From: Escherichia phage EcS1
Sequence record: NC_055721.1
Direction: 5' to 3' (one strand)
Length of the DNA: 64,000 nucleotides
Shown here: piece after piece, positions 1 to 64,000 of the stretch
How the letters are laid out: every line of letters starts with the position of its first letter
Numbering within the stretch: position 1 is the first letter of the stretch
The notes under the pieces: model-generated
Told to the model about the DNA's origin: nothing
The model's input: only the letters and a program-made list of their open reading frames with translations
The model's database searches: none
Made by a program: the position numbers and the translations under genes

Positions 1-599
1 CTGGTGAAACAGATAAAGGCATTCTTGATTTAACTACTGTTGAAGACCCGTTAGCTGGACGTAAATTGTATCGTATGGTATGTGAAATCAATTCGCATAT
101 TCAAAGAACAACTTCTTATTCAGGAACTTATGTCGTTGCATCAACTCGTGTCGCTGCTGTATTAGCTTCTTCAGGTTGGTTAAAACATAAGCCAGAAGAT
201 GACCAATATCTGTCACCGGCTGCATATGGATTCTTGGCTAATGGTCTGCCACTTTATTGTGATGCAAGTTCACCATTAGATTATGTTATTGTTGGTGTTA
301 AAGAGGACTTTGGTGAACTAGAAATGGTTGGCTCATTGTTCTATGCGCCGTATACTGAAGGATTGGATTTAGAAGACCCTGAACACGTAGGTGCGTTTAA
401 GGTAATTGTTGACCCGGAATCTTTGCAACCATCTGTTGCATTACTGGTTAGATATGCTCTGTCAGCGAACCCTTATACAGTAGCTAAAAACGAGGCTGAT
501 GCTCGTATTATTGATGCTACTGATATGGATAAAATGGCAGGTCAAAGTGATATGTCTGTATTGCTTGGTGTTAAGTTACCGAAGTTAATTGCAGGCTAA
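1..599 (+). CDS. 24: Capsid protein of gp23/gp24 family, C-terminal fragment (5' end outside window); likely prohead vertex protein gp24
   Basis: Frame is open from window start; stop at 597-599; followed by convergent rnlB as in T4 (24 then rnlB). Cannot distinguish gp23 from gp24 by eye. Confidence 0.55.
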   Translation, partial: GETDKGILDLTTVEDPLAGRKLYRMVCEINSHIQRTTSYSGTYVVASTRVAAVLASSGWLKHKPEDDQYLSPAAYGFLANGLPLYCDASSPLDYVIVGVKEDFGELEMVGSLFYAPYTEGLDLEDPEHVGAFKVIVDPESLQPSVALLVRYALSANPYTVAKNEADARIIDATDMDKMAGQSDMSVLLGVKLPKLIAG

Positions 600-633
600 A
601 AAAAAAAGGGAACCATATGGTTCCCTTTTTTTG
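598..633. terminator. Bidirectional intrinsic terminator (A-run, GGGAACC-ATAT-GGTTCCC, T-run)
   Basis: Perfect 7-bp stem with 4-nt loop flanked by A10 and T8, between convergent genes 24-like and rnlB. Confidence 0.8.
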
Positions 634-636
634 TTT

Positions 637-1641
637 TTATACTACTTCATGCCATTTTTCACGAATGGTAGCCATTACTATTTGCTGAAGTTCTTTCTTA
701 ACTAAGTTCGGTTGGTCAGCATCGATAAGTACGATACCTTCACGTTCTGCTTCGACAAAAATATCTTGCATAGTAAGACCCATTACCTTACCGAAGTCTT
801 TAGCTGTCACTTCACCAATATGACTCAAAACGTTGGACACACGGTTCCAGGTACTATATTCAGCTAATGTAGACAGTGCAACCTTATCTTGGTCGCTTAA
901 TACCGCAGCCGGCTTAATAGGCTTATCAGATTTAGCCTTTTCACTGAACTTAGAGTTCTTACATTTAATAGCAACACGATTACCGTTAGCTAAAATCACT
1001 GGATAACAAGGCTTCAGAACATAGCCTTCTGCGATATTCTTTTCACCATGAGGCAAGAAACCAAAGTGAGCTATGTTAGCATATTCAATACCGTTGGCCA
1101 CAGCAAGTTCATTATAATGATTAACTACAGAATCAAAGTCATTAACTAACTGAGATAATTCTTCGAAAGAGCCACGAGCTATTAGTGGTGCTACTTTAAA
1201 ACCAAAGGTACAGCACATACGTTCAACCATGAAATCATCAGCATAAGTGCCTTCTTGGTCGTGTTCTGACTTAATTAAGATATCGAATACGTAGAAGTCT
1301 TTCTCACCGTAATCCATACCTTTTTGAATTCCACCACCTGCGAACTCGCCGAAAATTTGATACGAAGATGCTGTACCACAGATAGAGTCTTGAAGAAACT
1401 TAATAGACTTATCATATTTCTTCATAATAATTTCATGAGCAAAGAAACTTTCACCGGGCAGAATAGGTCCTGTCCGCTTACACGGAGTGACTGCGTCACG
1501 ACTAATAATTAGAGAGAAGTTTGTACCATGAATCTTTTCACGTGCTACCCATACGCCAGTGTCATTACCAGAGAAACGAATCTTCTCGATGAACTTACCG
1601 TTGTAATGATTCTCTAAAGAGGAGTACTTTTCAAATGTCAT
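637..1641 (-). CDS. rnlB: RNA ligase 2 (Rnl2)
   Basis: 334 aa, same length as T4 Rnl2; N-terminus and KIHGTNFS lysine-adenylation motif closely match T4 gp24.1 as recalled; position after gene 24. Confidence 0.9.
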
Positions 1642-1739
1642 AAATCACCATATTAAAATAATTAATCTTCTAGCCCCAGGCTTATAAATAGGCCTCTGAA
1701 CCATTATATCGAATATATCACATATATTCTTAAAGCATA

Positions 1740-2012
1740 TTAGAACTTAATTTCAACCCATTCGCCATCACGTTGACAACTACGCCATTTGGCTTCAATA
1801 CCTTCATCTTCGAGCCATTTAAGGAAAACGTCTTTATATTTCGAGAATTTTGAAACATTCTTCAAAGGATAATAATGGAATTCTCTGCGTCCTTGTTTAG
1901 CAACATCAGTGATACACTTTTCAAAGTCTTTTTTAAGTTCAGTGTATTCTGAACTTGAAATAGAATCGGCAATAGCACCATAGTAAGTAGCTAATTTAGT
2001 AGTACGTGTCAT
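1740..2012 (-). CDS. Hypothetical small protein (24.2/24.3-like position)
   Basis: ORF in track; probable start at internal Met (MTRTTKL); no recognisable motif. Confidence 0.4.
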   Translation of the reverse strand: MTRTTKLATYYGAIADSISSSEYTELKKDFEKCITDVAKQGRREFHYYPLKNVSKFSKYKDVFLKWLEDEGIEAKWRSCQRDGEWVEIKF

Positions 2013-2013
2013 T

Positions 2014-2265
2014 TTAGGCCTCGGTTTTGGATAAGGTAGCGTGTGCATTGATATTTTTAACCAATTTTTTGTGATGCAAAGTTGATGTAGTCATTCGCTT
2101 GCGATAAACAACTTTCTCGCGTGATTTGAATTTGATTTTAAGCTTTTCACCTTCAGCCCAATGTTTAGCAGCTTCTCGAGCTGAAATACCTAATTTTTCA
2201 GCTACATCACCAAATGTCATTTTTAAATCTTCAATCATTGTATAAATTTGAACAGCAATATTCAT
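2014..2265 (-). CDS. Hypothetical small protein
   Basis: ORF with GAGGTG RBS before internal ATG (MNIAVQ...). Confidence 0.4.
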   Translation of the reverse strand: MNIAVQIYTMIEDLKMTFGDVAEKLGISAREAAKHWAEGEKLKIKFKSREKVVYRKRMTTSTLHHKKLVKNINAHATLSKTEA

Positions 2266-2349
2266 AGTCACCTCATGTTTGTAGGTCAATTATACTCAAT
2301 ATTCTTATAGCATAAATACACTATATTTCATAATAAGAGGACACATCTT

Positions 2350-3687
2350 ATGGCTATTCCTTCAGTAACGATTACCCCAGTTAATGCCTCACCACAACTT
2401 GGTCAGACATTAACTATCAATTCAGTAGTTGAATTCGACCCAACAGATGTTTATACATCGTATAAATGGGAACTTTCTGGCGCAGATACAGGCGTTACTA
2501 CTGCAACATACACTAAAGCCAATATCACAAGTGCTGATGCTGGTTCTTACGTATTAAAAGTTATGCATGGTGTTGATGCAGGTTCTGCAACTGAAACCGC
2601 TTCAAGTCCTGCCGTTATTACTACTTTACCGGCAACAACTGTTTCTATTGTTTCAACCACTACTGACATTTATGTCGGTGATACATTAACTATTACTGCT
2701 ACCCCAACTGGTGTTCCTTCTGGCGCAACAGTAGGCGCATATGAATGGTCTAAAGGTGGTACTGTAGTTTCGGGCCAAACTACTTCTACATTGACTAAAA
2801 CAGTTGCGGCTGGCGATGCCGGTTCTTATACTGCTAAAGTATCTTATACTGTAACAGGCCAAGCACCAATTAAAACTGCTGCATCTAATGCTATCTCTGT
2901 TACTGTTGGACCTGCATTAGCATTTGCTACTAACCTTAATGCAACAGCTTCTGTATCAACAGGCCAAGCTCTTACCCTAACTGTAGCAGCATCCGGTGGT
3001 AAATCTCCATATACATATCAATGGAAGAAAGGAAGTGCTAACATAGGAACTAATTTAAATACATTTATAGTTCCTTCTGCGGATTCAACAACTGCAGGAA
3101 CTTATACTGTTGAAGTGACAGATGCTGCAAGTCATAAAATCACATCAGCTTCTTGTGTTGTTACAGTGGTGCCTGCTTTATCTTTGAGCACCGATTTGTC
3201 TGCGACTAAATCAGTTGTTTCAGGTAAAACTCTTACTCTAACTATTGTTGCAGCTAATGGCAAAACGCCTTATACATATCAATGGAAAAGAGCTGGCGTT
3301 GAAATCCCAAGTGAAACAGCTGCTACATTTACTAAATCTGCGTCACCAGCGGACGCAGGTACGTATACATGTGAAGTGACAGATGATAATAACGATAAAA
3401 TCACATCTAATACATGTGTTGTAACTGTTAGTTTATTGCCTGATTTAGAAGTTCTTTGGACTGTACATCCTATCCCATGGCGAGATACAAGTTTCACTCC
3501 GTTAGGTTATTGGGTATTAGATGAAATCTTACTTCAAAAAGCTGATGGCAAAGACTGGAAAACTGATTACGCTACTTATCATTACACAGAAGAAGTTCAA
3601 ACTATTTTAGAAGCATTTAATGCTATGGGTGAAGTTGAAATTCAAGACTCGCGTAATGGGTATATCCACAAAATGAGTTTAATTTAA
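2350..3687 (+). CDS. hoc: Hoc-like outer capsid decoration protein: four Ig-like repeats plus C-terminal capsid-binding domain
   Basis: Four ~90-aa repeats, the last two ending in AGTYTVEVTD / AGTYTCEVTD with internal YTYQWK (Ig-like signature); C-terminal ~80 aa (HPIPWRDTSF...) non-Ig domain; T4 hoc position. Confidence 0.7.
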   Translation: MAIPSVTITPVNASPQLGQTLTINSVVEFDPTDVYTSYKWELSGADTGVTTATYTKANITSADAGSYVLKVMHGVDAGSATETASSPAVITTLPATTVSIVSTTTDIYVGDTLTITATPTGVPSGATVGAYEWSKGGTVVSGQTTSTLTKTVAAGDAGSYTAKVSYTVTGQAPIKTAASNAISVTVGPALAFATNLNATASVSTGQALTLTVAASGGKSPYTYQWKKGSANIGTNLNTFIVPSADSTTAGTYTVEVTDAASHKITSASCVVTVVPALSLSTDLSATKSVVSGKTLTLTIVAANGKTPYTYQWKRAGVEIPSETAATFTKSASPADAGTYTCEVTDDNNDKITSNTCVVTVSLLPDLEVLWTVHPIPWRDTSFTPLGYWVLDEILLQKADGKDWKTDYATYHYTEEVQTILEAFNAMGEVEIQDSRNGYIHKMSLI

Positions 3688-3696
3688 GAAGGTTTT

Positions 3697-4194
3697 ATGG
3701 CTGATAAATGGACAACAGTTAACCCAATCCCGTGGCGAGATACAAGTTTTACGTATCTCCCTTACTGGCTTTACGATATTATAGTTAAAGCCTTTAAAGA
3801 CGGTAATGATTGGCGTGATTATTCTGAAACGAAATACAAATTAGAATTTGATACCTTGATTCAAGCATTCGAAGACTACGATGACATTTCAGTTATTGAA
3901 TCACGTAATGGTAATCTACATGATTTATCTAATTTTACACCAGTAACAATCACAGCTAAATCACCTGTGCCAGCTTTTAAAGTTGGTGACCCAGATTTAG
4001 TTATCAGCGCATTGTTCACAATTGATCCAGTTAAATTAGGGCAGCATGCAGTGTTATCTGTTGATGCTTCTGGACATGCTGTATTAAGCAGCAGTGCTGT
4101 ACCATCCGTTAAGGCTGTTTCGGCTGGGACAACTGTGGTGACATGTACTATTGGTGATGTATCAGAAACAATTAGTTTAGTTGTAACTGTATAG
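3697..4194 (+). CDS. Hoc-related protein with inverted architecture: N-terminal capsid-binding-like domain plus C-terminal Big_2-like Ig domain
   Basis: N-terminal 80 aa (NPIPWRDTSFTYLPYW...ESRNGNLH) paralogous to Hoc C-terminal domain (HPIPWRDTSFTPLGYW...DSRNGYIH); C-terminal part resembles a bacterial Ig-like group 2 domain. Confidence 0.6.
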   Translation: MADKWTTVNPIPWRDTSFTYLPYWLYDIIVKAFKDGNDWRDYSETKYKLEFDTLIQAFEDYDDISVIESRNGNLHDLSNFTPVTITAKSPVPAFKVGDPDLVISALFTIDPVKLGQHAVLSVDASGHAVLSSSAVPSVKAVSAGTTVVTCTIGDVSETISLVVTV

Positions 4195-4231
4195 CAAAAA
4201 GGGAGAGCTTACGCTCTCCCTTTTTTATTTT
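4195..4231. terminator. Bidirectional intrinsic terminator (GGGAGAGC-TTAC-GCTCTCCC with A/T runs)
   Basis: 8-bp GC-rich stem flanked by A5 and T-run between convergent hoc-related gene and inh-like gene. Confidence 0.8.
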
Positions 4232-4938
4232 ATAACTTGGAAACTTGAATTACGCGTTTCACGAACGCGAACTAACCCATCACGCTTAATGTAATATAAA
4301 AGACTTAATATCGTATCAATACCGTAGTGGTGTGGGAACGAATGCGGATTCACTTTCCATTCTGGGTTCTTTGTAATCCATTCATAAATCCACCAAGGTA
4401 GAGTTACATAAGTTAATCCACGTCCAATTTGAGCTAATGTAGGACTGAAATCTTTTGGAAGCTCAAATACCTTTTCAGATTCAATAATCTGTTCAATAGC
4501 TTTTTCAAGAGCAGGGAGATCTTCTTCAGTCATAGGCTTGGTTGGGATAGTTTCAATGCCTTCGCTATGAATAACTGTAACAACTTCACCAATTGGAGCT
4601 TGAATAGAGTTAATGATTTTAGCTTCAACGGAAGGAGCTCCGATAGAATCGATCAAAAGTGTCTTGGCTTCATCTTTAGCTTCATCTTTAAAAACAGAAG
4701 TGCCAGTGAGTTCATCATCAGCTTGAATCAAATCAGAGATACTCATTCCGCCAATATCTTCAGGCATTGGTTCAGAAGCAAGTTTTTTCATTTCTTCTGA
4801 CAAGTCAGCAACCATGTTATCAAATGACTTAGTTTTCTTTAAAGTTATGTTGAAAGTAAGAGCGTAGTCGGCCAGTTTTTCTTTGGCTTCTTTTTTGTCT
4901 AGCTCACGAAGTTCGTCAATATAAATTTTATCAATCAT
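4225..4938 (-). CDS. Hypothetical protein, possibly Inh (prohead protease inhibitor) by synteny
   Basis: 237 aa acidic protein at the T4 inh position (hoc-inh-uvsW); no motif verified. Confidence 0.4.
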   Translation of the reverse strand: MIDKIYIDELRELDKKEAKEKLADYALTFNITLKKTKSFDNMVADLSEEMKKLASEPMPEDIGGMSISDLIQADDELTGTSVFKDEAKDEAKTLLIDSIGAPSVEAKIINSIQAPIGEVVTVIHSEGIETIPTKPMTEEDLPALEKAIEQIIESEKVFELPKDFSPTLAQIGRGLTYVTLPWWIYEWITKNPEWKVNPHSFPHHYGIDTILSLLYYIKRDGLVRVRETRNSSFQVIK

Positions 4939-4953
4939 AGTATAGCCTCAGTG

Positions 4954-4961
4954 TATAAATA
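4954..4961 (+). promoter_or_regulatory. T4-type late promoter box TATAAATA upstream of uvsW
   Basis: Exact TATAAATA about 30 nt upstream of uvsW start; random matches are expected in AT-rich DNA, so the call rests on position. Confidence 0.5.
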
Positions 4962-4990
4962 TATCTATATTTATTACTTAGGAATCTCTC

Positions 4991-6490
4991 GTGGATATCA
5001 ATGTACATTTTGAAGATTATAGTCATGTTCTGATTGAATGCTCAGAGAGCATCTTCTTTGAACTAAGAGACTACTTTTCATTTGAAGCTGATGGCTTCAA
5101 ATTTAACCCACAATACAAATATGGTCATTGGGATGGACGAATTCGCCTTTTAGGTTATGACCGTCGTTTGCCATTTGGACTAGTTGGATTCATCGATAAA
5201 TTTGCTTCCAATATGGATTACAAAGTAGCAATTGACCCTAAAATCAATGAGAAAGAAGATATCGCTCGTGTTGATTTTGATAATTGGTTGAATGCTCTTG
5301 AAATTTATTCTGGGTCTACCAAGATTGAGCCACATTGGTACCAGAAGGACGCCGTGTACACTGGCCTGATGAATCGTAGAAACATTCTTAATTTACCTAC
5401 TTCCGCAGGTAAGTCATTGATTCAGGCGCTCCTGGCACGTTATTATGTTGAGAACTATGTTGGTAAGATTTTAATCATTGTTCCAACAACAGCTTTAGTT
5501 GATCAAATGATTGACGATTTTGTTGATTATCGTTTGTTCAATCGTAAGAATATGCTAGGCATTCGTGGTGGTACAGCTCGTGATTCTGACGCAGAGATTT
5601 ATGTTGCTACTTGGCAAACTGCTGTTAAACAACCTAAAGAATGGTTCAGTCAGTTTGGTATGATGATGAACGACGAATGTCATCTTGCTACAGGCAAAAG
5701 TATTTCATCTATTATTGCAGGCTTAAATAATTGTGCTTTCAAATATGGTCTTTCTGGTTCTTTAAAAGATGGTAAAGCCAATTTGATGCAATATGTAGGT
5801 ATGTTTGGTAATGTTTTTAAGCCTGTGTCAACATCACAGCTTATGGAAGATGGTCAAGTAACTGATTTGAAAATCAACTCTATTTTCTTACGTTACCCTG
5901 ATGAATTCTGTGCTCAAATGAAAGGCAAAGATTATCAGACAGAAATTAAGGTTATCCAAAAAGCTAAGAAACGAAATCTTTGGGTCTCTAAGCTTGCTGT
6001 TAAATTAGCTAAAAAAGAAGAGAACGTTTTCTTGATGTTCAAGAATGCCGAACATGGTAAAGAACTTTTCCAAATGGTTAAAGACCTTGAGCATAAAGAA
6101 GTATTCTTCGTAAATGGTGAAGTTGATACTGATACTCGTAATGCATTGAAAGTAATGGCTGAAAATGGCAAGGGTATTATTGTTGTCGCTTCATACGGCG
6201 TATTCTCTACCGGCATCAGTGTTAAAAACTTACATCATATTATTTTTGCACACCCGGTAAAATCAAAGATCATTGTGCTTCAGACTATTGGTCGTGTACT
6301 TCGTAAACACGTAAGTAAAACAACGGCTCAAGTCTGGGACATTATAGATGATATGGGTGTTAAACCTAAGTCTGCTAATGCTAAAAAGAAATATGTTCAT
6401 TTGAATTATGCATTAAAACATGCTCTTGAACGTATTCAACGTTATGCAGAAGAAAAATTCAATTATGTAATGAAACAGGTAGACTTATGA
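4991..6490 (+). CDS. uvsW: UvsW RNA-DNA and DNA-DNA helicase
   Basis: Close colinear match to T4 UvsW as recalled, including Walker A LNLPTSAGKS and DECH box; GTG start (VDINVHF vs T4 MDIKVHF). Confidence 0.9.
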   Translation: MDINVHFEDYSHVLIECSESIFFELRDYFSFEADGFKFNPQYKYGHWDGRIRLLGYDRRLPFGLVGFIDKFASNMDYKVAIDPKINEKEDIARVDFDNWLNALEIYSGSTKIEPHWYQKDAVYTGLMNRRNILNLPTSAGKSLIQALLARYYVENYVGKILIIVPTTALVDQMIDDFVDYRLFNRKNMLGIRGGTARDSDAEIYVATWQTAVKQPKEWFSQFGMMMNDECHLATGKSISSIIAGLNNCAFKYGLSGSLKDGKANLMQYVGMFGNVFKPVSTSQLMEDGQVTDLKINSIFLRYPDEFCAQMKGKDYQTEIKVIQKAKKRNLWVSKLAVKLAKKEENVFLMFKNAEHGKELFQMVKDLEHKEVFFVNGEVDTDTRNALKVMAENGKGIIVVASYGVFSTGISVKNLHHIIFAHPVKSKIIVLQTIGRVLRKHVSKTTAQVWDIIDDMGVKPKSANAKKKYVHLNYALKHALERIQRYAEEKFNYVMKQVDL

Positions 6491-6714
6491 TTGACTTCAA
6501 ACAATTTGTTCATGAAGCAGCAATCGAAACCTTTATGTCTAAAATAGGGTCTTGTATGACCCTTGATGGACTTAAAGAACTCGAAGGCTATTACAAGAAA
6601 CGTTCAGGTGAAACTGAATTAGGTGATTCAGACGACATCAGTATTCGTGATGCATTGGCAGGCAAGCGTACAGAGCTTGAGTCGATGGATGATGAAGAAG
6701 ATGAAGATTTTTAA
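6487..6714 (+). CDS. uvsW.1: UvsW.1 small acidic protein
   Basis: 75 aa, overlaps uvsW stop, same size and position as T4 UvsW.1. Confidence 0.7.
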   Translation: MIDFKQFVHEAAIETFMSKIGSCMTLDGLKELEGYYKKRSGETELGDSDDISIRDALAGKRTELESMDDEEDEDF

Positions 6715-6748
6715 TACAAAAAAGCCCCGACCATAAGGAAGGGGCAAA
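6715..6748 (-). terminator. Intrinsic terminator for minus strand (GCCCC...GGGGC stem followed by U-run on minus-strand RNA)
   Basis: 5-bp GC stem with 12-nt loop; T-run on minus strand; downstream of small minus-strand ORF. Confidence 0.5.
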
Positions 6749-6775
6749 ACCAACAAAGTGGCTATCAACACTAGA

Positions 6776-6940
6776 CTAAATTAAAAGTTGCGTTTCGTTC
6801 AATTGCTCTTGTGTGTCTTCAGTGACAGGCAATTCACACGCATAATTATAGCAAGGACCTGGATGAACCAGACCTTTGTCTGATTGAACAACCAATGCCG
6901 AATCGATTGGTGTTTTACAGACGACACAAATCTCAGACAT
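6776..6940 (-). CDS. Small Cys-containing protein (54 aa), not in ORF track
   Basis: ATG with GGAG RBS; MSEICVVCKT...PGPCYNYAC (CxxC...C....C); late promoter box upstream. Confidence 0.4.
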   Translation of the reverse strand: MSEICVVCKTPIDSALVVQSDKGLVHPGPCYNYACELPVTEDTQEQLNETQLLI

Positions 6941-6969
6941 AATTGTCTCCTTGGTTGTCGTTACATATC

Positions 6970-6977
6970 TATTTATA
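6970..6977 (-). promoter_or_regulatory. Late promoter box TATAAATA (minus strand)
   Basis: Plus-strand TATTTATA about 30 nt upstream of the 6940 start. Confidence 0.4.
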
Positions 6978-7188
6978 TTTGCTTTCTGGCTTTAGCTTTA
7001 AAGTCTCGCATATGCATGTCTATGCCCATTTGTGTTTCGTAGAAATACTCATCTATATACCCAGCAAACTTGCCTTTAATATAAAGAACATCTTCACCAC
7101 ACGGATGATCAGGTACAATACGGATATCTGAATCGGAAATTCCATGCTTTTTCTTTAAGAACTTTATCTCTTCTTCAAACTCTTCCAT
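6973..7188 (-). CDS. Hypothetical small protein (uvsY.-2-like position)
   Basis: 71-aa ORF immediately downstream of uvsY. Confidence 0.4.
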   Translation of the reverse strand: MEEFEEEIKFLKKKHGISDSDIRIVPDHPCGEDVLYIKGKFAGYIDEYFYETQMGIDMHMRDFKAKARKQI

Positions 7189-7622
7189 TACTTACCACCA
7201 GCTTCAAATACTCTGATATCAAGAATATGTTTAATGCTGAAACCACGAGCCTTTACAGCGTCCATAGCACTTGAACAGAATTCAAGCAGAATAGCCCAAT
7301 ATTGCAATTGAGTTTCTACTTTCAACACATTGCTGTCTGCCGACAGAACCATTTTCATTTCTGACTTCTCATATTGGTCCATACTCACAGCTTCACCTGG
7401 CTCACCACGACCGGTATAAAAATCCAATCGCTTCTTAAGCGCAGTCTTTTTCTGCGCTTCAATTCTTAATATCTCTTTTCGACAAGTCGAATGCAGACGC
7501 AACCACTTCCCGTATAAAACAGGATTATTAGCAGCTTCATACTGTAACTTGGTTGAATCTATCTTTAAATCCTTATCTAACTCATCTTGAAACGACTCTA
7601 ATTTAAACTCTAATCCACTCAT
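7188..7622 (-). CDS. uvsY: UvsY recombination mediator
   Basis: Strong match to T4 UvsY as recalled (IDSTKLQYEAANN, LRIEAQKK, YEKSEMK, SIKHI). Confidence 0.9.
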   Translation of the reverse strand: MSGLEFKLESFQDELDKDLKIDSTKLQYEAANNPVLYGKWLRLHSTCRKEILRIEAQKKTALKKRLDFYTGRGEPGEAVSMDQYEKSEMKMVLSADSNVLKVETQLQYWAILLEFCSSAMDAVKARGFSIKHILDIRVFEAGGK

Positions 7623-7679
7623 TAATGTTCCTTAGCAATAAACCCGTAACCCATTATACACACCTTCAAAAGAAAGCGT

Positions 7680-8078
7680 TTAACGAGCTGAATTACTAAG
7701 TTGAAGCTTGATTTGTTCAACGGTATCCGGGTTGTCTATAATACTAAATTGAACTGTCACAATAAGCGTATAACTATCATACAACGGTGTAACATCAACT
7801 AATAGTTTATCAATACGAGGTTCAAAGTTACGAATAGCAGATATGATATTACGCTGAGTTGTATCTGCTGTAAGTGGTGTCATGTTTTCAAAAAGCTGAT
7901 CAGACAACTCACATCCAAATTCTGGATTAAAGGGTCGAGACCCTTTACGAGTCGTAATAATGCCTAACAAACTGTTTTTAACTGCACGAGACCCAGTGGC
8001 TTTAGAAATATCGCGATCCCAAGCCATATTCATCTCGGGATCGATATCAGAGTATAATTGATTTATGTTTTTGATCAT
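7680..8078 (-). CDS. 25: Baseplate wedge protein gp25
   Basis: 132 aa, same length as T4 gp25; conserved LYSDIDPEM, LLGIITTRKGSRPF, PEFGC, DQLFENMTPLTAD. Confidence 0.9.
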   Translation of the reverse strand: MIKNINQLYSDIDPEMNMAWDRDISKATGSRAVKNSLLGIITTRKGSRPFNPEFGCELSDQLFENMTPLTADTTQRNIISAIRNFEPRIDKLLVDVTPLYDSYTLIVTVQFSIIDNPDTVEQIKLQLSNSAR

Positions 8079-8707
8079 TATAGTAGCTTAAAGAATTCTT
8101 TAAGTCCTTTAATTACATGAACACTGGTTTCGCCACATTCACATGAAATAGGCACTGCTAATACTACTTGTGGTTTTAATAGCATAGCGGTAATGTCTTT
8201 TAGTGCTTCACTAGAGATAGCAGCATAAAGATCATCTAATTCTAAATCTGAAAGATCATCTACTTTAATGACTGAACCATCAACATCAATGAACTCAATA
8301 CACTTAGCAACCATCATAGCCATATTAGAGTCATCAAAAAGTTTAGGGTATTTGAACTTGACCTTAAAGTTAGTGAATTCCCACACCAGGGGCTCAGAGG
8401 GAGCATCAATTTGTGCATGTGTAAAGTTAAGTGGCACCTCTTGTTCCCGCTTACAGGCACACACCCACGTATGCTCATGATTAACTTCACCTAATGAATG
8501 AGCCCAAAGTTTAATGACAAGCAATTCAGATTCTTGGCGATTAAGGTTATCAGCATCAGTACAGTTTTTAATCAGTTCTACGATGGCTAAGTCTAATGTT
8601 CCCTTAAGCTTTGCATGCATAAGGTCTTTATATTCTCTAAGAGTAAATGCTCGGCAATTAACCACTTTACCTGAGACATGTACTGTAAATTTATATTCAA
8701 AGTTCAT
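8078..8707 (-). CDS. 26: Baseplate hub protein gp26
   Basis: 209 aa at the T4 gene 26 position and size; start codon overlaps gp25 stop. Confidence 0.65.
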   Translation of the reverse strand: MNFEYKFTVHVSGKVVNCRAFTLREYKDLMHAKLKGTLDLAIVELIKNCTDADNLNRQESELLVIKLWAHSLGEVNHEHTWVCACKREQEVPLNFTHAQIDAPSEPLVWEFTNFKVKFKYPKLFDDSNMAMMVAKCIEFIDVDGSVIKVDDLSDLELDDLYAAISSEALKDITAMLLKPQVVLAVPISCECGETSVHVIKGLKEFFKLL

Positions 8708-8729
8708 AAAATAGTTCCTCTTATATGTG

Positions 8730-8741
8730 TATTTATAAATA
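8730..8741. promoter_or_regulatory. Overlapping divergent late promoter boxes (TATTTATAAATA) for gene 26 (minus) and gene 51 (plus)
   Basis: TATAAATA on plus at 8734-8741 and on minus at 8730-8737, in the 50-bp divergent intergenic region. Confidence 0.55.
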
Positions 8742-8757
8742 GATGAAAGGAGATACT

Positions 8758-9510
8758 ATGGCTAATATCGTACGTTGCAATTTGCCTGATGGTACTCATC
8801 GTTTCAAGCCGTTCACAGTCGCAGATTATCGAGATTTCTTGTTAGTTCGAAATGACATGAACACTAAATCAAAAGAAGAACAAATCGAATTGCTTGACGA
8901 TCTCTTAGATGATTATTTCGATGAATATCCTAAATCATGGCGCCCTTACATTTTTATTTCAGTTTTTACTTCATCTATCGGTAAAACAAAAATACCTGTA
9001 GCATATGAATGTTCTAAATGTGGTAACACAAAACGATTCATGATTAACCTGGCCCAACCGCCATTAACAGCTCCAACCATTGAATGCTCAGGTGTCAAAA
9101 TCAAATTCAAATACCCAAATGAATTCACTGATGACTTAGTCCAATTAGTCGCTGACAATATCGATTCAGTCGAAGACAGTGAAGCTGTTTATAAGTGGGA
9201 TGAACTTGATAATGAAACTAAAGTTCAAGTGATTGATTCTATTGATTACAAATCATTTGAAGCTCTTATCAAGAAAATGAAACCACTTTATATAGAAGTT
9301 AATTACGGCTGCTGTACAAAACACCAATATGTTTATGATTCATTAGTAGATGTATTTAAATTATTATTGAACCCAGATGAAGTCTTTTCTTTTTATCAAG
9401 TGAATCATCTTTTAGTTAAAAGTCATTATGACTTAAATTCTGTTATGAGTATGATTCCAATTGAAAGAAGTATTGCTTTATCATTAGTCGAAAAGGACCT
9501 TAAGAAATGA
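8758..9510 (+). CDS. 51: Baseplate hub assembly protein gp51
   Basis: Second ATG with AAAGGAG RBS; ~250 aa as in T4 gp51; synteny. Confidence 0.65.
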   Translation: MANIVRCNLPDGTHRFKPFTVADYRDFLLVRNDMNTKSKEEQIELLDDLLDDYFDEYPKSWRPYIFISVFTSSIGKTKIPVAYECSKCGNTKRFMINLAQPPLTAPTIECSGVKIKFKYPNEFTDDLVQLVADNIDSVEDSEAVYKWDELDNETKVQVIDSIDYKSFEALIKKMKPLYIEVNYGCCTKHQYVYDSLVDVFKLLLNPDEVFSFYQVNHLLVKSHYDLNSVMSMIPIERSIALSLVEKDLKK

Positions 9511-10715
9511 CCAAAACAGTCCAGATGGCTGGGTATCCTAATATTAGTATCAAGCTATATGAAAACTATGATGCTTGGCTTGAAAATAGATTTGTTGAAC
9601 TTGCTGCTACATTCACTACACTCACAATGAGAGATGGACTTTATGGAAACAATGAAGGCCTTCTTCAGTTCTATGATAACAAGAATCTCCATACTAAAAT
9701 GGATGGTGAACAAGTCATTCAGATTTCTGTAGCTAATGCTAACACTCAAAGAACATTATCTCGTATCTATGGATGTAAACACTTTGCTGTAGGTGTTGAC
9801 TCTAAAAGTGATAACATCATTACGATTCAATTAGCACCAATTCATATTTTAGAAGACTTGAAATTCTCAAGAACATTTTTTGCTAATGCCTCACAAAGTA
9901 TTAACGAAATGATTAACGTCATCTATCAAGACCGACCGTTAATTGCACCACCCGTTGAATCACTTAACATATATGTTCCTAAGGTTCCATGGTGTGGCAA
10001 TGTTCCTAAATACTATGACTTCGTTCGCGATACTGGGTTAGCTGTTGATTCTGACCAATTCGTTTTTGTTTGGGAAGATATCCAAGGCATCAGGTTCATG
10101 GATTATCAACAAATGACTGCTCAAGAAGCTAAAACATTTGTTGTTGGTGAACCAAGACTAATTGGACAATATGTTAATCAATTAGAAACACCTATCGCAT
10201 TTGACTTTGAATGGCTAACTAAAGCTAACCAACACACACGTAAGCCAATGACTAACGTTACGATATATGCTCATTCATTTATGGATAAAGAGGTTACTCG
10301 TATTGTTGTTGGTGAAGGACAAAATAGTGTATTAGTTTCACGTTCAGGTGCTTATGCTGAACAGATTTATCGTAACGGTTATGAAGAAGCATTGCGATTA
10401 GGAACAATGGCTCAATACGATGGTTATGCTCACGTGAAGGTATACGGTGACTTTGAATTATGCCCAGGTCAAAAATTAAACTTTGCTGATATTAAGAACC
10501 AATTCGTATCTGATTTTTATATTGATGAAGTGATTCATGAAATAAGCAATAATCAATCAATCACTAACATCTATGCATTTACAAATGGTAAGCCGATTAC
10601 ACCGGTAGAACCAATTAAGGTGAAAAATGAACTTAAAACTTATAATCCCGATGAAGACATTGAAACTGAATGGGAAGGACCTCAAGATCCCGAAACTGGG
10701 ACTGAAACACCATAA
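9507..10715 (+). CDS. 27: Baseplate hub protein gp27
   Basis: 402 aa; position and size as T4 gp27 (391 aa). Confidence 0.7.
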   Translation: MTKTVQMAGYPNISIKLYENYDAWLENRFVELAATFTTLTMRDGLYGNNEGLLQFYDNKNLHTKMDGEQVIQISVANANTQRTLSRIYGCKHFAVGVDSKSDNIITIQLAPIHILEDLKFSRTFFANASQSINEMINVIYQDRPLIAPPVESLNIYVPKVPWCGNVPKYYDFVRDTGLAVDSDQFVFVWEDIQGIRFMDYQQMTAQEAKTFVVGEPRLIGQYVNQLETPIAFDFEWLTKANQHTRKPMTNVTIYAHSFMDKEVTRIVVGEGQNSVLVSRSGAYAEQIYRNGYEEALRLGTMAQYDGYAHVKVYGDFELCPGQKLNFADIKNQFVSDFYIDEVIHEISNNQSITNIYAFTNGKPITPVEPIKVKNELKTYNPDEDIETEWEGPQDPETGTETP

Positions 10716-11169
10716 ACTAGTTCGTGATGTCCGCGGCCCAGATGAGAATCTTAAAATACTAATGGATTCTATATGTCCTGGTTTAACGGCTGCTGAAACA
10801 GATTTCGTTGCTCTTCATGTATTAGCATTTAATAATCGTTTGAAAGATGAAGTCACAATAGATGGCTTCACTTATAAATTGAATGACATTTATATTTGTC
10901 AACGATTAGAACAACAATTTGCTGGTCATACATTCTATTTCAGGTCTAATAAGCCATTTGAACAGTTCGGACCAGTCGATGATGTATTAGAGAAATGTTT
11001 CTTAAAAGTAGATAATTCTACCGAATGCCCTGATTTCATGGGTATGCCTGCATTTGTTTCTAAATGGGCTGATGATATTACTTCGACTGTAGCTATTCCT
11101 GGTCCTAATGGCCCTATCAAAGGAATAATACCTATTATGGACATTTTAAATGATTCAACCAAACAGTGA
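10627..11169 (+). CDS. 28: Baseplate hub distal subunit gp28 (start uncertain; overlaps gp27 3' end in another frame)
   Basis: 180-aa ORF at T4 gene 28 position; 89-nt overlap with gene 27. Confidence 0.55.
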   Translation: MNLKLIIPMKTLKLNGKDLKIPKLGLKHHKLVRDVRGPDENLKILMDSICPGLTAAETDFVALHVLAFNNRLKDEVTIDGFTYKLNDIYICQRLEQQFAGHTFYFRSNKPFEQFGPVDDVLEKCFLKVDNSTECPDFMGMPAFVSKWADDITSTVAIPGPNGPIKGIIPIMDILNDSTKQ

Positions 11170-12916
11170 TAAAACTACATTACGTCGTAAGAAAAAAATA
11201 GAAGATGGCGAACCTGAGCGTAAAGCTCAGGGGGCAGCATCAGATCAAACTGTTGTCCTTAATGATATATCTGCTAAATTAACCGACGTACAAGCAGCAA
11301 CTGAACTAATTTCAGATACGGTTGAAGCTAAAGGTAATCAAATATTAGGAAGCATTGATGGGCTTTCTAAAGGTCTAGAAAATGTAGAAGCGGCCTCAGA
11401 ATTAGCGGCTGAAGCTTCAGAGAAAACAACTGAACAAGTTTCTAAACTCAATGATGTTGCTTCAGCTATTTCAGATAAATTAGCTAAGCTTTCAGAGATG
11501 TTCGAGCATAAGCTTTTTGGTGCATCTGATTTTGTTGGCCCACAACCTTCAGCATCTCCTGATTCATCTTTACTTGAAGCAATTAAAGCTGCAATGCCTC
11601 TTGAAGTAATTCAGCCATCGTTGAATGAATTACTTGAAAAACTATTACCAGGAGGACAACCGCCAGAACCGCCAACTCCTCCACCTGAAGACCCTCCTGC
11701 AGAAGAGAAACCTTCTAAAGAAAAACCAGGTAAGAGTGAAGATTCTAAATTAGATGATTTGATTAAAATCACTAAAGGAGGATTCAAAGCTTCAGTAGGT
11801 GTGTCTGACAAAATTGCTGGTATGTTGTTCAAATATACATTGACAGCAGCAGCCGAAGCAGCTAAATTAGCCGGGATGATGTTTGCACTTATTTTAGGTA
11901 TTGATCTTATTAGAATTCATTTCAAATATTGGAGCGATTTGTTTAATAAGAGTTTTGAAGAGTTCTTTGCTAAAGCTGAAGAATGGGGACCTTTAATTCA
12001 ATCAGTTGTTGAGATGGCTAAAAATATTTCTACAATGTGGGACGAAAAGAATTGGTCTGGTCTTGCAGGTGCTATTATTAAAGGCATCGGTGATATTACT
12101 ATTGCATTAGCTGATTTAATGTTCTTAGGCATCACTAAAATTACGGCTGCAATGCTTCGTGCAATGGGTATGGATGATAAAGCCTTAACTGTAGAAGGTT
12201 ATGGTTTAGAACAATTCCAAAAATCAGGTGCAGTTCTTGATGAACAAGACCAAGATACTTTGGCTCGTTATCAAGATCGTAATATGCAAAAAGATACTAA
12301 GAAAAAAACTGAAACAGCTGAAAGGTACAAAAATAGCAAAGCGGCTCGTGAACAAGCAGTTAATTATGGGTCTCTGACAAAAGAAGAAGCTGCTCAAATC
12401 GAAGCTGGTACTTATGGCAAAGAGAATGAAATTGCTAATCTTCCTGAAGATCAACGTATTAAAGCTATCAAGGCTCGTAATGAAACTCAAGCTGCATTAA
12501 AACGTACTAATGATTTAACAGCGACAACTCGAAGCAGTGATACTTCGCGCATCGAAAATCTCGATAAATCTATTGACTCAATTGGTAAGCGTTTAGCTGA
12601 TCCTGCATTAGCTAAAACACCTAAGCTTCGTAAAGACATGGAAGGCGAATTAGGTAAATTAACGGCTGCAGTAGATAAGCTTAAAGCAGATGCTAAGGTA
12701 GCTCCAGCTCCGGTTGAAGAACAAGAAGATACTCAAAAATCTAATCGTATTGAACAACAGAAACGAGCTAATGAAGCAGCTAAAAATGCTCCAGCATCAA
12801 ATGCTCAAGTCACTAACAATACTGTTGTAAATAAGACTAGTAAAACCAATGTTACTGTGCCACCTACAAGTTCAACTCCTGCTCCAGGCATGGGTGGCTC
12901 ACGAAGGGTTAATTAA
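11150..12916 (+). CDS. 29: Tail tube tape-measure / baseplate hub protein gp29
   Basis: 588 aa (T4 gp29 ~590), Ala/Lys-rich coiled-coil-like composition; synteny. Confidence 0.7.
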   Translation: MIQPNSDKTTLRRKKKIEDGEPERKAQGAASDQTVVLNDISAKLTDVQAATELISDTVEAKGNQILGSIDGLSKGLENVEAASELAAEASEKTTEQVSKLNDVASAISDKLAKLSEMFEHKLFGASDFVGPQPSASPDSSLLEAIKAAMPLEVIQPSLNELLEKLLPGGQPPEPPTPPPEDPPAEEKPSKEKPGKSEDSKLDDLIKITKGGFKASVGVSDKIAGMLFKYTLTAAAEAAKLAGMMFALILGIDLIRIHFKYWSDLFNKSFEEFFAKAEEWGPLIQSVVEMAKNISTMWDEKNWSGLAGAIIKGIGDITIALADLMFLGITKITAAMLRAMGMDDKALTVEGYGLEQFQKSGAVLDEQDQDTLARYQDRNMQKDTKKKTETAERYKNSKAAREQAVNYGSLTKEEAAQIEAGTYGKENEIANLPEDQRIKAIKARNETQAALKRTNDLTATTRSSDTSRIENLDKSIDSIGKRLADPALAKTPKLRKDMEGELGKLTAAVDKLKADAKVAPAPVEEQEDTQKSNRIEQQKRANEAAKNAPASNAQVTNNTVVNKTSKTNVTVPPTSSTPAPGMGGSRRVN

Positions 12917-12924
12917 GGAATATT

Positions 12925-13983
12925 ATGGACATCAAAATTTTAGATGATTTCAAAGATAAGTTTGATTCACTTATTGGCGAAAAAACATCTGCCGGACAAA
13001 GTAAAGTTCAACCAATGAGAAAAACCATTAGCGCTCAATATCCGGCTGAGCGCGCCTCAGGCAATGATGGTATAGACGATTTACGCATTAACGATCTTTA
13101 TAAAAATGGGCTGTTATTTACAGCCTATGATTATAAATCAAGAACAACTCCTGATTTACGTTCAATGCGTTCATCTGTTATTGAAAGTGTTCGTAATAGT
13201 TTTGACCCTGTGAAAGGCACCACTGTTGGTGCCGGAACTCAATTCGATAAGAATCCTATTGCTAATATATTGTTACCACGTTCTAAATCTGACACCGATT
13301 CTATTTCGCATAAGTTCAATGATGTGGGTGAATCACTTATTACTCGTGGTGCAGGGACGGCCACTGGTGTTTTAAGTAATGTCGCTTCTACCACAGTATT
13401 TGGTGCCATTGAATCAATTACTCAAGGTTGGATGTCAGACCATGGTGAACAGATTTATAACACAGCACGTTCAATGTATGCTGGCCCTGATAATAGAAGC
13501 AAAGTATTCACGTGGGACTTAACCCCACGAAATGTTCAAGACTTAATTCAAATCATTAACATCTATGAGACCTTTAACTATTTCTCATATGGTGAAACAG
13601 GCAATAGTAATTTTGCTGCTGATTTGAAAGAACAGATTGACTCATGGTACAAAACCACATTCATTAATAATCTGACACCAACAGGAGCTGACACTTCAAA
13701 TACGATGATGGAACAAGTTACTTCGTTCTTGAGTAATGTCATTGTTGTGAGTAATCCAACAGTTTGGTTTATTCGTAACTTTGGTAAAACATCATCGTTT
13801 GACGGTCGCCCAGATGTGTTTGGGCCTTGTCAAATACAAAGTATAAGATTTGATAAGTCACCAAATGGTAATTTTAATGGATTGGCTATTGCTCCTAACT
13901 TACCAAGTTCATTCGTATTGGAAATCACTTTCCGTGAAATCTTGACATTGAACCGTGGAACTCTTTATAATGGAGCTCTATAA
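12925..13983 (+). CDS. 48: Baseplate tail-tube junction protein gp48
   Basis: 352 aa; synteny 29-48-54. Confidence 0.7.
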   Translation: MDIKILDDFKDKFDSLIGEKTSAGQSKVQPMRKTISAQYPAERASGNDGIDDLRINDLYKNGLLFTAYDYKSRTTPDLRSMRSSVIESVRNSFDPVKGTTVGAGTQFDKNPIANILLPRSKSDTDSISHKFNDVGESLITRGAGTATGVLSNVASTTVFGAIESITQGWMSDHGEQIYNTARSMYAGPDNRSKVFTWDLTPRNVQDLIQIINIYETFNYFSYGETGNSNFAADLKEQIDSWYKTTFINNLTPTGADTSNTMMEQVTSFLSNVIVVSNPTVWFIRNFGKTSSFDGRPDVFGPCQIQSIRFDKSPNGNFNGLAIAPNLPSSFVLEITFREILTLNRGTLYNGAL

Positions 13984-14948
13984 TGTTTACATTAGAAGAA
14001 TTTAAAAACCAAGCTGGGAATATAGATTTTCAGCGTACCAACCTTTTTAGTGTAGTCTTCGCGACTACACCATCAAGTAAATCACAACAACTGCTCGATC
14101 AATTTGGCGGCATGATATTCAACAACATTGCATTAGATTCTGATTGGTTAGGGTTAAAGCCTGGAGATATTACTCAGGCAGTAACGTCTATAGCCGTCGC
14201 TGGCGGTCAGCAATTGATTCGTAAGTCAGGTATAAGTAAATATCTGATTGGTGCGATGTCCAACAGGGTTGTGCAGAGCTTACTAGGTGAGTTCCAAGTA
14301 GGAACTTATCTTTTGGACTTCTTCAATATGGCATTCCCTACTTCAGGTTTAATGGTATCAGCAGTCAAATTGCCTGAGAACCAATTACAACATGAAATGG
14401 ATTTGAATCATAATGCGCCAAACATTAGAATCACTGGTCGTGATTATACTCCTTTGATTCTTACATTCCGTATGGACCCTGAAGCAAGTAACTTTCGTGC
14501 AATGCATGATTGGGTGAATGCAGTCCAAGACCCAGTAACAGGTTTACGAGCTTTACCTGAAGATGTTGAAGCTGATATTCAAGTTAACTTACACGCACGT
14601 AATGGTTTACCACATACCGTAGTAATGATGCAAGGGTGTGTGCCTGTGGGCGTAGGAGCCCCTGAATTAACTTATGATGGTGATAATCAGATAGCTATTT
14701 TCGATGTGACCTTCGCATACAGAGTGATGTCTGTTGGTGCTGTAGGACGTCAAGCCGCATACGATTGGTTAGAAGATAAAGCCATAAACGTTATAACTGG
14801 TATCAATGGCGATATGAGTATGAATTCATTACTTCCAAGATTAAGTCGCTTAGGCGGAGCAGGAGGTGGTATAAGTCAGATAGTTACTGGCGCAGGACGA
14901 GCTACAGGAGCATGGAATACTCAGTCGAGGATTTTAGGCGGGATATAA
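13983..14948 (+). CDS. 54: Baseplate tail-tube initiator gp54
   Basis: 321 aa (T4 gp54 320 aa); synteny. Confidence 0.7.
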   Translation: MFTLEEFKNQAGNIDFQRTNLFSVVFATTPSSKSQQLLDQFGGMIFNNIALDSDWLGLKPGDITQAVTSIAVAGGQQLIRKSGISKYLIGAMSNRVVQSLLGEFQVGTYLLDFFNMAFPTSGLMVSAVKLPENQLQHEMDLNHNAPNIRITGRDYTPLILTFRMDPEASNFRAMHDWVNAVQDPVTGLRALPEDVEADIQVNLHARNGLPHTVVMMQGCVPVGVGAPELTYDGDNQIAIFDVTFAYRVMSVGAVGRQAAYDWLEDKAINVITGINGDMSMNSLLPRLSRLGGAGGGISQIVTGAGRATGAWNTQSRILGGI

Positions 14949-14972
14949 AAAAAGGGAGAGCTAAGCTCTCCC
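14947..14972. terminator. Intrinsic terminator hairpin GGGAGAGC-TAA-GCTCTCCC preceded by A-run
   Basis: 8-bp stem; U-run on minus-strand RNA; between convergent gene 54 and minus-strand gene. Confidence 0.7.
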
Positions 14973-14980
14973 TTCAGGGT

Positions 14981-15292
14981 TTAGTTACGGAAACCAATGA
15001 AAGCTGGAATTTCAAGGAACAAACTTGTGAATTGCTCTTTACCTTCAAGAGATTTATGGAAGAACTTCACTGATACTGGGAATTCACCTTCAATTTTGCC
15101 ATGAAGGATACCGTCAACAATTGTTTCAGATTGTTCTTCTTTACCAAAGATTTCTTGAGGAATCATTAGAACATCATATTGCTCAGGTGATTTAAAAATC
15201 TGAGATGAGGCTTTTAATGCAAACTCATCAGAAATAGGAGTAACATTTTCAACAACGATTTCAGTTTGGTTAATACGTAAGATAGATTTCAT
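14981..15292 (-). CDS. Hypothetical protein (alt-downstream gene)
   Basis: 103-aa ORF with GAGGA RBS; own early-type promoter upstream. Confidence 0.45.
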   Translation of the reverse strand: MKSILRINQTEIVVENVTPISDEFALKASSQIFKSPEQYDVLMIPQEIFGKEEQSETIVDGILHGKIEGEFPVSVKFFHKSLEGKEQFTSLFLEIPAFIGFRN

Positions 15293-15320
15293 AATAAGTT
15301 CCTCATGTGATTGAGGTTCT

Positions 15321-15349
15321 ATAGTACCACATCCTTGTGGTGTTGTAAA
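15321..15349 (-). promoter_or_regulatory. Early sigma70-type promoter (-35 TTTACA, 17 bp, -10 TACTAT)
   Basis: Read on minus strand; matches T4 early promoter pattern; immediately upstream of 14981-15292 gene. Confidence 0.5.
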
Positions 15350-17413
15350 CTACCCTTGAATAAAACGTTCTGGGATTTCTTGGATGTCTATTAAAGAAGC
15401 TAAAAGAGCTAGTCCTTCTTTGTTAGGATTAGGCTTTGAAGCCTTCACAAATGAGGTAAAGTTCAATGGTTCAGAAGTGTCCATAGCAACAAGTTCACCA
15501 TTCTCAAACAATGCATCACCATCATACACTATAGTAGATTCTTCAATTTGTTCTGAAGTCATGATTTCAGCTTGAATGAACTTTTGGTTACTATATTGAA
15601 TACCGTCATTATAAGAAGCATCAGTTATAGAATTAATGGATACCATTGTTCCACGAGGTAAAATGATTTCCATTTCAGAAGGCATATTACTCAAATCACC
15701 AGGGAAGATGACGTTAATTTTATGACCACCATCAATAGCCCAACCAACTGTAACTCTGATATCATTTTCAAATTGGCCTGGCATATCTTTTGCTTCTTCG
15801 GAACCTGCATCAATGTTAAGTTCACTACGAACTTCTTCAGGAGCTAAACCAATAGCCGAATTTCCTTTCCAACCACCAAAGATGATAGGAGCTAATGAAG
15901 TAGAAACATAATTACGGAAATAGAATACACGGTTTTTAATCAATGATTCCCAAATAGGCTTACGTATAGTTTGAGAACGCCATAACGTAATATTTTCTGG
16001 GATGCGGTCACCACGTTCAAAAGCAGCATCAATTCCATCAATAGCTTCTAAGACTTCATAGCGATTCATTATATTGCTACTTTGCTCAGACCAACGGCCA
16101 AGCAAATAATCATTAATATCATGATAACCAGAACCAACATATTCTCTGATACCACGTTGCTCTTTTACTGGATATTGTAAAGGAGTACGAGAGCCAGCTA
16201 TACCATTAATATTATCTGATACGTTTTTGGCATAGTTTTGAAGTGATTCTTTGATGAACTTAGTTCTTAACATAGTCCATTCAGCTTGAGCACGTTCTTT
16301 TGACATGCCATAATTATCATCCAATTGTTTATCTATAAAATCTTCTTTAAAATCTTCAGTCATATCCATGCATAATTTAGCATATTCTTGCATACTTTTA
16401 ACAGAAGTTAAAGGAGCTTGACCTATATTTTTAATTAAAACTTCAGTCATTCGATCTGACATTCTAGCAATAGTATCTTCATCAATAAATCTTAAATTTT
16501 TTAATCTATAACCAATACCGTTGACGGCTCTTTCTGCTGATCTTGTTCTAGCAGCCTTAGAAGTTAGCACCAATTCTAATTCGCGTGCTTCTGGGACTAA
16601 ATTAGCAGTTGCCGGCTTATTAAACTTAGAAGCTCTGGCTTCAATTTCATCCCATTTAGGGTCACTAAATGAATCCGTAGCCATTGATTGGGATGCAGCT
16701 ACTTGTCGGCGCGAAACCTTAGTACGATTAATTACTGAACGATCTGAACGATCTTTTTCAATTTCAGCAATAGAACCAGCAAAAGCTTCATCTTTAGTTA
16801 CATTTTCGCCTGTTTTCTTAGAAACATACACATCGCCGACCTTAGATTCAACCTTAGTGTATAGCTCAGAATTGATTTCAGGGATGCCAGAGATATCCTC
16901 TAGACCACGAGACTTACGATAGATAAGAATATATGCGTGCTTTGAAGTAAATGTATAGAGCGCATCCAGGACTTTAAATTGACCACCTGTACGAGCCATT
17001 ACCAGACGTTGCATGATGCGTTGAACAGTTCGTTCTTGGCCTTTCATTTTCTTGGCCGGGAAACGGAACATCACAGCATCCATACGGTTCTTTTTAACTA
17101 CTGAATACACAGTGTCGAAGATAGTATTCAATGCACCTACAGGATCGGAACCTAATCCACCTTTAAGTTCAGCAGGTGTTCCTTTATCACTTAGTGACAT
17201 CAGAATAACGTGTGCGTATTTGTCGCCTTGTTTAATCTGTTTAGTCGCATCACCTTGAGACAAATATGAAACCATACGAGCAACTAGCTTATCATTACCT
17301 GGAACTTTAATAGACCAGAGTTGTGGAACTTTTGCTTTTGGGTTCAAATCAATGACTGGATATCCATTTTCGGATTCGCTGTCAAAAACTTCAACCAATA
17401 AATTATCAGTCAT
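15350..17413 (-). CDS. alt: Alt ADP-ribosyltransferase (packaged, modifies host RNA polymerase)
   Basis: 687 aa (T4 Alt 682); position between 54 and 30; ART-like STS (YVSTSL) and ExE (SEMEI) motifs. Confidence 0.75.
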   Translation of the reverse strand: MTDNLLVEVFDSESENGYPVIDLNPKAKVPQLWSIKVPGNDKLVARMVSYLSQGDATKQIKQGDKYAHVILMSLSDKGTPAELKGGLGSDPVGALNTIFDTVYSVVKKNRMDAVMFRFPAKKMKGQERTVQRIMQRLVMARTGGQFKVLDALYTFTSKHAYILIYRKSRGLEDISGIPEINSELYTKVESKVGDVYVSKKTGENVTKDEAFAGSIAEIEKDRSDRSVINRTKVSRRQVAASQSMATDSFSDPKWDEIEARASKFNKPATANLVPEARELELVLTSKAARTRSAERAVNGIGYRLKNLRFIDEDTIARMSDRMTEVLIKNIGQAPLTSVKSMQEYAKLCMDMTEDFKEDFIDKQLDDNYGMSKERAQAEWTMLRTKFIKESLQNYAKNVSDNINGIAGSRTPLQYPVKEQRGIREYVGSGYHDINDYLLGRWSEQSSNIMNRYEVLEAIDGIDAAFERGDRIPENITLWRSQTIRKPIWESLIKNRVFYFRNYVSTSLAPIIFGGWKGNSAIGLAPEEVRSELNIDAGSEEAKDMPGQFENDIRVTVGWAIDGGHKINVIFPGDLSNMPSEMEIILPRGTMVSINSITDASYNDGIQYSNQKFIQAEIMTSEQIEESTIVYDGDALFENGELVAMDTSEPLNFTSFVKASKPNPNKEGLALLASLIDIQEIPERFIQG

Positions 17414-17456
17414 AGTGTTACCTTTAGCAGTTTATTATATTCTAGTATTTATGCCC

Positions 17457-17476
17457 AAAAGGAGCCCGAAGGCTCC
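17457..17476 (-). terminator. UUCG-tetraloop hairpin (GGAGCC-UUCG-GGCUCC on minus RNA) with U-run
   Basis: Plus strand GGAGCCCGAAGGCTCC preceded by AAAA. Confidence 0.6.
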
Positions 17477-17671
17477 TTAAGCTGCAGATATTGGCAATAA
17501 CGTACGATAGACTTCAAAATACGGTGCTTTTTCATATGAGTCTAAAGTGTTATCTCTGAATTCACGATAAGCAGTCATATCAAAAAAATCAAGAATAATT
17601 TGAGAACAAGAGGTGGAAACATCTCCACCTTCTTTACGAGCGATAACAACTGTTTCTAAGTAAGCTTTCAT
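17477..17671 (-). CDS. Hypothetical small protein
   Basis: 64-aa ORF between ligase and alt. Confidence 0.35.
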   Translation of the reverse strand: MKAYLETVVIARKEGGDVSTSCSQIILDFFDMTAYREFRDNTLDSYEKAPYFEVYRTLLPISAA

Positions 17672-19182
17672 TTTATACCTGTTGTTTCAGTGAAATTACC
17701 AAACACTTCGTCAAAGGTATCAGCTTTAGTTTTATCAAAACGGAAGCCTTTAATAATCGGTAAGAAGATACCAACAGTACCATCTTTACGACCTTCAGAC
17801 GTTACCCAACCATTACATTCGCAGTCAGCAATACGTCCTACTAATTTACCTTCACGAGCCAGTTTCATTAGATATTCACGGTCCATCTCGTTACGAGCTT
17901 CGATTGGAATATCTACCCAGTCTTTTGTCTTCTTATCACGAACTCTTGTTGTGTCAGTAAAACCAGAACCACAATCAGATGTAATACGTCCACACGCAGA
18001 ACGAAGACGAACACCACCTAATTTGTTAGGCTCTTTAGAGTGCTCATAGTAATCTACTATTTCAAGAGCAATATCAATTACTTCTTTGAACTTAACTAAG
18101 TTCTTAGAGCGCTTGTTTTCCCAATAAGAACCCATGTTCTTCAGGATAATACCTTCAAGCTTCATATCTACATAACGTTTGTAGATTTTAGCTGCTTCGT
18201 CAAGATTATTAACCCAATGGTTCTCAATCAGAATAACAGAATCAAAGCCATGTAATACTAGAGCTTCATTAATCATTAACTCAAGAGCTTTGAAACGTAC
18301 GTCGTATTTGAAGCCTTTAATCTGACCTTCAGAATAAACTTCATCAAGTGGAACAAGGTCCCAAACCTGGAACTTCATGCCAGCAGCTTCATCAGAAGTA
18401 ATAGAACCCTTTAGAGATTTATTTGCTAGCCCATTAGAAGTACTACGGTCGACAACGGCTTCATCTGTTTCTTCATCACCAAATAAGAAGTCAAGAGATG
18501 TGTCAGAAGATTTTTTAGCCGGAGCATGATAAACTAACTCACCATCTACCATTACGCCATTAGGATGTTTCAGGCGTTCGTCTTTAGTCATAATCATCAG
18601 CTCACGAGCAAGCTTATTAAGACCTTGATATTCATTACCTGCACGACTAAAGAAAGTGACACCTTCATCACGAACTTCAGCGAAACAACGCGCACCATCA
18701 GCTTTTAATTGAGCATAAGCAGGGAACTTGATATGCTTTTTAATGAGCTTTTCATCATAAGCTGAAGCCAACATTTGCGGCTGTTCTGGAATTAAATTCT
18801 TCCAGACTTTATTCGCAATAGTAGGACCAGCACCACATTCAAGGTCACGCATCATTACGCGCCGCAATACTTCTTCTTCGCCTGGTTCTTTAAATTGAAT
18901 ATCACTAATAAGCATACCCAATTGACGGATAGCTTCATGACCACTGAATACTCGAGTAGCTAATTTAGTTTCAATGAAATCTAATGCGTCTGCTAAACTA
19001 CGCGAGCCACGACATTCAATAACGTCAGGCCACTTTTTGATACCATAGTTGAATCGTTTAGAATAAGCCATCAAGAATACACGACGCAAGAGGTCATTAT
19101 CTTTATTTGCTTCAATGATAGCTTGTTTTTCTTTAGTTGAATCAGTTGCTTTAACTTTATTGAGGATTGCTAAAATACTCAT
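17668..19182 (-). CDS. 30: ATP-dependent DNA ligase gp30
   Basis: 504 aa; KADGARC adenylation motif I (KxDG); T4 gene 30 position. Confidence 0.9.
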   Translation of the reverse strand: MSILAILNKVKATDSTKEKQAIIEANKDNDLLRRVFLMAYSKRFNYGIKKWPDVIECRGSRSLADALDFIETKLATRVFSGHEAIRQLGMLISDIQFKEPGEEEVLRRVMMRDLECGAGPTIANKVWKNLIPEQPQMLASAYDEKLIKKHIKFPAYAQLKADGARCFAEVRDEGVTFFSRAGNEYQGLNKLARELMIMTKDERLKHPNGVMVDGELVYHAPAKKSSDTSLDFLFGDEETDEAVVDRSTSNGLANKSLKGSITSDEAAGMKFQVWDLVPLDEVYSEGQIKGFKYDVRFKALELMINEALVLHGFDSVILIENHWVNNLDEAAKIYKRYVDMKLEGIILKNMGSYWENKRSKNLVKFKEVIDIALEIVDYYEHSKEPNKLGGVRLRSACGRITSDCGSGFTDTTRVRDKKTKDWVDIPIEARNEMDREYLMKLAREGKLVGRIADCECNGWVTSEGRKDGTVGIFLPIIKGFRFDKTKADTFDEVFGNFTETTGIK

Positions 19183-19402
19183 TAAATTCGTCCATCAGTT
19201 CGTTGAAGGTTTTGTGATATCTTACCATACCATCGATACTGCAAAGCCATAATTCATTCTGAGCTACACAGTCTTTGAATATTGGATTCGCCGAATTCGA
19301 GAATACATGGCTACCTGTTGCTCTTAAAAACTTAATAGGCGTTTGATAATATTCAGTTTCAAGAGTATCTTTTTGTAGACAATAATTATGAACGTTAAAC
19401 AT
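19157..19402 (-). CDS. Hypothetical protein (30.1-like)
   Basis: Small ORF downstream of ligase, start adjusted to avoid overlap. Confidence 0.35.
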   Translation of the reverse strand: MFNVHNYCLQKDTLETEYYQTPIKFLRATGSHVFSNSANPIFKDCVAQNELWLCSIDGMVRYHKTFNELMDEFNEYFSNPQ

Positions 19403-20241
19403 TACCAACGGTCCTTATCAAAAGTATAATGACATTTAAAGGGTCCAATTAATGGTTGAGCAAAGTCATGATCAACTATTTTAGGATGATTATTCATCCA
19501 TTCAGCTCGGAGTATAGAATCACCTTTACCAACATAAGACTTTCTTGCTTCTTCCATGATACCCATTCTCAACATGGCATCTTCCATAGAACTCATGATA
19601 TCCTTTACGGATTTAGAATTAAGTTCTTTAGCTAGATGTTCCCAATCATTAACAGCGTCATAAGATTTAAGATTAGGAGCAGTACGTTGACCACGTGGCA
19701 TGTGATACGAAACAACATCAGTTCCTTCAAATACTTTAACTGCAGATTCGATATGTGAACCAAGATCGTCTACATAGCAAACAACACGATCACCATATTT
19801 TTCTTTTACTTTTTCAAGCAGAACATCTTTTGATTCGTTGAAGTCGCAAACCATGATGTCTTTAAATGCACCTGGGAACAATGCGTTCAAATTGAATTGT
19901 CTATTCAAATGAGCGTCAACACTATTGCCTAATGCAGTCACGGCCACAAAGTCGTATTCTTTCTTAAGTTCATTAACCCATTTCACAGCATCATCATATG
20001 GCGCCAAATAACGAATGAAATCTGAGTTGTTATATTTCAAAAGAAGTTTAACGGCAAACTCTTCATCACATCCGAAGATTTCACCAGGCGGAACAAACTT
20101 ATCATCCACTAAAAAGTCTAAAATACCTTCAATAGGCAATTGATACTTCTGAGCGAAATAAGGCAGACCAGATTGCCATTTAACTAAGATGCCATCAACA
20201 TCTGTAGCAATTACTTTACGTTCTTTTTTCTGAGTCAGCAC
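19402..20241 (-). CDS. HAD-superfamily hydrolase-like protein (30.2-like)
   Basis: N-terminal VIATDVDGIL resembles HAD motif I (DxDG). Confidence 0.45.
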   Translation of the reverse strand: MLTQKKERKVIATDVDGILVKWQSGLPYFAQKYQLPIEGILDFLVDDKFVPPGEIFGCDEEFAVKLLLKYNNSDFIRYLAPYDDAVKWVNELKKEYDFVAVTALGNSVDAHLNRQFNLNALFPGAFKDIMVCDFNESKDVLLEKVKEKYGDRVVCYVDDLGSHIESAVKVFEGTDVVSYHMPRGQRTAPNLKSYDAVNDWEHLAKELNSKSVKDIMSSMEDAMLRMGIMEEARKSYVGKGDSILRAEWMNNHPKIVDHDFAQPLIGPFKCHYTFDKDRW

Positions 20242-20384
20242 GTTTTTGAGCCTCTAAAAAATAAATAGCGAAATTTGTTTTAGGGAAAGGATTGTTAGGA
20301 GCCGCAATCAATGATATCTCACCAAGAGCAAATCCACCTTTAATAGGCATAGTTACTTTTGGCCACACTAATGATGGCCAAGGA

Positions 20385-20585
20385 TTAGGCATCATATTGC
20401 ACCTCAAATACACCATAATTTGAAATGGCAACATTGACATGACAATACTCACCTTCATCAGTAAGAACTAAAGCCATAGCACCATTCGGTGAAACCTTCT
20501 CAATTTGATAAAGCTTCCCTTCAGTGAAAAGTTCATCATATGGAGGGAACACACGTTTAGCAAGCAGGTTCGTAGCAATCATCAT
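20385..20585 (-). CDS. Hypothetical small protein (30.3-like region)
   Basis: ORF only; overlapping alternative ORFs make gene structure uncertain. Confidence 0.3.
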   Translation of the reverse strand: MMIATNLLAKRVFPPYDELFTEGKLYQIEKVSPNGAMALVLTDEGEYCHVNVAISNYGVFEVQYDA

Positions 20586-20781
20586 TTGCAGCCTTTAAAA
20601 GGGTTAATTCTGATTCCATGTGAACAGATTCAGTACCATCTGACCATGAAACTTCATATGCTGGTTCAACCTTGTATTTCAGGATTCCAGGTGTATACAT
20701 TATAACCACACCCGGGATAAATCCTGAAATATGCTGAACTGGGGTTCCTAGTTCAAATTTCACTTTATAACCTTGACCCAT
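20557..20781 (-). CDS. Hypothetical small protein
   Basis: ORF only. Confidence 0.3.
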   Translation of the reverse strand: MGQGYKVKFELGTPVQHISGFIPGVVIMYTPGILKYKVEPAYEVSWSDGTESVHMESELTLLKAANDDCYEPAC

Positions 20782-20926
20782 TCTGGGAATTCGATGAAAT
20801 CAGGAGCGTCAATTTCACAAATCATCATACCTGCATTCACAGTAATATTACCTACTTCAATCATAGGATTTGATTGAAGGCTTTGTGATAAGCGTTTTGC
20901 ATCAGAAACTTGCACGAAAAGAATCA

Positions 20927-21376
20927 TTATTTCACCCCATAAGAAACGAAAGCTTCGCCAGTCTTTTTGACCACAATAACTCGTACACCATCAGAAGCAT
21001 TTCTGAGTTGACTTACCGCAAAGTCTTTAGCTTCTTGTTCAGTAAAAGGACCATTTGGTAGAGGCAGATTGCTTTTGCTTGTAGGAATAGTGATAGTCCA
21101 GAAATCTTGTTCAGTATCAACACGAATAAACTTCTTAGATATTTCATTCTGTAAGAACATACACCAAACGTTGTCGAACTCGCCTTCATTTGCTTTGAAG
21201 GTGCCTTTATCAGTACGAACTGCAATGATGTTTCCATCCTTATCTAGTTCAGCAACTTCAAACTCACCGAAACCTATTAAACGTTTCCATGCAGAAGCAA
21301 AGCCTGCACTACGGTCTTCCATGAATTGTTTACCAGCTTCAGTCCATTTGTAAACGATTTTTTCAGACGTCAACAT
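20927..21376 (-). CDS. Hypothetical protein
   Basis: Start at internal ATG (MLTSEK) preceded by GAGGAAATTG RBS and a UUCG hairpin. Confidence 0.45.
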   Translation of the reverse strand: MLTSEKIVYKWTEAGKQFMEDRSAGFASAWKRLIGFGEFEVAELDKDGNIIAVRTDKGTFKANEGEFDNVWCMFLQNEISKKFIRVDTEQDFWTITIPTSKSNLPLPNGPFTEQEAKDFAVSQLRNASDGVRVIVVKKTGEAFVSYGVK

Positions 21377-21394
21377 AACAATTTCCTCAGAGTA

Positions 21395-21408
21395 GGGCCC
21401 GAAGGCCC
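21395..21408 (-). promoter_or_regulatory. Intercistronic UUCG-tetraloop hairpin (GGGCC-UUCG-GGCCC)
   Basis: Plus strand GGGCCCGAAGGCCC between stop at 21417 and start at 21376. Confidence 0.6.
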
Positions 21409-21416
21409 ATTTTAGA

Positions 21417-21779
21417 TTAGATAGTGAATTCAGATGAAACGATATCCCATAATGCTTCACGCTGCTCATCAGTAGTTTTCATACTTAACACATGACGCAA
21501 CCATAACTTAACTAACATTTTGCGATTAGAACCGTTCCAAGATGGATGAGTACCTAAATCTCGAGTACGAACATCATCATGAAAACCAACTTTAATTACT
21601 GAACCTTTCAAAGAAACATCCAGCGTAATCCCGTTTTCGAAAGCAACATGAACATAGTTATCTTCCCAATACATGTTGATATCACACACTGTACCGTTTT
21701 CATGTTTCCATAAACATACAGTAGAAACATCCCATGCATTAGCTTTAACATATTTACGTTCGAAGTTTAAGTAGTTCAT
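21417..21779 (-). CDS. Hypothetical protein
   Basis: ORF; start placed at Met downstream of the promoter at 21811-21839. Confidence 0.4.
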   Translation of the reverse strand: MNYLNFERKYVKANAWDVSTVCLWKHENGTVCDINMYWEDNYVHVAFENGITLDVSLKGSVIKVGFHDDVRTRDLGTHPSWNGSNRKMLVKLWLRHVLSMKTTDEQREALWDIVSSEFTI

Positions 21780-21810
21780 TTTGTTATCCAAGTTTGCTGA
21801 TTGAGTGTAC

Positions 21811-21839
21811 ATAATACCACACTCAATCAGCGTTGTAAA
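21811..21839 (-). promoter_or_regulatory. Early promoter (-35 TTTACA, 17 bp, -10 TATTAT) embedded in 13-bp inverted repeat
   Basis: Arms GCTGATTGAGTGT (21796-21808) and ACACTCAATCAGC (21819-21831) flank the -10. Confidence 0.5.
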
Positions 21840-21842
21840 CAC

Positions 21843-22346
21843 TTAGAACGAACTTTTTACTACTTGTGGTTCTTTAACGAGTTTGAAACGAGAAATGCCT
21901 TTAAAAACAATAACTTCATCATAAGTATTTTCATGAAGCCATGCTGCAGCCCACTCTTCTGCTTGTTTTTCGCTCAAGTTTTTCGCACGAATCAAGAAAT
22001 CGGTATCTTCTTCTCTAGCAACAAGACAACCATAGTCTAAATCTTCTAGAACTGGTTCAACTTCTTTTTCTGGCTCGTAGTCTTTAACTTCTGTGAAGTA
22101 CTGGTATTCGTTTCCATAAATCCAGCAATCACCATACCCTTGTCTTGAGAACTGTCCAAGTTCATCTAAACGATAAAGCTCTTTCTTACCATCAAAGCTG
22201 ATTTTTAGAACATCAGTGTTATTAACTAGTTCAGTAATCATAAACGGTTTATTGCTGAGATAGTTTGCAACTGCAGTATTGATAGTAGGCGCTTCTTCAA
22301 CAAATTCAGCCGCGTCAGCTAGTTTGTACCAGTGGTTTAATTCCAT
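21843..22346 (-). CDS. Hypothetical protein
   Basis: 167-aa ORF preceded by UUCG hairpin and GAGGAAATT RBS. Confidence 0.45.
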   Translation of the reverse strand: MELNHWYKLADAAEFVEEAPTINTAVANYLSNKPFMITELVNNTDVLKISFDGKKELYRLDELGQFSRQGYGDCWIYGNEYQYFTEVKDYEPEKEVEPVLEDLDYGCLVAREEDTDFLIRAKNLSEKQAEEWAAAWLHENTYDEVIVFKGISRFKLVKEPQVVKSSF

Positions 22347-22361
22347 AATTTCCTCAAAGTA

Positions 22362-22375
22362 GGGCCCGAAGGCCT
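22362..22375 (-). promoter_or_regulatory. Intercistronic UUCG-tetraloop hairpin
   Basis: Plus strand GGGCCCGAAGGCC between adjacent minus-strand genes. Confidence 0.55.
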
Positions 22376-22380
22376 AGTTA

Positions 22381-22746
22381 TTAAGCGATTGTGGTCCAGT
22401 TATCTAAATTGATAACACCTTTATCTTTCATTTGTTGAATCAATGCTTCAGCACGAGTACGACCATTTTCATACCATGTGCAATCTTCATCATCATAAGT
22501 CTCAGAACGAATGCGACCTAAGATGACAGTTTTCAGAACATATTCTTCACCAGTAAACCAGTTAGTCAAACGAATTTTCCAAGAGAAATCATCTGACTGA
22601 CCATCAGGAGTCATGCAATAAACCAGTTCAAATTGCTCCATAGATAATCCCCACTGAAGTTCTTTAACTGATTGAGCTTTGTAGCCATCATGATCTTTGC
22701 ATTTGATGAAAGCGTTCAGATTAATAGTTTTCATTTTATTCTCCAT
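22381..22746 (-). CDS. Hypothetical protein
   Basis: ORF; start at ATG 22746 or 22734 (GGAG RBS); promoter upstream. Confidence 0.4.
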   Translation of the reverse strand: MENKMKTINLNAFIKCKDHDGYKAQSVKELQWGLSMEQFELVYCMTPDGQSDDFSWKIRLTNWFTGEEYVLKTVILGRIRSETYDDEDCTWYENGRTRAEALIQQMKDKGVINLDNWTTIA

Positions 22747-22763
22747 TTGTTGATTGAGTGTAC

Positions 22764-22791
22764 ATCTTAACACAATCCTAGGAGAAGTAAA
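22764..22791 (-). promoter_or_regulatory. Early promoter (-35 TTTACT, 16 bp, -10 TAAGAT)
   Basis: Minus-strand reading; initial transcribed sequence shares TGATTGAGTGTACA with promoter at 21811. Confidence 0.45.
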
Positions 22792-22795
22792 CACC

Positions 22796-22990
22796 TTATT
22801 TTACATGACTGAATTCTACATCAGACCAGATGCCGAAAGGCGGAAGATTAGGTTCTTCTTTAAAGGCTAACTTTTTGACATCAGTCCAAGGCCAACAGCA
22901 AACTTCGTGCTCGTATAACCAGCATGTTCCTTGCAAAGGACTCTCAGGATGCATTTCTATAATTTTATAAACCAAAGTTTTCTTGAACAT
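22796..22990 (-). CDS. Hypothetical small protein
   Basis: Start moved to internal ATG with GAGGTG RBS; the track start lies inside the terminator hairpin. Confidence 0.35.
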   Translation of the reverse strand: MFKKTLVYKIIEMHPESPLQGTCWLYEHEVCCWPWTDVKKLAFKEEPNLPPFGIWSDVEFSHVK

Positions 22991-23015
22991 ATTCACCTCA
23001 TACAGATACAAAAAT

Positions 23016-23033
23016 GGGAGACCGAAGTCTCCC
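23016..23033 (-). terminator. UUCG-tetraloop terminator (GGGAGAC-UUCG-GUCUCCC then AUUUUUGU)
   Basis: Plus GGGAGACCGAAGTCTCCC; member of a dispersed repeat family. Confidence 0.7.
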
Positions 23034-23038
23034 ATAAC

Positions 23039-23218
23039 TTATGCTACAGCTCGCGGCTTTCCAAAACGAGAAGCATCGTCGCGTAACACGGCTCGTGCAC
23101 GACGCATAATCTTCTCAACTGTCTGATTAATACGCTTGTTCGACCCACGCTTATATTTCGCGCGTTTAGAGGTACCAACTACTTCTTTAACTGCTTGTTT
23201 CTTAGCTTGCTTAGCCAT
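23039..23218 (-). CDS. Small highly basic protein (59 aa; MAKQAKKQAVKEVVGTSKRAKYKRGSNKR...), not in ORF track
   Basis: ATG to TAA ORF verified by manual translation; Lys/Arg-rich; followed by terminator. Confidence 0.4.
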   Translation of the reverse strand: MAKQAKKQAVKEVVGTSKRAKYKRGSNKRINQTVEKIMRRARAVLRDDASRFGKPRAVA

Positions 23219-23539
23219 TTTATTCTTCCAATCTTGGAGTAAAGTTAGCTCTATGACTTACGGTTTCCCTGCATAGAGCCGTTTTCTGTTTGGTCATTTC
23301 ATGGCAGACCTACCAGAAGGTTTCGTTTATTTTACGTCTAGATAACCTACAACTACGACATCATACTACTTCTATCTGTTGCACACCGTTAGCTGGCCAT
23401 AGGCTGGGTCCGGGTCAGATTTCTCTGGGATAGAATATACATCAATGACTGTATAGGCCATGAGGTCACTCGGATTGTGAATCATTGTCCATCCGGTAAC
23501 ATGCCCTTGCCGTAATATGAACAAGTCCTCAAGGGGTAC

Positions 23540-23788
23540 TTATTTCAAAGTCACGATGAAGTGACGGACTGCTTTACGAGCTGCAGAACACAATGGCTTA
23601 GCATATTTCAGTTCATCTTGAATAGCCAGTTCAGTAGCCAAAGCTTTCTGAGAAGGATTCAGATGTTTGAAATATTCCAGGATGTCGAGAGCTTCAGCTT
23701 TAACATCAATGGAAGCACCATAGTTATCATGGCCTGCATTCCAGGATTTACGTTGGATGTCGAGAATAGATTTGATTAGTTCTTGCAT
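23540..23788 (-). CDS. Hypothetical 82-aa protein, possibly RIII (lysis inhibition accessory) by size and position next to gene 31
   Basis: 82 aa as T4 RIII; adjacent to 31; sequence identity not verified. Confidence 0.4.
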   Translation of the reverse strand: MQELIKSILDIQRKSWNAGHDNYGASIDVKAEALDILEYFKHLNPSQKALATELAIQDELKYAKPLCSAARKAVRHFIVTLK

Positions 23789-23901
23789 TATAGAGCCTCA
23801 ATATGAGGTAAAAATTAGGAGACAATCATCGGTTAACTAAGGTCCGACTGCCATTATCTCCACATAGAAGTGATCCTGTTAATGGTCACCACTTCATAAA
23901 T

Positions 23902-24255
23902 TTATTTATACACTACGCCTAACGACTTATAATGCGCAGCTACAAATTTTTGTTTTACTTCTTTAGGTTGTTTAATACCTAAAGCAACAAGTGGATGAAT
24001 CACGTTTTTAAACGTTGGGTTACTTGCAAGATAAGGAACCAAATCACCTACTTCAATGAAACCAGTTGGAACTTCATCGCCAATGGAATGAACTTCCATT
24101 ACTTCTGGTAATTGACCTTGTGTTTCTTTGCCTAAAAAGATTCCAGATTCAGATGTTTTATCATCACCTGCTTGGGACGGTTCAGAGACAAAAATAATGT
24201 GCTCACCTAGAGCTTTAATTGGGAGTTCCATTTTATTACCTGTTTGGTAGACCAT
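23902..24255 (-). CDS. 31: Co-chaperonin gp31 (GroES-like, capsid folding)
   Basis: Matches T4 gp31 as recalled (LPIKALGE, VSEPSQAGD, HPLVALGIKQPKEVKQKFV, HYK). Confidence 0.85.
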   Translation of the reverse strand: MVYQTGNKMELPIKALGEHIIFVSEPSQAGDDKTSESGIFLGKETQGQLPEVMEVHSIGDEVPTGFIEVGDLVPYLASNPTFKNVIHPLVALGIKQPKEVKQKFVAAHYKSLGVVYK

Positions 24256-24287
24256 GAGTAAATAATATCACTCATGGTCTAAAGCAT

Positions 24288-24611
24288 TTAACCAACAAAC
24301 TTAACCAGATGTTCCATCTTCATTCCATTAAAGGAAACCAGTTTGTCGATGCTAAAGCCACGCCATTGTTTGATTTCAGTATCAAATGCTGGAACCATAT
24401 CTACAGCTTCTTTACGAGGCTTACTAGGATTCACATAGCTTTCATAGATTGCAGGGTCAACCAGTTTACCAATTACATCTTTATCACGAGAAGCTTTCAT
24501 TACACGCATGGTGCCATCAGCTTTTTCAAAGACTACTTCAGAAGTACCCATTGCCAGTTTAGTTTTCAAGACTTCACGCAGAGCTACTTTTTGATCTTCA
24601 GTTAATTTCAT
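24288..24611 (-). CDS. Hypothetical protein (31.1-like)
   Basis: 107-aa ORF between cd and 31. Confidence 0.4.
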   Translation of the reverse strand: MKLTEDQKVALREVLKTKLAMGTSEVVFEKADGTMRVMKASRDKDVIGKLVDPAIYESYVNPSKPRKEAVDMVPAFDTEIKQWRGFSIDKLVSFNGMKMEHLVKFVG

Positions 24612-25163
24612 TTATTCGATTCCACAAAAGTTTTCAATTCGATTCCAGTCAAGAGACTTCAAATTAGTACGAGAATATTCGATGACTTCAAGACCTGAAT
24701 CACGTAAGATGTCATCCCAATTATCAGGAGAACGATCATATTTTTCAGCATAAACAACTTTCTTAATACCTGACTGAGCAATAGCTTTAGAACAATCAGG
24801 ACAAGGAGAAGCTGTTACGTACATCGTGGCGCCATCAATAGACGAGCCATTACGAGCAGCAAACAAAATAGCATTCAATTCAGCATGGATTTCATTACGA
24901 GCAGACCAAGAACTATGGGCTACTCGATGTTCTGCTTTAAGACCTACTCGATGATGGCGTTCACCTGGAATAAGTTTACCTTTACCTAACCAACCTTGTT
25001 CTGCAGCATGGTCACAACAGTTTACACCACCAGATGGAGTGCCATTATAGCCAGTAGAAATGATGCGACCATTCTTTTCAATGACCGCACCTACCTTCCA
25101 AGAACAACATTTAGATTCTTGAGAAATCAGATATGCAATCTGAAGATAAGTGCTAGATTTCAT
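24612..25163 (-). CDS. cd: dCMP deaminase
   Basis: Zinc-binding cytidine/dCMP deaminase motifs HAE (VHAELNAI) and PCPDC. Confidence 0.85.
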   Translation of the reverse strand: MKSSTYLQIAYLISQESKCCSWKVGAVIEKNGRIISTGYNGTPSGGVNCCDHAAEQGWLGKGKLIPGERHHRVGLKAEHRVAHSSWSARNEIHAELNAILFAARNGSSIDGATMYVTASPCPDCSKAIAQSGIKKVVYAEKYDRSPDNWDDILRDSGLEVIEYSRTNLKSLDWNRIENFCGIE

Positions 25164-25507
25164 TAAATCACCAAGTAAGTTGAGCGTTTAGTAGAAACCA
25201 ATTTTAGTCCTTCAATTGGTTCGACAATATTCTTTACAGTACCAATTGTGATGAATTCTGCATCTTTAAAACGATTCTTTTTATCGTTAAAGACTGTACC
25301 CATGTATTGGTAACCTAATTCTACGCCATGATTGTTTACAGCAATCAATACTGCATCATATTCTTCATCAGGGACCATTGAGACTGCGTGGTCCATACGC
25401 AGTTCGGTTAACACTTCATCGATGCCTTTTTGAGATACTTCACCACGTATACCAATCAAGTTCGCACGAAGAATTTTATCAATCTTTTCTTTTAGCATAT
25501 TGATCAA
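25163..25507 (-). CDS. Hypothetical protein downstream of and overlapping DAHP synthase gene
   Basis: 114-aa ORF overlapping the DAHPS 3' end by 29 nt; no confident motif. Confidence 0.4.
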   Translation of the reverse strand: MINMLKEKIDKILRANLIGIRGEVSQKGIDEVLTELRMDHAVSMVPDEEYDAVLIAVNNHGVELGYQYMGTVFNDKKNRFKDAEFITIGTVKNIVEPIEGLKLVSTKRSTYLVI

Positions 25508-26489
25508 TCTCTGTTAGAGTTTTAACTGTTTGTTCCCAGCCGATGCAAGCATCAGTCACTGAAACACCATACTTCATGTCACGAGAAATTTTCTGAGAAC
25601 CTTCGTTCAGATGAGATTCTATCATAAAACCTTTAACTAATTGGAAACCTGCTTTCAATACTTCTTTAGCTACGCCTGGTTGACGCGTGAAGTCTTTTTC
25701 ACTGTTCGAGTGTGAGCAGTCAACCATAACTGATTGGTTCACACCTGCGTGATACAGGTCGTCTAAGACATCAACAATATCGTCTTCATGATAGTTAGGA
25801 CCCTTATCACCGCCACGTAGAACGATGTGAGTGTTCTTATTGCCTACGGCATGAACGATACCTACGTTTCCGTTGTTATCCATACCTAAGTAACGGTGTG
25901 GGAACGCAGCAGATTTCATAGCATCAATAGCTACTTGAGCAGAACCATTTGTTCCATTCTTGAAGCCAACACACATAGGCAGACCTGAAGCGATTTCACG
26001 GTGTGTCTGTGATTCAGTCGTACGAGCGCCGATAGCAACCCATGAGAAAATACCACTAAGATACTTAATCGTGAATGGGTCAAGCACTTCAGTCGCTAAT
26101 GGAAGGCCAATATCTAAAAGGTCTAAACATAAACGACGAGCACAATGAAGACCATAGTTCAAGTCAAATGTGTCGTTCAAATGTGGGTCATTTACATAAC
26201 CTTTCCAACCTACAGTCGTACGAGGCTTTTCAAAATAAACACGCATAACTAACAATACGTCAGGCAATTGTTTTTGCAATTCAGCCAGACGTTGGCCATA
26301 TTCTAAAGCAGCTTTAGGGTCATGAATAGAACATGGACCCACTACAACAAGCTTACGATGGTTTTCGCCACACATAATGCGATTAACTTCTTCGCGATGT
26401 TTTTCTACTTGTTCTTTATGTCCTGCATGAAATGGAAGTTCACGAGCAAGTTCATTAGGCGAATACAACTGTTCTACAACCAAATTCAT
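25479..26489 (-). CDS. 3-deoxy-D-arabino-heptulosonate-7-phosphate (DAHP) synthase, class I (AroG/AroF/AroH-like)
   Basis: Colinear with E. coli AroG as recalled: GPCSIHD, MRVYFEKPRTTVGWKG, GARTTESQTHRE, GFKNGT, ILRGG, ESHLNEG, TDACIGWE. Confidence 0.9.
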   Translation of the reverse strand: MNLVVEQLYSPNELARELPFHAGHKEQVEKHREEVNRIMCGENHRKLVVVGPCSIHDPKAALEYGQRLAELQKQLPDVLLVMRVYFEKPRTTVGWKGYVNDPHLNDTFDLNYGLHCARRLCLDLLDIGLPLATEVLDPFTIKYLSGIFSWVAIGARTTESQTHREIASGLPMCVGFKNGTNGSAQVAIDAMKSAAFPHRYLGMDNNGNVGIVHAVGNKNTHIVLRGGDKGPNYHEDDIVDVLDDLYHAGVNQSVMVDCSHSNSEKDFTRQPGVAKEVLKAGFQLVKGFMIESHLNEGSQKISRDMKYGVSVTDACIGWEQTVKTLTEIDQYAKRKD

Positions 26490-26719
26490 TAAATTTCCCC
26501 AAAGATATTATGCATTTCTACAAGCCCGTCACGAGCATGTAATAATTGTGTGTGTTTAGACTTATGACCTTGCTGAACAGAAATAATTACAGCACTAGGC
26601 ACTAATGGGTCCTGGCGAAGAACTACTTCTGCACCAGGGATACGATTCGCAATTTCTTGAGCAAAGTTCTGAACTTTAGTCATGAACTCTTCACGAGTAA
26701 TAGGAGTATCTGAAATCAT
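26489..26719 (-). CDS. Hypothetical small protein
   Basis: ORF, start adjusted to internal Met. Confidence 0.35.
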   Translation of the reverse strand: MISDTPITREEFMTKVQNFAQEIANRIPGAEVVLRQDPLVPSAVIISVQQGHKSKHTQLLHARDGLVEMHNIFGEI

Positions 26720-26720
26720 T

Positions 26721-27182
26721 TTAACCCCAGTAGAACGAATAGCGTACAAAGAGCTTTTCACTTAAATCAAGTTCAAGATCAAAGTCTACTTTAAAGGAGG
26801 AATAAGTAACATCTAATTTAAAGTTAGTATCTTTAAGCAGAATATTCAGTACACCTGCAACTTCACCATGAATTTGTGCCTGAGTTCCAGGCTCATTAAT
26901 GTTTTCATAGAGATGATTAGAAATAACCTGTTTAACAACCAGTTCTAAGACTTCAGTGTAACGTGGGAACTGAGAAGACTTATCTTCATCCATAAAGCTA
27001 TTAATGAATTCCAGAGCTTGGTTTAAATTCACATGACCTGAATAAAAGCGTTCACGTGTTGTACGGTTAATAGCTACAATATAAGCTTTATCAACTGATG
27101 CTGTTTCATCAATATTAAAAGCAAATTTATTTTGCTTTTCTACAAGTGATTTAGCACCATATAAGGTTTCAAAGGTAATCAT
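26721..27182 (-). CDS. Hypothetical protein
   Basis: 153-aa ORF in the cd.x-like variable region. Confidence 0.4.
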   Translation of the reverse strand: MITFETLYGAKSLVEKQNKFAFNIDETASVDKAYIVAINRTTRERFYSGHVNLNQALEFINSFMDEDKSSQFPRYTEVLELVVKQVISNHLYENINEPGTQAQIHGEVAGVLNILLKDTNFKLDVTYSSFKVDFDLELDLSEKLFVRYSFYWG

Positions 27183-27382
27183 AGGTAATTTTCCTCTACG
27201 TATTTGAATACGCTTTTGTGTGTAAAGTGTCCACCATCAACAGTCTCTTCAGTATCGTAATCACGAATATCTAAAGCAACACCGTCTTCATTATGATGGA
27301 CAACAAAGATGAAACATTTACGTTCTTCGATTTCTTCAATCAAATCGTAGAGCTCACTAATATCTTCTAAATAGTCACACAT
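27179..27382 (-). CDS. Hypothetical acidic small protein
   Basis: 67-aa ORF overlapping pseT stop. Confidence 0.35.
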   Translation of the reverse strand: MCDYLEDISELYDLIEEIEERKCFIFVVHHNEDGVALDIRDYDTEETVDGGHFTHKSVFKYVEENYL

Positions 27383-28281
27383 TAAAAGTCACCATGAGCC
27401 ACTTGCCAACATTCAACACCGATACGACGCCACATTTCTACTACCTGTGCACGGTCATCGACAGCCAGAACTACATCATAATCTTGGACAATATCGTTCC
27501 AGAAGATTTCTTCTTTCACAACGTCATCTTTACGTGGGTCGCCTTGCTTGCGCTGGAAATGCTTTTCAGTCTGAATCATGTTTTCGTTTAGCCAATTGAT
27601 AGTAGCCACACGATGTTTCAGAGGCTCATCTTTGTTACCTGATTCACGTCCAGAGACGGTAAGGATTTTAAACCCTTGTTGTTGCAGCAATTTAAGAAGC
27701 AGTACAACCATCTCACGAGGAGTATCGTCACAGAGCTTATCAAGGTCGTAAGGAGAGCGGTGTTCGTTATCGGCTAATGTTCCATCAAGGTCAAAGATAA
27801 CCGCTTGAGGGCGCCCTTCAGGATAATCAGCGGATACATATTTCATTGGAACAGACATCTTAGCGTACATAGAACGTAAGACATCAATTGGAACAGCCTT
27901 TTCACCACGATACTGGTTACGTTTCAGAAGCTCGGTCCATGGAATATCAAAACGTTCGATTTCAAGCTTAGTTTCATGTTTAACAGAGAATTCTTGCCAC
28001 ACTTTCAGAGTAGTAGGGTTCAAGTTCGTATCGGCAATGATTACGCCTTTACATCCATCAAGAGCTAACAATGTTTGAGCTGAAGAGAATTGTACTTTAG
28101 AGACAGCTTTCTCTTTTTGCTTTGTATATTTGTATTGGTTACGATATTCGAGCCCAAACAACTTTTCACGGAAGTCATCACGTGACAGGATATAGAAGCC
28201 AGGGTTCTTAGCAACATATTCATTAGCCCAAGTAGTTTTACCTGAACCTGGAGCACCTTGAGTCAAAATAATCTTTTTCAT
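27382..28281 (-). CDS. pseT: Polynucleotide kinase / 3'-phosphatase
   Basis: Near-colinear with T4 Pnk as recalled: P-loop GAPGSGKTT, phosphatase DLDGTLA, C-terminal VVEMWRRIGVECWQVA. Confidence 0.9.
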   Translation of the reverse strand: MKKIILTQGAPGSGKTTWANEYVAKNPGFYILSRDDFREKLFGLEYRNQYKYTKQKEKAVSKVQFSSAQTLLALDGCKGVIIADTNLNPTTLKVWQEFSVKHETKLEIERFDIPWTELLKRNQYRGEKAVPIDVLRSMYAKMSVPMKYVSADYPEGRPQAVIFDLDGTLADNEHRSPYDLDKLCDDTPREMVVLLLKLLQQQGFKILTVSGRESGNKDEPLKHRVATINWLNENMIQTEKHFQRKQGDPRKDDVVKEEIFWNDIVQDYDVVLAVDDRAQVVEMWRRIGVECWQVAHGDF

Positions 28282-28490
28282 TCTTTCACCAATGATTTAA
28301 TAAAGTCTTGGAGTTCTTTAGAAGCACGACCCCAGTTTTCATGATATCTTAAAGTATGCGCTTCTAAAATAGAAGCCATTTTATGAGAATCACATGATTG
28401 CTGTCGTTCTAGGTGCCGGCCATAAATTGTTGCTCTGACTTCTGATTCATAAATCAGCCCACGAAGTTGCTCTAGATGTTCAAGAGTCAT
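28278..28490 (-). CDS. Small protein, member of a tandem paralogous family (P3)
   Basis: Shares MTLE.., GL(F/I).(A/E), G.H.., MAS with 28480-28662 ORF. Confidence 0.4.
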   Translation of the reverse strand: MTLEHLEQLRGLIYESEVRATIYGRHLERQQSCDSHKMASILEAHTLRYHENWGRASKELQDFIKSLVKE

Positions 28491-28662
28491 TAGTCACCTG
28501 TAGCTCTACAAAAGTCATTAAGGCGGTTCTAGCCGAGCTTGCCATGCCGTATAGCTCTTGAACACGTGAGCTACGCATATGCAAACCTAAATTCAAAGCG
28601 CGTTGTGCCTGTTCATAAGCTTCAAACAGCCCTTTCCATACGTTATATTGTTCAAGAGTCAT
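28480..28662 (-). CDS. Small protein, tandem paralog (P2)
   Basis: See P3; overlapping start/stop arrangement. Confidence 0.4.
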   Translation of the reverse strand: MTLEQYNVWKGLFEAYEQAQRALNLGLHMRSSRVQELYGMASSARTALMTFVELQVTNDS

Positions 28663-28898
28663 AGTTTGTCAATCTCATTGAATATATTAAGCAAAGTTTT
28701 GTTAAGTTCGTATTCACTTAAATCGATTTCTTCAATTCCGTCTTTACGGCTAATAGACCCAGACCGAATACGATTAGTGGTTATCTGATTAACCCCGCCT
28801 GTGCATTTTGCACTTTCACATAAAGAGTACATCTTTGCTTTTAATTGAGTTTTTAGGTCCGGCGAATTAATCATATGTACAAAATCAAGACCAGTCAT
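28659..28898 (-). CDS. Hypothetical small protein
   Basis: 79-aa ORF. Confidence 0.35.
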   Translation of the reverse strand: MTGLDFVHMINSPDLKTQLKAKMYSLCESAKCTGGVNQITTNRIRSGSISRKDGIEEIDLSEYELNKTLLNIFNEIDKL

Positions 28899-29064
28899 AA
28901 CTTAATTCCTTATACAAAGCTTCGCGAGCAGCCTTAAGTTCTTTGGCTGATTCATATGCACATTTATCGTCGATTAATGACATTGCAACTTGTGTCTGAC
29001 GTTGACCATGTAGTTTGGCTTTGAGTTCATAAGCTGCAAACAAATCTTTCAATTTATCATTCAT
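28885..29064 (-). CDS. Small protein, tandem paralog (P1; 59 aa, not in ORF track)
   Basis: Manually translated: MNDKLKDLFAAYELKAKLHGQRQTQVAMSLIDDKCAYESAKELKAAREALYKELSYDWS; resembles P2/P3. Confidence 0.4.
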   Translation of the reverse strand: MNDKLKDLFAAYELKAKLHGQRQTQVAMSLIDDKCAYESAKELKAAREALYKELSYDWS

Positions 29065-29558
29065 ACGTCAAGTTCCTTATACAAGTCTTCACGAGCTTCT
29101 TTCAGAATTTTACCTGTTTCGCGTAAGAATGGTTCTACTTTTTCACCAGTAACGCGTCCAGAATTAACTAATGATAAATGACGACCATGACGTAAAGCAG
29201 CTTGTTCAAAGGCATGAACAATACTACGCTTACGGTCTCGTTCAAGGACTTCTTCTTCGAAGATAGGATAGTCATTAACAGAAGACATAATGGAGTACCA
29301 ATCGCGTAAAGGAATCTGAGTTTCTTCGTTCAGTTCAAATGTACGATCTACTGTATCACTATTAGGCGAATAGTATTCTACACGATGGACCATATCGCCA
29401 CCGTCTGTGAGATGCCAGATATAACAAAATGTTGCTTTCTTTTCAAGAGGTGTACGAATACAAGAACCAAGCTGCATAAGCTTACGAAGCTCAGCATTTT
29501 TGATTTTGGTAAGACGTTCAGGTGAAGAGACAAAACTGTTATAACGTGGAGCAGCCAT
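29061..29558 (-). CDS. Hypothetical protein (pseT.1-like position)
   Basis: 165-aa ORF; GAGGA RBS; preceded by UUCG hairpin. Confidence 0.4.
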   Translation of the reverse strand: MAAPRYNSFVSSPERLTKIKNAELRKLMQLGSCIRTPLEKKATFCYIWHLTDGGDMVHRVEYYSPNSDTVDRTFELNEETQIPLRDWYSIMSSVNDYPIFEEEVLERDRKRSIVHAFEQAALRHGRHLSLVNSGRVTGEKVEPFLRETGKILKEAREDLYKELDV

Positions 29559-29587
29559 AATAATATCCTCAAATTTAATTATCCCAT

Positions 29588-29603
29588 AGAGCCCGAAGGC
29601 TCT
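29588..29603 (-). promoter_or_regulatory. Intercistronic UUCG-tetraloop hairpin (AGAGCC-UUCG-GGCUCU)
   Basis: Plus AGAGCCCGAAGGCTCT. Confidence 0.55.
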
Positions 29604-29760
29604 AAGATTTTAAAATCAGTTTAATAGCTTTATATGCAAAGATTAATATCATACCAAATGCTATTAAGCCAGTCATACCACTAGCACAACCAACGCTGCA
29701 ACGCATGCAAGCAGAGCAACAACCAATCCTGCACAAAACAATGTAGCGCCTAAAGTCATT

Positions 29761-30057
29761 TTACTTTTCACACTTCACTTCCTTCAAAGGAGCTCGATAA
29801 TAACAAATGACACCGTTAGCATCTTTTACATAACGATTAACGTCATTCAACCATACTCTAAATTCCTGTGATTCATTATATGGCATTCCTACGAAAGCAA
29901 CACCATCAATCACTTTAACTTGCCATTGACCTGTCCAAGGTTTAATCGGGTCAGGCCAACTTGGGTCAACACGTTGCACAGGTTGTAGCTCAGGGACACT
30001 CTGGGAGCATCCAACCAAAAAGATAGATAAACATATGGCTAGAGATTTAAGTTTCAT
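29761..30057 (-). CDS. Outer-membrane spanin lipoprotein (o-spanin; T4 pseT.3 equivalent)
   Basis: Signal peptide with lipobox LVGC; overlaps the upstream i-spanin gene; position next to pseT. Confidence 0.7.
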   Translation of the reverse strand: MKLKSLAICLSIFLVGCSQSVPELQPVQRVDPSWPDPIKPWTGQWQVKVIDGVAFVGMPYNESQEFRVWLNDVNRYVKDANGVICYYRAPLKEVKCEK

Positions 30058-30410
30058 CTGGTCGCCTCCTGCATATCCTGAGCGAACTTATTGAAGCTGT
30101 CATTGATTTGTTTCTCAACCAATTTAGGCTTCTTAGCTACTGTATCACTTCTTTTTGCGTCTGTAAACATCTTAGCATCAGACGTATCTCTTGCTAGACG
30201 ATTTGCCTTACGTTCATCATCTAAAGCACTAAGACGAGTGAATCCATCTTTCAAATCTGTTATCTGCTTATCTTGTTCTTTAACAGTTTGTTCAACATGA
30301 GTTAAAGATTCTTTTAAGTTATCGATACGGGCTTCTTGAATCTTTACAAAAGCAAAGACACTAAGAACACCTAGTATCAACAACATGTATCCACCATTTA
30401 TAGTAGGCAT
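30054..30410 (-). CDS. Inner-membrane spanin (i-spanin; T4 pseT.2 equivalent)
   Basis: N-terminal TM helix followed by charged coiled-coil-like region; 4-nt overlap with the o-spanin gene. Confidence 0.7.
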   Translation of the reverse strand: MPTINGGYMLLILGVLSVFAFVKIQEARIDNLKESLTHVEQTVKEQDKQITDLKDGFTRLSALDDERKANRLARDTSDAKMFTDAKRSDTVAKKPKLVEKQINDSFNKFAQDMQEATR

Positions 30411-30904
30411 AATTTAACGATTGTCTCAAAGATATCGTCTTGAGTCATATTGTTGATAAGAATATGATGGGGTGAATCAGAAGCTGAAATCTTAAAGCAA
30501 GTTTCAACCATTGAAGCCATTTCGTCAGCAGTTAAACGAGAATGCTGGATTCCAAGACGATGATTACCATAGATTGGGTCAACAATAATGTAACATTTGT
30601 TGCCACTCAGATGGACATTAGGCTGGCTGATGTTAATGAACACTTCAGCGCCATATTTACCCAACTGGTTTTCAAGGAAGCTCTTCATTTCTTCTACTGC
30701 GTCAGGCATAGCATCACGACGAGCTTCAGTGACTTTGTTGTTGTATTCTTTTTGCTTTTTACGTTTAGAAAGATTACGTGCCATGGCAATACGAAGATCG
30801 GTGATGTAACCAATAGTCTTAGAACCTTTAAAGATACTGATTCCATCATGACGATCACCGTATTGAGCCATAACCATTTCATTTGTAATAAGTTGCATAT
30901 TCAT
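30398..30904 (-). CDS. alc: Probable Alc (host transcription shutoff protein) by synteny and size
   Basis: 168 aa from ATG 30904 (T4 Alc 167 aa); between rnlA and spanins as in T4; sequence not verified. Confidence 0.45.
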   Translation of the reverse strand: MNMQLITNEMVMAQYGDRHDGISIFKGSKTIGYITDLRIAMARNLSKRKKQKEYNNKVTEARRDAMPDAVEEMKSFLENQLGKYGAEVFINISQPNVHLSGNKCYIIVDPIYGNHRLGIQHSRLTADEMASMVETCFKISASDSPHHILINNMTQDDIFETIVKLCLL

Positions 30905-30933
30905 TTTAATATCCTCATTTTGTTGGTAGGAGA

Positions 30934-30962
30934 ATCTTATCACAACAAAATGAGGATGTAAA
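30934..30962 (-). promoter_or_regulatory. Early promoter (-35 TTTACA, 17 bp, -10 TAAGAT) inside 13-bp inverted repeat
   Basis: Arms CCTCATTTTGTTG (30913-30925) and CAACAAAATGAGG (30943-30955); the downstream arm contains the alc SD (GAGG). Confidence 0.55.
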
Positions 30963-32135
30963 CTACTCTTGTTCGATTACAATTTCTTTCTTATATTCGT
31001 CTGGAACGAAGAACTTGTGATTCTTGTTAAAAGCTTCGTTAAGCTGTGGAATTAACTTATCTAGGTCTAAACCACCTGTGAACGCTTTCATCAGAATTGG
31101 GAACAGATAAGAACGGTCTGCATCTTTAAAGATTGTTTGAGCAGAGATAGCGAAGTCTTTACGGTCACGACCAGCTAGTTGCTTATAAGTTGTTTGAACT
31201 AAGTCTAATGCATGACGCAAGAACTCTAAATGAATAGTTTCAAACTTATCAATCTTAGTGATAGCCCATTCATCGCCTGCGAACATAGAACGAAGGTCAT
31301 CAGAACCACCAGACACGACAGATTCGAAGAGAGCTTCGTTTTTAGTGATGGAATCTTTAGTACGATGCAAAGCAACATACCAATCAGTTTTGAGCTTAAA
31401 GTTCAAACCGTTTTCCATTACAAAAACATAACCTTCTACACCTTCTTTGGCGCGAATGCCAGGCACAAATCGTTCATCGGCAGGAACATTAAATGCTTCT
31501 ACCAAATGAGGACGAAGCATTGCATCTTTAAACAATTCTTCATATGGAACATATTCACCAGTCTTATTTTCACGAACATTCAGAAGAATCAGGTCACGTT
31601 TACTATAAGCCAGAACGATACGGTTATCTGGTGCAACGTATTCCATGTTACAAGTGAAGCCATCTTTAGTAAGTTGAGTCACACGTTTCAAGAATTTTTC
31701 ATAACGTGGACCATTGATAACTTGTAGTGCTGCATAAGCTTGTTCAGAAGAAATAGAAGCCTTAGACTTCAAGAACAGTTGGTCGTTATCTACAAAGCTA
31801 GAGATTAGAGAACCATCAGCCTTATCCATCATCAATTTGATTTTAGTAAGGTCCAAGTTCATGGTAAATGGAGTTTCATCTAAGTTAAAGAATTTTTCCA
31901 TCGGACGAGCTGCAATACGAGTAGGCTTACCATCGACCATTTCAAACATAATGCCGCGGCACTCTAGAGCGTCAGGCAGAAGCCAATCAGAGTAAGATGC
32001 ATAGTTATAACTGAAGATACGATACTCACCACCAAACGGCGTCTGGTAGTCACGGAAATAGAATTTAGACTGGTCTTTTGGGTCAGTCAATTTCATCAGG
32101 TTTTTGTACAAATCATGTTCTTGTTTAGTAATCAT
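30963..32135 (-). CDS. rnlA: RNA ligase 1 (tRNA repair)
   Basis: Matches T4 gp63 as recalled: YRIFSYNYASYSDWLLPDALECRGIMFEM, RPMEKFFNL, adenylation motif KADGSL. Confidence 0.9.
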   Translation of the reverse strand: MITKQEHDLYKNLMKLTDPKDQSKFYFRDYQTPFGGEYRIFSYNYASYSDWLLPDALECRGIMFEMVDGKPTRIAARPMEKFFNLDETPFTMNLDLTKIKLMMDKADGSLISSFVDNDQLFLKSKASISSEQAYAALQVINGPRYEKFLKRVTQLTKDGFTCNMEYVAPDNRIVLAYSKRDLILLNVRENKTGEYVPYEELFKDAMLRPHLVEAFNVPADERFVPGIRAKEGVEGYVFVMENGLNFKLKTDWYVALHRTKDSITKNEALFESVVSGGSDDLRSMFAGDEWAITKIDKFETIHLEFLRHALDLVQTTYKQLAGRDRKDFAISAQTIFKDADRSYLFPILMKAFTGGLDLDKLIPQLNEAFNKNHKFFVPDEYKKEIVIEQE

Positions 32136-32545
32136 TTCTTAACCTTGTGCTGGACATTCCAGGGTGGATTGAATAGTTTAATGAACATCGGTTCTTCAAG
32201 GTCCATAGTGGCAACGGACATTGTGCCTAATTCGTTTGTCATGCTCAAATTAAAACATTGACGTGCGTAGAAGTCTACTTTCTTGTTATCCATCAAAGCT
32301 TCATGAATAAACACTGATTTAGTAGAATCACTAGTTGGATTGCTTCGATTTATAGCTGTACGATAATAATTGATTCGTTTACGTAAGTTTTTTGTCTTAC
32401 CAATATACACTAATTCATCATCTACAGCAATTGCATAGATTACGTTTGATTTATTTGGAACTGAAAGTAGTTCAATTTCTCCATTATTATTCATTTCGAG
32501 TGAAGCATATTTTATAAAAGAAAATTCATCTGCGAATGGTTTCAT
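32132..32545 (-). CDS. denA: Endonuclease II
   Basis: Near-colinear with T4 DenA as recalled (VIYAIA..DELVYIGKTKNLRKRINYYRTAINR, YARQCFNLSMTNELGT, FIKLFNPPWN). Confidence 0.85.
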   Translation of the reverse strand: MKPFADEFSFIKYASLEMNNNGEIELLSVPNKSNVIYAIAVDDELVYIGKTKNLRKRINYYRTAINRSNPTSDSTKSVFIHEALMDNKKVDFYARQCFNLSMTNELGTMSVATMDLEEPMFIKLFNPPWNVQHKVKK

Positions 32546-32554
32546 TACGATAAA

Positions 32555-32568
32555 GGGGCCGAAGCCCC
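32555..32568 (-). promoter_or_regulatory. Intercistronic UUCG-tetraloop hairpin (GGGGC-UUCG-GCCCC) between nrdB and denA
   Basis: Plus GGGGCCGAAGCCCC. Confidence 0.55.
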
Positions 32569-32573
32569 ATCCT

Positions 32574-33752
32574 TTAGAGATATTTACGGAAGTCGGTTAG
32601 AACGCTCTCGTCTACGTCGTTATCAATCTGTGCTACAAGATAAGAAGACAAATCGACTTCTTGTGGAGCAGACTGAACCATATCACTATTTAAGTATTCG
32701 CGAATCCAAGATAATGGATGACGTACAGGAGCATCCTTAATTGGACAAGGGAGTCCACAAGAATTCATACGTGATACTGTGAGGTAGTCAATAAAGTCGC
32801 TCAGGATTTTAACGTTTAACCCAGGCATACCACCATTACGGAACAAGTGGACGGCCCACTCTTTTTCCTGGCGGTTGACTTCCATGAAAATATCTACTGC
32901 TTCTTGTTCACACTCTTTAGCAATTTCTACCCATTCATCACCGTCAGTACCCATCTGCCATTGACGAATAATGAATTGGGTCCCTTTAAGGTGAAGCTGT
33001 TCATCACGGGCAATGAACTTCATAATCTTACTGTTGCCTTCCATGATTTCCATATTCTTATGGAAGTTGAAAGTACAAGCGAAAGATACATAAAAACGTA
33101 TTGCTTCAAGGGCATTGATAACATGCATGCACAAATAGAGCGCTTTCATCAAGTTGTGTTTAGCAATTTCTTCAGATTGTTCAGCAACACAGTATGAATC
33201 ATAATCGTTACCTTGGACTTTATACCACTTTGTTTCTTCTTTAGCATTTTCCCACAAGCGGGTTTTAGTCAGAACATCATCATAATAAACACCAATAGAT
33301 TCTGCACGTTTCATGATGGCTTCATCAAGAACGATTTCATCAAAAATCTTAGTTGGATCATTAAACAGGTTACGCATTATGTGTGTATATGAACGAGAGT
33401 GAATTGTTTCACTGAACGTCCAGGTCTGGTTCCAAGTATCAAGACTTGGGTCAGAAATCAGAGCAGATAATACTGCTGCTGGTGCACGACCTTGGATGGT
33501 ATCAAGCAATGATTGATACTTCAGGTTGTTGATGAATATTTCTTTTTGGTGTTCTGGGAGCTTTTCATATTGAGCACGGTCCATCATCAGGTTAACTTCT
33601 TCAGGCCGCCAAAAAAACGATAACTGCTTTTCAATTAGGTCTTCAAATGTTTTATGATGCTGGATGTCATAACGGGCAATACTTAGTCCTGAACCCAAGA
33701 ACATTGGTTCATTCAAGACATCTACTTGTTCTTTATTAAAAACTGTACTCAT
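32574..33752 (-). CDS. nrdB: Ribonucleotide reductase small subunit (class Ia), uninterrupted
   Basis: 392 aa (T4 NrdB 388); ferritin-like composition; adjacent to nrdA; no intron gap. Confidence 0.85.
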   Translation of the reverse strand: MSTVFNKEQVDVLNEPMFLGSGLSIARYDIQHHKTFEDLIEKQLSFFWRPEEVNLMMDRAQYEKLPEHQKEIFINNLKYQSLLDTIQGRAPAAVLSALISDPSLDTWNQTWTFSETIHSRSYTHIMRNLFNDPTKIFDEIVLDEAIMKRAESIGVYYDDVLTKTRLWENAKEETKWYKVQGNDYDSYCVAEQSEEIAKHNLMKALYLCMHVINALEAIRFYVSFACTFNFHKNMEIMEGNSKIMKFIARDEQLHLKGTQFIIRQWQMGTDGDEWVEIAKECEQEAVDIFMEVNRQEKEWAVHLFRNGGMPGLNVKILSDFIDYLTVSRMNSCGLPCPIKDAPVRHPLSWIREYLNSDMVQSAPQEVDLSSYLVAQIDNDVDESVLTDFRKYL

Positions 33753-33937
33753 AAGGTGTAAGTCCTGTTTAGCATTTCAGGTGTCATTATTTGGGCTTTG
33801 CGTTCTTGTTCCATCTTTTCAGACAATTTAGCAAACGAGCGTTTTAATCGTTTAGTATATTCAGCTTTAAATTCAGGGTCTTTTAAAAGAAGATGATATG
33901 CTTCAATATCATAGTCAATCATTTTTAACTTCCTCAT
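33749..33937 (-). CDS. Hypothetical small protein between nrdA and nrdB
   Basis: 62-aa ORF. Confidence 0.35.
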   Translation of the reverse strand: MRKLKMIDYDIEAYHLLLKDPEFKAEYTKRLKRSFAKLSEKMEQERKAQIMTPEMLNRTYTL

Positions 33938-34118
33938 ATCTGAAATCTACGCTAGTGTATTCTTTAGGTGCAAAGGCTGTACCAATCCTGATACCTTCTA
34001 GCATATTGTATAATGCAGAATGTTCGTTACGTTTGATTGGTACAGATTTTAATTTTGCTATGGTAAATAAACGCTCATTTTGTCGTGAAAATTTGATATA
34101 GATTTTGTATTCTTTCAT
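33915..34118 (-). CDS. Hypothetical small protein between nrdA and nrdB
   Basis: 67-aa ORF. Confidence 0.35.
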   Translation of the reverse strand: MKEYKIYIKFSRQNERLFTIAKLKSVPIKRNEHSALYNMLEGIRIGTAFAPKEYTSVDFRYEEVKND

Positions 34119-34156
34119 TTTGTTTTTCTCAGAAGGACATCCGTGTCCTCATTATA

Positions 34157-36418
34157 TCAAAGTTTACAAGAAGAGCAATCTTCTTCTTTTGGAACTTCGA
34201 TTTCATAATCATCAGTACCAGAACCATCACGAGTATTATGATAGTAAGCTGTCTTACCACCGAAGTACCACAGATGAAGCATATCATCCATCATGACTGA
34301 CATCGGAACCTTACCTTTAGGGTAGTTCTGTGGGTCATAGTACATGTTAGTAGAAATAGACTGACATACGAATTTCTGCATAATTGCTACTTGATTCAAG
34401 TAACCTTTATTACCAGATTTCGCTAACTTCCAAGCATAATCATAAAGATCAACATTAGTATCAACATTAGGCACAACTTGGTTAAAGGAACCTTCTTTCG
34501 ATTCTTTAACACTTACAGGCCCACGTGGCGGCTCGATACCATTAGTGCTATTTGATACCTGGCTCGAAGATTCACAAGGCATGAGCGCGGATAAGGTACT
34601 GTTACGGATACCGTAACTTCTGAGGTCTTCCCGCAACTGTTCCCAGTCACAAACGTACGATGGGGCTGCGAGTTGGTCAATCTTTTTATTGTACCAGTCG
34701 ATAGGTAACTCGCCTCTAGACCAACGAGTGTCTGAATAATACTCGCAATGGCCTTTTTCTTTCGCTAATTTGACTGATGCTCTGATGAGTGCATATTGAA
34801 GTCTTTCCATCATTTCGTGAGTTAAATCGTTTGCATCATTATATGATGCAAAGTTATCAGCTAACCAAGCAGCATAGTTCGTGATACCAACACCGAGTGC
34901 ACGACGTTTTTTAGCTTTCAAAGCTTCCGGGACAGGATAACCTTGATAGTCTAATAAATTATCTAAAGCACGAACTTGTACTTCGGCTAATTCGTTAATT
35001 TCGTCTTGGTTCTGCCAATCGAAGTTACCGAGTACATAAGCAGATAAAGTGCAAAGTGCGATTTCTGGGTCTTCACCACCAACGTCTTTAGTAGGAAGCG
35101 CGATTTCACAGCACAAGTTTGATTGCTTAACCGTAGCCACATCACGAATAAAAGGACCATACTCACCGACGTTATCTACAAAGTAAGGGTAAATACGAGC
35201 CGTACCTGAACGTTCAGTAAAGAACAATTCGAAGAGCTCGCGAGCTTTAATTCGTTTCTTACGAACCGTAGGATCTTTTTCTAAAGCTTCATAGAAATTA
35301 CGGAACTTCAGAGGGTCAGCAAAATACGCTTCGTAAAGTTCGCCTTTCATGATGTCAGGACTGAACAACGTGATGTAATCATTTTTAACCAAACGTTCAA
35401 ACATCAGGTCATTAATCTGAACACCATAGTCTAGATGACGAATACGGTTTTCATCTACACCTTTGTTGTTCTTCAGAACTAACAGGTTTTCCACTTCAAG
35501 ATGCCATATCGGATAATACAACGTTGCTGCACCACCACGTACGCCACCTTGTGAACAACTCTTCACTGCGGTTTGGAAATGTTTCCAGAATGGAATCACC
35601 CCAGTATGTTTGACTTCACCATGACCAATCTTAGAACCTTCAGCACGAATCATACCACCATTAATACCAATACCAGCACGTTTACTGATATAACGAATAA
35701 TAGCTTCTGCACCTTTGTTAATTGATGTCAGTGAATCACCACTTTCAATAACAACACAAGAACTAAACTGACGAGTTGGAGTACGAACACCTGCCATAAT
35801 AGGAGTAGGCAACGAAACCTTACGAGTTGAAACAGCATCATAAAAACGAACTACGTTCTTAATACGATGTTCACCATCATCTTGGTGCAAACACATACCG
35901 ATAAGCATGAATGCAAATTGAGGCGTTTCATAAATCTTGCCAGTTGAACGATCTTTGACTAGGTATTTTTCGATTAACTGCATCGTACCAGCATAAGTGA
36001 ATTCAAAGTCACGGTCGTGTTTGATTTGAGATTCAAACAACTGGATTTCTTCTGCAGACCATTTGCTTAGGATTTCGGTGTCATAAAGACCTGCGTTAAC
36101 TACTGAAGAGATGTGGTCGATAAACCGAGGTGGTTCGAATTGATTGAAAACATCTTTACGAAGACCAAACATAGCTAGATTACTTGCTACATATTGATAA
36201 TCTGGTTCGTCAACTGTAATACGGTTAGCAGCAACTTTAATAACTGCTTTATGAATTTCTTTAGTGGTCATTCCATCACGCAGATGACTTTTAACTTCTT
36301 CATAAAGGTCATAAGGGTTAACGGCTATAGATGTACTTGCGCACGACCATTCAAGGACTTGGATGATTTTACTTGGTGTAAAATCTTGACTAACGCCTGA
36401 ACTTTTTATTACTTGCAT
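34157..36418 (-). CDS. nrdA: Ribonucleotide reductase large subunit (class Ia)
   Basis: Start at MQVIKSSGVSQ (T4 NrdA starts MQLINVIKSSG); active-site NLCCEI; ~753 aa. Confidence 0.9.
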   Translation of the reverse strand: MQVIKSSGVSQDFTPSKIIQVLEWSCASTSIAVNPYDLYEEVKSHLRDGMTTKEIHKAVIKVAANRITVDEPDYQYVASNLAMFGLRKDVFNQFEPPRFIDHISSVVNAGLYDTEILSKWSAEEIQLFESQIKHDRDFEFTYAGTMQLIEKYLVKDRSTGKIYETPQFAFMLIGMCLHQDDGEHRIKNVVRFYDAVSTRKVSLPTPIMAGVRTPTRQFSSCVVIESGDSLTSINKGAEAIIRYISKRAGIGINGGMIRAEGSKIGHGEVKHTGVIPFWKHFQTAVKSCSQGGVRGGAATLYYPIWHLEVENLLVLKNNKGVDENRIRHLDYGVQINDLMFERLVKNDYITLFSPDIMKGELYEAYFADPLKFRNFYEALEKDPTVRKKRIKARELFELFFTERSGTARIYPYFVDNVGEYGPFIRDVATVKQSNLCCEIALPTKDVGGEDPEIALCTLSAYVLGNFDWQNQDEINELAEVQVRALDNLLDYQGYPVPEALKAKKRRALGVGITNYAAWLADNFASYNDANDLTHEMMERLQYALIRASVKLAKEKGHCEYYSDTRWSRGELPIDWYNKKIDQLAAPSYVCDWEQLREDLRSYGIRNSTLSALMPCESSSQVSNSTNGIEPPRGPVSVKESKEGSFNQVVPNVDTNVDLYDYAWKLAKSGNKGYLNQVAIMQKFVCQSISTNMYYDPQNYPKGKVPMSVMMDDMLHLWYFGGKTAYYHNTRDGSGTDDYEIEVPKEEDCSSCKL

Positions 36419-36437
36419 TTTTGTCCCATATTGTGAA

Positions 36438-36445
36438 TATAAATA
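36438..36445 (+). promoter_or_regulatory. Late promoter box TATAAATA upstream of GIY-YIG endonuclease gene
   Basis: Exact box 26 nt upstream of ATG 36471, followed by GAGGAG RBS. Confidence 0.5.
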
Positions 36446-36470
36446 CCAAAATATAGAGGAGTTACCCCAC

Positions 36471-37229
36471 ATGAAATCAGGCATTTATAGAATAATTAAC
36501 ATTAATAATAACAAATCTTACGTTGGCAGCACTATAGACTTCCAAGCAAGATGGAAACGACATTTTTCGGATTTGAAGAACGGGTGTCATTCTTCAATCA
36601 AACTCCAACGTTCATACGATAAACATGGTAAAGATTCATTCGTTTGTGAAATAGTTGAGCAGACTCCATATGATGAATCTATAATTTCATTAGAAGATTA
36701 TTATATCATCTATTTTGATTCAAAACAAAACGGATATAATATTGCTAACGCAGCATTTGGCGACACTTTATCGCACCACCCTAACAAAGAAGAAATATTT
36801 AAGAAAATAAGCATTTCTCTTAGAGAAAACAATGAAAAACTTTCTGAAGAAGAAAGGAAAAATAAATTTGGAAGTAAAAGTTGTAAGAAAGGTAAAAGCT
36901 ACGAAGAATTTTACGGAGCTAAAAAGGCTCAAGAAATAGGTCTTAAACTTTCAGAAAGCAATTATAATAGACAAATGTCTGGAACTAATAATCCATTCTT
37001 TGGTAAGACACATAGTGACGAAGTTAGAAAGAGAATTTCTGCCACACAGAAAGGACGTAAGAAACCTCATGTTAAATTAAGTATAGAAGGAACTATTTAT
37101 CAATCAGTGGCAGAAGCAATGAAAGCCACAAATCTTTCTCGTAAAGTTATAGAAAGACGTTGTGGCTCTGAATTATTCATAGATTGGTTTAGACTTCATA
37201 TAGCCATTTTACCTTTAATTGGAGGGTGA
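36471..37229 (+). CDS. Free-standing GIY-YIG homing endonuclease (I-TevI/Seg-like)
   Basis: N-terminal GIYRIININNNKSYVGST...RWKRH GIY-YIG module; repeated basic NUMOD-like linker (GKTHSDEVRKRIS); opposite strand to flanking td and nrdA; 3' end overlaps td 3' end. Confidence 0.85.
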   Translation: MKSGIYRIININNNKSYVGSTIDFQARWKRHFSDLKNGCHSSIKLQRSYDKHGKDSFVCEIVEQTPYDESIISLEDYYIIYFDSKQNGYNIANAAFGDTLSHHPNKEEIFKKISISLRENNEKLSEEERKNKFGSKSCKKGKSYEEFYGAKKAQEIGLKLSESNYNRQMSGTNNPFFGKTHSDEVRKRISATQKGRKKPHVKLSIEGTIYQSVAEAMKATNLSRKVIERRCGSELFIDWFRLHIAILPLIGG

Positions 37230-38059
37230 CTTTCATAATTTTTCAAAACAAAGTCTTCATGCATTGTCATTTCAGTTACCCAAGTCAATTGAGCATGAGT
37301 TGTAGACACGTCAAAGTTAGAAGGTAGACCTTTGATTTCTAACTGACACAGCTCTTTAGGTTCACGTCGTAGAATTTCTTTACACTGTTCTACATGGTTC
37401 AAATAGATGTGTGTATTGCCGCCTGAGAACACTAAGTCACCTGGAATAAGATTACACATCTTCGCTACGATATGCACAAGAGCGGCGTATGACGCAATAT
37501 TAAATGGCAATCCTAAGAACACGTCAACACTTCGTTGATACCATTGCAAGTCTAGGTGGCCTTCACGCACGTTGAACTGATAGAACATATGACAAGGTGG
37601 AAGAGCCATCTTATCAATTTCAGCTGGGTTCCATGCTGAAACAATTTGACGACGATCATTAGGCATAGCCTTGATACGCTCAATTGTTTTAATTACCTGG
37701 TCGACGCCACCGAAATCTCGCCATTGCTTCCCATAAACAGGACCAAGTTCGCCACCAGAATAGCCAAGGTCTTTTGCTTGGTTTTCATAGTTATCGTCCC
37801 AAATAGTGTTACCGTCAAGATAAGAACCATGTGTACGGAATCGAAGGTCATTGACATTTGTAGAACCAGACAAGAACCACAGAAGCTCAGAGATACAGGC
37901 TTTCCATGCTAATTTCTTAGTCGTTACAGCTGGAAAACCTTTAGTCAGGTCCCAGCGTAGTTTAGTACCGAACAATGCTATCGTACCAGTTCCAGTACGA
38001 TCATCAGTTTCATAACCATTAGTCAAAATGTGTTGAATCAGATGTTGATATTGCTTCAT
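37196..38059 (-). CDS. td: Thymidylate synthase, uninterrupted
   Basis: 287 aa (T4 Td 286); conserved active-site region LPPCHMFYQF; no intron. Confidence 0.9.
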   Translation of the reverse strand: MKQYQHLIQHILTNGYETDDRTGTGTIALFGTKLRWDLTKGFPAVTTKKLAWKACISELLWFLSGSTNVNDLRFRTHGSYLDGNTIWDDNYENQAKDLGYSGGELGPVYGKQWRDFGGVDQVIKTIERIKAMPNDRRQIVSAWNPAEIDKMALPPCHMFYQFNVREGHLDLQWYQRSVDVFLGLPFNIASYAALVHIVAKMCNLIPGDLVFSGGNTHIYLNHVEQCKEILRREPKELCQLEIKGLPSNFDVSTTHAQLTWVTEMTMHEDFVLKNYESHPPIKGKMAI

Positions 38060-38469
38060 TAATAATTCTCTTGTAAAGGATAAAAGAGGATTTCACGTCC
38101 ATTCTTTTCGAATCGACCAATCATGATAACAGAATCAGAAGTATACTCTATATTTCCTAAAGCAGAGGCCTTTACAAGTTGTCCGTAATGAGGACAAACT
38201 TTCATACGTCCTTGGTCGAATACACCTGGACCACCTGCATAACAATAGAAATAGTCAGAACCACCACGAATAGCTTCTACGGCTACTTCTATTTTGTAGA
38301 TTCCATGTTCAAAAATATCAGCGGCATATCGTTGTGGGTCTTTTTTATATTCAGCAATTGTTGGTGCTGAAATCAAAGGACATAATGGCCAGTTCTTTTG
38401 TTCTTCACGTTTAAGTAATGTTAGGAGCATAATGTTCTTCCAGTGGATTGATATAAACTTCTGAGCCAA
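38059..38469 (-). CDS. Hypothetical protein, tandem paralog of 38411-38758 (frd.x-like); start uncertain
   Basis: C-terminal 80 aa align with upstream paralog (HGIYKIEV...IGRFEKNGREILFYPLQENY vs HGIYRVEI...TGRFYKIGSEVYINPLEEHY). Confidence 0.45.
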   Translation of the reverse strand: MAQKFISIHWKNIMLLTLLKREEQKNWPLCPLISAPTIAEYKKDPQRYAADIFEHGIYKIEVAVEAIRGGSDYFYCYAGGPGVFDQGRMKVCPHYGQLVKASALGNIEYTSDSVIMIGRFEKNGREILFYPLQENY

Positions 38470-38758
38470 TTTTGTAGAATCGACCAGTGATAACCATCAC
38501 AGGACCATTCTCTGAATCATTATAAGTCACATTACCTGCAGCATGACCTAAGAACCATGTTTTAGTAGAAGTGCCGATATAAACAGGCTCATTGCCTTTA
38601 TTGTTATACATGCAGCAGTCTTTAGACCATTGGTACAATTCATTGACTGGAATTTCTACACGATAGATTCCATGCTCGTGACGCCAATTCTTCCAGACTT
38701 TTTGTTTCTTGTCTGCTTCAAGAAGAGTTAAGTTATACCCCAGTTTTGACATATACAT
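38411..38758 (-). CDS. Hypothetical protein, tandem paralog (frd.x-like)
   Basis: See above. Confidence 0.45.
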   Translation of the reverse strand: MYMSKLGYNLTLLEADKKQKVWKNWRHEHGIYRVEIPVNELYQWSKDCCMYNNKGNEPVYIGTSTKTWFLGHAAGNVTYNDSENGPVMVITGRFYKIGSEVYINPLEEHYAPNIT

Positions 38759-39341
38759 CCTCGCTGATATTTGTTACTGCATCAATATGATAATAGTGAG
38801 ATTCTTTAAACAAGAAACCAGAGTCTTCGCGCGCTGGAGCAACAATAAAGCTCATTGGCAATTGAGTGTCAGAGTTCACCCTGTGACGTTTACGGATAGA
38901 GGTTTGTATTACCTTATCTGAGAATGGATAAGCTTGCTGAAGTAGTCCTGCACCACCTATCACTGAATATACACCTTCTTCACGACTAAAGATAGCATTG
39001 AAATCAGCATTAGGGCTAGAAACTTGAAGTTCATGACCGTTCAGGAATTTATCGAATTGATAGTCACTTATATAAAAGTGAGCCAATGAGCCATCTTGAG
39101 TTGTAGGATAGTCACGAGACAAATCGCAAACAACTACATGAGGGCGTCCTACTAGTGGCTTAGGGAAACTAGAAAACGTCTTAGCTCCCATAATTAAAGT
39201 AGTGCCTTCAGTACGAGCTTTAAAGTTTTTAAGGTCTTGAGGAATATGGCCCCATGGTAACCCACCATTTATTCCAAATGCAAATTCATTTTCGCCTGAA
39301 ACAGTTTTAGTCCCAGCATAAGCATAAATTAATTGAATCAT
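38733..39341 (-). CDS. frd: Dihydrofolate reductase
   Basis: DHFR signature GINGGLPW; start at MIQLIYAYA; position upstream of td. Confidence 0.85.
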   Translation of the reverse strand: MIQLIYAYAGTKTVSGENEFAFGINGGLPWGHIPQDLKNFKARTEGTTLIMGAKTFSSFPKPLVGRPHVVVCDLSRDYPTTQDGSLAHFYISDYQFDKFLNGHELQVSSPNADFNAIFSREEGVYSVIGGAGLLQQAYPFSDKVIQTSIRKRHRVNSDTQLPMSFIVAPAREDSGFLFKESHYYHIDAVTNISEDVYVKTGV

Positions 39342-39574
39342 TGATTTTCCCACCATTCAATAGCTTTTTTAACATCACAAAAATAATCAGAATTAATGCA
39401 ACCACCGAATTCATCGTATAGGCACACTTCAATGAAACTAAGGCGTAAATGACAATCTGATTCATGCATAGCTTGTTCTGCATGCATCTCAAAAATAGAT
39501 AAATCTGATGATGTGAATGCACAATGGAGAAGATAATTATGGTCTTCGCCTTTGTATGAAATTGTTGTAATCAT
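39338..39574 (-). CDS. Hypothetical small protein
   Basis: 78-aa ORF. Confidence 0.35.
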   Translation of the reverse strand: MITTISYKGEDHNYLLHCAFTSSDLSIFEMHAEQAMHESDCHLRLSFIEVCLYDEFGGCINSDYFCDVKKAIEWWENQ

Positions 39575-39774
39575 CGACGTACCTCTTCAGCCATTTCTTC
39601 GAGAGCAGGGATTAGTTTGCGGGAGAATTCAATATTAGGGCCGCGGCCTATACGAGAAAAGAAGCCTGAAGTCATTTCTTTATGAGCCTGACGCATTGCA
39701 TCGCGTACCAATAAGACTCCTTCAGCACGAGCATCTTTAAGCAGTTTATCAAGTTCTTCTTTACTAATTTCCAT
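39571..39774 (-). CDS. Hypothetical small protein
   Basis: 67-aa ORF. Confidence 0.35.
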   Translation of the reverse strand: MEISKEELDKLLKDARAEGVLLVRDAMRQAHKEMTSGFFSRIGRGPNIEFSRKLIPALEEMAEEVRR

Positions 39775-39868
39775 AGCCTTGCCTCATTCCACATTGAATA
39801 CACTTGCCACCAGCGAACATAAGTCCACACCCACAATACTTACATTCCCAATCAGTCAGAATTCTCAT
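39764..39868 (-). CDS. Candidate zinc-ribbon mini-protein (34 aa; CxxC-x10-CxxC), not in ORF track
   Basis: Manually translated MRILTDWECKYCGCGLMFAGGKCIQCGMRQGYGN; ATGA overlap with upstream stop and 11-nt overlap with downstream start. Confidence 0.3.
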   Translation of the reverse strand: MRILTDWECKYCGCGLMFAGGKCIQCGMRQGYGN

Positions 39869-40143
39869 TTTGTTTTCTTAGCAATTTTCCAGGCAGCTTT
39901 GAAAGCTTCGACTTCTTCAATTTCAATCCAAAAACCAGAACCAAAGCCATCGTCATAACAAGGACAGCCGTCGCAATAGTCTTCCCAAGTAAGATCACGA
40001 CCGCCAAGAGAAGAACCAGTTTCCATTGCACGCAGACGAATTTCAGCAGCTTCAATAGCTTCAGGGTCGTTACCTTCAATAGTGAAGTACCATTTTCCAC
40101 GATATTCATTACCTAAGTTGATTGAGTTACGTTTAAGTTTCAT
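39865..40143 (-). CDS. Hypothetical small protein
   Basis: Start at ATG 40143 with GGAG RBS downstream of promoter 40170-40198. Confidence 0.4.
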   Translation of the reverse strand: MKLKRNSINLGNEYRGKWYFTIEGNDPEAIEAAEIRLRAMETGSSLGGRDLTWEDYCDGCPCYDDGFGSGFWIEIEEVEAFKAAWKIAKKTK

Positions 40144-40169
40144 TTTATTCTCCTTGTTGGTGTAGAAGC

Positions 40170-40198
40170 ATAATACCATACCTCTACACCGTTGTACA
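40170..40198 (-). promoter_or_regulatory. Early-type promoter (-10 TATTAT, -35-like TGTACA) flanked by inverted repeat GGTGTAG/CTACACC
   Basis: Cassette nearly identical over ~45 bp to the one at 58003-58042. Confidence 0.45.
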
Positions 40199-40537
40199 CT
40201 ACTTATTGAAAGTCTTTTTGATCAATGCAATCATTTCTTCTGCATTGCCTTCGTAGACAGTCAAAGTTATCGACTCATCTTTTATTTTTTCAAAGTATTT
40301 GAATTCACCTTGTGCTAGTTCAAAGTAAGGGACAAAACCACCTGAACCTGCAACTTGCCCATTGGCAAACTCGATTTCATCTACATAAAGGTCATAATCA
40401 CATTTACTAACATTTCGAACAGTGAACCAACCACCATTCTTATCGATCAAACGAACCATTTCATTGTTACAATGAGCATTTTCCATGAAAGCTGAGGTGC
40501 ACTCTTCTTTCAAGCGATATTTTTTATCAACTTGCAT
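40199..40537 (-). CDS. Hypothetical protein
   Basis: 112-aa ORF. Confidence 0.4.
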   Translation of the reverse strand: MQVDKKYRLKEECTSAFMENAHCNNEMVRLIDKNGGWFTVRNVSKCDYDLYVDEIEFANGQVAGSGGFVPYFELAQGEFKYFEKIKDESITLTVYEGNAEEMIALIKKTFNK

Positions 40538-40539
40538 TT

Positions 40540-40770
40540 TTATTCACCTGATTCAACAATTGTATCAAAAAGTTCTTCAATCATTTCTGGGTACATGCCA
40601 ACACAGTACTCACGGTTTAGATAAAGATTGATAGTACGACGGTCACCTTCAATAGTGATTTCCATACTGTAACCATTAGTAACACATTCAACTTCTTTAA
40701 GATTGTACTTATCAAGACAAGTCTCTTTGAAATAAGCATAATCGTAGATATCAATAGTTACTTTAGCCAT
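40540..40770 (-). CDS. Hypothetical small protein
   Basis: 76-aa ORF with GAGGAAAAC RBS; early promoter upstream. Confidence 0.4.
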   Translation of the reverse strand: MAKVTIDIYDYAYFKETCLDKYNLKEVECVTNGYSMEITIEGDRRTINLYLNREYCVGMYPEMIEELFDTIVESGE

Positions 40771-40800
40771 TTTGTTTTCCTCACTTGTTTGTAGGAAAAC

Positions 40801-40829
40801 ATCTTACCACATCTAAATGAGGTTGTAAA
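40801..40829 (-). promoter_or_regulatory. Early promoter (-35 TTTACA, 17 bp, -10 TAAGAT)
   Basis: Immediately downstream of gene 32 terminator. Confidence 0.5.
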
Positions 40830-40842
40830 CAGATACAAAAAT

Positions 40843-40860
40843 GGGAGACCGAAGTCTCCC
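40843..40860 (-). terminator. UUCG-tetraloop terminator after gene 32 (GGGAGAC-UUCG-GUCUCCC then AUUUUUGU)
   Basis: 34-bp sequence identical to the element at 23002-23035. Confidence 0.7.
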
Positions 40861-40867
40861 ATCATTA

Positions 40868-41773
40868 TTACATACCTGCTAACAGAGCATCTAAGTCGTC
40901 TTCATCAGCACCACTTGGTGTGGTATCACGAGATTGGACATTAGTACGAGCTGTATCAGTAAAGTCTTTCATATCTTGGTCGAAGGCATCAAGTGAATCA
41001 CCGATTGCATCAGCCTGAGCAGAAGCTTTAGCGGCAGCACCACCAAGTGCAGCGATACCAAATACTTGTTCAAATTTCTTCTGGTTTACATCCAGAGTTT
41101 TGAACTTATCTTTAGAAGTCAGTTCGCTCAAATCAGACATATTGTCATTGAGGAATGTCTGGAACGTTTCGTCGTTGATATTAGGGATTTCAGATTGACC
41201 TAAGAATTTAGAGTCATCATAGTTCTTGAAATCACCGACTTTCTTAGTTTTCAGTACGAAGTTCGCACCATCGAAAGGACATGTCACATCGACTGGAGTT
41301 TCACCGATAGAGGTATCAACTTCAACCATTGCTGTGATTTTGTCGTATACTTTCTGACCAAAACGGAACTTGAATACTTTACCTTCTGTTTCTGGGTTAG
41401 CTTTATCTTGAACAACCAAGATGTTAGCCCAGTATGAAGTCTTACGCTTCAGGAGTTGGTATTCAGGCTTATTCGTATTGTACGAATCATTTTTAGACAG
41501 ATATTGGCAAACTGGACAGTTATCAAAGTCACCATGAGTAGAAGTACAGTTTTCGATGTACCATTTACCATTTTTCTTGAAACCGTGATTCACCAGCTTA
41601 GCAAACGGAAGACCTTCATCACCTTTACCTGGAAGGAAACGAATAACAGCCATGCCATTACCGTTGTCGTCTTTCAATTTCCATTCATTCTTATCGTCAG
41701 AAGAGAAACCTTGACCACCTTTCAGAGAAGCCAGTTGTGCTTGAAGAGCTGCAGGATCTTTACGCTTGAACAT
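40868..41773 (-). CDS. 32: Single-stranded DNA-binding protein gp32
   Basis: 301 aa as T4 gp32; near-colinear ([45 protein letters not shown]). Confidence 0.9.
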
Positions 41774-41849
41774 ATTTTATTACCTTATTTAAATTAACAG
41801 TTTATTTTATTAGTTGATGTGACATAATGCCTCACATCTGGCATACTGA

Positions 41850-41857
41850 TATTTATA
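41850..41857 (-). promoter_or_regulatory. Possible late promoter box TATAAATA (minus) upstream of gene 32
   Basis: Exact 8-mer ~77 nt upstream of start; could be chance. Confidence 0.3.
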
Positions 41858-41858
41858 A

Positions 41859-42512
41859 TCAGATTTTGCAACTCTTGATAGTTTGTATAAAGAGCGTTTT
41901 AGCTTCCAAGGGATTAATATTCAAAATCTTCTTGTAAGCTTTCAATTTAATCGAATAATTCGACCAAACTAAATCAGTAGACAGTTCGTCATGTTTATCT
42001 ATTATATCCAAAAAAGAATCAAGCAAAATAAACGTTTCAAAACTGATAACGTTTGATTGGAGAAGCTTGAAGATATAACTCGAGCTGACGTTCTTATTAT
42101 ACACAAATAATTCGTTAAGCGAATTGGTTTCAACTTTCTGAGCGAAGTAATACATGTTCTTAATATCATCTTCGAACACGGTTTTAACTCGTTTCAGTTT
42201 ACCAATATATTCACGATAAAATACTAACGCGTCAGCATCACTGATGTCGCCAATCCATGCATCTTGGTTAGCAACCAAGTTACTCATGAATATTAATGTT
42301 AGTTCTTTAAGAGTGTATTTGTCAGCTAGTTTTTCAAAGAAATACTTGTCACGACGTTTGTTATAGGCTGCGTCAGAAATTCGCATGGTCCAATTATACT
42401 TTATAACGTCGTAACGACCATTAAAGTGCTGTTTGAGCATCAAATACAACATATAAACTGATTTACCATTTATATGTCGTGTATTATTAGGAGGCATGCG
42501 AATTTGAATCAT
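41859..42512 (-). CDS. 59: Helicase loader gp59
   Basis: 217 aa as T4 gp59; strong match (GKSVY.LYLM.KQH.NG.YDVIKYNW, ANQDAWIGDISDADALVFYREYIG). Confidence 0.9.
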   Translation of the reverse strand: MIQIRMPPNNTRHINGKSVYMLYLMLKQHFNGRYDVIKYNWTMRISDAAYNKRRDKYFFEKLADKYTLKELTLIFMSNLVANQDAWIGDISDADALVFYREYIGKLKRVKTVFEDDIKNMYYFAQKVETNSLNELFVYNKNVSSSYIFKLLQSNVISFETFILLDSFLDIIDKHDELSTDLVWSNYSIKLKAYKKILNINPLEAKTLFIQTIKSCKI

Positions 42513-42817
42513 AGCAAGAAATCCAGGGTATTTGTTCGTTGAGTACGAGCCATAGATGGACGAAGAAGATTATCGTCAATGGCTTCGCTCATAATTTTAT
42601 CAATTATACCAGTCGGAATGAATCGAGCAAATTGACCTTCTGGAACAGAGTTTTCTTCAAGCCAGGCAGTCGTTACTTCAAGATAAGAAGAACCGGTTTT
42701 AGCAACCAGTTTTTCAATATCGAAGCCATTTTGTTGTTTATCTAAAGAAGTATTGATATCATCTTTAGTAATAGGGGCGCCAGCCCCATCATCATTTAGC
42801 AGGGAAAATTGAGTCAT
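42509..42817 (-). CDS. 33: Late transcription co-activator gp33
   Basis: Start at MTQFSL as in T4 gp33; conserved C-terminus (LEENS.PE.QFA.FIP.GII.KI.SEAID.NLLRPS...TNTLDFLL). Confidence 0.8.
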   Translation of the reverse strand: MTQFSLLNDDGAGAPITKDDINTSLDKQQNGFDIEKLVAKTGSSYLEVTTAWLEENSVPEGQFARFIPTGIIDKIMSEAIDDNLLRPSMARTQRTNTLDFLL

Positions 42818-43082
42818 ACAGTTCAACAACCTCTTCTTTCTCAGATTCAAAACGATCACGTGTACCTTTGTGATGCAGAGAGAACACTTGGCCAAACATT
42901 TTACCGTCTACACCAAGTTCTTTCTTAGCTCGAGTTTTGATTTCTTTAATTTGGTCGCCATAAGCTTCCATTTTCAATTTAATATCAGAAGCTTCTTTAA
43001 CCATTTTAGCCAAGTCAGCACCATGGACAGCTTCGTCAAATTCAACTTTAAATTCTTTCTTTTCTTTAACTTCTTTAGACAT
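42792..43082 (-). CDS. dsbA: Double-stranded DNA-binding protein DsbA
   Basis: Matches T4 DsbA as recalled (EFDEA.HG.DLAK..KEASD.KLK, ELGVDGKMF, EEVVELYD). Confidence 0.8.
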   Translation of the reverse strand: MSKEVKEKKEFKVEFDEAVHGADLAKMVKEASDIKLKMEAYGDQIKEIKTRAKKELGVDGKMFGQVFSLHHKGTRDRFESEKEEVVELYDSIFPAK

Positions 43083-43090
43083 TATTCACC

Positions 43091-44032
43091 TCAAAAATCA
43101 TTCAGATTATTCATTAATTTAGATAGACCAGATTTCACGAAGTAAGAATAAATTCGTGAACGTGGTGGGACCTTGTAGCTATTATAACGTTCCATAATTA
43201 AAGCTTTAATGTCAGGACGAATGAAATCCATATCGATAAGAATACGGTTTTCTTTAAATCGTTCGAACTGAACAGGAGTCAATAGAGATTCAATTTTTTC
43301 TAAGTCATAATAATGTTCAGCGATATCTTCAAGTTCTTTTTGCTTAGTAGGAGGAGTACGTTCACCTTCCACTTTAGTCAACCAGAAATCACCACGAACT
43401 TTGATACTTGCGACGTTATCTTTCTTATCGCCTTTAACTACTTTAGTTACACAATCGAGTAATGGAGAACCAGTTTTAGATTTTACCCATTTCTTGAACA
43501 TTGGTGCCCATTGCTTCAGATTAGGCAATTTATGTAACTGAGTGAAGTCACCATCTGATGAACAAACTACAACTGGATGGCCAAGGAAAGTCAAATATTG
43601 AGACAAGATAGCAATATGATCATCAGCCTCTATTGTGTCAATATTCATGACAATATAAGGCATATATTTTTCAAGTTCATCAACTACTATATGTAGAGCT
43701 TCAAATAAACCAGCCCAATCAAACATGGACTCTTCACGGTCCAATGCGCGGTTTTTCTTATAGTAGTGAGCTTCTTGACGGCGCCAATACCCTGATTTAG
43801 AGTTATCAACACACACAATAAGATGTTCATAGCCTTGTTTACGGAACATCATTTTATTCTTACGCATAGATTGCAGAACTAAATGACGTAACATAGGAAC
43901 AGTTACTTTTGGAAATTTATTAGCTTCACCAAATTCAGTGAATGCAGCAGCCATAATAATCTGACTGAAGTCCATAAGGACAAAACCTTCTTTAGGACGA
44001 TCTTCTTCAGGAAGTAAAAAATCTAAACTCAT
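43091..44032 (-). CDS. rnh: RNase H / 5'-3' flap exonuclease
   Basis: 313 aa (T4 Rnh 305); position between dsbA and 34. Confidence 0.75.
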   Translation of the reverse strand: MSLDFLLPEEDRPKEGFVLMDFSQIIMAAAFTEFGEANKFPKVTVPMLRHLVLQSMRKNKMMFRKQGYEHLIVCVDNSKSGYWRRQEAHYYKKNRALDREESMFDWAGLFEALHIVVDELEKYMPYIVMNIDTIEADDHIAILSQYLTFLGHPVVVCSSDGDFTQLHKLPNLKQWAPMFKKWVKSKTGSPLLDCVTKVVKGDKKDNVASIKVRGDFWLTKVEGERTPPTKQKELEDIAEHYYDLEKIESLLTPVQFERFKENRILIDMDFIRPDIKALIMERYNSYKVPPRSRIYSYFVKSGLSKLMNNLNDF

Positions 44033-44093
44033 TTCAATGAACCCTGTTCAATTAGTCAACTCAGTTATTCTAACATGTCATATGGACAGCGTT

Positions 44094-44101
44094 TATAAAT
44101 A
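44094..44101 (+). promoter_or_regulatory. Late promoter box TATAAATA for gene 34
   Basis: Exact box ~32 nt upstream of ATG 44133. Confidence 0.55.
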
Positions 44102-44132
44102 ACTCTATACTCTAGACCTAAGGAAAATTAAT

Positions 44133-47100
44133 ATGGCCGATATTTTAAAACCTGCTTTCCGTGCCACATCCGGCCTTGATGCAGGTGGCGATAAAGTTAT
44201 CAACGTTGCGAAAGCTGATTTCGACGTTTTAAGTGATGGTGTTAACGTTGATTTCTTCATTGAAGAAAACACCATCCAAGAATATATTGAAACACGTGCA
44301 TACCGTCAAAACTTTGCTGTTATGTTTGATGGACGTATCTGGACTGCTAAAGCTGATATTGCTTCACCTTCAGGGCCATTCCAAGAAGCACGTTGGACTG
44401 CATTACGTACTGACCCAAAATGGAAATATGTTACTTCAGGGGCGAACAATGCTCTTAATTCAGGCGATACCATTTCTGTTACTACTGAATTAGGCGATGT
44501 TGGATTCATTTTACCAAATGATCCACAAGATGGCGACACCATTGTAATTAAAGATGTCGGTGCGAAGGTTGGTTACAATTCACTTAAAGTAAAAGTATCA
44601 AACCAACAGATCGTTAATTTAGGTAACAAAGTAAATGAACTTCTGATTACCAAACCACGTTCAGAAAACGTGTTTATTTTTAGTAATCGTTTATGGTATT
44701 TTTATGCTGCTGAAGAAAGTATTCATGCAACTCAAATCACTGTAGCAAATAACGAATATCGTGCATCGGCTAGTGAACGTATCTTCCGTACTCACTCAGC
44801 GCCAGGTGCAATCATTGTTGTTCTGCCTAAATACGCAAACAATGGTGATATCATTTATTTCACTGACCTTGATGGGTTAGCTCCGTTACAACATTTAATT
44901 GTTAAGACATTTGATAACACTTCAAGTATTGGTAAAGCTGGACAATATCAGATTGAATCACGTACTTCGGCCGATGGCTTAGTTATCTACGATGCATCTA
45001 CTAAAGTATGGAAGATTTGGGACGGCGATATCAGACAACGTCTTCGTATTATTCGTGATGACGTAAATCTGTTAGCCAATGAAAGTGTCATGGTTTTTGG
45101 TGTTAATAACTCAGTTCAAAAAACAATTAACATTAAATTACCTGCTGGCGTTGCGATCGGTGATAAAGAACGTATCGCAATGAACTATATGCGTAAAGGT
45201 CAGAAAGTAATTATTACCGCTGCAACTGGCGATAAAATTGCTACTTCTAAAACTTTGCTTCAGTTCCCTAAACGTTCTCAGTATCCACCTGATGTTGAAT
45301 GGGTTAAAGTCGATTCATTAGAATTTGATGGTACCATTGATTATGTTCCTATTATGGAATTATCTTATGTGGAAGATGGTGCTGAAAAGTATTGGGTTGT
45401 TTCTACTAATGATCCGACAGTAGAACGTGTTGATGCAACTAGTGATGCTAATAGACAACGTTTAGGTGTTATTGCTCTGGCAAGCCAGGCGCAAGCTAAT
45501 GCGAACCATGAACAGACTCCTGAAAAAGAATTAGCTATTACTCCAGAGACTTTAGCTAACAGAACAGCTACTGAAACTCGTCGTGGTATAGCACGTGTAG
45601 CAACAACAGCTGAAGTTAATAAATTAACGACTGACACTTATGCTGATGATACTATTATTACACCTAGAAAGTTAAATGAACGTTCAGCTACTGAAACTCG
45701 TCGTGGACTTGCTGAAATTGCAACTCAGCCTGAAACTAATGCCGGAACAGATGATACAGTCATTATAACGCCGAAAAAACTAGAAGCACGTCGTGCAACT
45801 GAAACTATGGCTGGTATTGCGCCTTTAGTTGTTTCAGGTGGTATTCCAGGTATTGACCGTGATACTGTAGGAACTGGCATTTACGAACGTACTGAACATA
45901 CTCGTCAAGTAACGCCTAAGACCTTGTTTGAAAATAAGGCTACTCAGACGGCGCAAGGTGGTGTTTGGATGGCAACTGGCAATGAAACTATTGCTGGGGT
46001 AGTTGATACTCCTGCGATGCCTCTAGCTGTGTCTCCTGAACAACTACATAAAAAGACTGCTACTGAAACTCGTATTGGTTTTACCGAAATTGCTACACAA
46101 CCGGAAACTGATGCTGGGACTGATGACTTCAGATTCATTACGCCTAAGAAATTAAATAACCGTAATGCTACCGAAACTTTGACAGGTATATCGCGTGTCG
46201 CGACACAAGTGGAATTTGATGCTGGTACTTTAGATAATGTTATTTCAACTCCGTTGAAAATTAAAACTAGATTTAATGATACCGCTCGTACTTCTGTTAT
46301 CCCAGCCAGTGGTTTAACTGAATCAGGAACTCTCTGGAACCATTATACACTGGATATTCGAGAAGCATCTGAAACACAACGTGGTACAGCTCGTTTAGCG
46401 ACTCAACTTGAAGTAAATACTGGTACAGATGATAAAACAATTGTTACTCCTTTAAAACTTCATAGCAAAAAAGCTACTGAATCTTCTGAAGGTATTATCC
46501 AAGTAGCAACTCAGGCTGAAACAGTTACAGGCACATCTCCAACTAAAGCAATATCGCCTAAGAACTTCAAATATGTTGTTCAACAAGAAACGACTTGGGA
46601 AGCAAGTCCAACCACTCGTGGTTTTGTTAAGATTTCTGAAAATGCTATTACTTGGGTAGGTAATAATACAGCTGGGTCTACTAAACCATTAGACCAATAT
46701 GTGAAATCTGGGTATGCTATTTCTCCATATGAGTTGAATAAAACTCTGGCTAATTATTTGCCATTAATGGCTCAAGCTGAAGATTCACGTAATTTAGATG
46801 GACTTGATTCACTTCAATTCATCCGTCGTGATATCGACCAAACTGTGAATGGCAAATTAACTCTGACCAAAGAGTTAGTGACTTCTGCTGCTATTACTTC
46901 AACTGCCGCTGCAACATTTGATTCAGTATTAAGTATCAAAACAGTGACAATTGGTAATAATACAGGTAATGCTATTTTCAATATGGCTGGGACCACGAAC
47001 CCATGGGCTATTTCTGCATTATCATCTAAAGATACTATTGAATTCAAGTCTGGTACTTCAGCTAATGCTTTAGTATTGAATAAGAATGGTGATACAACAA

Positions 47101-47909
47101 TTGCTGGACAAATTACTGCACCGAATATCAATATAACTTCAGCATATAAAATGAATGGTGTTAACATCATTGCTGCTGAAACAATTGGTTCAACTCCAGT
47201 AGTTGCAATTGGTTCGACTACCCAAAAGATGGCTGTTAAAAGTGTTGATGCTGCTAATATCGATGTATACGATAAAGACTCACCATCTGCGCCGTATAAG
47301 ATATTAACATCTAAAAATGCTGTGGATATTGTAGGTCAAAACTTCGTTAAGAAGATTGGCGATACAATGTCTGGACGTTTAACTATTAATGCCGCGATGT
47401 CTGTTATCATGGACCAAGACAAAGCTATGGGTGCATTGACTGCCGAAACAATAGGTACTTGGTCAACCGAAATAACTAAACAAGCATTGTATAACACTTT
47501 GCCTGGTTATGTCGTTCCAGTATTTGTTAAAGATGACCAAGGACAAAGCACTCCTATTGTAGAAAGTTATACCGAAGTTAAGTCAATCGGTACAATGTCT
47601 CAATTTGGTGTATCGTCAGCTTACACGTATCGTATTTGGACTCCTCGTCCTCAAACGGTTCAAGCTAACCATAGTCCAGTTTCAATGTATACTCAGATTT
47701 GGGATTCAGCTCGTAACGTATGGGGTCAATGGTCTCGTATGTTCACCTCTGAAGCGCCTCCAACGGCTGCTGACATTGGTGCTGTTTCTACTGCTGGTTC
47801 TGCATTCGATAACCTGACAATACATAAGTGGCTTCAGATTGGCAATGTTCGTATTGAGCCAGATGATGTTACTCGTACAGTTAAATTCACTTGGATTGAT
47901 ACTCCATAA
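44133..47909 (+). CDS. 34: Long tail fibre proximal subunit gp34
   Basis: 1258 aa; N-terminus (RATSGLDAGGDKVINVAKAD) and repeated RxATETxxG(I/V)A motifs match T4 gp34. Confidence 0.9.
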   Translation: MADILKPAFRATSGLDAGGDKVINVAKADFDVLSDGVNVDFFIEENTIQEYIETRAYRQNFAVMFDGRIWTAKADIASPSGPFQEARWTALRTDPKWKYVTSGANNALNSGDTISVTTELGDVGFILPNDPQDGDTIVIKDVGAKVGYNSLKVKVSNQQIVNLGNKVNELLITKPRSENVFIFSNRLWYFYAAEESIHATQITVANNEYRASASERIFRTHSAPGAIIVVLPKYANNGDIIYFTDLDGLAPLQHLIVKTFDNTSSIGKAGQYQIESRTSADGLVIYDASTKVWKIWDGDIRQRLRIIRDDVNLLANESVMVFGVNNSVQKTINIKLPAGVAIGDKERIAMNYMRKGQKVIITAATGDKIATSKTLLQFPKRSQYPPDVEWVKVDSLEFDGTIDYVPIMELSYVEDGAEKYWVVSTNDPTVERVDATSDANRQRLGVIALASQAQANANHEQTPEKELAITPETLANRTATETRRGIARVATTAEVNKLTTDTYADDTIITPRKLNERSATETRRGLAEIATQPETNAGTDDTVIITPKKLEARRATETMAGIAPLVVSGGIPGIDRDTVGTGIYERTEHTRQVTPKTLFENKATQTAQGGVWMATGNETIAGVVDTPAMPLAVSPEQLHKKTATETRIGFTEIATQPETDAGTDDFRFITPKKLNNRNATETLTGISRVATQVEFDAGTLDNVISTPLKIKTRFNDTARTSVIPASGLTESGTLWNHYTLDIREASETQRGTARLATQLEVNTGTDDKTIVTPLKLHSKKATESSEGIIQVATQAETVTGTSPTKAISPKNFKYVVQQETTWEASPTTRGFVKISENAITWVGNNTAGSTKPLDQYVKSGYAISPYELNKTLANYLPLMAQAEDSRNLDGLDSLQFIRRDIDQTVNGKLTLTKELVTSAAITSTAAATFDSVLSIKTVTIGNNTGNAIFNMAGTTNPWAISALSSKDTIEFKSGTSANALVLNKNGDTTIAGQITAPNINITSAYKMNGVNIIAAETIGSTPVVAIGSTTQKMAVKSVDAANIDVYDKDSPSAPYKILTSKNAVDIVGQNFVKKIGDTMSGRLTINAAMSVIMDQDKAMGALTAETIGTWSTEITKQALYNTLPGYVVPVFVKDDQGQSTPIVESYTEVKSIGTMSQFGVSSAYTYRIWTPRPQTVQANHSPVSMYTQIWDSARNVWGQWSRMFTSEAPPTAADIGAVSTAGSAFDNLTIHKWLQIGNVRIEPDDVTRTVKFTWIDTP

Positions 47910-47917
47910 GAGGTATT

Positions 47918-49066
47918 ATGTCTAATATTATGGCTGGTTTCGGTAATGGATTTGTCGAAACCCAAATCATATCAGAAAATAATGCTGTAAGATATAAACT
48001 GTCAATAGCGGCCGGACTTAAAAAGTCCGTGCCTGCTATAGGTTATGTTTTATTGCAAGATAAACCGTTAGGCCCGCAAGAGAGTCCTCCTGGATTAACC
48101 GTTAGAGAATTTAATGTTGCAACAAATACAATTGCATCATCTAAATTATTTGAATTTAAAAATGGTGAAGCAGGCGGAGCTTCTCAAGCATTTGTGGATT
48201 ATATTACGGCCTTATCTTCTAAACCTAATGTAATTGTTATTCTTACATCAGGTGATAGATTATATTCTAATGCGGCAATTGATACATGGTTTTTAAATGC
48301 ATCAGCAACAAGTTGGCCAGGCACATGGAGGTGTTCTAAATTCCCATGCTCTTACGTTGCTTTTTATTCTCCACTTTATAAAAAGATAGTTCAAGAACAT
48401 GCTACTTATAGCGATGATATTTTAAGACAGGAAGATGTCAGAGCTCAATTAGAAATTGTTTATGATAAGTTCAATGATATAGGCGCTACTGGATTTTCTA
48501 AACGTTCTATAGAAGACCCTACTGAATATTCAAGTAGCACTGAGTTTGACTTTGTACGATATCCTATCGGTGCGCCTATTATCGCACCAATGGCTGACTA
48601 TTCATTGAGAGCTGGTTCAAAGGTAAAGGTATCGTTTGAATTATATGCTTCAGCCGATTTATTAGCTACAGGTCAAACAGTCCGTATTAGTTTTCGTTGG
48701 TTTAAAGATACCGCTATTCTTACGTCTCAGACGAATGAGGTGGCACTCGGACAAGCCGATAGATGGATAAAGTACGAACGGGTTCTAGATGTCCCTGCCA
48801 CCGCTGACGGCTTCACAATCATTGTTTCTAGATATCCTCGACAACCTGAACCTGGGCTTGGAGCTATCAAGAATTTAATTATGACAGAAGTCTCAAGACA
48901 AGATGAAGCATTAACTCGTCCTGCTGAATTTGGTGTCAATGGTATAAGAATGAACAAAGCTATAGATGGAACTGTGTCTGAATTGTTGATTCTTGCTGAT
49001 ACTAGCGATGATCCGTCAGGACAAGTTGAATCAGTTGAGTTCAGAGAACTTAAGAAAGATGTATAA
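47918..49066 (+). CDS. 35: Long tail fibre hinge protein gp35
   Basis: 382 aa; synteny 34-35-36-37. Confidence 0.7.
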   Translation: MSNIMAGFGNGFVETQIISENNAVRYKLSIAAGLKKSVPAIGYVLLQDKPLGPQESPPGLTVREFNVATNTIASSKLFEFKNGEAGGASQAFVDYITALSSKPNVIVILTSGDRLYSNAAIDTWFLNASATSWPGTWRCSKFPCSYVAFYSPLYKKIVQEHATYSDDILRQEDVRAQLEIVYDKFNDIGATGFSKRSIEDPTEYSSSTEFDFVRYPIGAPIIAPMADYSLRAGSKVKVSFELYASADLLATGQTVRISFRWFKDTAILTSQTNEVALGQADRWIKYERVLDVPATADGFTIIVSRYPRQPEPGLGAIKNLIMTEVSRQDEALTRPAEFGVNGIRMNKAIDGTVSELLILADTSDDPSGQVESVEFRELKKDV

Positions 49067-49070
49067 TATT

Positions 49071-49088
49071 GGGAGACTTCGGTCTCCC
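49071..49088 (+). terminator. UUCG-tetraloop hairpin (GGGAGAC-UUCG-GUCUCCC then AUUUUAG) after gene 35
   Basis: Same repeat family as 54632; directly followed by late promoter box. Confidence 0.6.
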
Positions 49089-49095
49089 ATTTTAG

Positions 49096-49103
49096 TATAA
49101 ATA
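49096..49103 (+). promoter_or_regulatory. Late promoter box TATAAATA for gene 36
   Basis: Exact box ~25 nt upstream of ATG 49128. Confidence 0.55.
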
Positions 49104-49127
49104 CGCTTATTAATAAGGGGACCCAAT

Positions 49128-49775
49128 ATGGCCGATTTAAAAGCTAGTTCTACAGTTGGAGGAGCCGTTATTTGGCACCAAGGAAACTTCCCGTTGTTCC
49201 CAACTGGTGACTCTCTTCTCTACAAAACATATAAAGTTTATTCTGAAAAGGATAAGCCGCAAGCAGTAGATAATGACTTTGTTTCAAAAGCAAACGGAGG
49301 CGATTATCTTAAAAGTGTTAACTACACTGAAGGTTTAACATTAAATGATTCTGCTGGGTATAAAGTTAAATTTGGCAAGCCTATTTCTACAGACCCAAAT
49401 ATAATCTATACAGCTTCACTTCAAATCCAATCTCCATTTGGGTTAGAAACCGCGGCTGGGCAGCCATTCATTATATTTGACCCAACAACTGAACCGACTA
49501 CACCTCGTTTAACTGTAATGGGTAAAGTAATTGCTGGGCAATTGTGGGATACTAATACACGTGTATACTCACCTATAAACCCGCCAAAACCAGTTGATGT
49601 TGGATTAGGCAATGTAACTAATGATGCTCAAGTTAAAAAAGCTGGTGATACAATGACAGGTCTTTTAACTGCACCCAATTTTATTTCATCAAATATTGCA
49701 TCTCGTTCTGATCATGTGCCTCAATATGGACAAGTAATTGCTAAAAACACTGAAATAGATTTTGGCACTTATTGA
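49128..49775 (+). CDS. 36: Long tail fibre distal subunit gp36
   Basis: 215 aa (T4 gp36 221); synteny. Confidence 0.7.
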   Translation: MADLKASSTVGGAVIWHQGNFPLFPTGDSLLYKTYKVYSEKDKPQAVDNDFVSKANGGDYLKSVNYTEGLTLNDSAGYKVKFGKPISTDPNIIYTASLQIQSPFGLETAAGQPFIIFDPTTEPTTPRLTVMGKVIAGQLWDTNTRVYSPINPPKPVDVGLGNVTNDAQVKKAGDTMTGLLTAPNFISSNIASRSDHVPQYGQVIAKNTEIDFGTY

Positions 49776-49807
49776 TCATAAATAAAGATATCGAATAAGG
49801 AAAAACT

Positions 49808-52741
49808 ATGGCCGATTTATCAAGAATTAAATTTAAACGCTCTTCTGTCGCAGGTAAACGTCCATTACCTGCCGATATCGCTGAAGGCGAATTAGCGATT
49901 AACTTAAAAGATCGTATGATCTTTACAAAAGATGACCAGAATATGATTGTCGATTTAGGCTTTGCTAAAGGCGGCAATGTTGATGGCAATATTAACCAAG
50001 TTTCTGGTAACTTTAAAACAGCAGGTAATGTTGAAGGTAAAAACTTTGATATCACAGATACTGCTAAATTTAATAATTCGACAAAAACAAAATATCTTAC
50101 TATTGGAACAGAAAGTGAACCTGTTTTAAATGGTGTATATCGTTATTGGGGTTCAGCTACCCGTGGTTCTGTCCATGAATTTGGCTTCGCTGATTCCACA
50201 TATGGTATGTATGTTCAGAAGTCTCCTACAGGTGATGTAGATGCTGCTATAAATGGTAAACTTAATGTTGCAAGTACTATAACAGGTAAATGGGACCTTA
50301 AATTAGAAGGTCCAACACAACATGTAGTTCATACCAACTGGGGCGACATGACATCTAGATCGATGTTTATTGATGCTCGTGGTACAGTTGCTGATAATGT
50401 GAATTATTCATTTTCTACAGGAACTTCTGCAGGTGCCTCTAAGAATGTTATTCTTACAATGCGTGAAGTTAAAACAACTGGTGCCTTGAGAACACAAATC
50501 AATGGTCAAACATACATCAATGGTAATGGTACCCAAGATTTTAACCCATTAATTTTTGTGGGACCAAATAATAAATCAATCATTAACCGAATTGCCGACG
50601 GTAAATATTATATGTTGGCTGGCGAAGGTGATGCCTTCGGTGCAGACCGCCCATTTGTTTACGATTATGCGACTGGTTTAGTTTCAAGTGGAACTAATTT
50701 CTCTATTAATAAAACAGGGACTAGAATAACAGTTGGGACCATTGATACAACTGCCATAGGAACTGGTATTTCAATAGGTGACGGCGGTACAGGTATCACA
50801 TATAATGGCACCGGTAATATGGCATTAATGTCTGCTGGTAATGAATTTTTAAATATTGGTTTCAGTAATAGAATAACATCATTACGCCAATTCCGTTTAG
50901 TCGTTCCTTTAGATAATATCCCTACAAATAATTCTATTTTAACTGTTGATACTTCTCTTGATGGTAATGCTAATCAAGGTGATGGTATGACTCATATCGG
51001 ATATCTTGATGTAGACAAAAAGTTTAGTCATTTTTTCAGAGGAACTGGTACAACATATGTTAGTTCTGATGGTGGTCTTTATGTCCAGAAATTAACTACA
51101 TTAGCAGGTGCATTAAATGTTTCAGGCATAACTAATATTGGTGTTGCAGGAAATGCAAATTTAAACATTGGTGATAATGATACTGGATTCACTTCAGGTG
51201 GCGATGGTATCTTGAATTTAAGAGCCAATAGTGTGAATACAATGCAATTCCAGTATAATGTTATTACAGCTCACCAACAATTTAGACTTAATCAAGGTAG
51301 CGAAACTTCATATAAAGCTTATGGAGTTTACGATTCTACAAGTTTAGCCCAGTGGGCTGCTACTCCTGAAACAGCTAATGGTGTAAACCATTTACGTAAA
51401 ATGCGTGGACATAGTGCAGCAACTATTTTCCATGAAATTGCTGCTGGTAATGAAATATCTTGGTGGCATGGTAATGGACCTGAAAATAAAATATTTTCAT
51501 TTAATGGTGCTAATGGCGGTACTCTTTATGTGGGTGGAGAAAGTAGCTTTTCTCAATATCGTGCTGATGGTAATATCTTAGGTCCTACTTGGACCAATGG
51601 AAATCTGAAAGTTCATATTGATACCTTTGTGCCTAAATCTGGCGCTATAATGATCGGGGACTTAGCTTCTCCTTCATTTATTTCTATGAATGGTTCTTTA
51701 ATTACTAAAGGAGCTAATACTGCTAGTAATTGTCATGTTTGGTTCCAAAATTCAGATGGTACTGAACGCGGTGTTCTTTGGGGATCCCCTGATGGCATGA
51801 TGAATCTTAGAGCTAACAATGTAAGCCAGACCACATGGAAAATTGGTGCTGGCATGATTCTGATGCAAGATACTGTTACCGGTTCTGAACGTGCTTTGAT
51901 TCGTGGTACTGTTGATGGTGGTGGTCATGTAGATTGGAGAAACCGCTCTTCAGGACTTCAATTAGATTGCCCTAATTCAGATACATCAGCATATAACGTT
52001 TGGAAAGCTACTAAATGGGGTGCAAACCATTTAGCCGCAATGGATGTTCATGCAGCTAATGGTGACATGAATGGTGTTACTACTCGTTTAATAAATGGTA
52101 ATCATGTATTCACTTTTGGTGGACCTTCATTTACAGCCCCAGGAACTATATCAGCACCTAATGTTACTTCAACAGGCAGCCTTTATGCAGCTGATCATGT
52201 TTACGCAGGCAACACATCATCTTATCTTCGTAATGATGGCATGATTGCTGGTCCTGTATGGGGTGGGCAGATAGATAATTGGATTTCTAGTAACTTTGCT
52301 CGTAAAAACCAGGCAGAAACATTCCAAGGTAATGTAAACGTAAATGGTGACTTGAACCAGGCTTCAGATTCGTTCTCATTATATTGTCGTGACCTTTATG
52401 TACGTTCTGATATAAGAGTTAAAAAAGACCTGAAACGTTTTATCAAACCTTCTGAAACCTTATCTAAACTTGGTGGATACTTGTATCTCCAGAAGAAAGG
52501 ACAAAATGAAGATGGTTCTGATAAATATATCCAGTCAGCTGGTTTAATTGCTCAGGAAGTTCAAGACGTATTACCTGAATTAATTTCAGTAGATGATACA
52601 GATGAAGCTCTTCTTCGTTTGAACTATAATGGTATCATTGCTTTAAATACAGCAACCATTAATGAACATACTGAAACAATAGCTACTCTGACAGCATTAG
52701 TTGAAAAACTAACAGCTCGTTTAGAAAAATTGGAAAAATAA
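49808..52741 (+). CDS. 37: Long tail fibre distal subunit gp37 with C-terminal intramolecular chaperone (peptidase S74-like) domain
   Basis: N-terminus matches T4 gp37 (KRS.AG.RP....AEGELAINLKDR.IFTKDD...I.DLGFAKGG); C-terminal ~111 aa begin with SDIRVKKD autoprocessing-like motif. Confidence 0.85.
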   Translation: MADLSRIKFKRSSVAGKRPLPADIAEGELAINLKDRMIFTKDDQNMIVDLGFAKGGNVDGNINQVSGNFKTAGNVEGKNFDITDTAKFNNSTKTKYLTIGTESEPVLNGVYRYWGSATRGSVHEFGFADSTYGMYVQKSPTGDVDAAINGKLNVASTITGKWDLKLEGPTQHVVHTNWGDMTSRSMFIDARGTVADNVNYSFSTGTSAGASKNVILTMREVKTTGALRTQINGQTYINGNGTQDFNPLIFVGPNNKSIINRIADGKYYMLAGEGDAFGADRPFVYDYATGLVSSGTNFSINKTGTRITVGTIDTTAIGTGISIGDGGTGITYNGTGNMALMSAGNEFLNIGFSNRITSLRQFRLVVPLDNIPTNNSILTVDTSLDGNANQGDGMTHIGYLDVDKKFSHFFRGTGTTYVSSDGGLYVQKLTTLAGALNVSGITNIGVAGNANLNIGDNDTGFTSGGDGILNLRANSVNTMQFQYNVITAHQQFRLNQGSETSYKAYGVYDSTSLAQWAATPETANGVNHLRKMRGHSAATIFHEIAAGNEISWWHGNGPENKIFSFNGANGGTLYVGGESSFSQYRADGNILGPTWTNGNLKVHIDTFVPKSGAIMIGDLASPSFISMNGSLITKGANTASNCHVWFQNSDGTERGVLWGSPDGMMNLRANNVSQTTWKIGAGMILMQDTVTGSERALIRGTVDGGGHVDWRNRSSGLQLDCPNSDTSAYNVWKATKWGANHLAAMDVHAANGDMNGVTTRLINGNHVFTFGGPSFTAPGTISAPNVTSTGSLYAADHVYAGNTSSYLRNDGMIAGPVWGGQIDNWISSNFARKNQAETFQGNVNVNGDLNQASDSFSLYCRDLYVRSDIRVKKDLKRFIKPSETLSKLGGYLYLQKKGQNEDGSDKYIQSAGLIAQEVQDVLPELISVDDTDEALLRLNYNGIIALNTATINEHTETIATLTALVEKLTARLEKLEK

Positions 52742-52746
52742 GAGAA

Positions 52747-52760
52747 GGGGCTTCGGCCCC
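52747..52760 (+). promoter_or_regulatory. UUCG-tetraloop hairpin (GGGGC-UUCG-GCCCC) between gene 37 and first gp38-like gene
   Basis: Plus GGGGCTTCGGCCCC. Confidence 0.55.
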
Positions 52761-52772
52761 TTAAGGATTAAT

Positions 52773-53273
52773 ATGGCAGTAACAGGTCCTTGGATAGGTA
52801 GTTCAGCCGTAGCTGAAACAGGCCAAAGATGGTTAATTAATGCAGCAACAGCATTAAGATTAGGAACTCCGTTTTGGGCTTCTTCATTATCTGGAAGATC
52901 ACGATCATTCTTTATAACAGTAGGTCAATATACAGCTTATGCTATATTAGCTGGTGAACCTGATTATAGAGGTGCCGGTGGTGTCATGTATAATAACAAA
53001 AACACTAGCCTACAAAATAGCCCTTTTGGTGCTCTTGATGCAAATGGTATATGGGGTGGTGCGACTCGAATAGAAGTAGTAAGAAGTAGAGTTTCAACGT
53101 TTGGACAAATCATTGGTAATCTTGAACAAAGAAATCTCATTTTAAATATAGGCGGAACTAATTTTCAATTCAATTATACAAATGGGTATTGGGAATGTAC
53201 AGACCCTAATGGATTATATGATTTTTTAGGAGCAAGAATTGGTTGGCGATTAGAATGTATTCCTCAAAACTAA
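52773..53273 (+). CDS. 38: gp38-like tail fibre adhesin (T2-type), paralog A
   Basis: N-terminus MAVTGPWIGSSAVAETGQRW resembles the conserved gp37-attachment N-terminus of T2-type gp38 as recalled; immediately downstream of 37. Confidence 0.6.
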   Translation: MAVTGPWIGSSAVAETGQRWLINAATALRLGTPFWASSLSGRSRSFFITVGQYTAYAILAGEPDYRGAGGVMYNNKNTSLQNSPFGALDANGIWGGATRIEVVRSRVSTFGQIIGNLEQRNLILNIGGTNFQFNYTNGYWECTDPNGLYDFLGARIGWRLECIPQN

Positions 53274-53415
53274 GTTATTAATTTATCCTTTTAATAAATA
53301 AACCTATACCACATTTTGGGTTTCATCAAAATGGGACAATTTTTTATTTATTACGCCGCGCGCAACGATGCTCACACATCGCCGCTACCGTGGCCTTTTA
53401 AAAGAGGCTAAATCA

Positions 53416-53934
53416 ATGGCAATTGCAGGTCCGTGGATAGGAAGCTCTGGTGTCGCAGAGACTGGTAAAAGATGGATGCAAGAAATTGGTGCTGCAGTAA
53501 GAATGCCGGCTCCATTCTGGGCATCTAATTTAGGTGGTAGAAGTGTTTATAATATATCATTTGGTGTCTATGAACGTATGTATAATAATGTGCGTTATAG
53601 AGGTCAATGGGGCGTTGGTTGGAGTTATCCTTTTTCTAAACCTTCTGGGTATGGTAATGTCGGGGGTAGTTTTGAAGGTAATGCATTTGGGACACTTGTT
53701 GCAATAGGCTCATCACTAGCTGATAACAGGGGTGGTAACGTATTATCTATCCAAAATGGGCCTGTAACTAATTTAACCCTTACTACAGATGACGGCGCTG
53801 TGTTTTATTTTAATAACACAGAGCGTTTTGATAGTGGTTATCGACAATATGATTGTACTGACAGGGCTGCATTATATAATTATCTAAATGCTCGTGTAGG
53901 ACAAACCCGACAAGGATTAGTTACTAGACGATAA
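53416..53934 (+). CDS. gp38-like tail fibre adhesin, paralog B
   Basis: Start at MAIAGPWIGSSGVAETGKRW with AAGAGG RBS; shares N-terminal ~45 aa and C-terminal CTD...LY.(F/Y)L.AR(I/V)G with paralog A; central region divergent. Confidence 0.55.
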   Translation: MAIAGPWIGSSGVAETGKRWMQEIGAAVRMPAPFWASNLGGRSVYNISFGVYERMYNNVRYRGQWGVGWSYPFSKPSGYGNVGGSFEGNAFGTLVAIGSSLADNRGGNVLSIQNGPVTNLTLTTDDGAVFYFNNTERFDSGYRQYDCTDRAALYNYLNARVGQTRQGLVTRR

Positions 53935-53966
53935 GCATAAATACCTCAGTAAAAAGAGGAATTTAT

Positions 53967-54626
53967 ATGGCCACTCCAAGAACACCAATCCCAATAGCAG
54001 ATATTCTATTTGGTGTTCTGGACAGACTCTTCAAAGACAACGCCACAGGACGAGTTCTAGCTTCTAGAGTTCTAACTGTGATTATCTTATTCATTTTATG
54101 CCTAATTTGGTACAGAGGCGATGCGTTCATGCAGACTTATAAAGAGTCTCGTTATGATACGTATTCTGAAGTACTTCAAAAGGATCGTGATGTTAAATTT
54201 GAGACTTCTGCTCTAGAACAACTTCAAATAGTGCATGTATCAAGCGGTGCTGATTTTTCAGCGATATATTCATTTAGACCTAAAAATTTAAATTACTTTG
54301 TGGATTTAATAGCGTACGAAGGGAGACTTCCATCTACAGTTAATGAAAAAAACTTAGGTGGATATCCAGTAGATAAGACTTCAGGGGAGTATTCAGCTCA
54401 TTTGAATGGTGCGTATTTTACATCATCAATAGAGTATGTTTTCTTGCCAACGAAGAAGAAAAATGAAGAATTAAAATATATGTTTTCTTGCCCATATTTT
54501 AATTTAGATAACGTTTATTCAGGAACTGTTTCAATGTACTGGTATTCTGGTAAACCACACATCGTTGATTCAAGATTAAACGCTATCTGTCAACAGGCTG
54601 CTCGTACTTTAGGCAGAGCTAGATAA
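53967..54626 (+). CDS. t: Holin T
   Basis: 219 aa; near-colinear with T4 holin T as recalled (DILFGVLDRLFKDNATG.VLASRV, LEQLQIVH.SS.ADFSA.YSFRPKNLNYFVD.IAYEG.LPST, CPYFNLDN.Y.GT..MYWY). Confidence 0.9.
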   Translation: MATPRTPIPIADILFGVLDRLFKDNATGRVLASRVLTVIILFILCLIWYRGDAFMQTYKESRYDTYSEVLQKDRDVKFETSALEQLQIVHVSSGADFSAIYSFRPKNLNYFVDLIAYEGRLPSTVNEKNLGGYPVDKTSGEYSAHLNGAYFTSSIEYVFLPTKKKNEELKYMFSCPYFNLDNVYSGTVSMYWYSGKPHIVDSRLNAICQQAARTLGRAR

Positions 54627-54631
54627 TATTT

Positions 54632-54649
54632 GGGAGACTTCGGTCTCCC
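54632..54649. terminator. UUCG-tetraloop terminator between convergent t and asiA
   Basis: GGGAGACTTCGGTCTCCC followed by ATTTTAG. Confidence 0.65.
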
Positions 54650-54652
54650 ATT

Positions 54653-54925
54653 TTAGTTTGCATTATGCATCGCTAGATGGCGATAAATGTCTTCGAAACC
54701 TTCATTAAACTCTTCAACTAGACTCAAACGTTCTTCATCAGTGAGTCCATCAATCATCTTCTTAAAGTTAGCAAGATTCAATTCACGTCCATGCTCATTA
54801 CGCAACCCAAGTTCATTCAAAAATGCAATAAATGTTTCACGTTTCTCGAGAATGTCTTCACAAGAAGTTTTAATCAGAATAGAAGCAACAGTAATAATTT
54901 CACGAACGATTTCAATTTTCAACAT
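54653..54925 (-). CDS. asiA: Anti-sigma70 factor AsiA
   Basis: 90 aa as T4 AsiA; matches (VREIITVASILIK, FIAFLNE.G, L..EFNEGFE..YR.L). Confidence 0.9.
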   Translation of the reverse strand: MLKIEIVREIITVASILIKTSCEDILEKRETFIAFLNELGLRNEHGRELNLANFKKMIDGLTDEERLSLVEEFNEGFEDIYRHLAMHNAN

Positions 54926-54965
54926 TATTTTTCCTACGACTTAAATGGAGTATTTCAATAGAACT

Positions 54966-54994
54966 ATTCTATCATGTTATAATTGGATTGTAAA
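54966..54994 (-). promoter_or_regulatory. Early promoter for asiA (-35 TTTACA, 17 bp, -10 TAGAAT)
   Basis: Minus-strand reading upstream of asiA start. Confidence 0.5.
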
Positions 54995-55315
54995 CCCGTT
55001 ATCTTGAACTACCGCTTCAATGAATCGCATCGCGTTCAGAAGTTCCGATGCTGTTTCTGATTTAATTTCAAAGTCAGTGTTAATCTTGCCTAGAAGAACA
55101 TTTTTGTATTCACCAATAGACTTCATACAATTAAACCGATTGATGACATCATTAGCTGCTACGTACGCAGGAACGTTGGCTGCGACAGTTTTCTTTAGAC
55201 TGAATACAATACTATATGTCGTCTTAATAGCTTCAAAGGTGCGGCAATAGTGCTCGTAGACATTACGTTCTAATTCGAGTTTAGACTCGAGGACATTCTC
55301 AAGATTATGACTCAT
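54977..55315 (-). CDS. Hypothetical protein (arn region of T4 map)
   Basis: 112-aa ORF. Confidence 0.35.
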   Translation of the reverse strand: MSHNLENVLESKLELERNVYEHYCRTFEAIKTTYSIVFSLKKTVAANVPAYVAANDVINRFNCMKSIGEYKNVLLGKINTDFEIKSETASELLNAMRFIEAVVQDNGFTIQL

Positions 55316-55590
55316 AGATAATCCTCAAAATCGCAGACTTGAATTTCATGTTCAATCATAGCAACAACTTCAGCTTCACTTATTGTTGATGTGGTTATCA
55401 CGACAGTAATTGTGCCATTATCCCACAAGTAGACTAACCAATCAGGTCCAGCAGAATCTTTTAAACGCGCATCGAGTTCATCCATTAAACCAGACATAGT
55501 ATAACTATTAATGTCGTTTTTCTCAATGACTTTCTTTATAAGTTCACATTCATAAATGAATGCTTGTGCTTGATATCGTTGTTTAATCAT
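55312..55590 (-). CDS. Hypothetical small protein
   Basis: 92-aa ORF, overlapping start/stop with neighbours. Confidence 0.35.
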   Translation of the reverse strand: MIKQRYQAQAFIYECELIKKVIEKNDINSYTMSGLMDELDARLKDSAGPDWLVYLWDNGTITVVITTSTISEAEVVAMIEHEIQVCDFEDYL

Positions 55591-55853
55591 TTCAAGTTAT
55601 CCTTCAAGTATTGGTTAAATTCGTTAAACGCTACTTCAAGTGAAGATGAATCACGAGAAATGAAACGAAAACCACCTGCTGTAAACTCTAGTTCTTCAAT
55701 AAAGACATGATGGTCATCCCAGACCTTTTTGCGAGCATTAGCAACAACACTTGTGTTATGGAAGATGCTAGAGCGAGCATAGCCAGCAATAACTTCTTTA
55801 GATGTAAAATTGTAGACATATTCTACTTTAACTTCTTCAGGATTAAATTTCAT
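55587..55853 (-). CDS. Hypothetical small protein
   Basis: 88-aa ORF. Confidence 0.35.
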   Translation of the reverse strand: MKFNPEEVKVEYVYNFTSKEVIAGYARSSIFHNTSVVANARKKVWDDHHVFIEELEFTAGGFRFISRDSSSLEVAFNEFNQYLKDNLK

Positions 55854-55960
55854 TTAATTTACCTTTGTGCTTCTGTTTACGTTTAGATTCTTCTTGTGTT
55901 TTCTTTTTATTTTTATGAACAGAAGCACGATTAAAATCATTTTTAGCAACCCAGTTTCTT

Positions 55961-56248
55961 TCATTCATTTTCAATTTTCTCAAGTTTTTGTTCAAGGCGT
56001 TTAATCATATCAGCAGTCATTTGGATATAAAGTTCCATAAGCAAAGGCTTTAACTGACCGTTAATAGGTGGAGTAAATGGACAAACATAATCAGTTTCTA
56101 ATAATTGTTTAGCTAAGCTCGAATCACAGAATTGGAACCCAGCTTGATTAGCATATTCACCCCAACCTTCTTTCATCATTTCAATAGCTCGTTTCAGAGC
56201 ATTGATTTGATTGTTCAGAGCATCGATTTGAAGAAGTTTAATGTTCAT
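55961..56248 (-). CDS. Hypothetical small protein
   Basis: 95-aa ORF. Confidence 0.35.
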   Translation of the reverse strand: MNIKLLQIDALNNQINALKRAIEMMKEGWGEYANQAGFQFCDSSLAKQLLETDYVCPFTPPINGQLKPLLMELYIQMTADMIKRLEQKLEKIENE

Positions 56249-56589
56249 TAGTAAAGGTCCTCGCTGAATAACATTGTTTCAGGTCCGCATCGATCAATTT
56301 TAACCTGACCTGCGTGTGTAGCAATAACCATAGCTTCTTCACGAGTCCAATAGTTTGAATATTGGTCAATGAAACCTTGATTAGGTTCAACAACATGACG
56401 TGTCTTGATAATACCTTTCAAAGCAGTCAAAATAGGATGATGTTCTTTAGAGTAATGTCTGACACATGGTATAACTAAAGGCTCACCATTTTGAAGTTCA
56501 TAACGGTTTGCAGCGCTTACAATACGACGTTGATATTTCTCATCATTGTTCCAATGAGCTACTTGCCAACAGATTTCAGGGATACTCAT
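56248..56589 (-). CDS. Hypothetical protein
   Basis: 113-aa ORF. Confidence 0.35.
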
Positions 56590-56945
56590 TTAAACCAACC
56601 TTTAATTTTCTGCCACATAGACTTAGGTTCGCGAATACCAATCTGCTTAATGTCAGGAGTATTGTTCAATGCTTCACGCATCACAATAGTAAGTTTCTCA
56701 TTATGAATTTTTATAGCACCTGAAACGAATGAAGAAATAGCAGCCATGAAGTTATCACGTCGCCCAATTAATGAATCGCATTTAGTACTACGAATACAAG
56801 CATAAGAATTGTCTAAGTTCTTCATACGAGTAATTTCACCAAGATATTCACCTTTATACCAAATATCCCAGACTTTATCACCCCATTTATCGATACGAGT
56901 TTCAGCACAGCGACGAAGTTCGTTAATGATTTCAAGTTTATTCAT
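56586..56945 (-). CDS. Hypothetical protein
   Basis: 119-aa ORF. Confidence 0.35.
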
Positions 56946-56959
56946 GATATTTTCCTCAA

Positions 56960-57595
56960 TTAAGCCAGAACTTTAAGCATAGTTTGAACTTCAACCAATG
57001 AAGCAGTAGAAGTTGTGTCGATGTAAACGTTTTTGCCACCAATTTTAGTTGCAAAACCTGCATCAGAGAAAGCTTTAACCAGAGCTTCATCCATATTGTA
57101 ACCAAAGATACGAACCTTACCATCACGACGAACTTCGATCTGACGAATACCTTTAGTACGTTTGACCAAGCGAACTTCTAAGTTACTACGGTTTTCAGCG
57201 ATTTCTTTAACTTCAAATTCAGCGGCTTCCATTGCAACTTTAACTTCATCAGCCATTTTAGTCATTTCTGAAGTCACACCACGAGCACTACGTGTTTTAC
57301 GTACTTTAGTTAACTCAGGTTTTTCTTCGGCTGCATAGATGTCAGCAGCTTTGTTGATGATATCCATACCATCTTCAGTTACCATCAAACCATCAGCCGA
57401 TTTTTCGATGAAACCTTTTTTAATCAGAACACCAATGTTAGAGTTCACTGAAGAAGCATTAATTGTTTCAGCCAGGTTTTCACGGATTTCAGCTGAAGTG
57501 ATGAAGTTCTGCTTAACAACTTGAGTCAAGATTGCAGCAGTTTTTTCGTTCAGAGAATCTTCGGAAGCTTTGATGATATAAGTAATTTTAGACAT
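56960..57595 (-). CDS. motA: Middle-transcription activator MotA
   Basis: Start MSKITYIIKAS (T4 MSKVTYIIKAS); conserved NSNIGVLIKKG and C-terminal IFGY.M region. Confidence 0.9.
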   Translation of the reverse strand: MSKITYIIKASEDSLNEKTAAILTQVVKQNFITSAEIRENLAETINASSVNSNIGVLIKKGFIEKSADGLMVTEDGMDIINKAADIYAAEEKPELTKVRKTRSARGVTSEMTKMADEVKVAMEAAEFEVKEIAENRSNLEVRLVKRTKGIRQIEVRRDGKVRIFGYNMDEALVKAFSDAGFATKIGGKNVYIDTTSTASLVEVQTMLKVLA

Positions 57596-57638
57596 TTGAA
57601 ACTCCATTATGTTTTAATCAATTTGTTGGTGTAGGAGT

Positions 57639-57667
57639 ACTATACCATGTTTTGATGCTGTTGTAAA
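57639..57667 (-). promoter_or_regulatory. Early promoter for motA (-35 TTTACA, 17 bp, -10 TATAGT)
   Basis: Minus-strand reading; preceded by GAGCTCTT/AAGAGCTC hairpin at 57679-57698. Confidence 0.55.
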
Positions 57668-57709
57668 CACTTTATTTTGAGCTCTTTTTCAAGAGCTCTG
57701 GTAAAATGC

Positions 57710-57973
57710 TTATGCGTTATACTGTTTTGTTACTTCGTTTTGAATCGCTTTATGGTTTACTCTGAATTGTTCAGCTGTATTAACTGCAAAACCTGCAAGT
57801 GATGAAATGTTAGAACGAAGACCGGTTACTTCAAGAGAAATCATATCTTTTGAAACTGATTTGCTTTCACCAAATGTAAGTGTGAAGTTTTCAGCAGTGT
57901 CTGAATTAATTTTTTTGCAAAGAACCAGTAAAGTAACAGTGATTTCGTTTACGTTATCGTTAAAAGTATTCAT
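57710..57973 (-). CDS. Hypothetical small protein
   Basis: Start at internal ATG with GGAG RBS downstream of promoter. Confidence 0.35.
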   Translation of the reverse strand: MNTFNDNVNEITVTLLVLCKKINSDTAENFTLTFGESKSVSKDMISLEVTGLRSNISSLAGFAVNTAEQFRVNHKAIQNEVTKQYNA

Positions 57974-58013
57974 TTTGTATCTCCAGTTTGTTTCATTTTG
58001 TTGGTGTAGAAGC

Positions 58014-58042
58014 ATAATACCATGTTCCTACACCGTTGTACA
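58014..58042 (-). promoter_or_regulatory. Early-type promoter cassette (duplicate of 40170-40198) with GGTGTAG/CTACACC inverted repeat
   Basis: ~45 bp near-identical to 40151-40198. Confidence 0.45.
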
Positions 58043-58044
58043 TA

Positions 58045-58698
58045 CTAAAGTGAAAAAGATTTGCAAAGTTTCCACTGAATTTCTGCATAAGCATATTTGT
58101 AGCCTAAATCCATCATTTCACTGATGAAGTAAGACTTGTTATCACGATTCAATGTATAAAGTCCTACAGCCAATTTAGTAGGCTTAGCAACACGTTTCAC
58201 TTCACCGCCAAAGTTAGGTGAAGAAGGCTTTTGAGAACGTGGTAGTTCTTGGTTAGTGAAAGCAGCTACATCGAATTCTGATTCTTGACGAGTATGGCCA
58301 GCATTAATCATCCAAGATTCATTGAACCCAAAACGACCTTTTATTGGCAGTTTAGCACGAGCATGTTTGTCACCAAGCTCAAGAGCTTTAGCACGCCATA
58401 CTTTATCGTGTCCATGACCTTCAGTTAATGCATGAGCTAGTTCATGAAGAATAATTTCTTCAACACATTCAGCTGGGATAGCAAAGAACCAATGCGCTTG
58501 AAAAGCAATTAGCTTTTTGCGATAGCTGCAATGAGCAATTTCATGTTTACGAGTAGAAGAAACTATTTTGAAGTCCCATCCATCTAAACCGTGTTGCTTA
58601 CACTTGGCTTCAAAGAAACCTTTAGCTGAATCCACTGAGTGGAATAAAACTCCATTGTGATAAAAAGCTTTGGAAGCGATACGTTCGATAAGATTCAT
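58045..58698 (-). CDS. Putative zinc metallopeptidase-like protein (HExxH motif; SprT/Wss1-like)
   Basis: ILHELAHALTEGHGHD contains HExxH plus downstream His; family assignment tentative. Confidence 0.4.
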   Translation of the reverse strand: MNLIERIASKAFYHNGVLFHSVDSAKGFFEAKCKQHGLDGWDFKIVSSTRKHEIAHCSYRKKLIAFQAHWFFAIPAECVEEIILHELAHALTEGHGHDKVWRAKALELGDKHARAKLPIKGRFGFNESWMINAGHTRQESEFDVAAFTNQELPRSQKPSSPNFGGEVKRVAKPTKLAVGLYTLNRDNKSYFISEMMDLGYKYAYAEIQWKLCKSFSL

Positions 58699-58726
58699 TT
58701 TGTTTCTCCATGTTGGTAGGATTGCT

Positions 58727-58754
58727 ATCTTATCATGTCTAGAGCAAAAGTAAA
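58727..58754 (-). promoter_or_regulatory. Early promoter (-35 TTTACT, 16 bp, -10 TAAGAT)
   Basis: Upstream of ATG 58698 (GGAG RBS). Confidence 0.45.
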
Positions 58755-58869
58755 CAGCCAATAAAAATATTTTTGGATGCGTAGGACAACGCCAGGGAGA
58801 TTTAATTTGAGAGGATGTAGAAACATAAAAGGGGCCCCTTTCGGAGTCCCTGCGCGTATCTGGCTAACC

Positions 58870-60243
58870 TTATTTGATTTCTTTAAGGTCTTTGGTGTAT
58901 TCAGTAACGACATCAGTCGTCTTCCAATACTCATGTTCTTCTTTTTTAGCTTTAGCTTCAAGTGCAAGCTTCTTGGCTTCATCAGAAGTAATATGATAGA
59001 TGTTCATTGCAACAAGTTTATCAGCATAATCAGGCCAAGTCTGAGAGACTTCTTCTAACAACTCTTTACGAGTCTTGCCTTGTAATACGATCTTACCATC
59101 AATAACTGTTTTAATGAATTGAGCCTTAGCCAAAGCTAATTTAAAGGCTTCTTCAGTTTCACAGATTTTAAGGTCAATACGTTTTTGAATATAAACTTTA
59201 CGAACATCGACGAATCGACGAATCAAATCAGAAGCACATGTGAATTCTTCTAATTTACCCTTCTCATTAATTACTGTAATGTTCTGGGTACGTCGTTCAA
59301 CAAGCCCAAAGTCTTTCATGATTTTTTCATGTCGTTGTTCTTCATCTTCACTAAGAATATATTCTTTACGAAGTTTAACCTTGAAGCCAAAACCGGTTTT
59401 AGAACAATCATCATCATATGTAATGAAACCAGCATCTTCAAGTGGGTCAAGAATCTTGGTTACATATTTTTCACGGTCCCACTTATATGGAACTTCACTG
59501 ATATAAAGCTGAGTTCGTGAAGTGAATTTATACTTACCACGAATTTCATATTTACCTGGCTCAGTTGTAATAACTTCACCTTCGAATCGTGGGAAAACCA
59601 CATCAGGTTCTTTATTCAACTTACCTTTAAGAGCTAGTTTAGTACACTCAACAACAGATGCTAAACCATGCGGCATGATGTTAGTAGCATACCCTGTAGC
59701 GATACCAGACACACCATTCAAAAGAACAGTTGGAATCACAGGCAAATAAAAACGTGGTGGGATATGTTCTTTATCTTCGTGTTCAGGAGCATATTCAGAG
59801 TCTTTATAAATGTGATAGAAGTTCTCTGAAACTCGCCCGAAAATATAACGTGATGCTGCCGCTTCTTGAACTAATCGAGAACCAAAGTTACCTTCGCCAT
59901 CTAGCATTGGAAGATTATTGTTCCAATCGTTCGCCATTAATGCGCCTGCATCTTGGGCTGAACCTTCGCCATGGTGATAACCCAAGTCGGCTACGCCACC
60001 TGCAATAGAAGCAAGTTTATGGAACTTAGTTTTATTACCACGAGCTAAATCTAATGCACGATGGACCACAAATCGTTGGACTGGTTTAAAGCCATCAATC
60101 ATATTAGGAATGGCCCGGTTTTCAACCGTATACATTGCATAAGCTAAGGCTTCGTTATCGATAATACTTTTTAGACCACGAATATTCAATGAATCTAAAG
60201 TATCTGTTGTTTGCTTAAAAACAATATCTAAAATATCTGCCAT
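58870..60243 (-). CDS. 52: DNA topoisomerase II medium subunit gp52
   Basis: 457 aa (T4 gp52 442); GyrA/ParC-like N-terminal region; position after motA. Confidence 0.8.
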   Translation of the reverse strand: MADILDIVFKQTTDTLDSLNIRGLKSIIDNEALAYAMYTVENRAIPNMIDGFKPVQRFVVHRALDLARGNKTKFHKLASIAGGVADLGYHHGEGSAQDAGALMANDWNNNLPMLDGEGNFGSRLVQEAAASRYIFGRVSENFYHIYKDSEYAPEHEDKEHIPPRFYLPVIPTVLLNGVSGIATGYATNIMPHGLASVVECTKLALKGKLNKEPDVVFPRFEGEVITTEPGKYEIRGKYKFTSRTQLYISEVPYKWDREKYVTKILDPLEDAGFITYDDDCSKTGFGFKVKLRKEYILSEDEEQRHEKIMKDFGLVERRTQNITVINEKGKLEEFTCASDLIRRFVDVRKVYIQKRIDLKICETEEAFKLALAKAQFIKTVIDGKIVLQGKTRKELLEEVSQTWPDYADKLVAMNIYHITSDEAKKLALEAKAKKEEHEYWKTTDVVTEYTKDLKEIK

Positions 60244-60378
60244 TTTAAAATCCTAGTAATGAACCGATGTTTAGTATAACATCAAATAAGAATAGCATAA
60301 TAGAAATAACTCCATAAGATATCCCTATACATATTGCCAAAAAGAGCACCACAAGGGTGTCCATAATAGTTGTTAGTT

Positions 60379-60537
60379 TCATGAATTAGCGTGTCTAATC
60401 CAACCACAGAAAGAAGAAATAACCCAAACGATTAAGAATCCACCAATTGCAAAGGCCGAAGGAACCCATGCACCAGCGAAATACATTGTTGTCATAATGA
60501 TAGCTAAAATAAATTCAAGAAAATAAATTAAGACCAT
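60379..60537 (-). CDS. Small hydrophobic membrane peptide (52 aa), one of four tandem tiny ORFs (ac-like region)
   Basis: Manually translated MVLIYFLEFILAIIMTTMYFAGAWVPSAFAIGGFLIVWVISSFCGWIRHANS; not in ORF track. Confidence 0.3.
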   Translation of the reverse strand: MVLIYFLEFILAIIMTTMYFAGAWVPSAFAIGGFLIVWVISSFCGWIRHANS

Positions 60538-60661
60538 GATTAATCCTTGATACTTAGTAAGAGAATCAATGCCAAAGAACCTTGAGCTACACTTTGCGAA
60601 ATTACAGTAGCTTCACCAGTATGAAGAGTCCAGAAACATAGACCAGCCCAAATGCAAGCAC

Positions 60662-60825
60662 AAATACCTTTTACCATTTAATCACCCCACAGAGAATAGC
60701 TAGACGTTCGAAGCCGATAAATGCAACACTAAAACAAATAACGGCAACAACGGTAGAAGTAACTGGGAGACCTGCCCATAAGAAGGTTCCCATACAAGTC
60801 ATAACGGCTGTCATAAAAAGATAGC
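60662..60825 (-). CDS. Small hydrophobic membrane peptide (~54 aa)
   Basis: Manually translated MLLGYLFMTAVMTCMGTFLWAGLPVTSTVVAVICFSVAFIGFERLAILCGVIKW; coordinates approximate. Confidence 0.3.
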
Positions 60826-60848
60826 CTAATAGCATTATATCTCGCATA

Positions 60849-61310
60849 TTAACTCTGCAGAATAAAGTTAAAATTATCGCCTAACATCAAGTTCATTTCT
60901 GTGATGTTCTGATATTCTTCATTATGGCGACGAGTGAAAGCTAAAGCCAATTGACCTTTGCCAAAACCAGTAGTCAATGGTTTCATTTTTTCGATTGGTA
61001 GATAAAGCACTTCATACAGAACACCATTGTAGTGCATGGTACGGTTTGCTTGGCTACGGTCAGAACGAATGTTACTAAGTACACCACGGAAGCCATGACC
61101 AGAACGTTGACGACCAATTGCAAAACGAGCAGCAACTTGACGATAACCCATAGCGCCTTTAACAACAAAATAAAAACCAGGCTGAGCTAGCACTTCATTA
61201 TCTACATAACCAACTGTTTCGCCATTACGGATAAAACAAACAGTAGTAGCGCCAACATCTTTCAGAATATCACGGGTCATATTTGTACGGGTCATATTTG
61301 TACGGGTCAT
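60849..61310 (-). CDS. ndd: Nucleoid disruption protein Ndd
   Basis: Matches T4 Ndd as recalled (PGFYF, KMKPLTTGFGKGQLALAFTR identical, NFKF.LQ); start at first ATG after GAGGAA RBS, inside a 15-bp tandem repeat. Confidence 0.85.
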   Translation of the reverse strand: MTRTNMTRTNMTRDILKDVGATTVCFIRNGETVGYVDNEVLAQPGFYFVVKGAMGYRQVAARFAIGRQRSGHGFRGVLSNIRSDRSQANRTMHYNGVLYEVLYLPIEKMKPLTTGFGKGQLALAFTRRHNEEYQNITEMNLMLGDNFNFILQS

Positions 61311-61313
61311 ATT
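61272..61313 (-). repeat. In-frame 15-bp tandem repeat (ACGGGTCATATTTGT x2.8) encoding MTRTN-MTRTN-MTRD at the ndd 5' end
   Basis: Two perfect copies plus 12-bp partial copy; each unit carries an ATG on the coding strand. Confidence 0.85.
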
Positions 61314-61452
61314 AATTTCCTCAATAAGTTTAAGTTTTATACTCCACGGACATTTTAACATGTCCGGTTTAAAGCTTACCACCATCCAAAGTACTGTGGA
61401 GCCATTAGTCCAATTAAAAAGAAACCAATCATCATTAAAATACGGTCATAAT

Positions 61453-61641
61453 TCATTTGTTAGCCCCATTCCAGATAACTTCTACGACTGATTTTAAACC
61501 TTCTTTTTGAACAGCATCAACAAGATTGTATGCAACCCAACCTTGGAAAGCCCATGAAGCCAAAATCGCTACAAGTACAAAACCAAAGAACCACGGGAAC
61601 ACTTTAGAAATCCATGAACCTTGACGATTAAGTTTACGCAT
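61453..61641 (-). CDS. Small membrane protein (ndd.x-like)
   Basis: 62-aa ORF with central hydrophobic helix (WFFGFVLVAILASWAF). Confidence 0.35.
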   Translation of the reverse strand: MRKLNRQGSWISKVFPWFFGFVLVAILASWAFQGWVAYNLVDAVQKEGLKSVVEVIWNGANK

Positions 61642-61791
61642 ATTTTCCTCAGAAATAGTAATTAAAAGTTATCCAGAATAAATCCCAACACAACACTGTA
61701 ACAGCAGTTAAAGATAGTGCTAAGCAAACTAAGATGTTTCGAAGCCAAATCTTTAAAGTTTTCATAAGTACTCCCATGTTTGTGTAGGAGT

Positions 61792-61820
61792 ACTATACCA
61801 TGTTAATCAGACGTTGTAAA
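61792..61820 (-). promoter_or_regulatory. Early promoter (-35 TTTACA, 17 bp, -10 TATAGT) overlapping 3' end of denB-like gene
   Basis: Cassette similar to motA promoter; drives tiny TM ORF at ~61649-61765. Confidence 0.45.
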
Positions 61821-62444
61821 CACCTTACATGCACATGAGTCTTCCCAGCCCCAATCAACACGTCCTGAGATATACCAACCAGTGAAATTACTCTTTGCAA
61901 CTAATCCGGCTTCCTTTTTGAATGCCATCTTGTCTGCAAGTACGTAAGGGATAAGCCTGTACGCGCCAGGACCCATCTTCTCAACACGGAATATAATTAT
62001 AACGTCTGATACAGAGAATTCAATGAACGGCCCCAGGTTAATCCCATAACCACCTGGATATCGTCCGAACTGACCAGTTGTACATCCTACCCACTGTTTC
62101 TGACCTATACGTTCAGGGTTCAACATACTTGTCTTAACTTCAACTCGCAATCCAGAATACTTAGGATGAGCCAGCACATCGTATGCATACGTGTAAGGGT
62201 CTTTGAGATTTTCGCCACCATGATTAATGTAGCCATCAAGATGGTCAGCTACATAACGTTCGGCAATGATAGCTGGGATACAACGATCAGTAACTTCTTC
62301 GAGGTCTTGTTCAGGGTCTTGAGACATCGAATAACGAACAGTGTCTTTAATCTTTACTTTATCTTCAGGACTCAAATCCTTGACCGTGAAAGTCTGTGTC
62401 TTCAATTCGCTCAATCGGACCCAGCCCGGATTCGTCAGTTCCAT
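61803..62444 (-). CDS. Hypothetical protein, possibly endonuclease IV (DenB) by synteny; start uncertain
   Basis: Position between ndd and rIIB as T4 denB; N-terminal 80 nt overlap with upstream ORF. Confidence 0.35.
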   Translation of the reverse strand: MELTNPGWVRLSELKTQTFTVKDLSPEDKVKIKDTVRYSMSQDPEQDLEEVTDRCIPAIIAERYVADHLDGYINHGGENLKDPYTYAYDVLAHPKYSGLRVEVKTSMLNPERIGQKQWVGCTTGQFGRYPGGYGINLGPFIEFSVSDVIIIFRVEKMGPGAYRLIPYVLADKMAFKKEAGLVAKSNFTGWYISGRVDWGWEDSCACKVFTTSD

Positions 62445-62706
62445 AAGTTACTTCACCTGTATCAAGTTTAACACATTTAACATAGATAACGCCGTAATAG
62501 ATTCGGTCGTCATGATTTAGTTTGTTACGATCTAATGCATCGATTTCTTCATCAGTTAAACCAACAAATAAATCTTTAACTACAAGAATACCATCATACT
62601 TCTCATCAAAAATCACATCTTTACAATATACGATATCTGCTTTATGATTACCATGAAGGAAAATCTTATTGATTTTCTTATCGCCTTCATTCATATAATT
62701 AATCAT
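62365..62706 (-). CDS. Hypothetical protein
   Basis: 113-aa ORF. Confidence 0.35.
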   Translation of the reverse strand: MINYMNEGDKKINKIFLHGNHKADIVYCKDVIFDEKYDGILVVKDLFVGLTDEEIDALDRNKLNHDDRIYYGVIYVKCVKLDTGEVTYGTDESGLGPIERIEDTDFHGQGFES

Positions 62707-62736
62707 TTGACCTCAATAAGGGCCGAAGCCCTTTAT

Positions 62737-62937
62737 TTAGAAATTTGCAATACGATCATCAAGACAATTTTCGTAAGCTTGCATTGCATCAAGCTGTAGC
62801 TGCATACGAATTCGTTCTTGTGGATTAACATTATCAAATGCAGCTGAAGCTACAAAGGTCATCAGTGCACGAACTTTAATATTAAGTTCATCACGTTCTT
62901 CTACTACACGCTGTTGATATGGAGCAAACATAAACAC
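62737..62937 (-). CDS. Hypothetical small protein
   Basis: 66-aa ORF flanked by UUCG hairpins. Confidence 0.3.
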   Translation of the reverse strand: MFMFAPYQQRVVEERDELNIKVRALMTFVASAAFDNVNPQERIRMQLQLDAMQAYENCLDDRIANF

Positions 62938-62974
62938 CTCTAAATGAAGAAGGAGACCGAAGTCTCCTTATGAA

Positions 62975-63976
62975 TTATAATGAACCAGCTTTGAAAGCTT
63001 CTGTTTTATCTTCAAGAACCAGATAACCCGTGGTACGCATTTTAGCATTGTGGTAATCAATGGGGATACTTACAACATCACGTGGGTGGACTTTAACAGA
63101 CACGACTTTGTTATTCGCACAGCCACCATAACTACCAAGGTAAGATTTAGAACAAACATGCAGACCATGAGAACAAGTACGGTTATCGTCTTCATCAACT
63201 TGGTTACGTGGAACGCTCAGAGTTTTACCTGGGCTATTGTCCATCTTACCGGTGTAGATATCTTTATAGTCTTCAGCTACTTTCTTCCAAGCGATGAAGT
63301 AACCATCAGCAGTGATTTGAATATCATTAGCTTCTAGGAAATCGTACAGACGATAAACAGCTTTACGGCTTGGGTTCAACATCAAGTTTTCAAGGAATGG
63401 CAACAAGAAGGTGAATTCTTTGCCTTCTTCCATCAGAGTCAGAATACGCTTAGTCAGACCAGAATCGATAGCTAGATCTTTATAAGTCAGTTCACCATCT
63501 TCAATTTTAACGTTACCTTTAACGAAGGCCTTTACAGCGCGTTCAACGTTAATCAGGTCAAGTGCAGCTTGAATATCACCATCAACCAGTTTCTGTAGAG
63601 CTTGTTTGAAATTAGGATGATCTTTATCTGCGTTCCAAGTTTCACGACCCTGAGAGATAGAGATGAACTTAGAGTTAGCATTCCAGATGAATTCAGGAGC
63701 ACGAGTAGCTAGATGATTTTTAAGTTTAGTTATGTCAACAGAACCATTCAAATAAACTGTGGTTGAAGCCGCTTTAGTCAAGGCTTCTTTAATCAAAGTT
63801 TTACCCGATTTGATTTCTACTTTAGTCAGAGTAGGTTCAACTTCTTTAATAACACGACGAATAGTGTCAGGCGATACACCATAATCACGAGCCAATTCAG
63901 ATTTATTTTTCAGACCTGACTTAAAGGTCTTCACGATTTTTGCTTTTTCGGTTTTAGAAAGAATTGATACAGCCAT
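62975..63976 (-). CDS. rIIB: rIIB lysis-inhibition / rapid-lysis protein
   Basis: Matches T4 rIIB as recalled (VSPDTIRRV, FLENL..NPS.KAV.RL.DFL.ANDI.IT.DGYF.AWK, CS.GLHVCSKSY, VKVHPRDVVSIPIDY..AKMRT). Confidence 0.85.
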   Translation of the reverse strand: MAVSILSKTEKAKIVKTFKSGLKNKSELARDYGVSPDTIRRVIKEVEPTLTKVEIKSGKTLIKEALTKAASTTVYLNGSVDITKLKNHLATRAPEFIWNANSKFISISQGRETWNADKDHPNFKQALQKLVDGDIQAALDLINVERAVKAFVKGNVKIEDGELTYKDLAIDSGLTKRILTLMEEGKEFTFLLPFLENLMLNPSRKAVYRLYDFLEANDIQITADGYFIAWKKVAEDYKDIYTGKMDNSPGKTLSVPRNQVDEDDNRTCSHGLHVCSKSYLGSYGGCANNKVVSVKVHPRDVVSIPIDYHNAKMRTTGYLVLEDKTEAFKAGSL

Positions 63977-64000
63977 TATATTTACCTTTAGTAGGGGCTC

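Follow-up and report, generated by a model that had tools for sequence, protein, structure and literature searches.

Escherichia phage EcS1 (Kagamiyamavirus, Tevenvirinae, T4-like) raises the question of how two adjacent hoc-type genes, whose products carry related capsid-binding domains (CBDs, or anchors) at opposite ends, might be used on one capsid. The pair lies in a 64,000-nucleotide stretch of record NC_055721.1 (hereafter, the window) and consists of two forward-strand open reading frames exactly as the first-pass annotation had delimited them, that is, ORF1 (the long form of hoc; 2350–3687, 445 aa, pI 4.78) and ORF2 (a short second hoc-family gene; 3697–4194, 165 aa, pI 4.55). The tandem arrangement is real, but it has already been annotated and described in related phages. 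As an answer to the question, we consider it likely that the two genes form a cassette encoding two Hoc-family decoration proteins that would compete for one site per hexamer and thereby yield a mosaic coat.

ORF1 has the layout of T4 Hoc that had been ascribed to it, with four tandem Ig-like domains (2350–3435; residues ~1–95, 96–186, 187–273 and 274–362) followed by a C-terminal CBD (3442–3684; residues 365–445, HMM envelope) with a DSRNG loop, of the type that we term partner C-type. The protein matches PHROG 1149 (‘Hoc-like head decoration’, E = 2e-64), its residues 97–443 align with T4 Hoc 4–366 (PDB 5vf3_Z, E = 4e-17) and Pfam finds four Ig-type stretches before the CBD (four stretches of Ig_3, E = 3e-23, together with Ig_2, I-set and a PKD match at residues 11–83). 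As in T4 Hoc (PDB 5vf3 and 8t1x; for RB49 Hoc, 3shs), a string of Ig-like domains precedes a C-terminal CBD, the gene neighbourhood is 24.3–hoc–inh–uvsW and the protein is acidic, like the Hoc homologues described in PMC10385173. ORF1 differs from T4 Hoc in having four rather than three Ig-like domains (the extra one being N-terminal) and in its DSRNG loop; moreover, the EcS1 cassette is inverted with respect to the flanking genes when compared with T4 and PEi20, and a second Hoc is absent from T4, each T4 record giving a single CBD match, whereas EcS1 has two. To judge from the sequence, Ig-like domains 3 and 4 of ORF1 are a recent tandem duplicate; the gene contains direct DNA repeats with a 261-nt period (2960–3031 versus 3221–3292 and 3094–3167 versus 3355–3428, 74–75% identity).

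ORF2 departs from the canonical Hoc order (that is, Ig domains N-terminal and anchor C-terminal), to which ORF1 conforms. Its N-terminal CBD (3697–3939; residues 1–81, HMM envelope; ESRNG loop; hereafter, N-type) is followed by one Big_2-like Ig domain (3946–4191; residues 84–165), so the proposed inversion of domain order is borne out, with the anchor occupying residues 1–81 of 165 here and residues 365–445 of 445 in ORF1. Over nearly its full length, ORF2 matches PHROG 14282 (residues 3–163, E = 1.6e-62) and PHROG 11091 (residues 2–163, E = 1.1e-53), both of which are labelled ‘Hoc-like head decoration’ and have the N-terminal-CBD architecture, and it is 100% identical to the EcS1 protein already annotated as ‘Hoc-like head decoration’. 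ORF2 residues 8–74 align with T4 Hoc 294–361, within the T4 capsid-binding domain (residues ~281–376; E = 3e-8), and the AlphaFold (AF2) model of ORF2 matches the C-domain of T4 Hoc in Foldseek (8t1x_X, TMt 0.54), although the first 18 residues of the model, including the first contact strand, are of low confidence.

The single Ig domain that had been predicted at the end of ORF2 is likewise present, as residues ~84–164 form an all-beta structure in the AF2 model (pLDDT 90–97) for which Foldseek returns the C-terminal Ig domain of lambda gpV (2l04), Leptospira Lig Big domains and Big_2-CBM56 (26% identity, rmsd 3.5 Å); there are also matches to BIG2-domain phage proteins. Seven of the 18 aligned ORF2 homologues match Pfam Big_2 (best E = 3.2e-7). 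A domain search with Ig and Big_2 models, which had been suggested as a check, thus finds Ig domains in ORF1, whereas ORF2 itself stays below the Pfam cut-off: Big_2 (PF02368) gives no match to ORF2 at E ≤ 1, and the best Ig-related match, Big-like PF22359, reaches 16.3 bits (E = 0.012) against a cut-off of 27 bits. As ORF2 itself falls under every Pfam Ig threshold, the label ‘Big_2-like’ rests on the fold and on the homologues. Between the Ig domain of ORF2 and those of ORF1, BLASTP detects no significant similarity (E = 0.4).

The two anchors are clearly related. BLASTP aligns ORF1 residues 371–443 with ORF2 residues 7–78 at 47% identity over 73 aa (66% positives, one gap, E = 5e-22), so formal alignment upholds the paralogy that had been read from the two segments by eye, and a six-frame scan of the window with a CBD HMM matches ORF1 365–445 and ORF2 1–81 and no other segment. 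The common motif given for the two anchors holds for PIPWRDTSF, whereas its leading N occurs only in ORF2, with H in ORF1. In T4, one CBD sits at the centre of a hexamer and touches all six gp23* subunits; its conserved contact residues include Arg300, Trp310, Asp313 and the Glu355-Ser-Arg-Asn-Gly359 loop (PMC10385173). Both EcS1 CBDs keep R300, W310, D313 and S356-R357-N358-G359; at position 355 (T4 numbering), ORF1 has D and ORF2 has E, and at the position of His295, which contacts the capsid in T4, ORF1 has His and ORF2 has Asn. The gp23 gene, whose product bears the Hoc-binding loop (residues 326–344, with the contacts D336 and R344 in T4), lies outside the window.

Comparison across phages places the two CBDs in separate clades (N-type, 97%, and partner C-type, 100%, of 1,000 neighbour-joining bootstraps), with 71–81% identity within a type and ~41% between types. 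In Metamorpho, Lemur and KP15, the long Hocs have CBDs with 77–81% identity to that of ORF1 (T4 Hoc, 37%), and the short Hocs have CBDs with 71–76% identity to that of ORF2 (GAP161, 64%). As the CBDs fall into two old clades, the pair is not a recent duplication. A sister grouping of the N-type and partner C-type clades is unsupported (21% bootstrap); a T293 signature (in 25 of the 25 members of the two clades versus 1 of 49 others) lends weak support to a common origin. Fixed differences at or near the T4 interface set the lineages apart: the N-type has Q354I, G308P and E314I, and the partner C-type has E355D, the 49 other C-type and the 18 N-type representatives all having E at position 355. 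The DSRNG loop occurs exclusively in long Hocs with a short partner. Across ~74 representative CBD-bearing proteins, the anchor is N-terminal with further sequence in 15, makes up approximately the whole protein in 4 and is C-terminal in the rest.

Signals read from the sequence are compatible with joint expression. A candidate late promoter on the forward strand (CATAAATA, 2311–2318), which matches the T4 late-promoter box TATAAATA at 7 of 8 positions, lies 32 nt upstream of the ORF1 start and would serve both hoc genes; no perfect TATAAATA is present upstream of or inside ORF1, and the 7/8 match may count against co-transcription. Each gene has its own putative ribosome-binding site, that is, AAGAGGA (2335–2341) upstream of the ORF1 ATG and AAGAAGG (3686–3692) before the ORF2 ATG at 3697, the latter overlapping the 9-nt gap that follows the ORF1 stop codon (TAA, 3685–3687). 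One terminator follows both genes, in the form of a bidirectional intrinsic hairpin (4196–4225; 13-bp stem, T-runs on both strands) between ORF2 and the convergent inh gene, and a terminator pair is annotated at the matching position in phage Metamorpho. ORF1 and ORF2 share a reading frame in EcS1 and in Metamorpho (separated by the TAA and three sense codons), whereas the long and short frames differ in Lemur_ER36 and KP15.

Other hoc loci of T4-like phages, which we compared as the first-pass annotation had advised, show that the pair recurs. An adjacent long-plus-short cassette is found in at least four lineages (EcS1, Metamorpho, KP15 and Lemur_ER36) and on two metagenomic contigs, and its conservation, the separation of the CBDs into two old clades and the apparent third copy of the domain in Inh are what the present analysis adds. 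The Klebsiella phages Metamorpho (Jiaodavirus), KP15 (Slopekvirus) and Lemur_ER36 have the EcS1 gene order with 9–11-nt spacing and anchors orthologous to those of EcS1 in both genes; both members are annotated as Hoc or Hoc-like in Metamorpho and KP15, and in Lemur_ER36 the long one is a ‘head decoration protein’ and the short one a ‘Hoc-like head decoration protein’. The number of display domains differs, in that EcS1 has four Ig domains plus an anchor followed by an anchor plus one Ig domain, whereas KP15 has one Ig domain plus an anchor (177 aa) beside a bare anchor with a Pro-rich tail (91 aa). At the nucleotide level, megablast of the EcS1 locus against a phage collection without EcS1 gave only weak inh matches, to the Edwardsiella phages PEi20 and PEi26.

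The N-terminal-anchor form also occurs by itself. The ‘Hoc’ of RB16, RB43, GAP161, Miller and CfP1 (Pseudotevenvirus) is a full-length homologue of ORF2 (55–57% identity over 98–99%; with Metamorpho, the range for RB16, RB43 and GAP161 is 55–61% over 98–99% of the length), with the same anchor-then-Big_2-like order and 167 rather than 165 aa. It is the only Hoc-family gene in RB16/RB43-type phages and the second of a pair in EcS1: GAP161, JC221, RB16, RB43 and Miller have a single CBD match per record, and in the GAP161 and JC221 gene tables this form is the sole Hoc-annotated gene in the hoc region. Some relatives have two Big_2 domains (245–247 aa), and P0013 has an I-set-type Ig domain after the anchor. 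ORF2 differs from T4 Hoc both in its N-terminal anchor and in its Ig domain, which is of Big_2 rather than I-set type.

The novelty that had been attached to the locus was overrated, as ORF2 was already annotated as Hoc-like, PHROG families cover the N-terminal-CBD form, and dual Hocs and N-terminal CBDs have been published. Enterobacter phage PG7 and Serratia phage Muldoon have two Hoc-like proteins with a common CBD, one of those of PG7 having an N-terminal anchor, and the anchor is proposed to serve for presenting other ligands on the capsid (Fokine et al. 2023, Viruses 15:1517, PMC10385173). The EcS1 arrangement differs from both: the N-terminal-anchor protein of PG7 carries a GDSL lipase domain (511 aa) rather than an Ig domain, the matching gene of its relative, Karamvirus fGh-Ecl01, lies away from hoc beside a topoisomerase gene, whereas the EcS1 pair is adjacent, and both Muldoon Hocs have C-terminal anchors. 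In phage T5, pb10 (164 aa) resembles ORF2 in size and in domain order, with the capsid-binding domain first and an Ig-like domain exposed to solvent at the C terminus, and it binds the hexamer centre as a monomer (PMC5292684). Its Ig domain is related to those of ORF1 (8zvi_a and 5lxk_A, E ~ 3e-15), but its anchor shows no detectable likeness to the Hoc anchor in sequence or fold, pb10 being absent from the ORF2 sequence matches and from the top 50 Foldseek matches; pb10 works like Hoc but stands outside the Hoc family. Our literature search found no paper discussing the EcS1 Hoc genes.

Given that one T4 CBD spans the hexamer centre and that the contact residues are kept in both EcS1 anchors, it can reasonably be inferred, as the first-pass annotation had suggested, that the two proteins compete for, or together occupy, the same hexamer sites. 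Of the conceivable mechanisms, we infer that the most probable is competition for a single site on each hexamer. Both genes are predicted to encode non-essential head-decoration proteins that combine a common anchor with variable Ig-like display domains, and the long and short forms would be transcribed together at a late stage of infection. Once the capsid has expanded, the centre of each hexamer would take one anchor from either protein and, as one anchor touches all six subunits, binding would be mutually exclusive. The head would then carry a random mosaic of acidic fibres, long (~200 Å) or short (~40–50 Å), whose proportions would depend on the relative expression and affinity of the two proteins. 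As has been suggested for T4 Hoc, the exposed Ig domains could lend the head a negative charge and let it adhere weakly to carbohydrates or surfaces. As the N-terminal-anchor form is the sole Hoc in RB16/RB43-type records, it should be able to decorate a capsid alone. In the literature searched, neither EcS1 nor any Hoc with an N-terminal anchor was represented by proteomic data on virions, by cryo-EM or by binding measurements. Two features of the sequences sit less easily with a shared site: the Asn at the His295 position of ORF2 may count against it, and the lineage-fixed interface differences could mean different affinities or different sites rather than simple competition.

The second of these features leads to the alternative that survives best, although we consider it clearly unlikely, namely that the two anchor lineages have subfunctionalized and bind different hexamer classes (for example, vertex-proximal versus other hexamers, or those of the caps versus the cylindrical midsection) or different orientations, producing a patterned coat. 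Such a partition would fit the fixed substitutions at or beside T4 contacts (I354, P308 and I314 in the N-type and D355 in the partner C-type), and T4 Hoc itself is described as having preferred orientations on vertex-proximal hexamers (PMC10385173). However, the invariant core of the interface is identical in both anchors, and the lineage-specific changes may only reflect the end from which the linker leaves the domain. Furthermore, RB16/RB43-like phages have only an N-type Hoc and T4 has only a C-type one, so each type can presumably fill all sites by itself.

It is very unlikely, in our view, that ORF2 is not a virion component in EcS1 at all, but rather a relic with poor expression, or else a soluble protein in which the anchor fold has some other use. 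Its Asn is unique among the named short forms compared (His295 is kept in 15 of the 18 N-type proteins, including every one of those named forms), the KP15-like short partner has been cut to a bare anchor and tail, and a virion mass-spectrometry table for Jiaodavirus lists one Hoc-like protein (208/146 PSM) and no second; as the short gene is not established in those Jiaodavirus phages, this table says nothing either way. Against a relic or a soluble protein stand the intact frame of ORF2 with its own Shine–Dalgarno sequence 9 nt after hoc, the 21 columns that are invariant across its 18 homologues from at least four lineages, the confidently folded Ig domain of the AF2 model and the use of a homologous protein as the only Hoc in a large phage group. 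Read-through of the ORF1 stop codon, which would make the two ORFs partly one fusion (Ig4–CBD–CBD–Ig), is highly improbable and was rejected: the common frame in EcS1 and Metamorpho would permit it, but the frames differ in Lemur and KP15, ORF2 starts at an ATG of its own behind its own Shine–Dalgarno sequence, nothing resembling a read-through signal is seen, RB16/RB43-type phages have the short gene by itself, and TAA is an efficient terminator in E. coli.

Competition for a shared site thus remains the reading that we favour. With the gene annotated, PHROG families in existence and a 2023 structural paper noting two-Hoc phages and an N-terminal anchor, the finding carries little weight as a discovery, and its practical value is modest. 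Hoc is widely used as a scaffold for phage display and vaccines; the existence of natural N-terminal-anchor proteins shows that either end of the docking domain can bear cargo, and the conserved long-plus-short pair would offer a natural system in which to study the sharing of ~155 identical capsid sites by two ligands.

A possible third anchor lies next to the pair. The convergent neighbour inh (minor head protein, inhibitor of the prohead protease; 4225–4938, reverse strand; PHROG 1051, E = 3e-79) encodes a protein whose C-terminal ~65 aa (4234–4425, reverse strand; residues 172–235) appear, on sequence profiles and a structure model, to be a remote copy of the Hoc capsid-binding fold. Pairwise BLASTP similarity between Inh and the CBD is weak; hhalign of Inh against the CBD profile gives a probability of 93% (E = 2.8e-7) in one run and 86.5% (E = 4.5e-6) in another, and the best-conserved motifs coincide (WW, DW and E-T-R-N-S versus E-S-R-N-G). 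The AF2 model of this domain (pLDDT 82–86) has the secondary-structure order of the Hoc CBD, and the rank-1 PDB match of the Inh model in Foldseek is the T4 Hoc C-domain (8t1x_X, TMt 0.55, rmsd 3.7 Å, E = 0.43, prob 0.63). This possible triple use of the module, together with the lineage-fixed interface substitutions including DSRNG, suggests a further reading that we regard as unlikely, in which the Hoc anchor would serve as a portable module for docking at hexamer centres, present three times at the locus (at the Hoc C terminus, at the short Hoc N terminus and, strongly diverged, at the Inh C terminus), and as many as three proteins would occupy these centres in a tuned or partitioned manner as the head matures, in place of a single passive decoration. 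If confirmed, the likeness of fold could locate the poorly understood minor head protein Inh on the capsid. In a copy of Pfam without PF26098 (Phage_Inh_C), Inh had no match; a precomputed PF26098 match sits on an N-type Hoc.

In the window, in which the genes follow the usual T4-type order (end of gene 24, rnlB, 24.2, 24.3, hoc, inh, uvsW, uvsY, genes 25, 26 onward), EcS1 (species Kagamiyamavirus ecs1, Tevenvirinae) has two adjacent plus-strand hoc-family genes, ORF1 (2350–3687, 445 amino acids) and ORF2 (3697–4194, 165 amino acids), and the coordinates proposed in the first-pass annotation match the ORF calls exactly. The T4 Hoc layout proposed there for ORF1 also holds: before the capsid-binding domain (hereafter, the anchor), Pfam detects four stretches of Ig type (Ig_3 at E = 3e-23, together with Ig_2, I-set and PKD), the protein matches PHROG 1149 ('Hoc-like head decoration', E = 2e-64), and residues 97–443 align with residues 4–366 of T4 Hoc (PDB 5vf3). 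ORF1 is therefore a Hoc of the T4 type that has an extra Ig-like domain at its N-terminus. Its third and fourth Ig domains (2960–3428) are, at the DNA level, a fairly recent tandem duplicate (261-nt period, 74–75% nucleotide identity), which fits the variation in domain number (one to four Ig domains) among homologues in the ORF1 clade.

The two proteins share the anchor and, by BLASTP, no significant similarity outside it. ORF1 residues 371–443 align with ORF2 residues 7–78 at 47% identity with one gap (E = 5e-22), and a small HMM of the segment places the anchor at ORF1 365–445 and ORF2 1–81; the claimed paralogy of the capsid-binding segments therefore stands far above chance. The same HMM found no further copies when all six frames of the 64-kb window were scanned. 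ORF2 residues 8–74 also align with T4 Hoc 294–361 (E = 3e-8), a region belonging to the domain that, by cryo-EM, docks centrally on the gp23* hexamer (PMC10385173). The AlphaFold2 model of ORF2 (18 homologues as input; mean pLDDT 86.5, pTM 0.75) is uncertain only at residues 1–18, and shows helices and strands at residues 20–80 followed by an all-beta domain at residues 84–164 (pLDDT 90–97). Model and alignment agree on an anchor that precedes the Ig domain, bearing out the proposed reversal of domain order. The terminal domain is Big_2-like, as had been suggested: a Foldseek search of viral models returned the homologue from Klebsiella phage Metamorpho, other Hocs and many phage proteins named 'BIG2 domain-containing', and Pfam Big_2 is matched by 7 of the 18 aligned homologues (best E = 3e-7), ORF2 itself reaching no Pfam threshold. 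In a metagenomic 184-amino-acid protein (P0013), an N-terminal anchor is followed not by Big_2 but by a classical Hoc-type Ig domain (motif GGTSPYTYVW...AGTYKCVVTD); shuffling of display domains has therefore taken place on either side of the anchor.

The two anchors of this locus do not stem from a recent duplication inside EcS1 but belong to an old, co-inherited cassette. A tblastn search of 50,697 phage records with ORF2 located the anchor at 1,351 places spread over 1,198 records, and roughly one in ten of these records thus has at least two loci that bear it. Some phages (T4, PEi20) have only a Hoc with a C-terminal anchor; many others, including RB16, RB43, GAP161, Miller, CfP1 and JC221, have only a short protein with an N-terminal anchor that is annotated 'Hoc', shares 55–57% identity with the whole of ORF2 and is the single anchor match in its record (the gene tables of GAP161 and JC221 list no other Hoc). 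Adjacent long-then-short pairs occur in Metamorpho (467 and 162 amino acids, both annotated Hoc-like), Lemur_ER36 (469 and 164), KP15 (177 and 91) and two metagenomic contigs (376 and 163; 353 and 91). Among 1.84 billion representative proteins, 60 clusters matched at E ≤ 0.001, approximately eight of which have an N-terminal anchor or the anchor alone; two matched outside the anchor, one further was a spurious repeat protein and the remainder have C-terminal anchors. Across the paired phages, the anchors of the long partners are 77–81% identical to that of ORF1 and those of the short partners 71–76% identical to that of ORF2, whereas the two types share approximately 41% identity with one another and 29–37% with T4. 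In neighbour-joining trees (1000 bootstrap replicates), the N-terminal-anchor (N-type) clade was recovered in 97% and the long-partner clade in 100%, and in each of the six long-partner clade members checked, out of seven, the long gene was followed directly by an N-type gene. Given high identity within types, low identity between them and well-supported clades, the cassette is old and was inherited as a pair. The two clades were sisters in only 21% of bootstraps; a shared origin is hinted at by a threonine at T4 position 293, present in 25 of their 25 members and 1 of the 49 other anchors. In the DNA, the anchor-coding segments 3460–3497 and 3715–3752 form a direct tandem across the gene boundary (starts 255 nt apart; 82% nucleotide identity along 38 nt), which could be a trace of the origin of the pair and, possibly, a recombination substrate for deletion.

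The layout suggests that the two genes form a late operon and are co-transcribed. ORF1 is preceded by a Shine–Dalgarno sequence and by a stretch that matches the T4 late box at 7 of 8 positions (CATAAATA; 2311–2318, read from the sequence); ORF2 starts 9 nt after ORF1 with its own Shine–Dalgarno sequence, no perfect late box lies between them, and a strong bidirectional hairpin terminator (4196–4225) comes after the ORF2 stop and is shared with the convergent inh.

In T4, a single anchor sits slightly off-centre on the hexamer axis, contacts all six gp23* subunits and binds only after capsid expansion (PMC10385173). Residues at the interface or stabilizing its loop are Y293, H295, H299, R300, Y304, W306, W309, W310, D313, Q354, the E355-S-R-N-G359 loop and Y360 (T4 numbering; PMC10385173). 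In a 74-sequence anchor alignment, R300, W310, D313 and S356-R357-N358-G359 are kept in both EcS1 proteins. ORF1 also keeps H295, Q354 and Y360 and has D at position 355 (loop DSRNG, residues 433–437, window 3646–3660), as does each of the seven long Hocs in the paired clade, E occupying this position in 67 of 67 other representative anchors; ORF2 keeps E355 and has N295, I354 and N360, and the differences fixed in N-type anchors near the interface are P308, I314 and I354. As the anchor core is invariant in both proteins and each type serves as the sole Hoc in some phages, the most economical reading is that both products would compete for the one site that each hexamer offers, and heads would carry a mixed coat of long fibres with four Ig domains and short stubs with one. 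Both proteins are acidic (pI 4.78 for ORF1, 4.55 for ORF2). We consider it less likely that the two anchor lineages partition the sites between them, or that the ORF2 product is not incorporated into the virion. A read-through ORF1–ORF2 fusion also ranks below competition: the ORFs share a frame in EcS1 (3685–3699, with only TAA GAA GGT TTT between) and in Metamorpho, but not in Lemur_ER36 and KP15, and the shared frame is therefore probably a coincidence.

The two-Hoc locus is thus real and correctly interpreted, and it adds another case, one that was already annotated, to a phenomenon that has been described. Fokine et al. (2023; PMC10385173) reported 650 homologues of the T4 anchor, two Hocs in Serratia phage Muldoon and two Hoc-like proteins in Enterobacter phage PG7 (one with an N-terminal anchor fused to a GDSL lipase), and suggested that the anchor serves to display other ligands; moreover, the N-terminal-anchor architecture already has PHROGs families, and an existing record for a protein 100% identical to ORF2 reads 'Hoc-like head decoration' or 'Hoc large outer capsid protein'. 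The T5 protein pb10, which matches ORF2 in size and domain order and binds hexamer centres, is an independent analogue. Enterobacter phage fGh-Ecl01, a Karamvirus related to PG7, encodes a 511-amino-acid N-terminal-anchor 'head outer capsid protein' (3492–5027 in its stretch, L007) that corresponds to the PG7-type lipase-domain protein and lies far from hoc, with early genes (dda, dexA) on one side and the gene for the topoisomerase large subunit on the other; the adjacent cassette of EcS1 therefore differs somewhat from the PG7 arrangement.

The convergent neighbour inh (4225–4938, minus strand), encoding the inhibitor of the prohead protease, probably carries a remote homologue of the anchor in its C-terminal ~65 amino acids (residues 172–235, window 4234–4425, minus strand). 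Pairwise BLASTP gave weak but collinear similarity, and hhalign matched Inh to the 74-sequence anchor profile with 93% probability (E = 2.8e-7, 61 columns); with smaller alignments the values were 86.5% and E = 4.5e-6. The motifs best conserved in each family coincide (WW, DW, and ETRNS versus ESRNG). The AlphaFold model of Inh is poor overall, but its last 60 residues (pLDDT 82–86) have the strand and helix order of the ORF2 anchor; the top PDB fold match is the T4 Hoc C-domain, although at E = 0.43. The Hoc structure paper (PMC10385173) does not mention this relationship, and no literature joining 'inhibitor of prohead protease' with Hoc was found in a search that left older T4 literature outside its scope. 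The novelty of the link is uncertain, and it may be at least implicit in Pfam, as an N-type Hoc homologue has a precomputed hit to PF26098, the Inh C-terminal domain.

The EcS1 hoc cassette (2350–4225) lies on the gene 24 strand, convergent with inh and sharing its terminator, as in Metamorpho. In T4 and PEi20, the latter being the closest nucleotide relative of the window, hoc is on the opposite strand, and the cassette has therefore been inverted or replaced in the EcS1 lineage. Beyond inh, the uvsW frame (4991–6490) has GTG at its first possible start, which may be the real start codon; the resulting N-terminus (MDINVHF...) resembles that of full-length UvsW.

Follow-up and report, generated by a model that had tools for sequence, protein, structure and literature searches.

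A conserved 12-bp palindrome as a very probable bidirectional late promoter of baseplate genes 26 and 51 in Escherichia phage EcS1

The gene 26/51 spacer

Baseplate genes 26 and 51 of Escherichia phage EcS1 (NC_055721.1) lie on opposite strands and diverge from a spacer of 50 bp, within which sits the perfect 12-bp palindrome TATTTATAAATA (positions 8730-8741 of the window, the whole stretch of 64,000 nucleotides that was analyzed). This arrangement raises the question of how two late units could be served from so little DNA: whether one site works as the promoter for both, and whether two polymerases could occupy it at the same time. The first-pass annotation had described a 12-bp element with a late-promoter box on each strand, offset by 4 bp in a 50-bp divergent spacer. 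Its coordinates agree with those found here, and its gene names, 26 and 51, hold as well, given the PF12322 matches of both genes and the T4 order of their neighbors. The genes on either side of the spacer are as follows.

7680-8078, minus strand: gene 25, baseplate wedge subunit, 132 amino acids (PF04965); its start overlaps the end of gene 26
8078-8707, minus strand: gene 26, baseplate hub subunit, 209 amino acids, first gene of the leftward unit 26-25 (PF12322, E=8e-57; T4 synteny; X20 annotation)
8758-9510, plus strand: gene 51, baseplate hub assembly protein, 250 amino acids, heading the rightward block (PF12322, E=1e-61)
9507-14948, plus strand: gene 27 (confirmed by Pfam) and four ORFs, closely packed and co-directional, the ORFs being matched to T4 genes 28, 29, 48, and 54 by size and order only

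The neighboring products include gp25 (PF04965), UvsY (PF11056), and gp27 (PF09097/PF09096), and the order uvsY-25-26/51-27 is that of T4. EcS1 gp51 and its T4 homolog share about 50% identity, the N-terminus being MANIVRC in EcS1 and MANIIRC in T4.

The spacer proper (8708-8757) is bounded by the CAT at 8705-8707, which is the gene 26 start, and by the gene 51 ATG at 8758. On the plus strand, it reads CAT aaaatagttcctcttatatgtg TATTTATAAATA gatgaaaggagatact ATG. The palindrome holds two copies of the 8-mer TATAAATA, one on the plus strand at 8734-8741 and the other on the minus strand at 8737-8730. These boxes are offset by 4 bp and have in common the self-complementary TATA at 8734-8737, and each of the 12 palindrome positions falls within at least one of them. 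There is a single exact copy of TATTTATAAATA in the 64-kb window, compared with the 0.01 copies expected from dinucleotide-preserving shuffles.

The gp26 and gp51 proteins are paralogues; both match PF12322 over their full length, and BLASTP aligns them with 26% identity over 148 residues (E=1e-8). Their genes sit head to head around the palindrome. Mirror symmetry extending beyond the 12-mer, as in a dimer site or in what an inverted duplication of the paralogous genes would leave behind, was considered and rejected: only 3 of 16 flanking positions are mirror-complementary in the window. Overall mirror symmetry of the flanks is 39%, in a spacer that is A+T-rich and has a ribosome-binding site in each arm. 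At the far end of gene 26, the 26/25 junction at 8078 has an overlapping gene end and gene start, as it does in T4, where this junction contains a split ribosome-binding site with an intervening hairpin (PMC3014915). The T4 annotation also documents an internal gene 26' start, which is a feature of T4.

Predicted promoters, starts, and leaders

According to Nolan et al. (2006; PMC1524935), late promoters have their box at -13 to -6. They show no conservation at -35 (PMC7892883). Placing the two boxes of the palindrome in this frame gives the following features.

8734-8741, plus strand: P51 late-promoter box TATAAATA for gene 51, -13 to -6, an exact consensus match
8730-8737, minus strand: P26 late-promoter box TATAAATA for gene 26, with -13 at 8737 and -6 at 8730, an exact consensus match
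8730-8741, unstranded: common core of P26 and P51, TATTTATAAATA, identical in T4 and found in 28 of 31 distinct spacers (see Conservation)
8747, plus strand: predicted P51 transcription start (A), placed from the box position
8724, minus strand: predicted P26 transcription start (A), placed from the box position
8749-8752, plus strand: gene 51 Shine-Dalgarno GGAG, which begins 2 nt past the predicted start and whose columns are moderately conserved
8717-8720, minus strand: gene 26 Shine-Dalgarno GAGG, read from the sequence

In the P51 box, A is present at -12, -9, and -8 (8735, 8738, and 8739); in the P26 box, read on the minus strand, the same positions are A at 8736, 8733, and 8732. The predicted starts are 23 bp apart. 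The predicted P51 leader is 11 nt (AAGGAGAUACU) and the predicted P26 leader 17 nt (AUAAGAGGAACUAUUUU), each counted up to the AUG, and the distance from box end to ATG is 16 nt for gene 51 and 22 nt for gene 26. The first-pass annotation had put each start about 7 nt past its box. This needs a slight correction, since a box at -13 to -6 places the start at the sixth nucleotide after it.

The ORF-finder start of gene 51 is an in-frame ATG at 8743 (MKGDTMANIV...). Because transcription is predicted to start downstream of this codon, at 8747, it is unlikely to be used. Three points favor 8758 as the gene 51 start: the T4-like N-terminus (MANIIRC in T4), the AAGGAG at 8747-8752, and transcription predicted to begin at 8747. 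For the annotation of EcS1, the gain is thus that one 12-bp site would be assigned as the late promoters of both baseplate hub units, that the start of gene 51 is set at 8758 rather than 8743, and that both mRNA 5' ends are predicted. Past the P51 box, the plus strand has no further WATAAATA until 20260, so the P51 box would serve gene 51, gene 27, and the four ORFs that follow.

Within 500 bp of the palindrome there is no second exact TATAAATA box, and the nearest one-mismatch boxes all fall within coding sequence; two lie downstream of the gene 26 start. A consensus scan found no sigma-70-type hexamer pair in the spacer. Across 33 contexts, the columns upstream of each box and outside the other box are nearly random, with no conserved -35. 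The site has the sequence features of a T4-type late promoter: an exact box, no -35, a position upstream of late genes on the same strand, and gp55 and gp33 encoded by the phage. It also fits the description of a bidirectional promoter, in that -10-type elements coincide on opposite strands and the predicted starts are separated by 23 bp, where the definition allows 7-25 bp.

Factors for late transcription and the proposed mechanism

The phage sigma factor gp55 is encoded in the EcS1 genome and is 76% identical to T4 gp55. The bases flipped at -12, -9, and -8 fit into gp55 pockets made of Y97, of N13 together with H95, and of T99, respectively (PMC7892883), and these residues (N13, H95, Y97, T99) are invariant. 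Two other genes for relevant DNA-binding or transcription proteins are adjacent within the window.

42509-42817, minus strand: gene 33, late-transcription co-activator gp33 (PF16805, E=3e-25)
42792-43082, minus strand: dsbA, DNA-binding protein (PF11126), overlapping gene 33 as in T4

In the proposed mechanism, host RNA polymerase together with gp55 would read TATAAATA on the non-template strand late in infection. From the plus-strand box (8734-8741), transcription would begin at about 8747 and proceed through gene 51, gene 27, and the baseplate genes after them; from the minus-strand box (8737-8730), it would begin at about 8724 and proceed through genes 26 and 25. Because the TATA at 8734-8737 is self-complementary, the two 8-mers can overlap by 4 bp, and each start would fall just upstream of its own gene's ribosome-binding site. 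Two promoters, two leaders, and two ribosome-binding sites would in this way be packed into 50 bp.

Both boxes are exact, oriented, and contained in a 50-bp spacer, the 12-mer is identical in T4 and conserved, and gp55 and gp33 are encoded by the phage. On these grounds, it is very probable that the 12-mer is a bidirectional T4-type late promoter for genes 26 and 51. We infer the exact starts and the promoter activity in EcS1 from the sequence.

Conservation

EcS1 is a T4-like phage of Tevenvirinae type, and its window matches the IMG/VR genome IMGVR_UViG_2974737508_000001 (175,437 bp) without a difference. The closest phages to EcS1 in GenBank are members of Winklervirus that infect Serratia, Erwinia, and Kosakonia, with about 80% nucleotide identity. 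Of 14 annotated lineages having the divergent 26/51 arrangement, 12 contain the exact 12-mer; lineages with the 12-mer include Tequatrovirus, Winklervirus, Kanagawavirus, Gaprivervirus, Mosigvirus, Karamvirus, Jiaodavirus, Gelderlandvirus, Tegunavirus, Muldoonvirus, and Lazarusvirus (Acinetobacter). A scan of IMG/VR with a gp51 alignment yielded 52 loci with 31 distinct spacers, and the exact 12-mer is present in 28 of these 31.

Conservation is confined to the boxes. When the spacers are aligned with the 12-mer as anchor, the four or five columns on each side carry only 0.1-0.8 bits, and beyond these flanks conservation partly returns only at the two ribosome-binding-site regions. In an unanchored MAFFT alignment of 37 distinct sequences, the 12-mer is the sole conserved block besides the start codons, and the variation in spacer length, which ranges from 45 to 70 bp, lies entirely outside this block. 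Few non-coding elements of T4-like phages are conserved as rigidly as the palindrome, and where it shifts, it does so with the late consensus of the lineage.

The variants are of several kinds. RB49-type phages have TATTTTATAAATA, which is the 12-mer plus one T; the gene 51 box is kept and the exact gene 26 box is lost. The exact symmetric pair is thus not indispensable. The same 13-mer, TATTTTATAAATA, is present at two divergent spacers of RB49-type phages, 26/51 and rnh.1/34, the second at positions 995-1010 of the RB49-type sequence compared. Aeromonas phages 25 and 60AhydR15PP have a shorter palindrome, TATTTAAATA, which corresponds to TTTAAATA on both strands. In the Aeh1 gene 4/48 spacer, TATTTAGCTAAATA contains the Aeh1 consensus on both strands, this published late consensus being CTAAATA (PMC1524935). 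Since the variant palindromes track each lineage's late consensus on both strands, they fit two promoters rather than a fixed protein-binding site.

In 60AhydR15PP, six of the nine copies of xTTAAATA are intergenic, within the 6.7% of the DNA that is non-coding, while TATAAATA occurs once. The motif is found upstream of holin, tail-fibre, and inh genes, and from this distribution it appears to be the late-gene box of this phage. Its boxes, for example those at 5634-5641, 11138-11145, and 41045-41054, have T in place of A at -12. Altered gp55 pockets were considered as a source of this -12 variant and ruled out, N13, H95, Y97, and T99 being invariant.

A universal divergent arrangement was likewise ruled out. 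Pseudotevenvirus and Slopekvirus have the co-directional order 54-51-26-25 with no such spacer, so the divergent group and the group with tandem 51-26-25 (Slopekvirus and Pseudotevenvirus) would be separated by an inversion that breaks at or near the palindrome promoter.

Together, the exact consensus boxes, the T4-identical 12-mer, and the conservation across genera support the proposal of the first-pass annotation that late promoters for both baseplate units would lie at one site.

Alternative roles of the palindrome

A perfect palindrome is also what a dimeric protein typically binds, and it might be kept mainly as such a site, modulating late transcription. DsbA is one candidate: its gene is present in the window, overlapping gene 33, and DsbA has been reported to bind A/T-rich sites that overlap two T4 late promoters, though its reported affinity is low and its gene non-essential (PMC2988020). 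The symmetry of the EcS1 site, however, ends exactly at the box edges, with the 3 of 16 mirror-complementary flanking positions noted above. Moreover, RB49-type phages lose the palindrome and retain the plus-strand box, and the Aeromonas and Aeh1 variants follow their own late-promoter consensus. The pattern of conservation fits promoter boxes better than a DsbA site, and a dimer-binding role as the main reason for the palindrome is thus very unlikely, although DsbA may bind the site alongside its use as a promoter.

The two-promoter reading must also be weighed against the idea that only one box is functional, the other being a by-product of partial self-complementarity whose gene is transcribed from elsewhere. 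The TATA in TATAAATA is self-complementary and so supplies part of a reverse box for free, and RB49-type phages tolerate the loss of the exact minus-strand box. Yet this free part covers just 4 bp, the 4 bp further out on either side are invariant in 28 of the 31 spacers, and the lineage variants alter both boxes symmetrically. In addition, genes 26 and 51 head divergent units, each of which must have its promoter within the 50-bp spacer or beyond it, and the nearest alternatives are the one-mismatch boxes in coding sequence, two of which lie downstream of the gene 26 start. A single working box is highly improbable on this evidence. Even less credence can be given to the idea that the A/T-rich core supplies the -10 element for an early or middle promoter of host sigma-70 type, despite the similarity of TATAAA to TATAAT. 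The consensus scan detects no promoter-like site in the spacer and 6 sites in the region compared with 17.5 in shuffles, the genes served are virion baseplate genes, and the element conserved on each strand is the whole 8-mer, not a hexamer. A bidirectional late promoter therefore remains the preferred reading.

Predicted mutual exclusion of the two promoters

The cryo-EM structure of the late open complex reveals DNA unwound from -12 to +2, with gp33 contacting the upstream duplex and the gp45 ring encircling this duplex at the upstream end of the complex (PMC7892883). The bubbles computed for EcS1 are 8735-8748 for P51 and 8723-8736 for P26, with 2 bp in common, and the upstream duplex of each complex coincides with the melted and downstream DNA of the other. 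Both open complexes would consequently need the same DNA, and each DNA copy would accommodate one polymerase at a time. Given this bubble geometry, the P26 and P51 complexes should exclude each other, as far as the published structure can be applied to EcS1.

Selection for the 4-bp overlap itself is a separate and more speculative idea. The overlap might work as a toggle controlled by which way the gp45 clamp faces, but this is rather unlikely. Under such a scheme, the clamp would activate only the promoter facing its polymerase-binding side, and the baseplate unit that fires would depend on which strand had offered the clamp its loading point, a nick or a primer end. A strongly activated direction would then repress the opposite one, in the way seen at activated bidirectional promoters of E. 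coli. If the toggle were true, late transcription would be split between the paralogous hub genes, and expression noise could be limited. Duplication of the central TATA would yield TATTTATATATAAATA, in which both boxes are intact and do not overlap. Among the 37 distinct spacers (45-70 bp), there are no TA or TATA slippage variants that separate the boxes and leave both intact. This absence is weak evidence, a hint, that the overlap may be selected.

Known counterparts

Overlapping divergent promoters in the T4 base plate cluster were reportedly mapped experimentally by Scarlato et al. (Virology 1989). The corresponding T4 spacer (NC_000866, 116429-116478) has the identical TATTTATAAATA, the same length of 50 bp, and the same gene order as that of EcS1, while the spacer flanks differ, the proteins are only about 50% identical, and host and phage are different. 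No promoter features are annotated in the T4 GenBank records NC_000866 and AF158101.

Predictions for other relatives agree with this layout. In RB69, late promoters have been predicted at Pl:118620 (+) and Pl:118672 (-) (PMC1524935, Additional file 5), and the two 43-nt windows overlap within the 26/51 spacer of RB69, 118622-118670. In Winklervirus LC53, the predicted TATAAATA boxes precede the hub subunit gene by 22 bp and the hub assembly gene by 17 bp (PMC10132071, Table S7); the box-to-start distances are thus 22 and 17, compared with 22 and 16 in EcS1. Both RB69 and LC53 have one predicted late promoter per hub gene, on opposite strands of the same spacer. The available text and promoter tables of PMC1524935 and PMC10132071 contain no remarks on promoter overlap or its consequences.

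EcS1 shares with T4 P26/P51 the 26/51 spacer and its synteny, the same core, and the same 4-bp overlap. By these shared features, the EcS1 element is the orthologous copy of the T4 one, and the promoter pair is already known. Current understanding is not overturned; the element is real but ordinary.

Comparable pairs exist at other phage loci. The Aeh1 4/48 spacer (TATTTAGCTAAATA) and the RB49 rnh.1/34 spacer (TATTTTATAAATA) are short and divergent with the lineage's box on both strands, and the late-promoter predictions of Nolan et al. cover both strands of each (PMC1524935). They differ from the EcS1 site in the gene pair, in the box sequence, and in the overlap, which is 0-2 bp in Aeh1 and takes the form of the 13-mer in RB49.

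A broader parallel is found among bacterial sigma-70 bidirectional promoters, in which -10 elements on opposite strands coincide and 23 bp is among the preferred start spacings (Warman et al., bioRxiv 10.1101/2020.01.31.928960). At bidirectional promoters of E. coli, binding of one polymerase blocks the other, and this competition affects output only at high activity (NAR 2026, PMC12825309). The EcS1 site has in common with these promoters the divergent starts from coinciding -10-type elements and the 23-bp spacing, which in EcS1 is predicted. In contrast to the sigma-70 pairs, it involves gp55, an 8-bp box, no -35, and activation by a sliding clamp of defined polarity; its symmetry is perfect and deeply conserved rather than pseudo-symmetric, and both directions yield essential mRNAs. 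It would offer a natural test case, outside sigma-70, for the recent rules of polymerase competition at bacterial bidirectional promoters.

Other late-promoter boxes in the window

The window contains 10 copies of TATAAATA, compared with 5.9 expected, and 4 of 100 shuffles reach 10; for WATAAATA, there are 14 copies where 14.4 are expected. Over-representation by plain motif count is not significant, and placement and conservation were used instead. By rough gene calls, 7 of the 10 exact boxes lie in the approximately 9.4% of the window that is non-coding. A binomial estimate for this placement is about 6e-6, or about 3e-4 without the 26/51 pair, and the A+T-richness of spacers could account for part of the excess. 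Seven exact boxes end 16-31 nt ahead of start codons on the same strand, those of uvsW (GTG at 4991), a 54-aa ORF (6776-6940), gene 26, gene 51, a GIY-YIG ORF, gene 34 (tail fibre), and a 215-aa ORF at 49128.

Another exact intergenic TATAAATA, at 1683-1690 on the plus strand, has G+C-rich flanks (GCCCCAGGCT TATAAATA GGCCTCTG), and within 650 bp downstream there is no plus-strand ORF of at least 50 amino acids. This box could be a chance match or the promoter of a small or antisense RNA.

The exact TATAAATA at 36438-36445 (+) is positioned 25 nt upstream of a 252-aa ORF (feature 36438-37229) whose N-terminus, MKSGIYRIININNNKSYVGS..., resembles a GIY-YIG homing endonuclease. This ORF lies between nrdA-like and td-like genes, on the opposite strand; its start and the 5' end of the nrdA-like ORF overlap. 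The product is probably a homing endonuclease that is free-standing and expressed late.

A second bidirectional late-promoter layout, of a different type, is seen in the spacer 4939-4990 between a minus-strand 237-aa ORF (4225-4938) and uvsW. Here the left-hand box is the plus-strand TATAAATA (4954-4961) and the right-hand one a minus-strand AATAAATA (4975-4968). Between the two fall the predicted starts, 4967 (+) and 4962 (-), and the bubbles would overlap by about 8 bp. For comparison, the LC53 table lists boxes at -33 of inh and -29 of the helicase gene, and Aeromonas phage 60AhydR15PP has the same crossed layout at 44781 (+)/44802 (-).

Follow-up and report, generated by a model that had tools for sequence, protein, structure and literature searches.

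Genes 27 and 28 of Escherichia phage EcS1 overlap out of frame, as they do in other T4-type phages

The baseplate hub genes 27 and 28 of Escherichia phage EcS1 overlap by 89 nt, the gp27 stop codon included, with gp28 read in the +1 frame. The overlap is genuine, being neither a sequencing error nor the product of a mis-called start, and in all probability it is the ordinary 27/28 junction inherited within the Tevenvirinae, with separate initiation of gp28. The evidence consists of the two open reading frames, the homology of their products, a conserved start motif, the coding signature of the shared bases, and the annotation of phage T4 with its note on protein sequencing. The arrangement is already known in T4-type phages; a search of a limited set of papers for descriptions of a 27/28 overlap or of a 27/28 frameshift found nothing relevant. 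The window, that is, the whole stretch of DNA analysed, comprises 64,000 nt of record NC_055721.1 and contains the following features.

8734..8741, + strand: T4-type late promoter consensus TATAAATA, exact match, 5' of gene 51
9507..10715, + strand: gene 27 homologue, baseplate hub, 402 aa (ORF list, Pfam, PDB match, phrog_1135)
10617..10623, + strand: Shine-Dalgarno sequence AAGGTGA of gene 28, within gene 27
10626..10715, + strand: gp27 C-terminal tail, codons 374-402, NELKTYNPDEDIETEWEGPQDPETGTETP followed by TAA
10627..10715, + strand: dual-coding stretch of 89 nt, frame 0 read as gene 27, frame +1 as gene 28
10627..11169, + strand: gene 28 homologue, 'baseplate hub distal subunit', 180 aa (PF11110, phrog_1140)
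11150..12916, + strand: gene 29 homologue, tape measure / hub (phrog_1283, E 1e-188)

The gp27-like protein has the two-domain architecture of T4 gp27, with PF09097 at residues 6-200 (E 3e-86) and PF09096 at residues 203-375 (E 1.7e-70). Profile search assigns it to phrog_1135, and among solved structures it matches T4 gp27 (1k28_D, E 6e-161) and 9f4a (E 3e-169). The gp28-like gene lies between genes 27 and 29, and its product matches the gp28 family over its full length: PF11110 was found with E 9e-61, and positions 1-174 of the phrog_1140 profile cover residues 1-175. A PDB sequence search with gp28 found no solved relative. The ATG of gene 27 overlaps the stop codon of gene 51 (ATGA), and genes 28 and 29 overlap by 20 nt.

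A sequence-only reading of this region had described an unusually long overlap of about 89 nt between different frames and a gp27-like protein about 11 aa longer than that of T4. Both the overlap and its frames were confirmed, and the difference from T4 gp27 (391 aa, a CDS of 1176 nt) is exactly 11 aa. The overlap has 89 nt here and 56 nt in T4 because the gene 27 stop comes 11 codons later (56 + 33 = 89). When genes were called roughly over the window, 72 same-strand neighbour pairs resulted, of which 42 are free of overlap and 17 share just 1 or 4 nt; the largest value is 89 nt. The overlap is thus indeed unusual for this genome, but not for the phage group, whose overlaps normally span 29-101 nt. 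The open +1 frame alone is no proof of coding, as this frame of gene 27 has 23 stops in 402 codons and would be open over the last 30 or so codons with a chance of about 17%. Thus the decision rests with homology.

At 48 Tevenvirinae-type loci, T4 included, the overlap has 29, 44, 47, 50, 53, 56, 59, 68, 89 or 101 nt. Each of the 48 has the junction motif AAGGTNAAAA-ATG-AAYTTAAA (tAAGGTnAAAA ATG AAyTTAAA), and each reads gp28 in frame +1. In T4, the proteins are homologous, the gene order is 51-27-28-29, gp28 is read in frame +1 from a start in codon 374 of gene 27, and the start motif, in T4 AAGGTtAAAA ATG AAtTTAAA, is the same as that of gene 28 in the window. The difference is that T4 has an 18-residue gp27 tail (NEFKSDTTTEESSSSNKQ) and the window has one of 29 residues. 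The curated T4 record NC_000866.4 places gene 27 at 117228..118403 and gene 28 at 118348..118881, and contains the note 'N-terminal amino acid sequence determined for the gp28 hub subunit by F. Arisaka et al.' At the protein level, the gp28 start is known for T4 only, through this annotation note in truncated form. The closest sequenced relatives of the window, Serratia phages CHI14 and X20 (Winklervirus, about 80% nucleotide identity), have an identical junction sequence and an overlap of 101 nt, which is also the RefSeq annotation for CHI14. Kanagawavirus-type loci again have 89 nt. The genuine extended overlap that the sequence-only reading had named as one alternative is the correct one. 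In more distant T4-like phages (Aeromonas AS-gz, avDM1, Krischvirus GEC-3S, Acinetobacter Melin, DLP2) the genes, their order and the gp28 N-terminal pattern are the same, but genes 27 and 28 abut: the junction reads ATGA, or the two genes share 1 nt or lie 1 nt apart.

The following model is proposed. Genes 51-27-28-29 are probably co-transcribed on one late transcript, and gp28 would be initiated independently at ATG 10627, using AAGGTGA within the 3'-terminal part of gene 27. Ribosomes engaged on that gene would cross the gene 28 start site and terminate 89 nt later, and this traffic might have a regulatory effect. The overlapped bases encode a structured and conserved gp28 N-terminus in one frame and a weakly constrained, acidic, probably disordered gp27 tail in the other. 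The tail ends where a gp28 codon ending in T precedes a codon starting with AA, AG or GA, and its length drifts between 9 and 33 codons.

Besides the two separate proteins, a gp27-gp28 fusion could be made through programmed +1 frameshifting in the overlap, by analogy with lambda G/GT. We consider it very unlikely. The likeliest site would be the conserved GUG-AAA-AAU-G, where tRNA-Lys would slip from AAA to AAA and then read AUG, with the Shine-Dalgarno-like AAGGUG directly upstream as in prfB. The shifts known for the G/GT type are -1 shifts on a slippery heptamer X XXY YYZ within the chaperone gene. The likeness is that of two overlapping frames just 5' of the tape-measure gene. However, gp28 occupies frame +1, while the -1 frame meets a TGA at 10628-10630, which is not the layout of a -1 heptamer shift; the downstream frame, without a start of its own in the known cases, here has both an ATG and a Shine-Dalgarno sequence that are conserved; and the upstream frame encodes not a tail assembly chaperone but gp27, a structural hub with solved structures. 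The +1 frameshift of E. coli prfB requires a UGA at the A site, and the slip takes place on CUU-U. The analogy there is a Shine-Dalgarno-like element close 5' of the codon where a +1 slip re-pairs, whereas the A site here holds an ordinary AAU, neither a slow nor a stop codon, in place of the poorly decoded UGA, and no fusion product is known.

A Shine-Dalgarno sequence, an A-rich spacer and a start codon, together with dual coding, account for the motif in full, and T4 gp28 has, according to the annotation note, a sequenced N-terminus of its own. No natural gp27-gp28 fusion was observed among 49 gp28 homologues of 101-215 aa; the longest of them (P0044, 215 aa) contains no more than part of the gp28 domain. 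The limited literature search likewise found no paper reporting such a fusion. Some of the distant T4-like phages with abutting genes have gene 28 in another relative frame, and thus a fusion is no conserved requirement. The fusion, prompted by the GenBank record of phage Moon, found no support in this analysis and is left as a small residual possibility. In an extended form, which we rate as highly improbable, the universally conserved AAGGUN-AAA-AAU-G would have a dual purpose, serving as the ribosome binding site and, with its run of five A's, as a site of low-frequency +1 frameshifting, and the minor fusion would tether a chaperone-like gp28 to the hub at tape-measure loading. If true, this would mirror lambda G/GT with a +1 shift, as is assumed in the Moon record. 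In this reading gp28 might be chaperone-like and a distant relative of gp26 and gp51: pairwise BLASTP of gp28 against gp51 and gp26 gave no match, but profile and fold comparisons found a link.

The separate initiation of gp28 at ATG 10627 also has to be weighed against a start further downstream, as the sequence-only reading had suggested, with the long overlap being an artefact of choosing the longest ORF. The candidates are ATG 10651 (leaving an overlap of 65 nt), TTG 10660 and ATG 10762 (Met46), the first ATG beyond the gp27 stop. Shortened gp28 is present in the GenBank records of X20 (locus position 3175), SP18 (2136), SP1 (2184), MHG19 (2034) and Kosakonia phage 305 (2892), protein databases contain gp28 entries of 130-166 aa, and an open +1 frame of such length has the chance of about 17% given above. 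Upstream, the gp28 frame is closed by an in-frame TGA at 10621-10623, the last three bases of the Shine-Dalgarno sequence, and therefore ATG 10627 is the first possible start. The duplex with the 3' end of 16S rRNA has -4.8 kcal/mol at ATG 10627 versus +1.7, -1.0 and -2.7 kcal/mol at 10651, 10660 and 10762, respectively: the only usable Shine-Dalgarno sequence belongs to ATG 10627.

Protein conservation argues in the same direction. Residues 1-45 of gp28 are conserved family-wide, including phages without the overlap, and the N-terminal pattern is kept in the Aeromonas, Acinetobacter and Krischvirus phages with abutting genes (-2 to +4 nt). Among relatives the N-terminus MNLKLILP.KKI..N.KEI.IPKLGLKHH is conserved from residue 1, with L3, K10, P22, K23 and G25 invariant in the family alignment. 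The phrog_1140 match begins at residue 1, as do the tblastn alignments with T4 and most relatives. Met9 is not conserved, and relatives have M, I, T, L or Q in this position. In the AlphaFold2 model, residues 9-32 are confidently structured, and the homologous T4 ATG is backed by protein sequencing, as stated in the annotation note. A downstream start is thus already largely refuted, and its probability is in our estimate minimal. The sequence-only reading had named as its own refutation an alignment in which gp28 begins beyond the end of gp27; the outcome was the opposite.

Finally, a sequencing or assembly indel near 10600-10720 creating a false gp27 extension and overlap, to which the 11 additional residues relative to T4 gp27 and short A-runs in the region could point, is practically discarded by the gapless alignment of the junction with X20 and CHI14 (about 80% identity, both frames preserved), by the 72% identity of the gp27 tail to that of X20 (21/29 residues), by the long overlaps in Kanagawavirus-type loci and Winklervirus, and by the two-frame layout at every Tevenvirinae-type locus.

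The two proteins sharing the overlap differ in predicted structure. The gp27 tail is acidic and Pro/Thr-rich and shares its bases with gp28 residues 1-30. Residues 371-402 of gp27 have AlphaFold2 pLDDT below 50 (33-37 in the tail) and no secondary structure, so the tail is predicted to be disordered. The gp28 model has pLDDT 86, and two strands (residues 9-14 and 17-22) and a helix (26-32), forming a confident hairpin and helix, fall in the overlap. For codon positions 1/2/3 of the gp28 frame, 46 distinct sequences give entropies of 0.54/0.29/1.25 over codons 1-30 and of 0.84/0.59/1.38 over codons 31-175, a pattern indicating that selection within the overlap is carried by the gp28 frame.

The gp27 stop is formed by the gp28-frame codons CAT|AAA. 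X20 has CAC instead of CAT, both encoding histidine in gp28, and this removes the TAA of the window and shifts the gp27 stop by four codons. As the stop depends on codon choices synonymous in gp28, the length of the gp27 tail drifts, from 9 to 33 residues among genera. However, the tail may be under some selection and not mere drift, since the gp27 frame is open for 29 codons, although deeper in gene 28 this frame meets stops at a rate of 0.117 per codon (P ~0.03). This run-length probability was used instead of a stop-avoidance test ('T before AA/AG/GA codons'), which is true by construction in an open frame.

The first residues of the tail, K[VI]KNE[LI].T, are shared with gp27 of Acinetobacter phages, where the K[IV]KNE linker continues into an additional CHAP-like domain of about 150 aa, absent from gp27 of the window. 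Given this shared start, the overlap could have originated by loss of a stop codon or by deletion of a C-terminal domain. A candidate relic of the gp28 start in the linker of Acinetobacter-phage gp27 was rejected: its +1 frame reads MKLRQLHL..., and the similarity ends after three residues.

What is known of T4 baseplate hubs is not changed by these observations; their value lies in annotation. The homologous gp28 start is inside gene 27, and annotators often truncate gp28 to dodge the overlap, as in the five GenBank records listed above. The X20 record has a truncated gp28, unlike the RefSeq record of CHI14 with its long overlap. Once recognised, the conserved Shine-Dalgarno/ATG motif sets the gp28 start subfamily-wide. 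In the GenBank record of phage Moon (KM236240), the gene pair is re-labelled as a frameshifted G/GT-type chaperone; this is an annotation only. The overlap is also a clear small case of length drift through changes silent in one frame.

Repeats in 10400-10900 are limited to short two-copy matches. The RNA around the start (10577-10726) has a minimum free energy like that of shuffled sequences (z = -1.11), and an Rfam scan of 9400-11300 found no family, with one chance match (E 0.94). The Shine-Dalgarno pairing of gene 28 is of moderate strength (-4.8 kcal/mol) and its spacer is short. No convincing internal late or sigma-70 promoter was found for gene 28, no terminator-like sites were found in 8000-13000, and the late promoter consensus has no further match between 8741 and 23903. 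The 51-27-28-29 transcript likely begins at the consensus TATAAATA at 8734..8741, which has a mirror copy on the minus strand at 8730-8737, facing gene 26.

The baseplate hub genes 27 and 28 overlap in different frames, as is seen in both the mechanical ORF list and the sequence:

9507..10715, + strand: gp27-like ORF, 402 aa
10627..11169, + strand: gp28-like ORF, 180 aa

The gp28 ORF lies in the +1 frame relative to the gp27 ORF, and 89 nt (10627..10715) are common to both, as the sequence-only reading had noted; gp27 is indeed 11 aa longer than its T4 counterpart (402 vs 391 aa). The identities follow from Pfam (PF09097, aa 6-200, and PF09096, aa 203-375, in gp27; PF11110, aa 21-172, in gp28). 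PHROGs agree, residues 1-175 of gp28 matching phrog_1140 (174 profile positions) from residue 1. The open frame alone is weak evidence, since the +1 frame of gene 27 contains 23 stops in 402 codons and about 17% of 30-codon stretches are open by chance.

The phage belongs to the T4-type myoviruses (Straboviridae, Tevenvirinae-like), and IMG/VR contig IMGVR_UViG_2974737508_000001 (175,437 bp) matches the window with full identity. In the GenBank phage collection, its nearest relatives (about 80% nucleotide identity) belong to Winklervirus and infect Serratia, Erwinia and Kosakonia. As no record in that collection exceeds about 81% identity over the 27/28 region, the phage, judged on this region, probably falls outside the described genera.

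ATG 10627 is the earliest start that the gp28 frame permits, because of the in-frame TGA at 10621-10623. It is preceded by AAGGTGA (10617-10623), whose pairing with the 16S 3' end has an energy of -4.8 kcal/mol. The nucleotide pattern tAAGGTnAAAA ATG AAyTTAAA is conserved throughout the Tevenvirinae-type genera fetched (Winklervirus, Kanagawavirus, Dhakavirus, Gaprivervirus, Karamvirus, Tequatrovirus including T4, Gelderlandvirus, Jiaodavirus, Moonvirus and a Yersinia phage), and in Muldoonvirus as well. A broader comparison of 60 loci shows the motif, with gp28 in the +1 frame, in all 48 loci of Tevenvirinae type. In the curated T4 RefSeq record, genes 27 (117228..118403) and 28 (118348..118881) overlap by 56 nt from the homologous ATG, and according to its note the 'N-terminal amino acid sequence determined for the gp28 hub subunit by F. 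Arisaka et al.'; thus N-terminal protein evidence for gp28 exists, for T4. The genuine extended overlap, one of the readings offered earlier, is borne out by the conserved motif and frame and by the T4 annotation.

Lengths of the 27/28 overlap in Tevenvirinae-type loci
101 nt: 3 loci (Winklervirus)
89 nt: 5 loci (the window itself and Kanagawavirus-type)
68 nt: 8 loci
59 nt: 1 locus
56 nt: 6 loci (T4 group)
53 nt: 2 loci
50 nt: 2 loci (Moon)
47 nt: 12 loci
44 nt: 2 loci
29 nt: 7 loci

The 101-nt overlap is also annotated in the CHI14 RefSeq record. The other 12 loci, from more distant T4-like phages (Aeromonas, Acinetobacter, Krischvirus), have -2 to +4 nt at this junction. Given the range of 29-101 nt, the 89 nt of the window are normal; the description "unusually long" holds within the window, where this overlap is the longest among 72 same-strand neighbour pairs of a crude gene call, and not among the relatives. 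It is the known T4-type 27/28 overlap with a lineage-specific length, real but ordinary. As annotated, gp27 of Krischvirus GEC-3S (L004 1698-2480) is just 260 aa long and most of its Pfam domain 1 is absent (profile positions 126-193 alone match), which suggests a wrongly called start or a frame disruption in that record.

The alignment of gp28 residues 1-30 (MNLKLIIPMKTLKLNGKDLKIPKLGLKHHK) begins at residue 1 in all relatives, also where the genes do not overlap, and L3, K10, P22, K23 and G25 are invariant. Among 46 distinct gp28 genes, entropies at codon positions 1/2/3 are 0.54/0.29/1.25 in codons 1-30 and 0.84/0.59/1.38 in codons 31-175; the gp28 frame retains the ordinary coding signature through the overlap. 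Its third positions, which are gp27 first positions, are nearly as variable there as elsewhere. The AlphaFold2 model of gp28 (pLDDT 86, pTM 0.78) has a hairpin (residues 9-14 and 17-22) and a helix (26-32). The gp27 tails have KVK-NELK in common, as dictated by the Shine-Dalgarno sequence, the start codon and the MNLK codons, and then diverge in sequence and length (for example NELKPDTSN; NEFKSDTTTEESSSSNKQ; NELKTYNPDEDIETEWEGPQDPETGTETP). Residues 371-402 of gp27 are predicted to be unstructured (pLDDT 33-37), low confidence being no proof of disorder, as residues 238-304 of the monomer model are low too.

A stop in the gp27 frame arises from a T-ending gp28 codon followed by a codon beginning with AA, AG or GA. 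In the window this is CAT|AAA (His29-Lys30 of gp28), whereas X20 has CAC, and its gp27 is four codons longer and ends in TCG TGA. The later gp27 stop accounts for the entire 33-nt difference from T4. At the density of stops in the gp27 frame deeper in gene 28 (0.117 per codon), 29 codons would stay open with P ~0.03 and the 18 codons of T4 with P ~0.11, which hints, no more, that some gp27 tail is favoured.

The overlap could have arisen by loss of an ancestral gp27 stop codon, and gp27 of Aeromonas phages stops immediately ahead of the NELK position, at an ATGA junction. Alternatively, a C-terminal domain of gp27 may have been deleted: in Acinetobacter phages the same K[IV]KNE[IL].T segment serves as the linker to a CHAP-like domain some 150 aa long (PF05257, E 2.6e-5, 25.1 bits, just below the Pfam cut-off of 26), and gene 28 does not overlap. 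This linker contains no remnant of a gp28 start. The gp27 of Melin (L011 407-1990) and DLP2 (L013 380-1963), of about 527 aa, has the form K-I-K-N-E-I-E-T followed by the extra C-terminal domain; it is a hub protein with a possible peptidoglycan hydrolase.

A programmed frameshift yielding a gp27-gp28 fusion is very improbable. The geometry implies a +1 shift, and a slip of tRNA-Lys on the conserved five-A run would place the gp28 AUG in frame; however, initiation accounts for all conserved features of the putative slip site, gp27 is a structural protein, the overlap is missing in more distant phages, none of 49 homologues is a natural fusion, and no literature support was found. The top Foldseek match, Citrobacter phage Moon (KM236240; L062 8607-10245), is annotated in this way, with a two-piece joined CDS of 545 aa ('GT-like fusion protein; T4 gp28-like') treating the 50-nt overlap as a programmed frameshift. 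The same record calls gp27 a 'tape measure chaperone', very probably wrongly, as gp27 is a structural hub protein.

The proposed downstream start of gp28 is rejected in view of the N-terminal conservation, the T4 protein data and Shine-Dalgarno strength (ATG 10651, +1.7; TTG 10660, -1.0; ATG 10762, the first past the gp27 stop, -2.7 kcal/mol). A sequencing frameshift, also suggested earlier, is dismissed by gap-free colinearity with independent genomes and the universal two-frame layout.

Public records annotate the gp28 start inconsistently. Shortened proteins (106-162 aa) are given for X20 (L001, start 3175), SP18 (L005, 2136), SP1 (L010, 2184), MHG19 (L009, 2034) and Kosakonia phage 305 (L015, 2892); all five have the conserved Shine-Dalgarno/ATG motif and N-terminus further upstream.

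With initiation at ATG 10627, gp28 would be translated independently from a ribosome binding site internal to gene 27, and ribosomes completing gene 27 would cross this start and may damp gp28 synthesis. Established coupling distances make 89 nt from a start to a downstream stop unfavourable for termination-reinitiation. With the gp27 stop that far beyond the gp28 start, coupling is unlikely. No RNA structure, Rfam element or repeat is associated with the start site. A late promoter consensus occurs at 8734-8741 (TATAAATA); as no further match to this consensus and no terminator-like site was found through gene 29, these genes are probably co-transcribed.

Other overlaps were observed in the window. 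If ATG 11150 (weak Shine-Dalgarno sequence, -3.0 kcal/mol) is the start of gp29, the gene 28/29 overlap amounts to 20 nt (11150-11169); it is 17 nt in X20 and MX01 and 4 nt in T4. The first-ATG gene call gives two more on the minus strand, of 80 nt (61803-62444 / 62365-62706) and 53 nt (20927-21469 / 21417-21812), which may be over-called starts or additional real overlaps.

The interval separating the divergent genes 26 and 51 holds a back-to-back pair of T4-type late promoter consensus sequences, one on each strand, that overlap each other (8730-8741, TATTTATAAATA). The longest gene 51 ORF starts at ATG 8743, without a Shine-Dalgarno sequence (+0.9 kcal/mol; 8743-8760). The likely start is ATG 8758 (MANIV...), since it has a strong Shine-Dalgarno box GGAG (-8.7 kcal/mol) and gives a protein of 250 aa, similar in length to T4 gp51 (249 aa).

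Follow-up and report, generated by a model that had tools for sequence, protein, structure and literature searches.

The closest described counterparts of the element analysed here are the PeSLs, early promoters combined with a stem-loop that can overlap the -10 sequence (PMC2839356; PMC4122927). In these cassettes a sigma-70-type early promoter, a stem-loop, a Shine-Dalgarno (SD) sequence and a start codon share one intergenic region (Arbiol et al. 2010, PMC2839356; Comeau et al. 2014, PMC4122927), and in RB49 and phi1 the stem-loops most often lie between -35 and -10 or overlap -10. PeSLs occupy hyperplastic regions with variable ORFs adjoining, are repeated within a genome and have been implicated in cassette exchange; crossovers were mapped in or next to their stem-loops and excised mini-circles were detected (PMC2839356). 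One PeSL stem-loop reduced expression of a downstream lacZ gene in the manner of a strong terminator (PMC2839356). The element in front of the T4 gene 30.7 homologue is like the PeSLs in composition, position and setting. It differs in that its arms are of mixed sequence, whereas those of RB49 are polyG/polyC, and in that it surrounds the -10, whereas the stem-loops of the T4/PST-group PeSLs were placed upstream of the promoter in the 2014 paper (PMC4122927).

A second comparison is with the T4 hairpins that hide a ribosome-binding site (RBS) in long transcripts and contain an internal promoter (e, soc, 49, I-TevI/II/III, segB and Aeh1 mobE; PMC2988022), for which only read-through transcripts fold, as predicted here. 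In those cases the internal promoter is late or middle and the 3' arm lies over the SD or AUG, whereas the 30.7 promoter is early and both signals stand outside its stem. The seg43(25) hairpin of Aeromonas phage 25 is likewise a very stable stem immediately 5' of an unsequestered RBS, but it belongs to another gene and another phage group, and its description mentions no promoter in the loop (PMC2988022). The intrinsic terminators and UUCG intercistronic hairpins of T4-like phages also place a stable intergenic stem directly after a stop codon; the 30.7 stem differs from such terminators (for example that at 23014-23035) in being without a U-run and in having a 10-nt loop that holds the -10. 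Dyad symmetries at T4 early promoters had reportedly already been noted by Liebig and Rüger (1989).

The window (the whole 64-kb stretch of DNA that was analysed) is from a T4-like phage (Tevenvirinae), and the region under study corresponds to the T4 cd / 31 / rIII / 30.x block on the minus strand. Its closest records are T4-like phages of Kosakonia, Serratia and Enterobacter, with a patchy identity of ~75-80%. The 30.7 homologue is preceded by an ORF of 167 amino acids (ORF167) to which nothing in T4 corresponds between 30.8 and 30.7, and the gene behind the next promoter upstream (22792) is the T4 30.8 homologue (Table 1). Further upstream, the canonical terminator at 23014-23035 limits read-through into the 22792 promoter. 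We note that the block also contains a second repeated cassette, GGGCCTTCGGGCCCTACT(T/C)TGAGGAAATT, a UUCG-tetraloop hairpin with an SD, at ~22346-22375 and ~21380-21408 on the minus strand. Its two copies, which stand before unrelated ORFs, are 28/29 identical, and they alternate with the early-promoter cassettes with a period of ~955-966 nt. Tandem gene duplication was considered as the origin of the repeated cassettes and rejected, as ORF167 shows no relationship to the ORF that follows 30.7.

Table 1. Features around the gene 30.7 promoter in the window, and arms of the orthologous 30.7 stems
Feature	Position	Strand	Description
Canonical terminator	23014..23035	-	GGGAGAC-UUCG-GUCUCCC and U run; terminator scan; ~220 nt upstream of the 22792 promoter
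Paralogous early promoter cassette, 30.8 homologue	22746..22792	-	GTTTAC (22792-22787), N17, TAAGAT (22769-22764), leader GTACACTCAATCAACAAA
Upstream ORF, 167 aa (ORF167)	21843..22346	-	PHROG 24808
-35 hexamer GTTTAC, T4-type early promoter	21835..21840	-	2 nt past the stop codon of the upstream ORF (21845-21843)
Stem, 5' arm	21819..21831	-	GCUGAUUGAGUGU in RNA; within the spacer, 5' of the predicted start
Loop, 10 nt	21809..21818	-	ggTATTATgt with -10 TATTAT (21816-21811); inverted repeat and promoter scan
Stem, 3' arm	21796..21808	-	ACACUCAAUCAGC; also the opening of the C/A-rich leader; inverted-repeat search
Remaining leader and start codon	21777..21795	-	aaactt, GGA (weak SD, 21789-21787), taacaaa, ATG (21779-21777)
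Downstream gene, T4 gene 30.7 homologue, 120 aa	21417..21779	-	56% identity to T4 gp30.7; PHROG 1582
Orthologous stem, T4 group			5' arm GGTACAGG(T) / 3' arm (A)CCTGTACC
Orthologous stem, Marfa-like			GGTGTAGGAGTA / TACTCTTACACC; includes a G·U
Orthologous stem, CHI14-like			GGTGAGGGTCT / AGACTCTCACC; includes a G·U
Orthologous stem, L002			CTCCGTTGTATGT / ACATACAACGGAG; compensatory with respect to L015
Orthologous stem, L015			CTCCGAGGTTT / AAACCTCGGAG; compensatory with respect to L002
Orthologous stem, L010			TGTAGGAGAC / GTCTCCTACA
Orthologous stem, L014			TTGGGTGGT / ACCACCCAA

The two ORFs are separated by a gap of 63 nt which, on the minus strand, runs from the TAA of ORF167 (21845-21843) through gt, GTTTAC (21840-21835), aac, GCTGATTGAGTGT (21831-21819), gg, TATTAT (21816-21811), gt, ACACTCAATCAGC (21808-21796), aaactt, GGA and taacaaa to the ATG (21779). 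The inverted repeat within it (GCTGATTGAGTGT at 21796-21808 on the plus strand against ACACTCAATCAGC at 21819-21831) is complementary at 13/13 positions, with 10 nt between the arms, and the description given in the initial annotation, a 13-bp palindrome flanking the -10 TATTAT of an early-type promoter, is therefore accurate. The predicted early promoter of the 30.7 homologue, recognized by its consensus match, is GTTTAC-N18-TATTAT; a generic promoter scan of the site also returned TTTACA-17-TATTAT with a TG extended -10 at -15/-14, formed by T21819, the final base of the 5' arm, and G21818. From the spacing to the -10 (6-9 nt after it), the start of transcription is predicted at ~21806-21802, inside the 3' arm. 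The stem begins 11 nt past the stop codon of the upstream ORF and 6 of its 13 pairs are G·C. Its arms were said to lack an obvious SD, and the sole SD-like triplet, GGA (21789-21787), indeed stands 6 nt 3' of the stem, with the ATG 16 nt after the stem. The 23 nt upstream of the promoter (gtagtaaaaagttcgttctaagt), where the upstream ORF ends, are ~70% A+T against 62% in the window and include an A5 run. Perfect inverted 13-mers with a gap of 3-30 nt had seven placements in the window, against a mean of 0.1 in 200 dinucleotide shuffles (12/200 of which gave any placement at all). An Rfam search of 20500-25500 with E up to 1 gave no match on 21796-21831 and two chance-level matches elsewhere. 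A bidirectional promoter was also considered and set aside: by eye the plus strand has a -10-like CATAAT in the loop, with no acceptable -35.

Transcripts that cross ORF167 into 30.7 carry both arms of the stem. In folding calculations this read-through RNA reached -28.9 kcal/mol (z = -6.83; none of 200 shuffles was as stable), RNA starting after the -10 was unstructured at -0.3 kcal/mol, and the DNA hairpin by itself gave -13.9 kcal/mol (z = -6.5). Transcripts of the promoter itself, predicted to start downstream of the 5' arm, cannot form the stem and have an open leader; on this model, the stem is predicted to exist only in transcripts that arrive from upstream. Such read-through RNA should come mainly from the 22792 promoter, because of the canonical terminator further upstream at 23014-23035. 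Of the two possibilities initially offered for the palindrome, our analysis gives most support to the hairpin in read-through RNA, as the RNA folds only with both arms and the mismatches tolerated in related stems show a G·U bias on the sense strand (see below). A stem of 13-14 bp is short for RNase III. Classical intrinsic termination is unlikely because no U-run follows the stem, here or in any orthologue, and an intrinsic terminator was rejected as a candidate for the 30.7 stem itself: it is followed by AAACUUGG, without a U-run, fewer than half of its pairs are G·C (6/13) and the terminator scan made no call.

Set against the described systems, the 30.7 element belongs to the already described PeSL cassettes and is not the binding site of a new regulator. 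It combines a sigma-70-like early promoter (GTTTAC-N18-TATTAT, a consensus match only), a 13/13 stem around the -10, and an SD (GGA, weak) and ATG at the 3' end of the cassette, and it lies in a hyperplastic setting, the rIII-30.x region, with ORF167 absent from T4 and a paralogous cassette nearby. With the internal-promoter hairpins of T4 it shares the property that RNA from the predicted start lacks the 5' arm and is unstructured. It lacks the feature that defines them, a stem over the RBS, as its stem ends 6 nt before the GGA and 16 nt before the ATG.

The paralogous cassette at 22792 lies 953 nt upstream, and its promoter region matches that of 30.7 at 84% identity across 32 nt. Only two exact occurrences of the motif TGATTGAGTGTACA exist in the 64 kb, at 21798-21811 and 22751-22764, the second of which begins at the final base of the -10 TAAGAT (22769-22764) of the GTTTAC-N17 promoter. 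A recurrence of the motif after the -10 of the next promoter upstream had been described earlier, and this was found, although its coordinates were one base out (22751-22764 and not 22752-22765); the proposal that the two promoters have an initial transcribed sequence in common also held. However, the leader GTACACTCAATCA(G/A)CAAA is one case of a G-poor, C/A-rich leader consensus that is present at most early promoters of the window (CCTACACCAACAA, CTCAATCA and others) and also in orthologues, so that the shared initial transcribed sequence is an instance of this common consensus and no separate signal. In IMG/VR, the exact leader 20-mer was found only at 30.7 or 30.8 promoters, on five related contigs. 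The 22792 spacer contains only a degenerate 5' arm (GATTGTGT) and folding of this promoter region gave no significant structure (z = -0.51); on both counts it was rejected as a full copy of the palindrome. Long-range pairing between the 5' end of the 22792 transcript and the 5' arm (11 nt) was judged weaker than the local 13-bp stem.

The cassettes also recur between genomes. From the -35 to the ATG, the 30.7 cassette is 63/64 identical to that of a CIP9-like phage, although the 30.7 proteins share just 70% identity and alignment of the neighbouring genes shows many more mismatches. A near-identical cassette with diverged flanks would fit cassette exchange or homogenisation, and adds to the evidence that such cassettes move or are homogenised. 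We note that a CHI14-like phage (L039, ~470-560) has the 22792 cassette (spacer ttctcctaggattgtg and leader ATGTACACTCAATCAACAAATGGAG) at its own 30.8 promoter, where, read on the reverse-complement strand, it directly follows a UUCG terminator; the 30.7 promoter of the same phage has another leader and stem.

The region upstream of the 30.7 homologue was compared in T4 and 30 IMG/VR loci. Nearly all lineages of the 30.7 promoter have a stem around the -10, built from at least nine different arm sequences (Table 1); the orthologous hairpin of T4 itself is at ~129,918. For 11 lineage representatives, pairing of the two arms of the same promoter averaged -17.7 kcal/mol against -9.35 kcal/mol for cross pairs, and no permutation reached the observed value. 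Since the arms differ among orthologues and their complementarity is kept, a sequence-specific operator is excluded and selection on pairing is favoured. The internal mismatches of strong stems, counted under an equal penalty for G·T and A·C, were six G·T and no A·C (p = 0.016), and a variant of the 30.7 palindrome (L041) has an A-to-G change that produces a G·U pair, a seventh event of the G·U type against none of the A·C type; the bias consists of these 6-7 events, some of them non-independent. This one-sidedness points to a constraint on a single strand of sense polarity. As judged from the sequences, that strand would most simply be RNA, the non-template DNA strand being the alternative. 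A U-run after the stem was absent from every orthologue (T4 and the 30 IMG/VR loci). The stem leaves the SD and AUG free in this phage, in T4 and in most lineages, and includes or covers them in L002, L015 and the alc promoter, while the distance from stem to SD varies among orthologues. Because both signals are outside the stem in most lineages, direct sequestration of the RBS is not the conserved function of the 30.7 promoter element.

The presence of the 5' arm also varies with what stands upstream. Only in two lineages (L008 and L013) does a canonical terminator directly precede the -35, and in both the leader is kept and the 5' arm is absent; with ten lineages that have a hairpin and no terminator, and two that have a terminator and no hairpin, the anticorrelation rests on these two lineages. 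In all ten hairpin lineage classes the upstream stop codon abuts the promoter. Within the window, a terminator precedes the 22792 promoter, whose fold is not significant. In T4 alone, hairpins were found at 0/6 promoters with an upstream terminator against 15/44 without, a trend with p of about 0.1.

A scan for GTTTAC-N17/18-TAnnnT identified ten intergenic early-type promoters in the window, all on the minus strand, of which four or five show pairing of spacer with leader; folding gave stems that bracket or abut the -10, with strong cases at 40830, 40199, 30963 (the alc promoter) and 21840. A permutation test of self against cross pairing was chosen over a single consensus structure since the stems of orthologues are in different registers; across the ten window promoters, spacers paired with their own leaders at -11.5 kcal/mol and with those of other promoters at -6.7 kcal/mol (p = 5e-5). 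The complete T4 genome behaved similarly, with 50 candidate early promoters giving -9.8 kcal/mol for self and -6.1 kcal/mol for cross pairs, a difference that no permutation equalled; of the 50, 17 were past the 5th percentile of cross pairs, and perfect palindromes of 10-14 bp surround the -10 at positions 73939, 65799, 57990 and 20612. The T4 GenBank and RefSeq records carry no annotated promoter features, and our literature search found no paper mapping T4 start sites or 3' ends.

Some of these promoters deserve separate mention. That at 40199 is bracketed by GGTGTAGAGG/CTTCTACACC; here (40159-40190, minus strand) the promoter is GTGTAC-N18-TATTAT, and the arms, 10 bp including one G·U pair, resemble those of the 30.7 promoter of Marfa-like phages. 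The alc promoter (30911-30957, minus strand) has a perfect 15-bp stem, ATCCTCATTTTGTTG/CAACAAAATGAGGAT, with the -10 TAAGAT in the loop and an SD (GAGGA) within the 3' arm, and the stop codon of rnlA overlaps its -35. The T4 alc promoter (~136336) is of the same design with other arms. It has a near-identical spacer, -10 and leader (aagtccctcgtgttgtgtTATAGTagtcttact and onwards) to a T4 early promoter 13 kb away at ~123093 in the alt.-2/-3 region, the two being paralogous cassettes within T4.

The structure of the 30.7 stem-loop is real and non-random, and it is conserved through different arm sequences with a G·U signature on the sense strand. We propose that it is a PeSL-type composite of early promoter and stem-loop whose hairpin probably insulates gene 30.7 from read-through RNA; this role is favoured because the stem is stable, follows closely on the upstream stop codon, is built from the spacer and the leader, and is absent from the promoter's own RNA. 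The spacer of a strong sigma-70 early promoter (GTTTAC-N18-TGgTATTAT), otherwise unconstrained, would have evolved perfect complementarity to the opening 13 nt of the leader. Local initiation would then give RNA without the 5' arm and with an open leader, and read-through RNA, chiefly from 22792, would form a hairpin of 13-14 bp at about -24 to -29 kcal/mol. Insulation might be achieved by attenuation of the polymerase, as reported for one PeSL stem-loop (PMC2839356), or by locking a C/A-rich leader or standby region that the weak SD needs. The same hairpin may, as a further effect, protect the 3' end of the upstream message, and in a second putative role the cassette could supply short homology for exchange between and within genomes. 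Covariation at an orthologous promoter, the G·U bias and the loss of the arm alongside a terminator are not stated in the PeSL and T4 hairpin papers that we found, although the older T4 literature may cover part of these results.

One alternative explanation is that the inverted repeat is a neutral by-product, made and kept perfect by mutation through templated quasi-palindrome correction or through gene conversion and recombination between cassettes. T4 is the classic system of templated quasi-palindrome mutation, a process that could keep the arms perfect without selection. T4-type phages recombine at very short homologies (PMC9391042), and cassettes are indeed common to paralogous promoters and to different genomes, as the 63/64 identity illustrates. 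The T4 record adds a further point: 14 bp at 133300-133313, in a promoter region whose -10 is bracketed by the arms GGTAGAG/CTCTACC, are given there as the inverted complement of an earlier sequence. It is harder to see, however, how such a process would give this one promoter a hairpin, with another sequence each time, in lineages as distant as T4 and the Marfa-like, CHI14-like and Karamvirus-like phages, or why the 5' arm should be lost only where an upstream terminator removes read-through; in addition, the one-sided G·U bias indicates selection on one strand of sense polarity. We regard a purely neutral origin as rather unlikely.

Another possibility is that the element acts at the level of DNA as a recombination hot spot, with a hairpin, a cruciform or stalled replication attracting breaks (endonuclease VII, gp46/47) and so making the cassette mobile. 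Crossovers in or next to PeSL stem-loops and excised mini-circles (PMC2839356) would agree with this, as would the stability of the DNA hairpin alone, the absence from T4 of ORF167, which lies between two similar cassettes, and the alternation of the UUCG hairpin and SD cassette with the promoter cassettes. A cruciform, however, needs both strands to be paired, and every tolerated mismatch is a sense-strand G·T; nor would a link to the absence of an upstream terminator be predicted. Loops of 10 nt, as here, disfavour cruciform extrusion. This explanation therefore seems improbable to us, and we hold an equally low opinion of a third, in which the stem is a 3'-end stabiliser or processing barrier that shields the 30.8 and ORF167 message from 3' exonucleases after cleavage in the leader, any effect on 30.7 being incidental. 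A role for the upstream gene would suit the position of the stem, which begins 11 nt past the stop codon of that gene, and the spacing between stem and SD, which varies among orthologues, and stable intercistronic hairpins without a U-run are common nearby (UUCG at ~22350-22375 and 21385-21408). A stabiliser would, however, leave unexplained why the 5' arm is consistently upstream of the start, which excludes it from the promoter's own RNA, and the hairpins that cover the SD in L002, L015 and alc (30911-30957) point to the downstream gene.

The operator for a DNA-binding regulator suggested in the initial annotation, a palindrome bound by a dimeric phage or host protein that would control the 30.7 promoter and, through a half-site, its neighbour, for example in early shut-off, is very improbable: a perfect palindrome centred on the -10 does have the geometry of a repressor site, a half-site does recur at the 22792 promoter and reviews describe the shut-off of T4 early promoters as incompletely understood (PMC3014915; PMC2988021), but the arms are wholly different between orthologous promoters with pairing retained, other promoter-bracketing hairpins of the same genome use unrelated arms, the second promoter has one arm only, and the tolerance of G·T but not A·C mismatches is unexpected for a site in duplex DNA. 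That proposal was to be given up if a genome search found no enrichment of the motif near promoters, and with two copies in the 64 kb, and only the 30.7/30.8 promoters of a few relatives in IMG/VR, it is refuted on those terms.

Returning to the insulating hairpin, its wider implications can be considered. In T4-like phages, perfect palindromes centred on the -10 of GTTTAC promoters should be annotated as PeSL-type cassettes and not as operators or terminators. The comparative result (the same promoter with different arms, G·U tolerated, and loss of an arm with a terminator) provides a testable hypothesis for the uncoupling of closely packed early genes from transcription that reads through, and the orthologous hairpin in T4 makes the model phage usable for this purpose. 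Perhaps hairpins that bracket the -10 are a general, selected 'promoter-embedded insulator' of Tevenvirinae, in which the spacer is antisense to its own leader, although we consider this generalization speculative and doubtful. If true, RNA derived from upstream would be separated from local RNA in transcription, translation or decay, and this might be one cause of the rapid, as yet unexplained fall in early gene expression. For T4 itself, the literature that we found contains no description of a class of insulators at the -10 position conserved by covariation across genera.

Two further observations concern inverted repeats at other promoters. The 14 bp at 133300-133313 of the T4 record, in the cd.3 early-promoter region, where the arms GGTAGAG/CTCTACC bracket the -10, are annotated as 'inverted complement of previously reported sequence; corrects the early promoter Pe133295', and this is either a genuine inversion of the loop that the repeats enclose or an error of early sequencing at a hairpin. 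In the window, the gene 31 homologue is preceded (24248-24281, minus strand) by a middle promoter with a MotA box (ATGCTTTA) and a 10-bp palindrome, TAGACCATGA/TCATGGTCTA, around the -10 TATTAT, a 'PmSL'-like arrangement.
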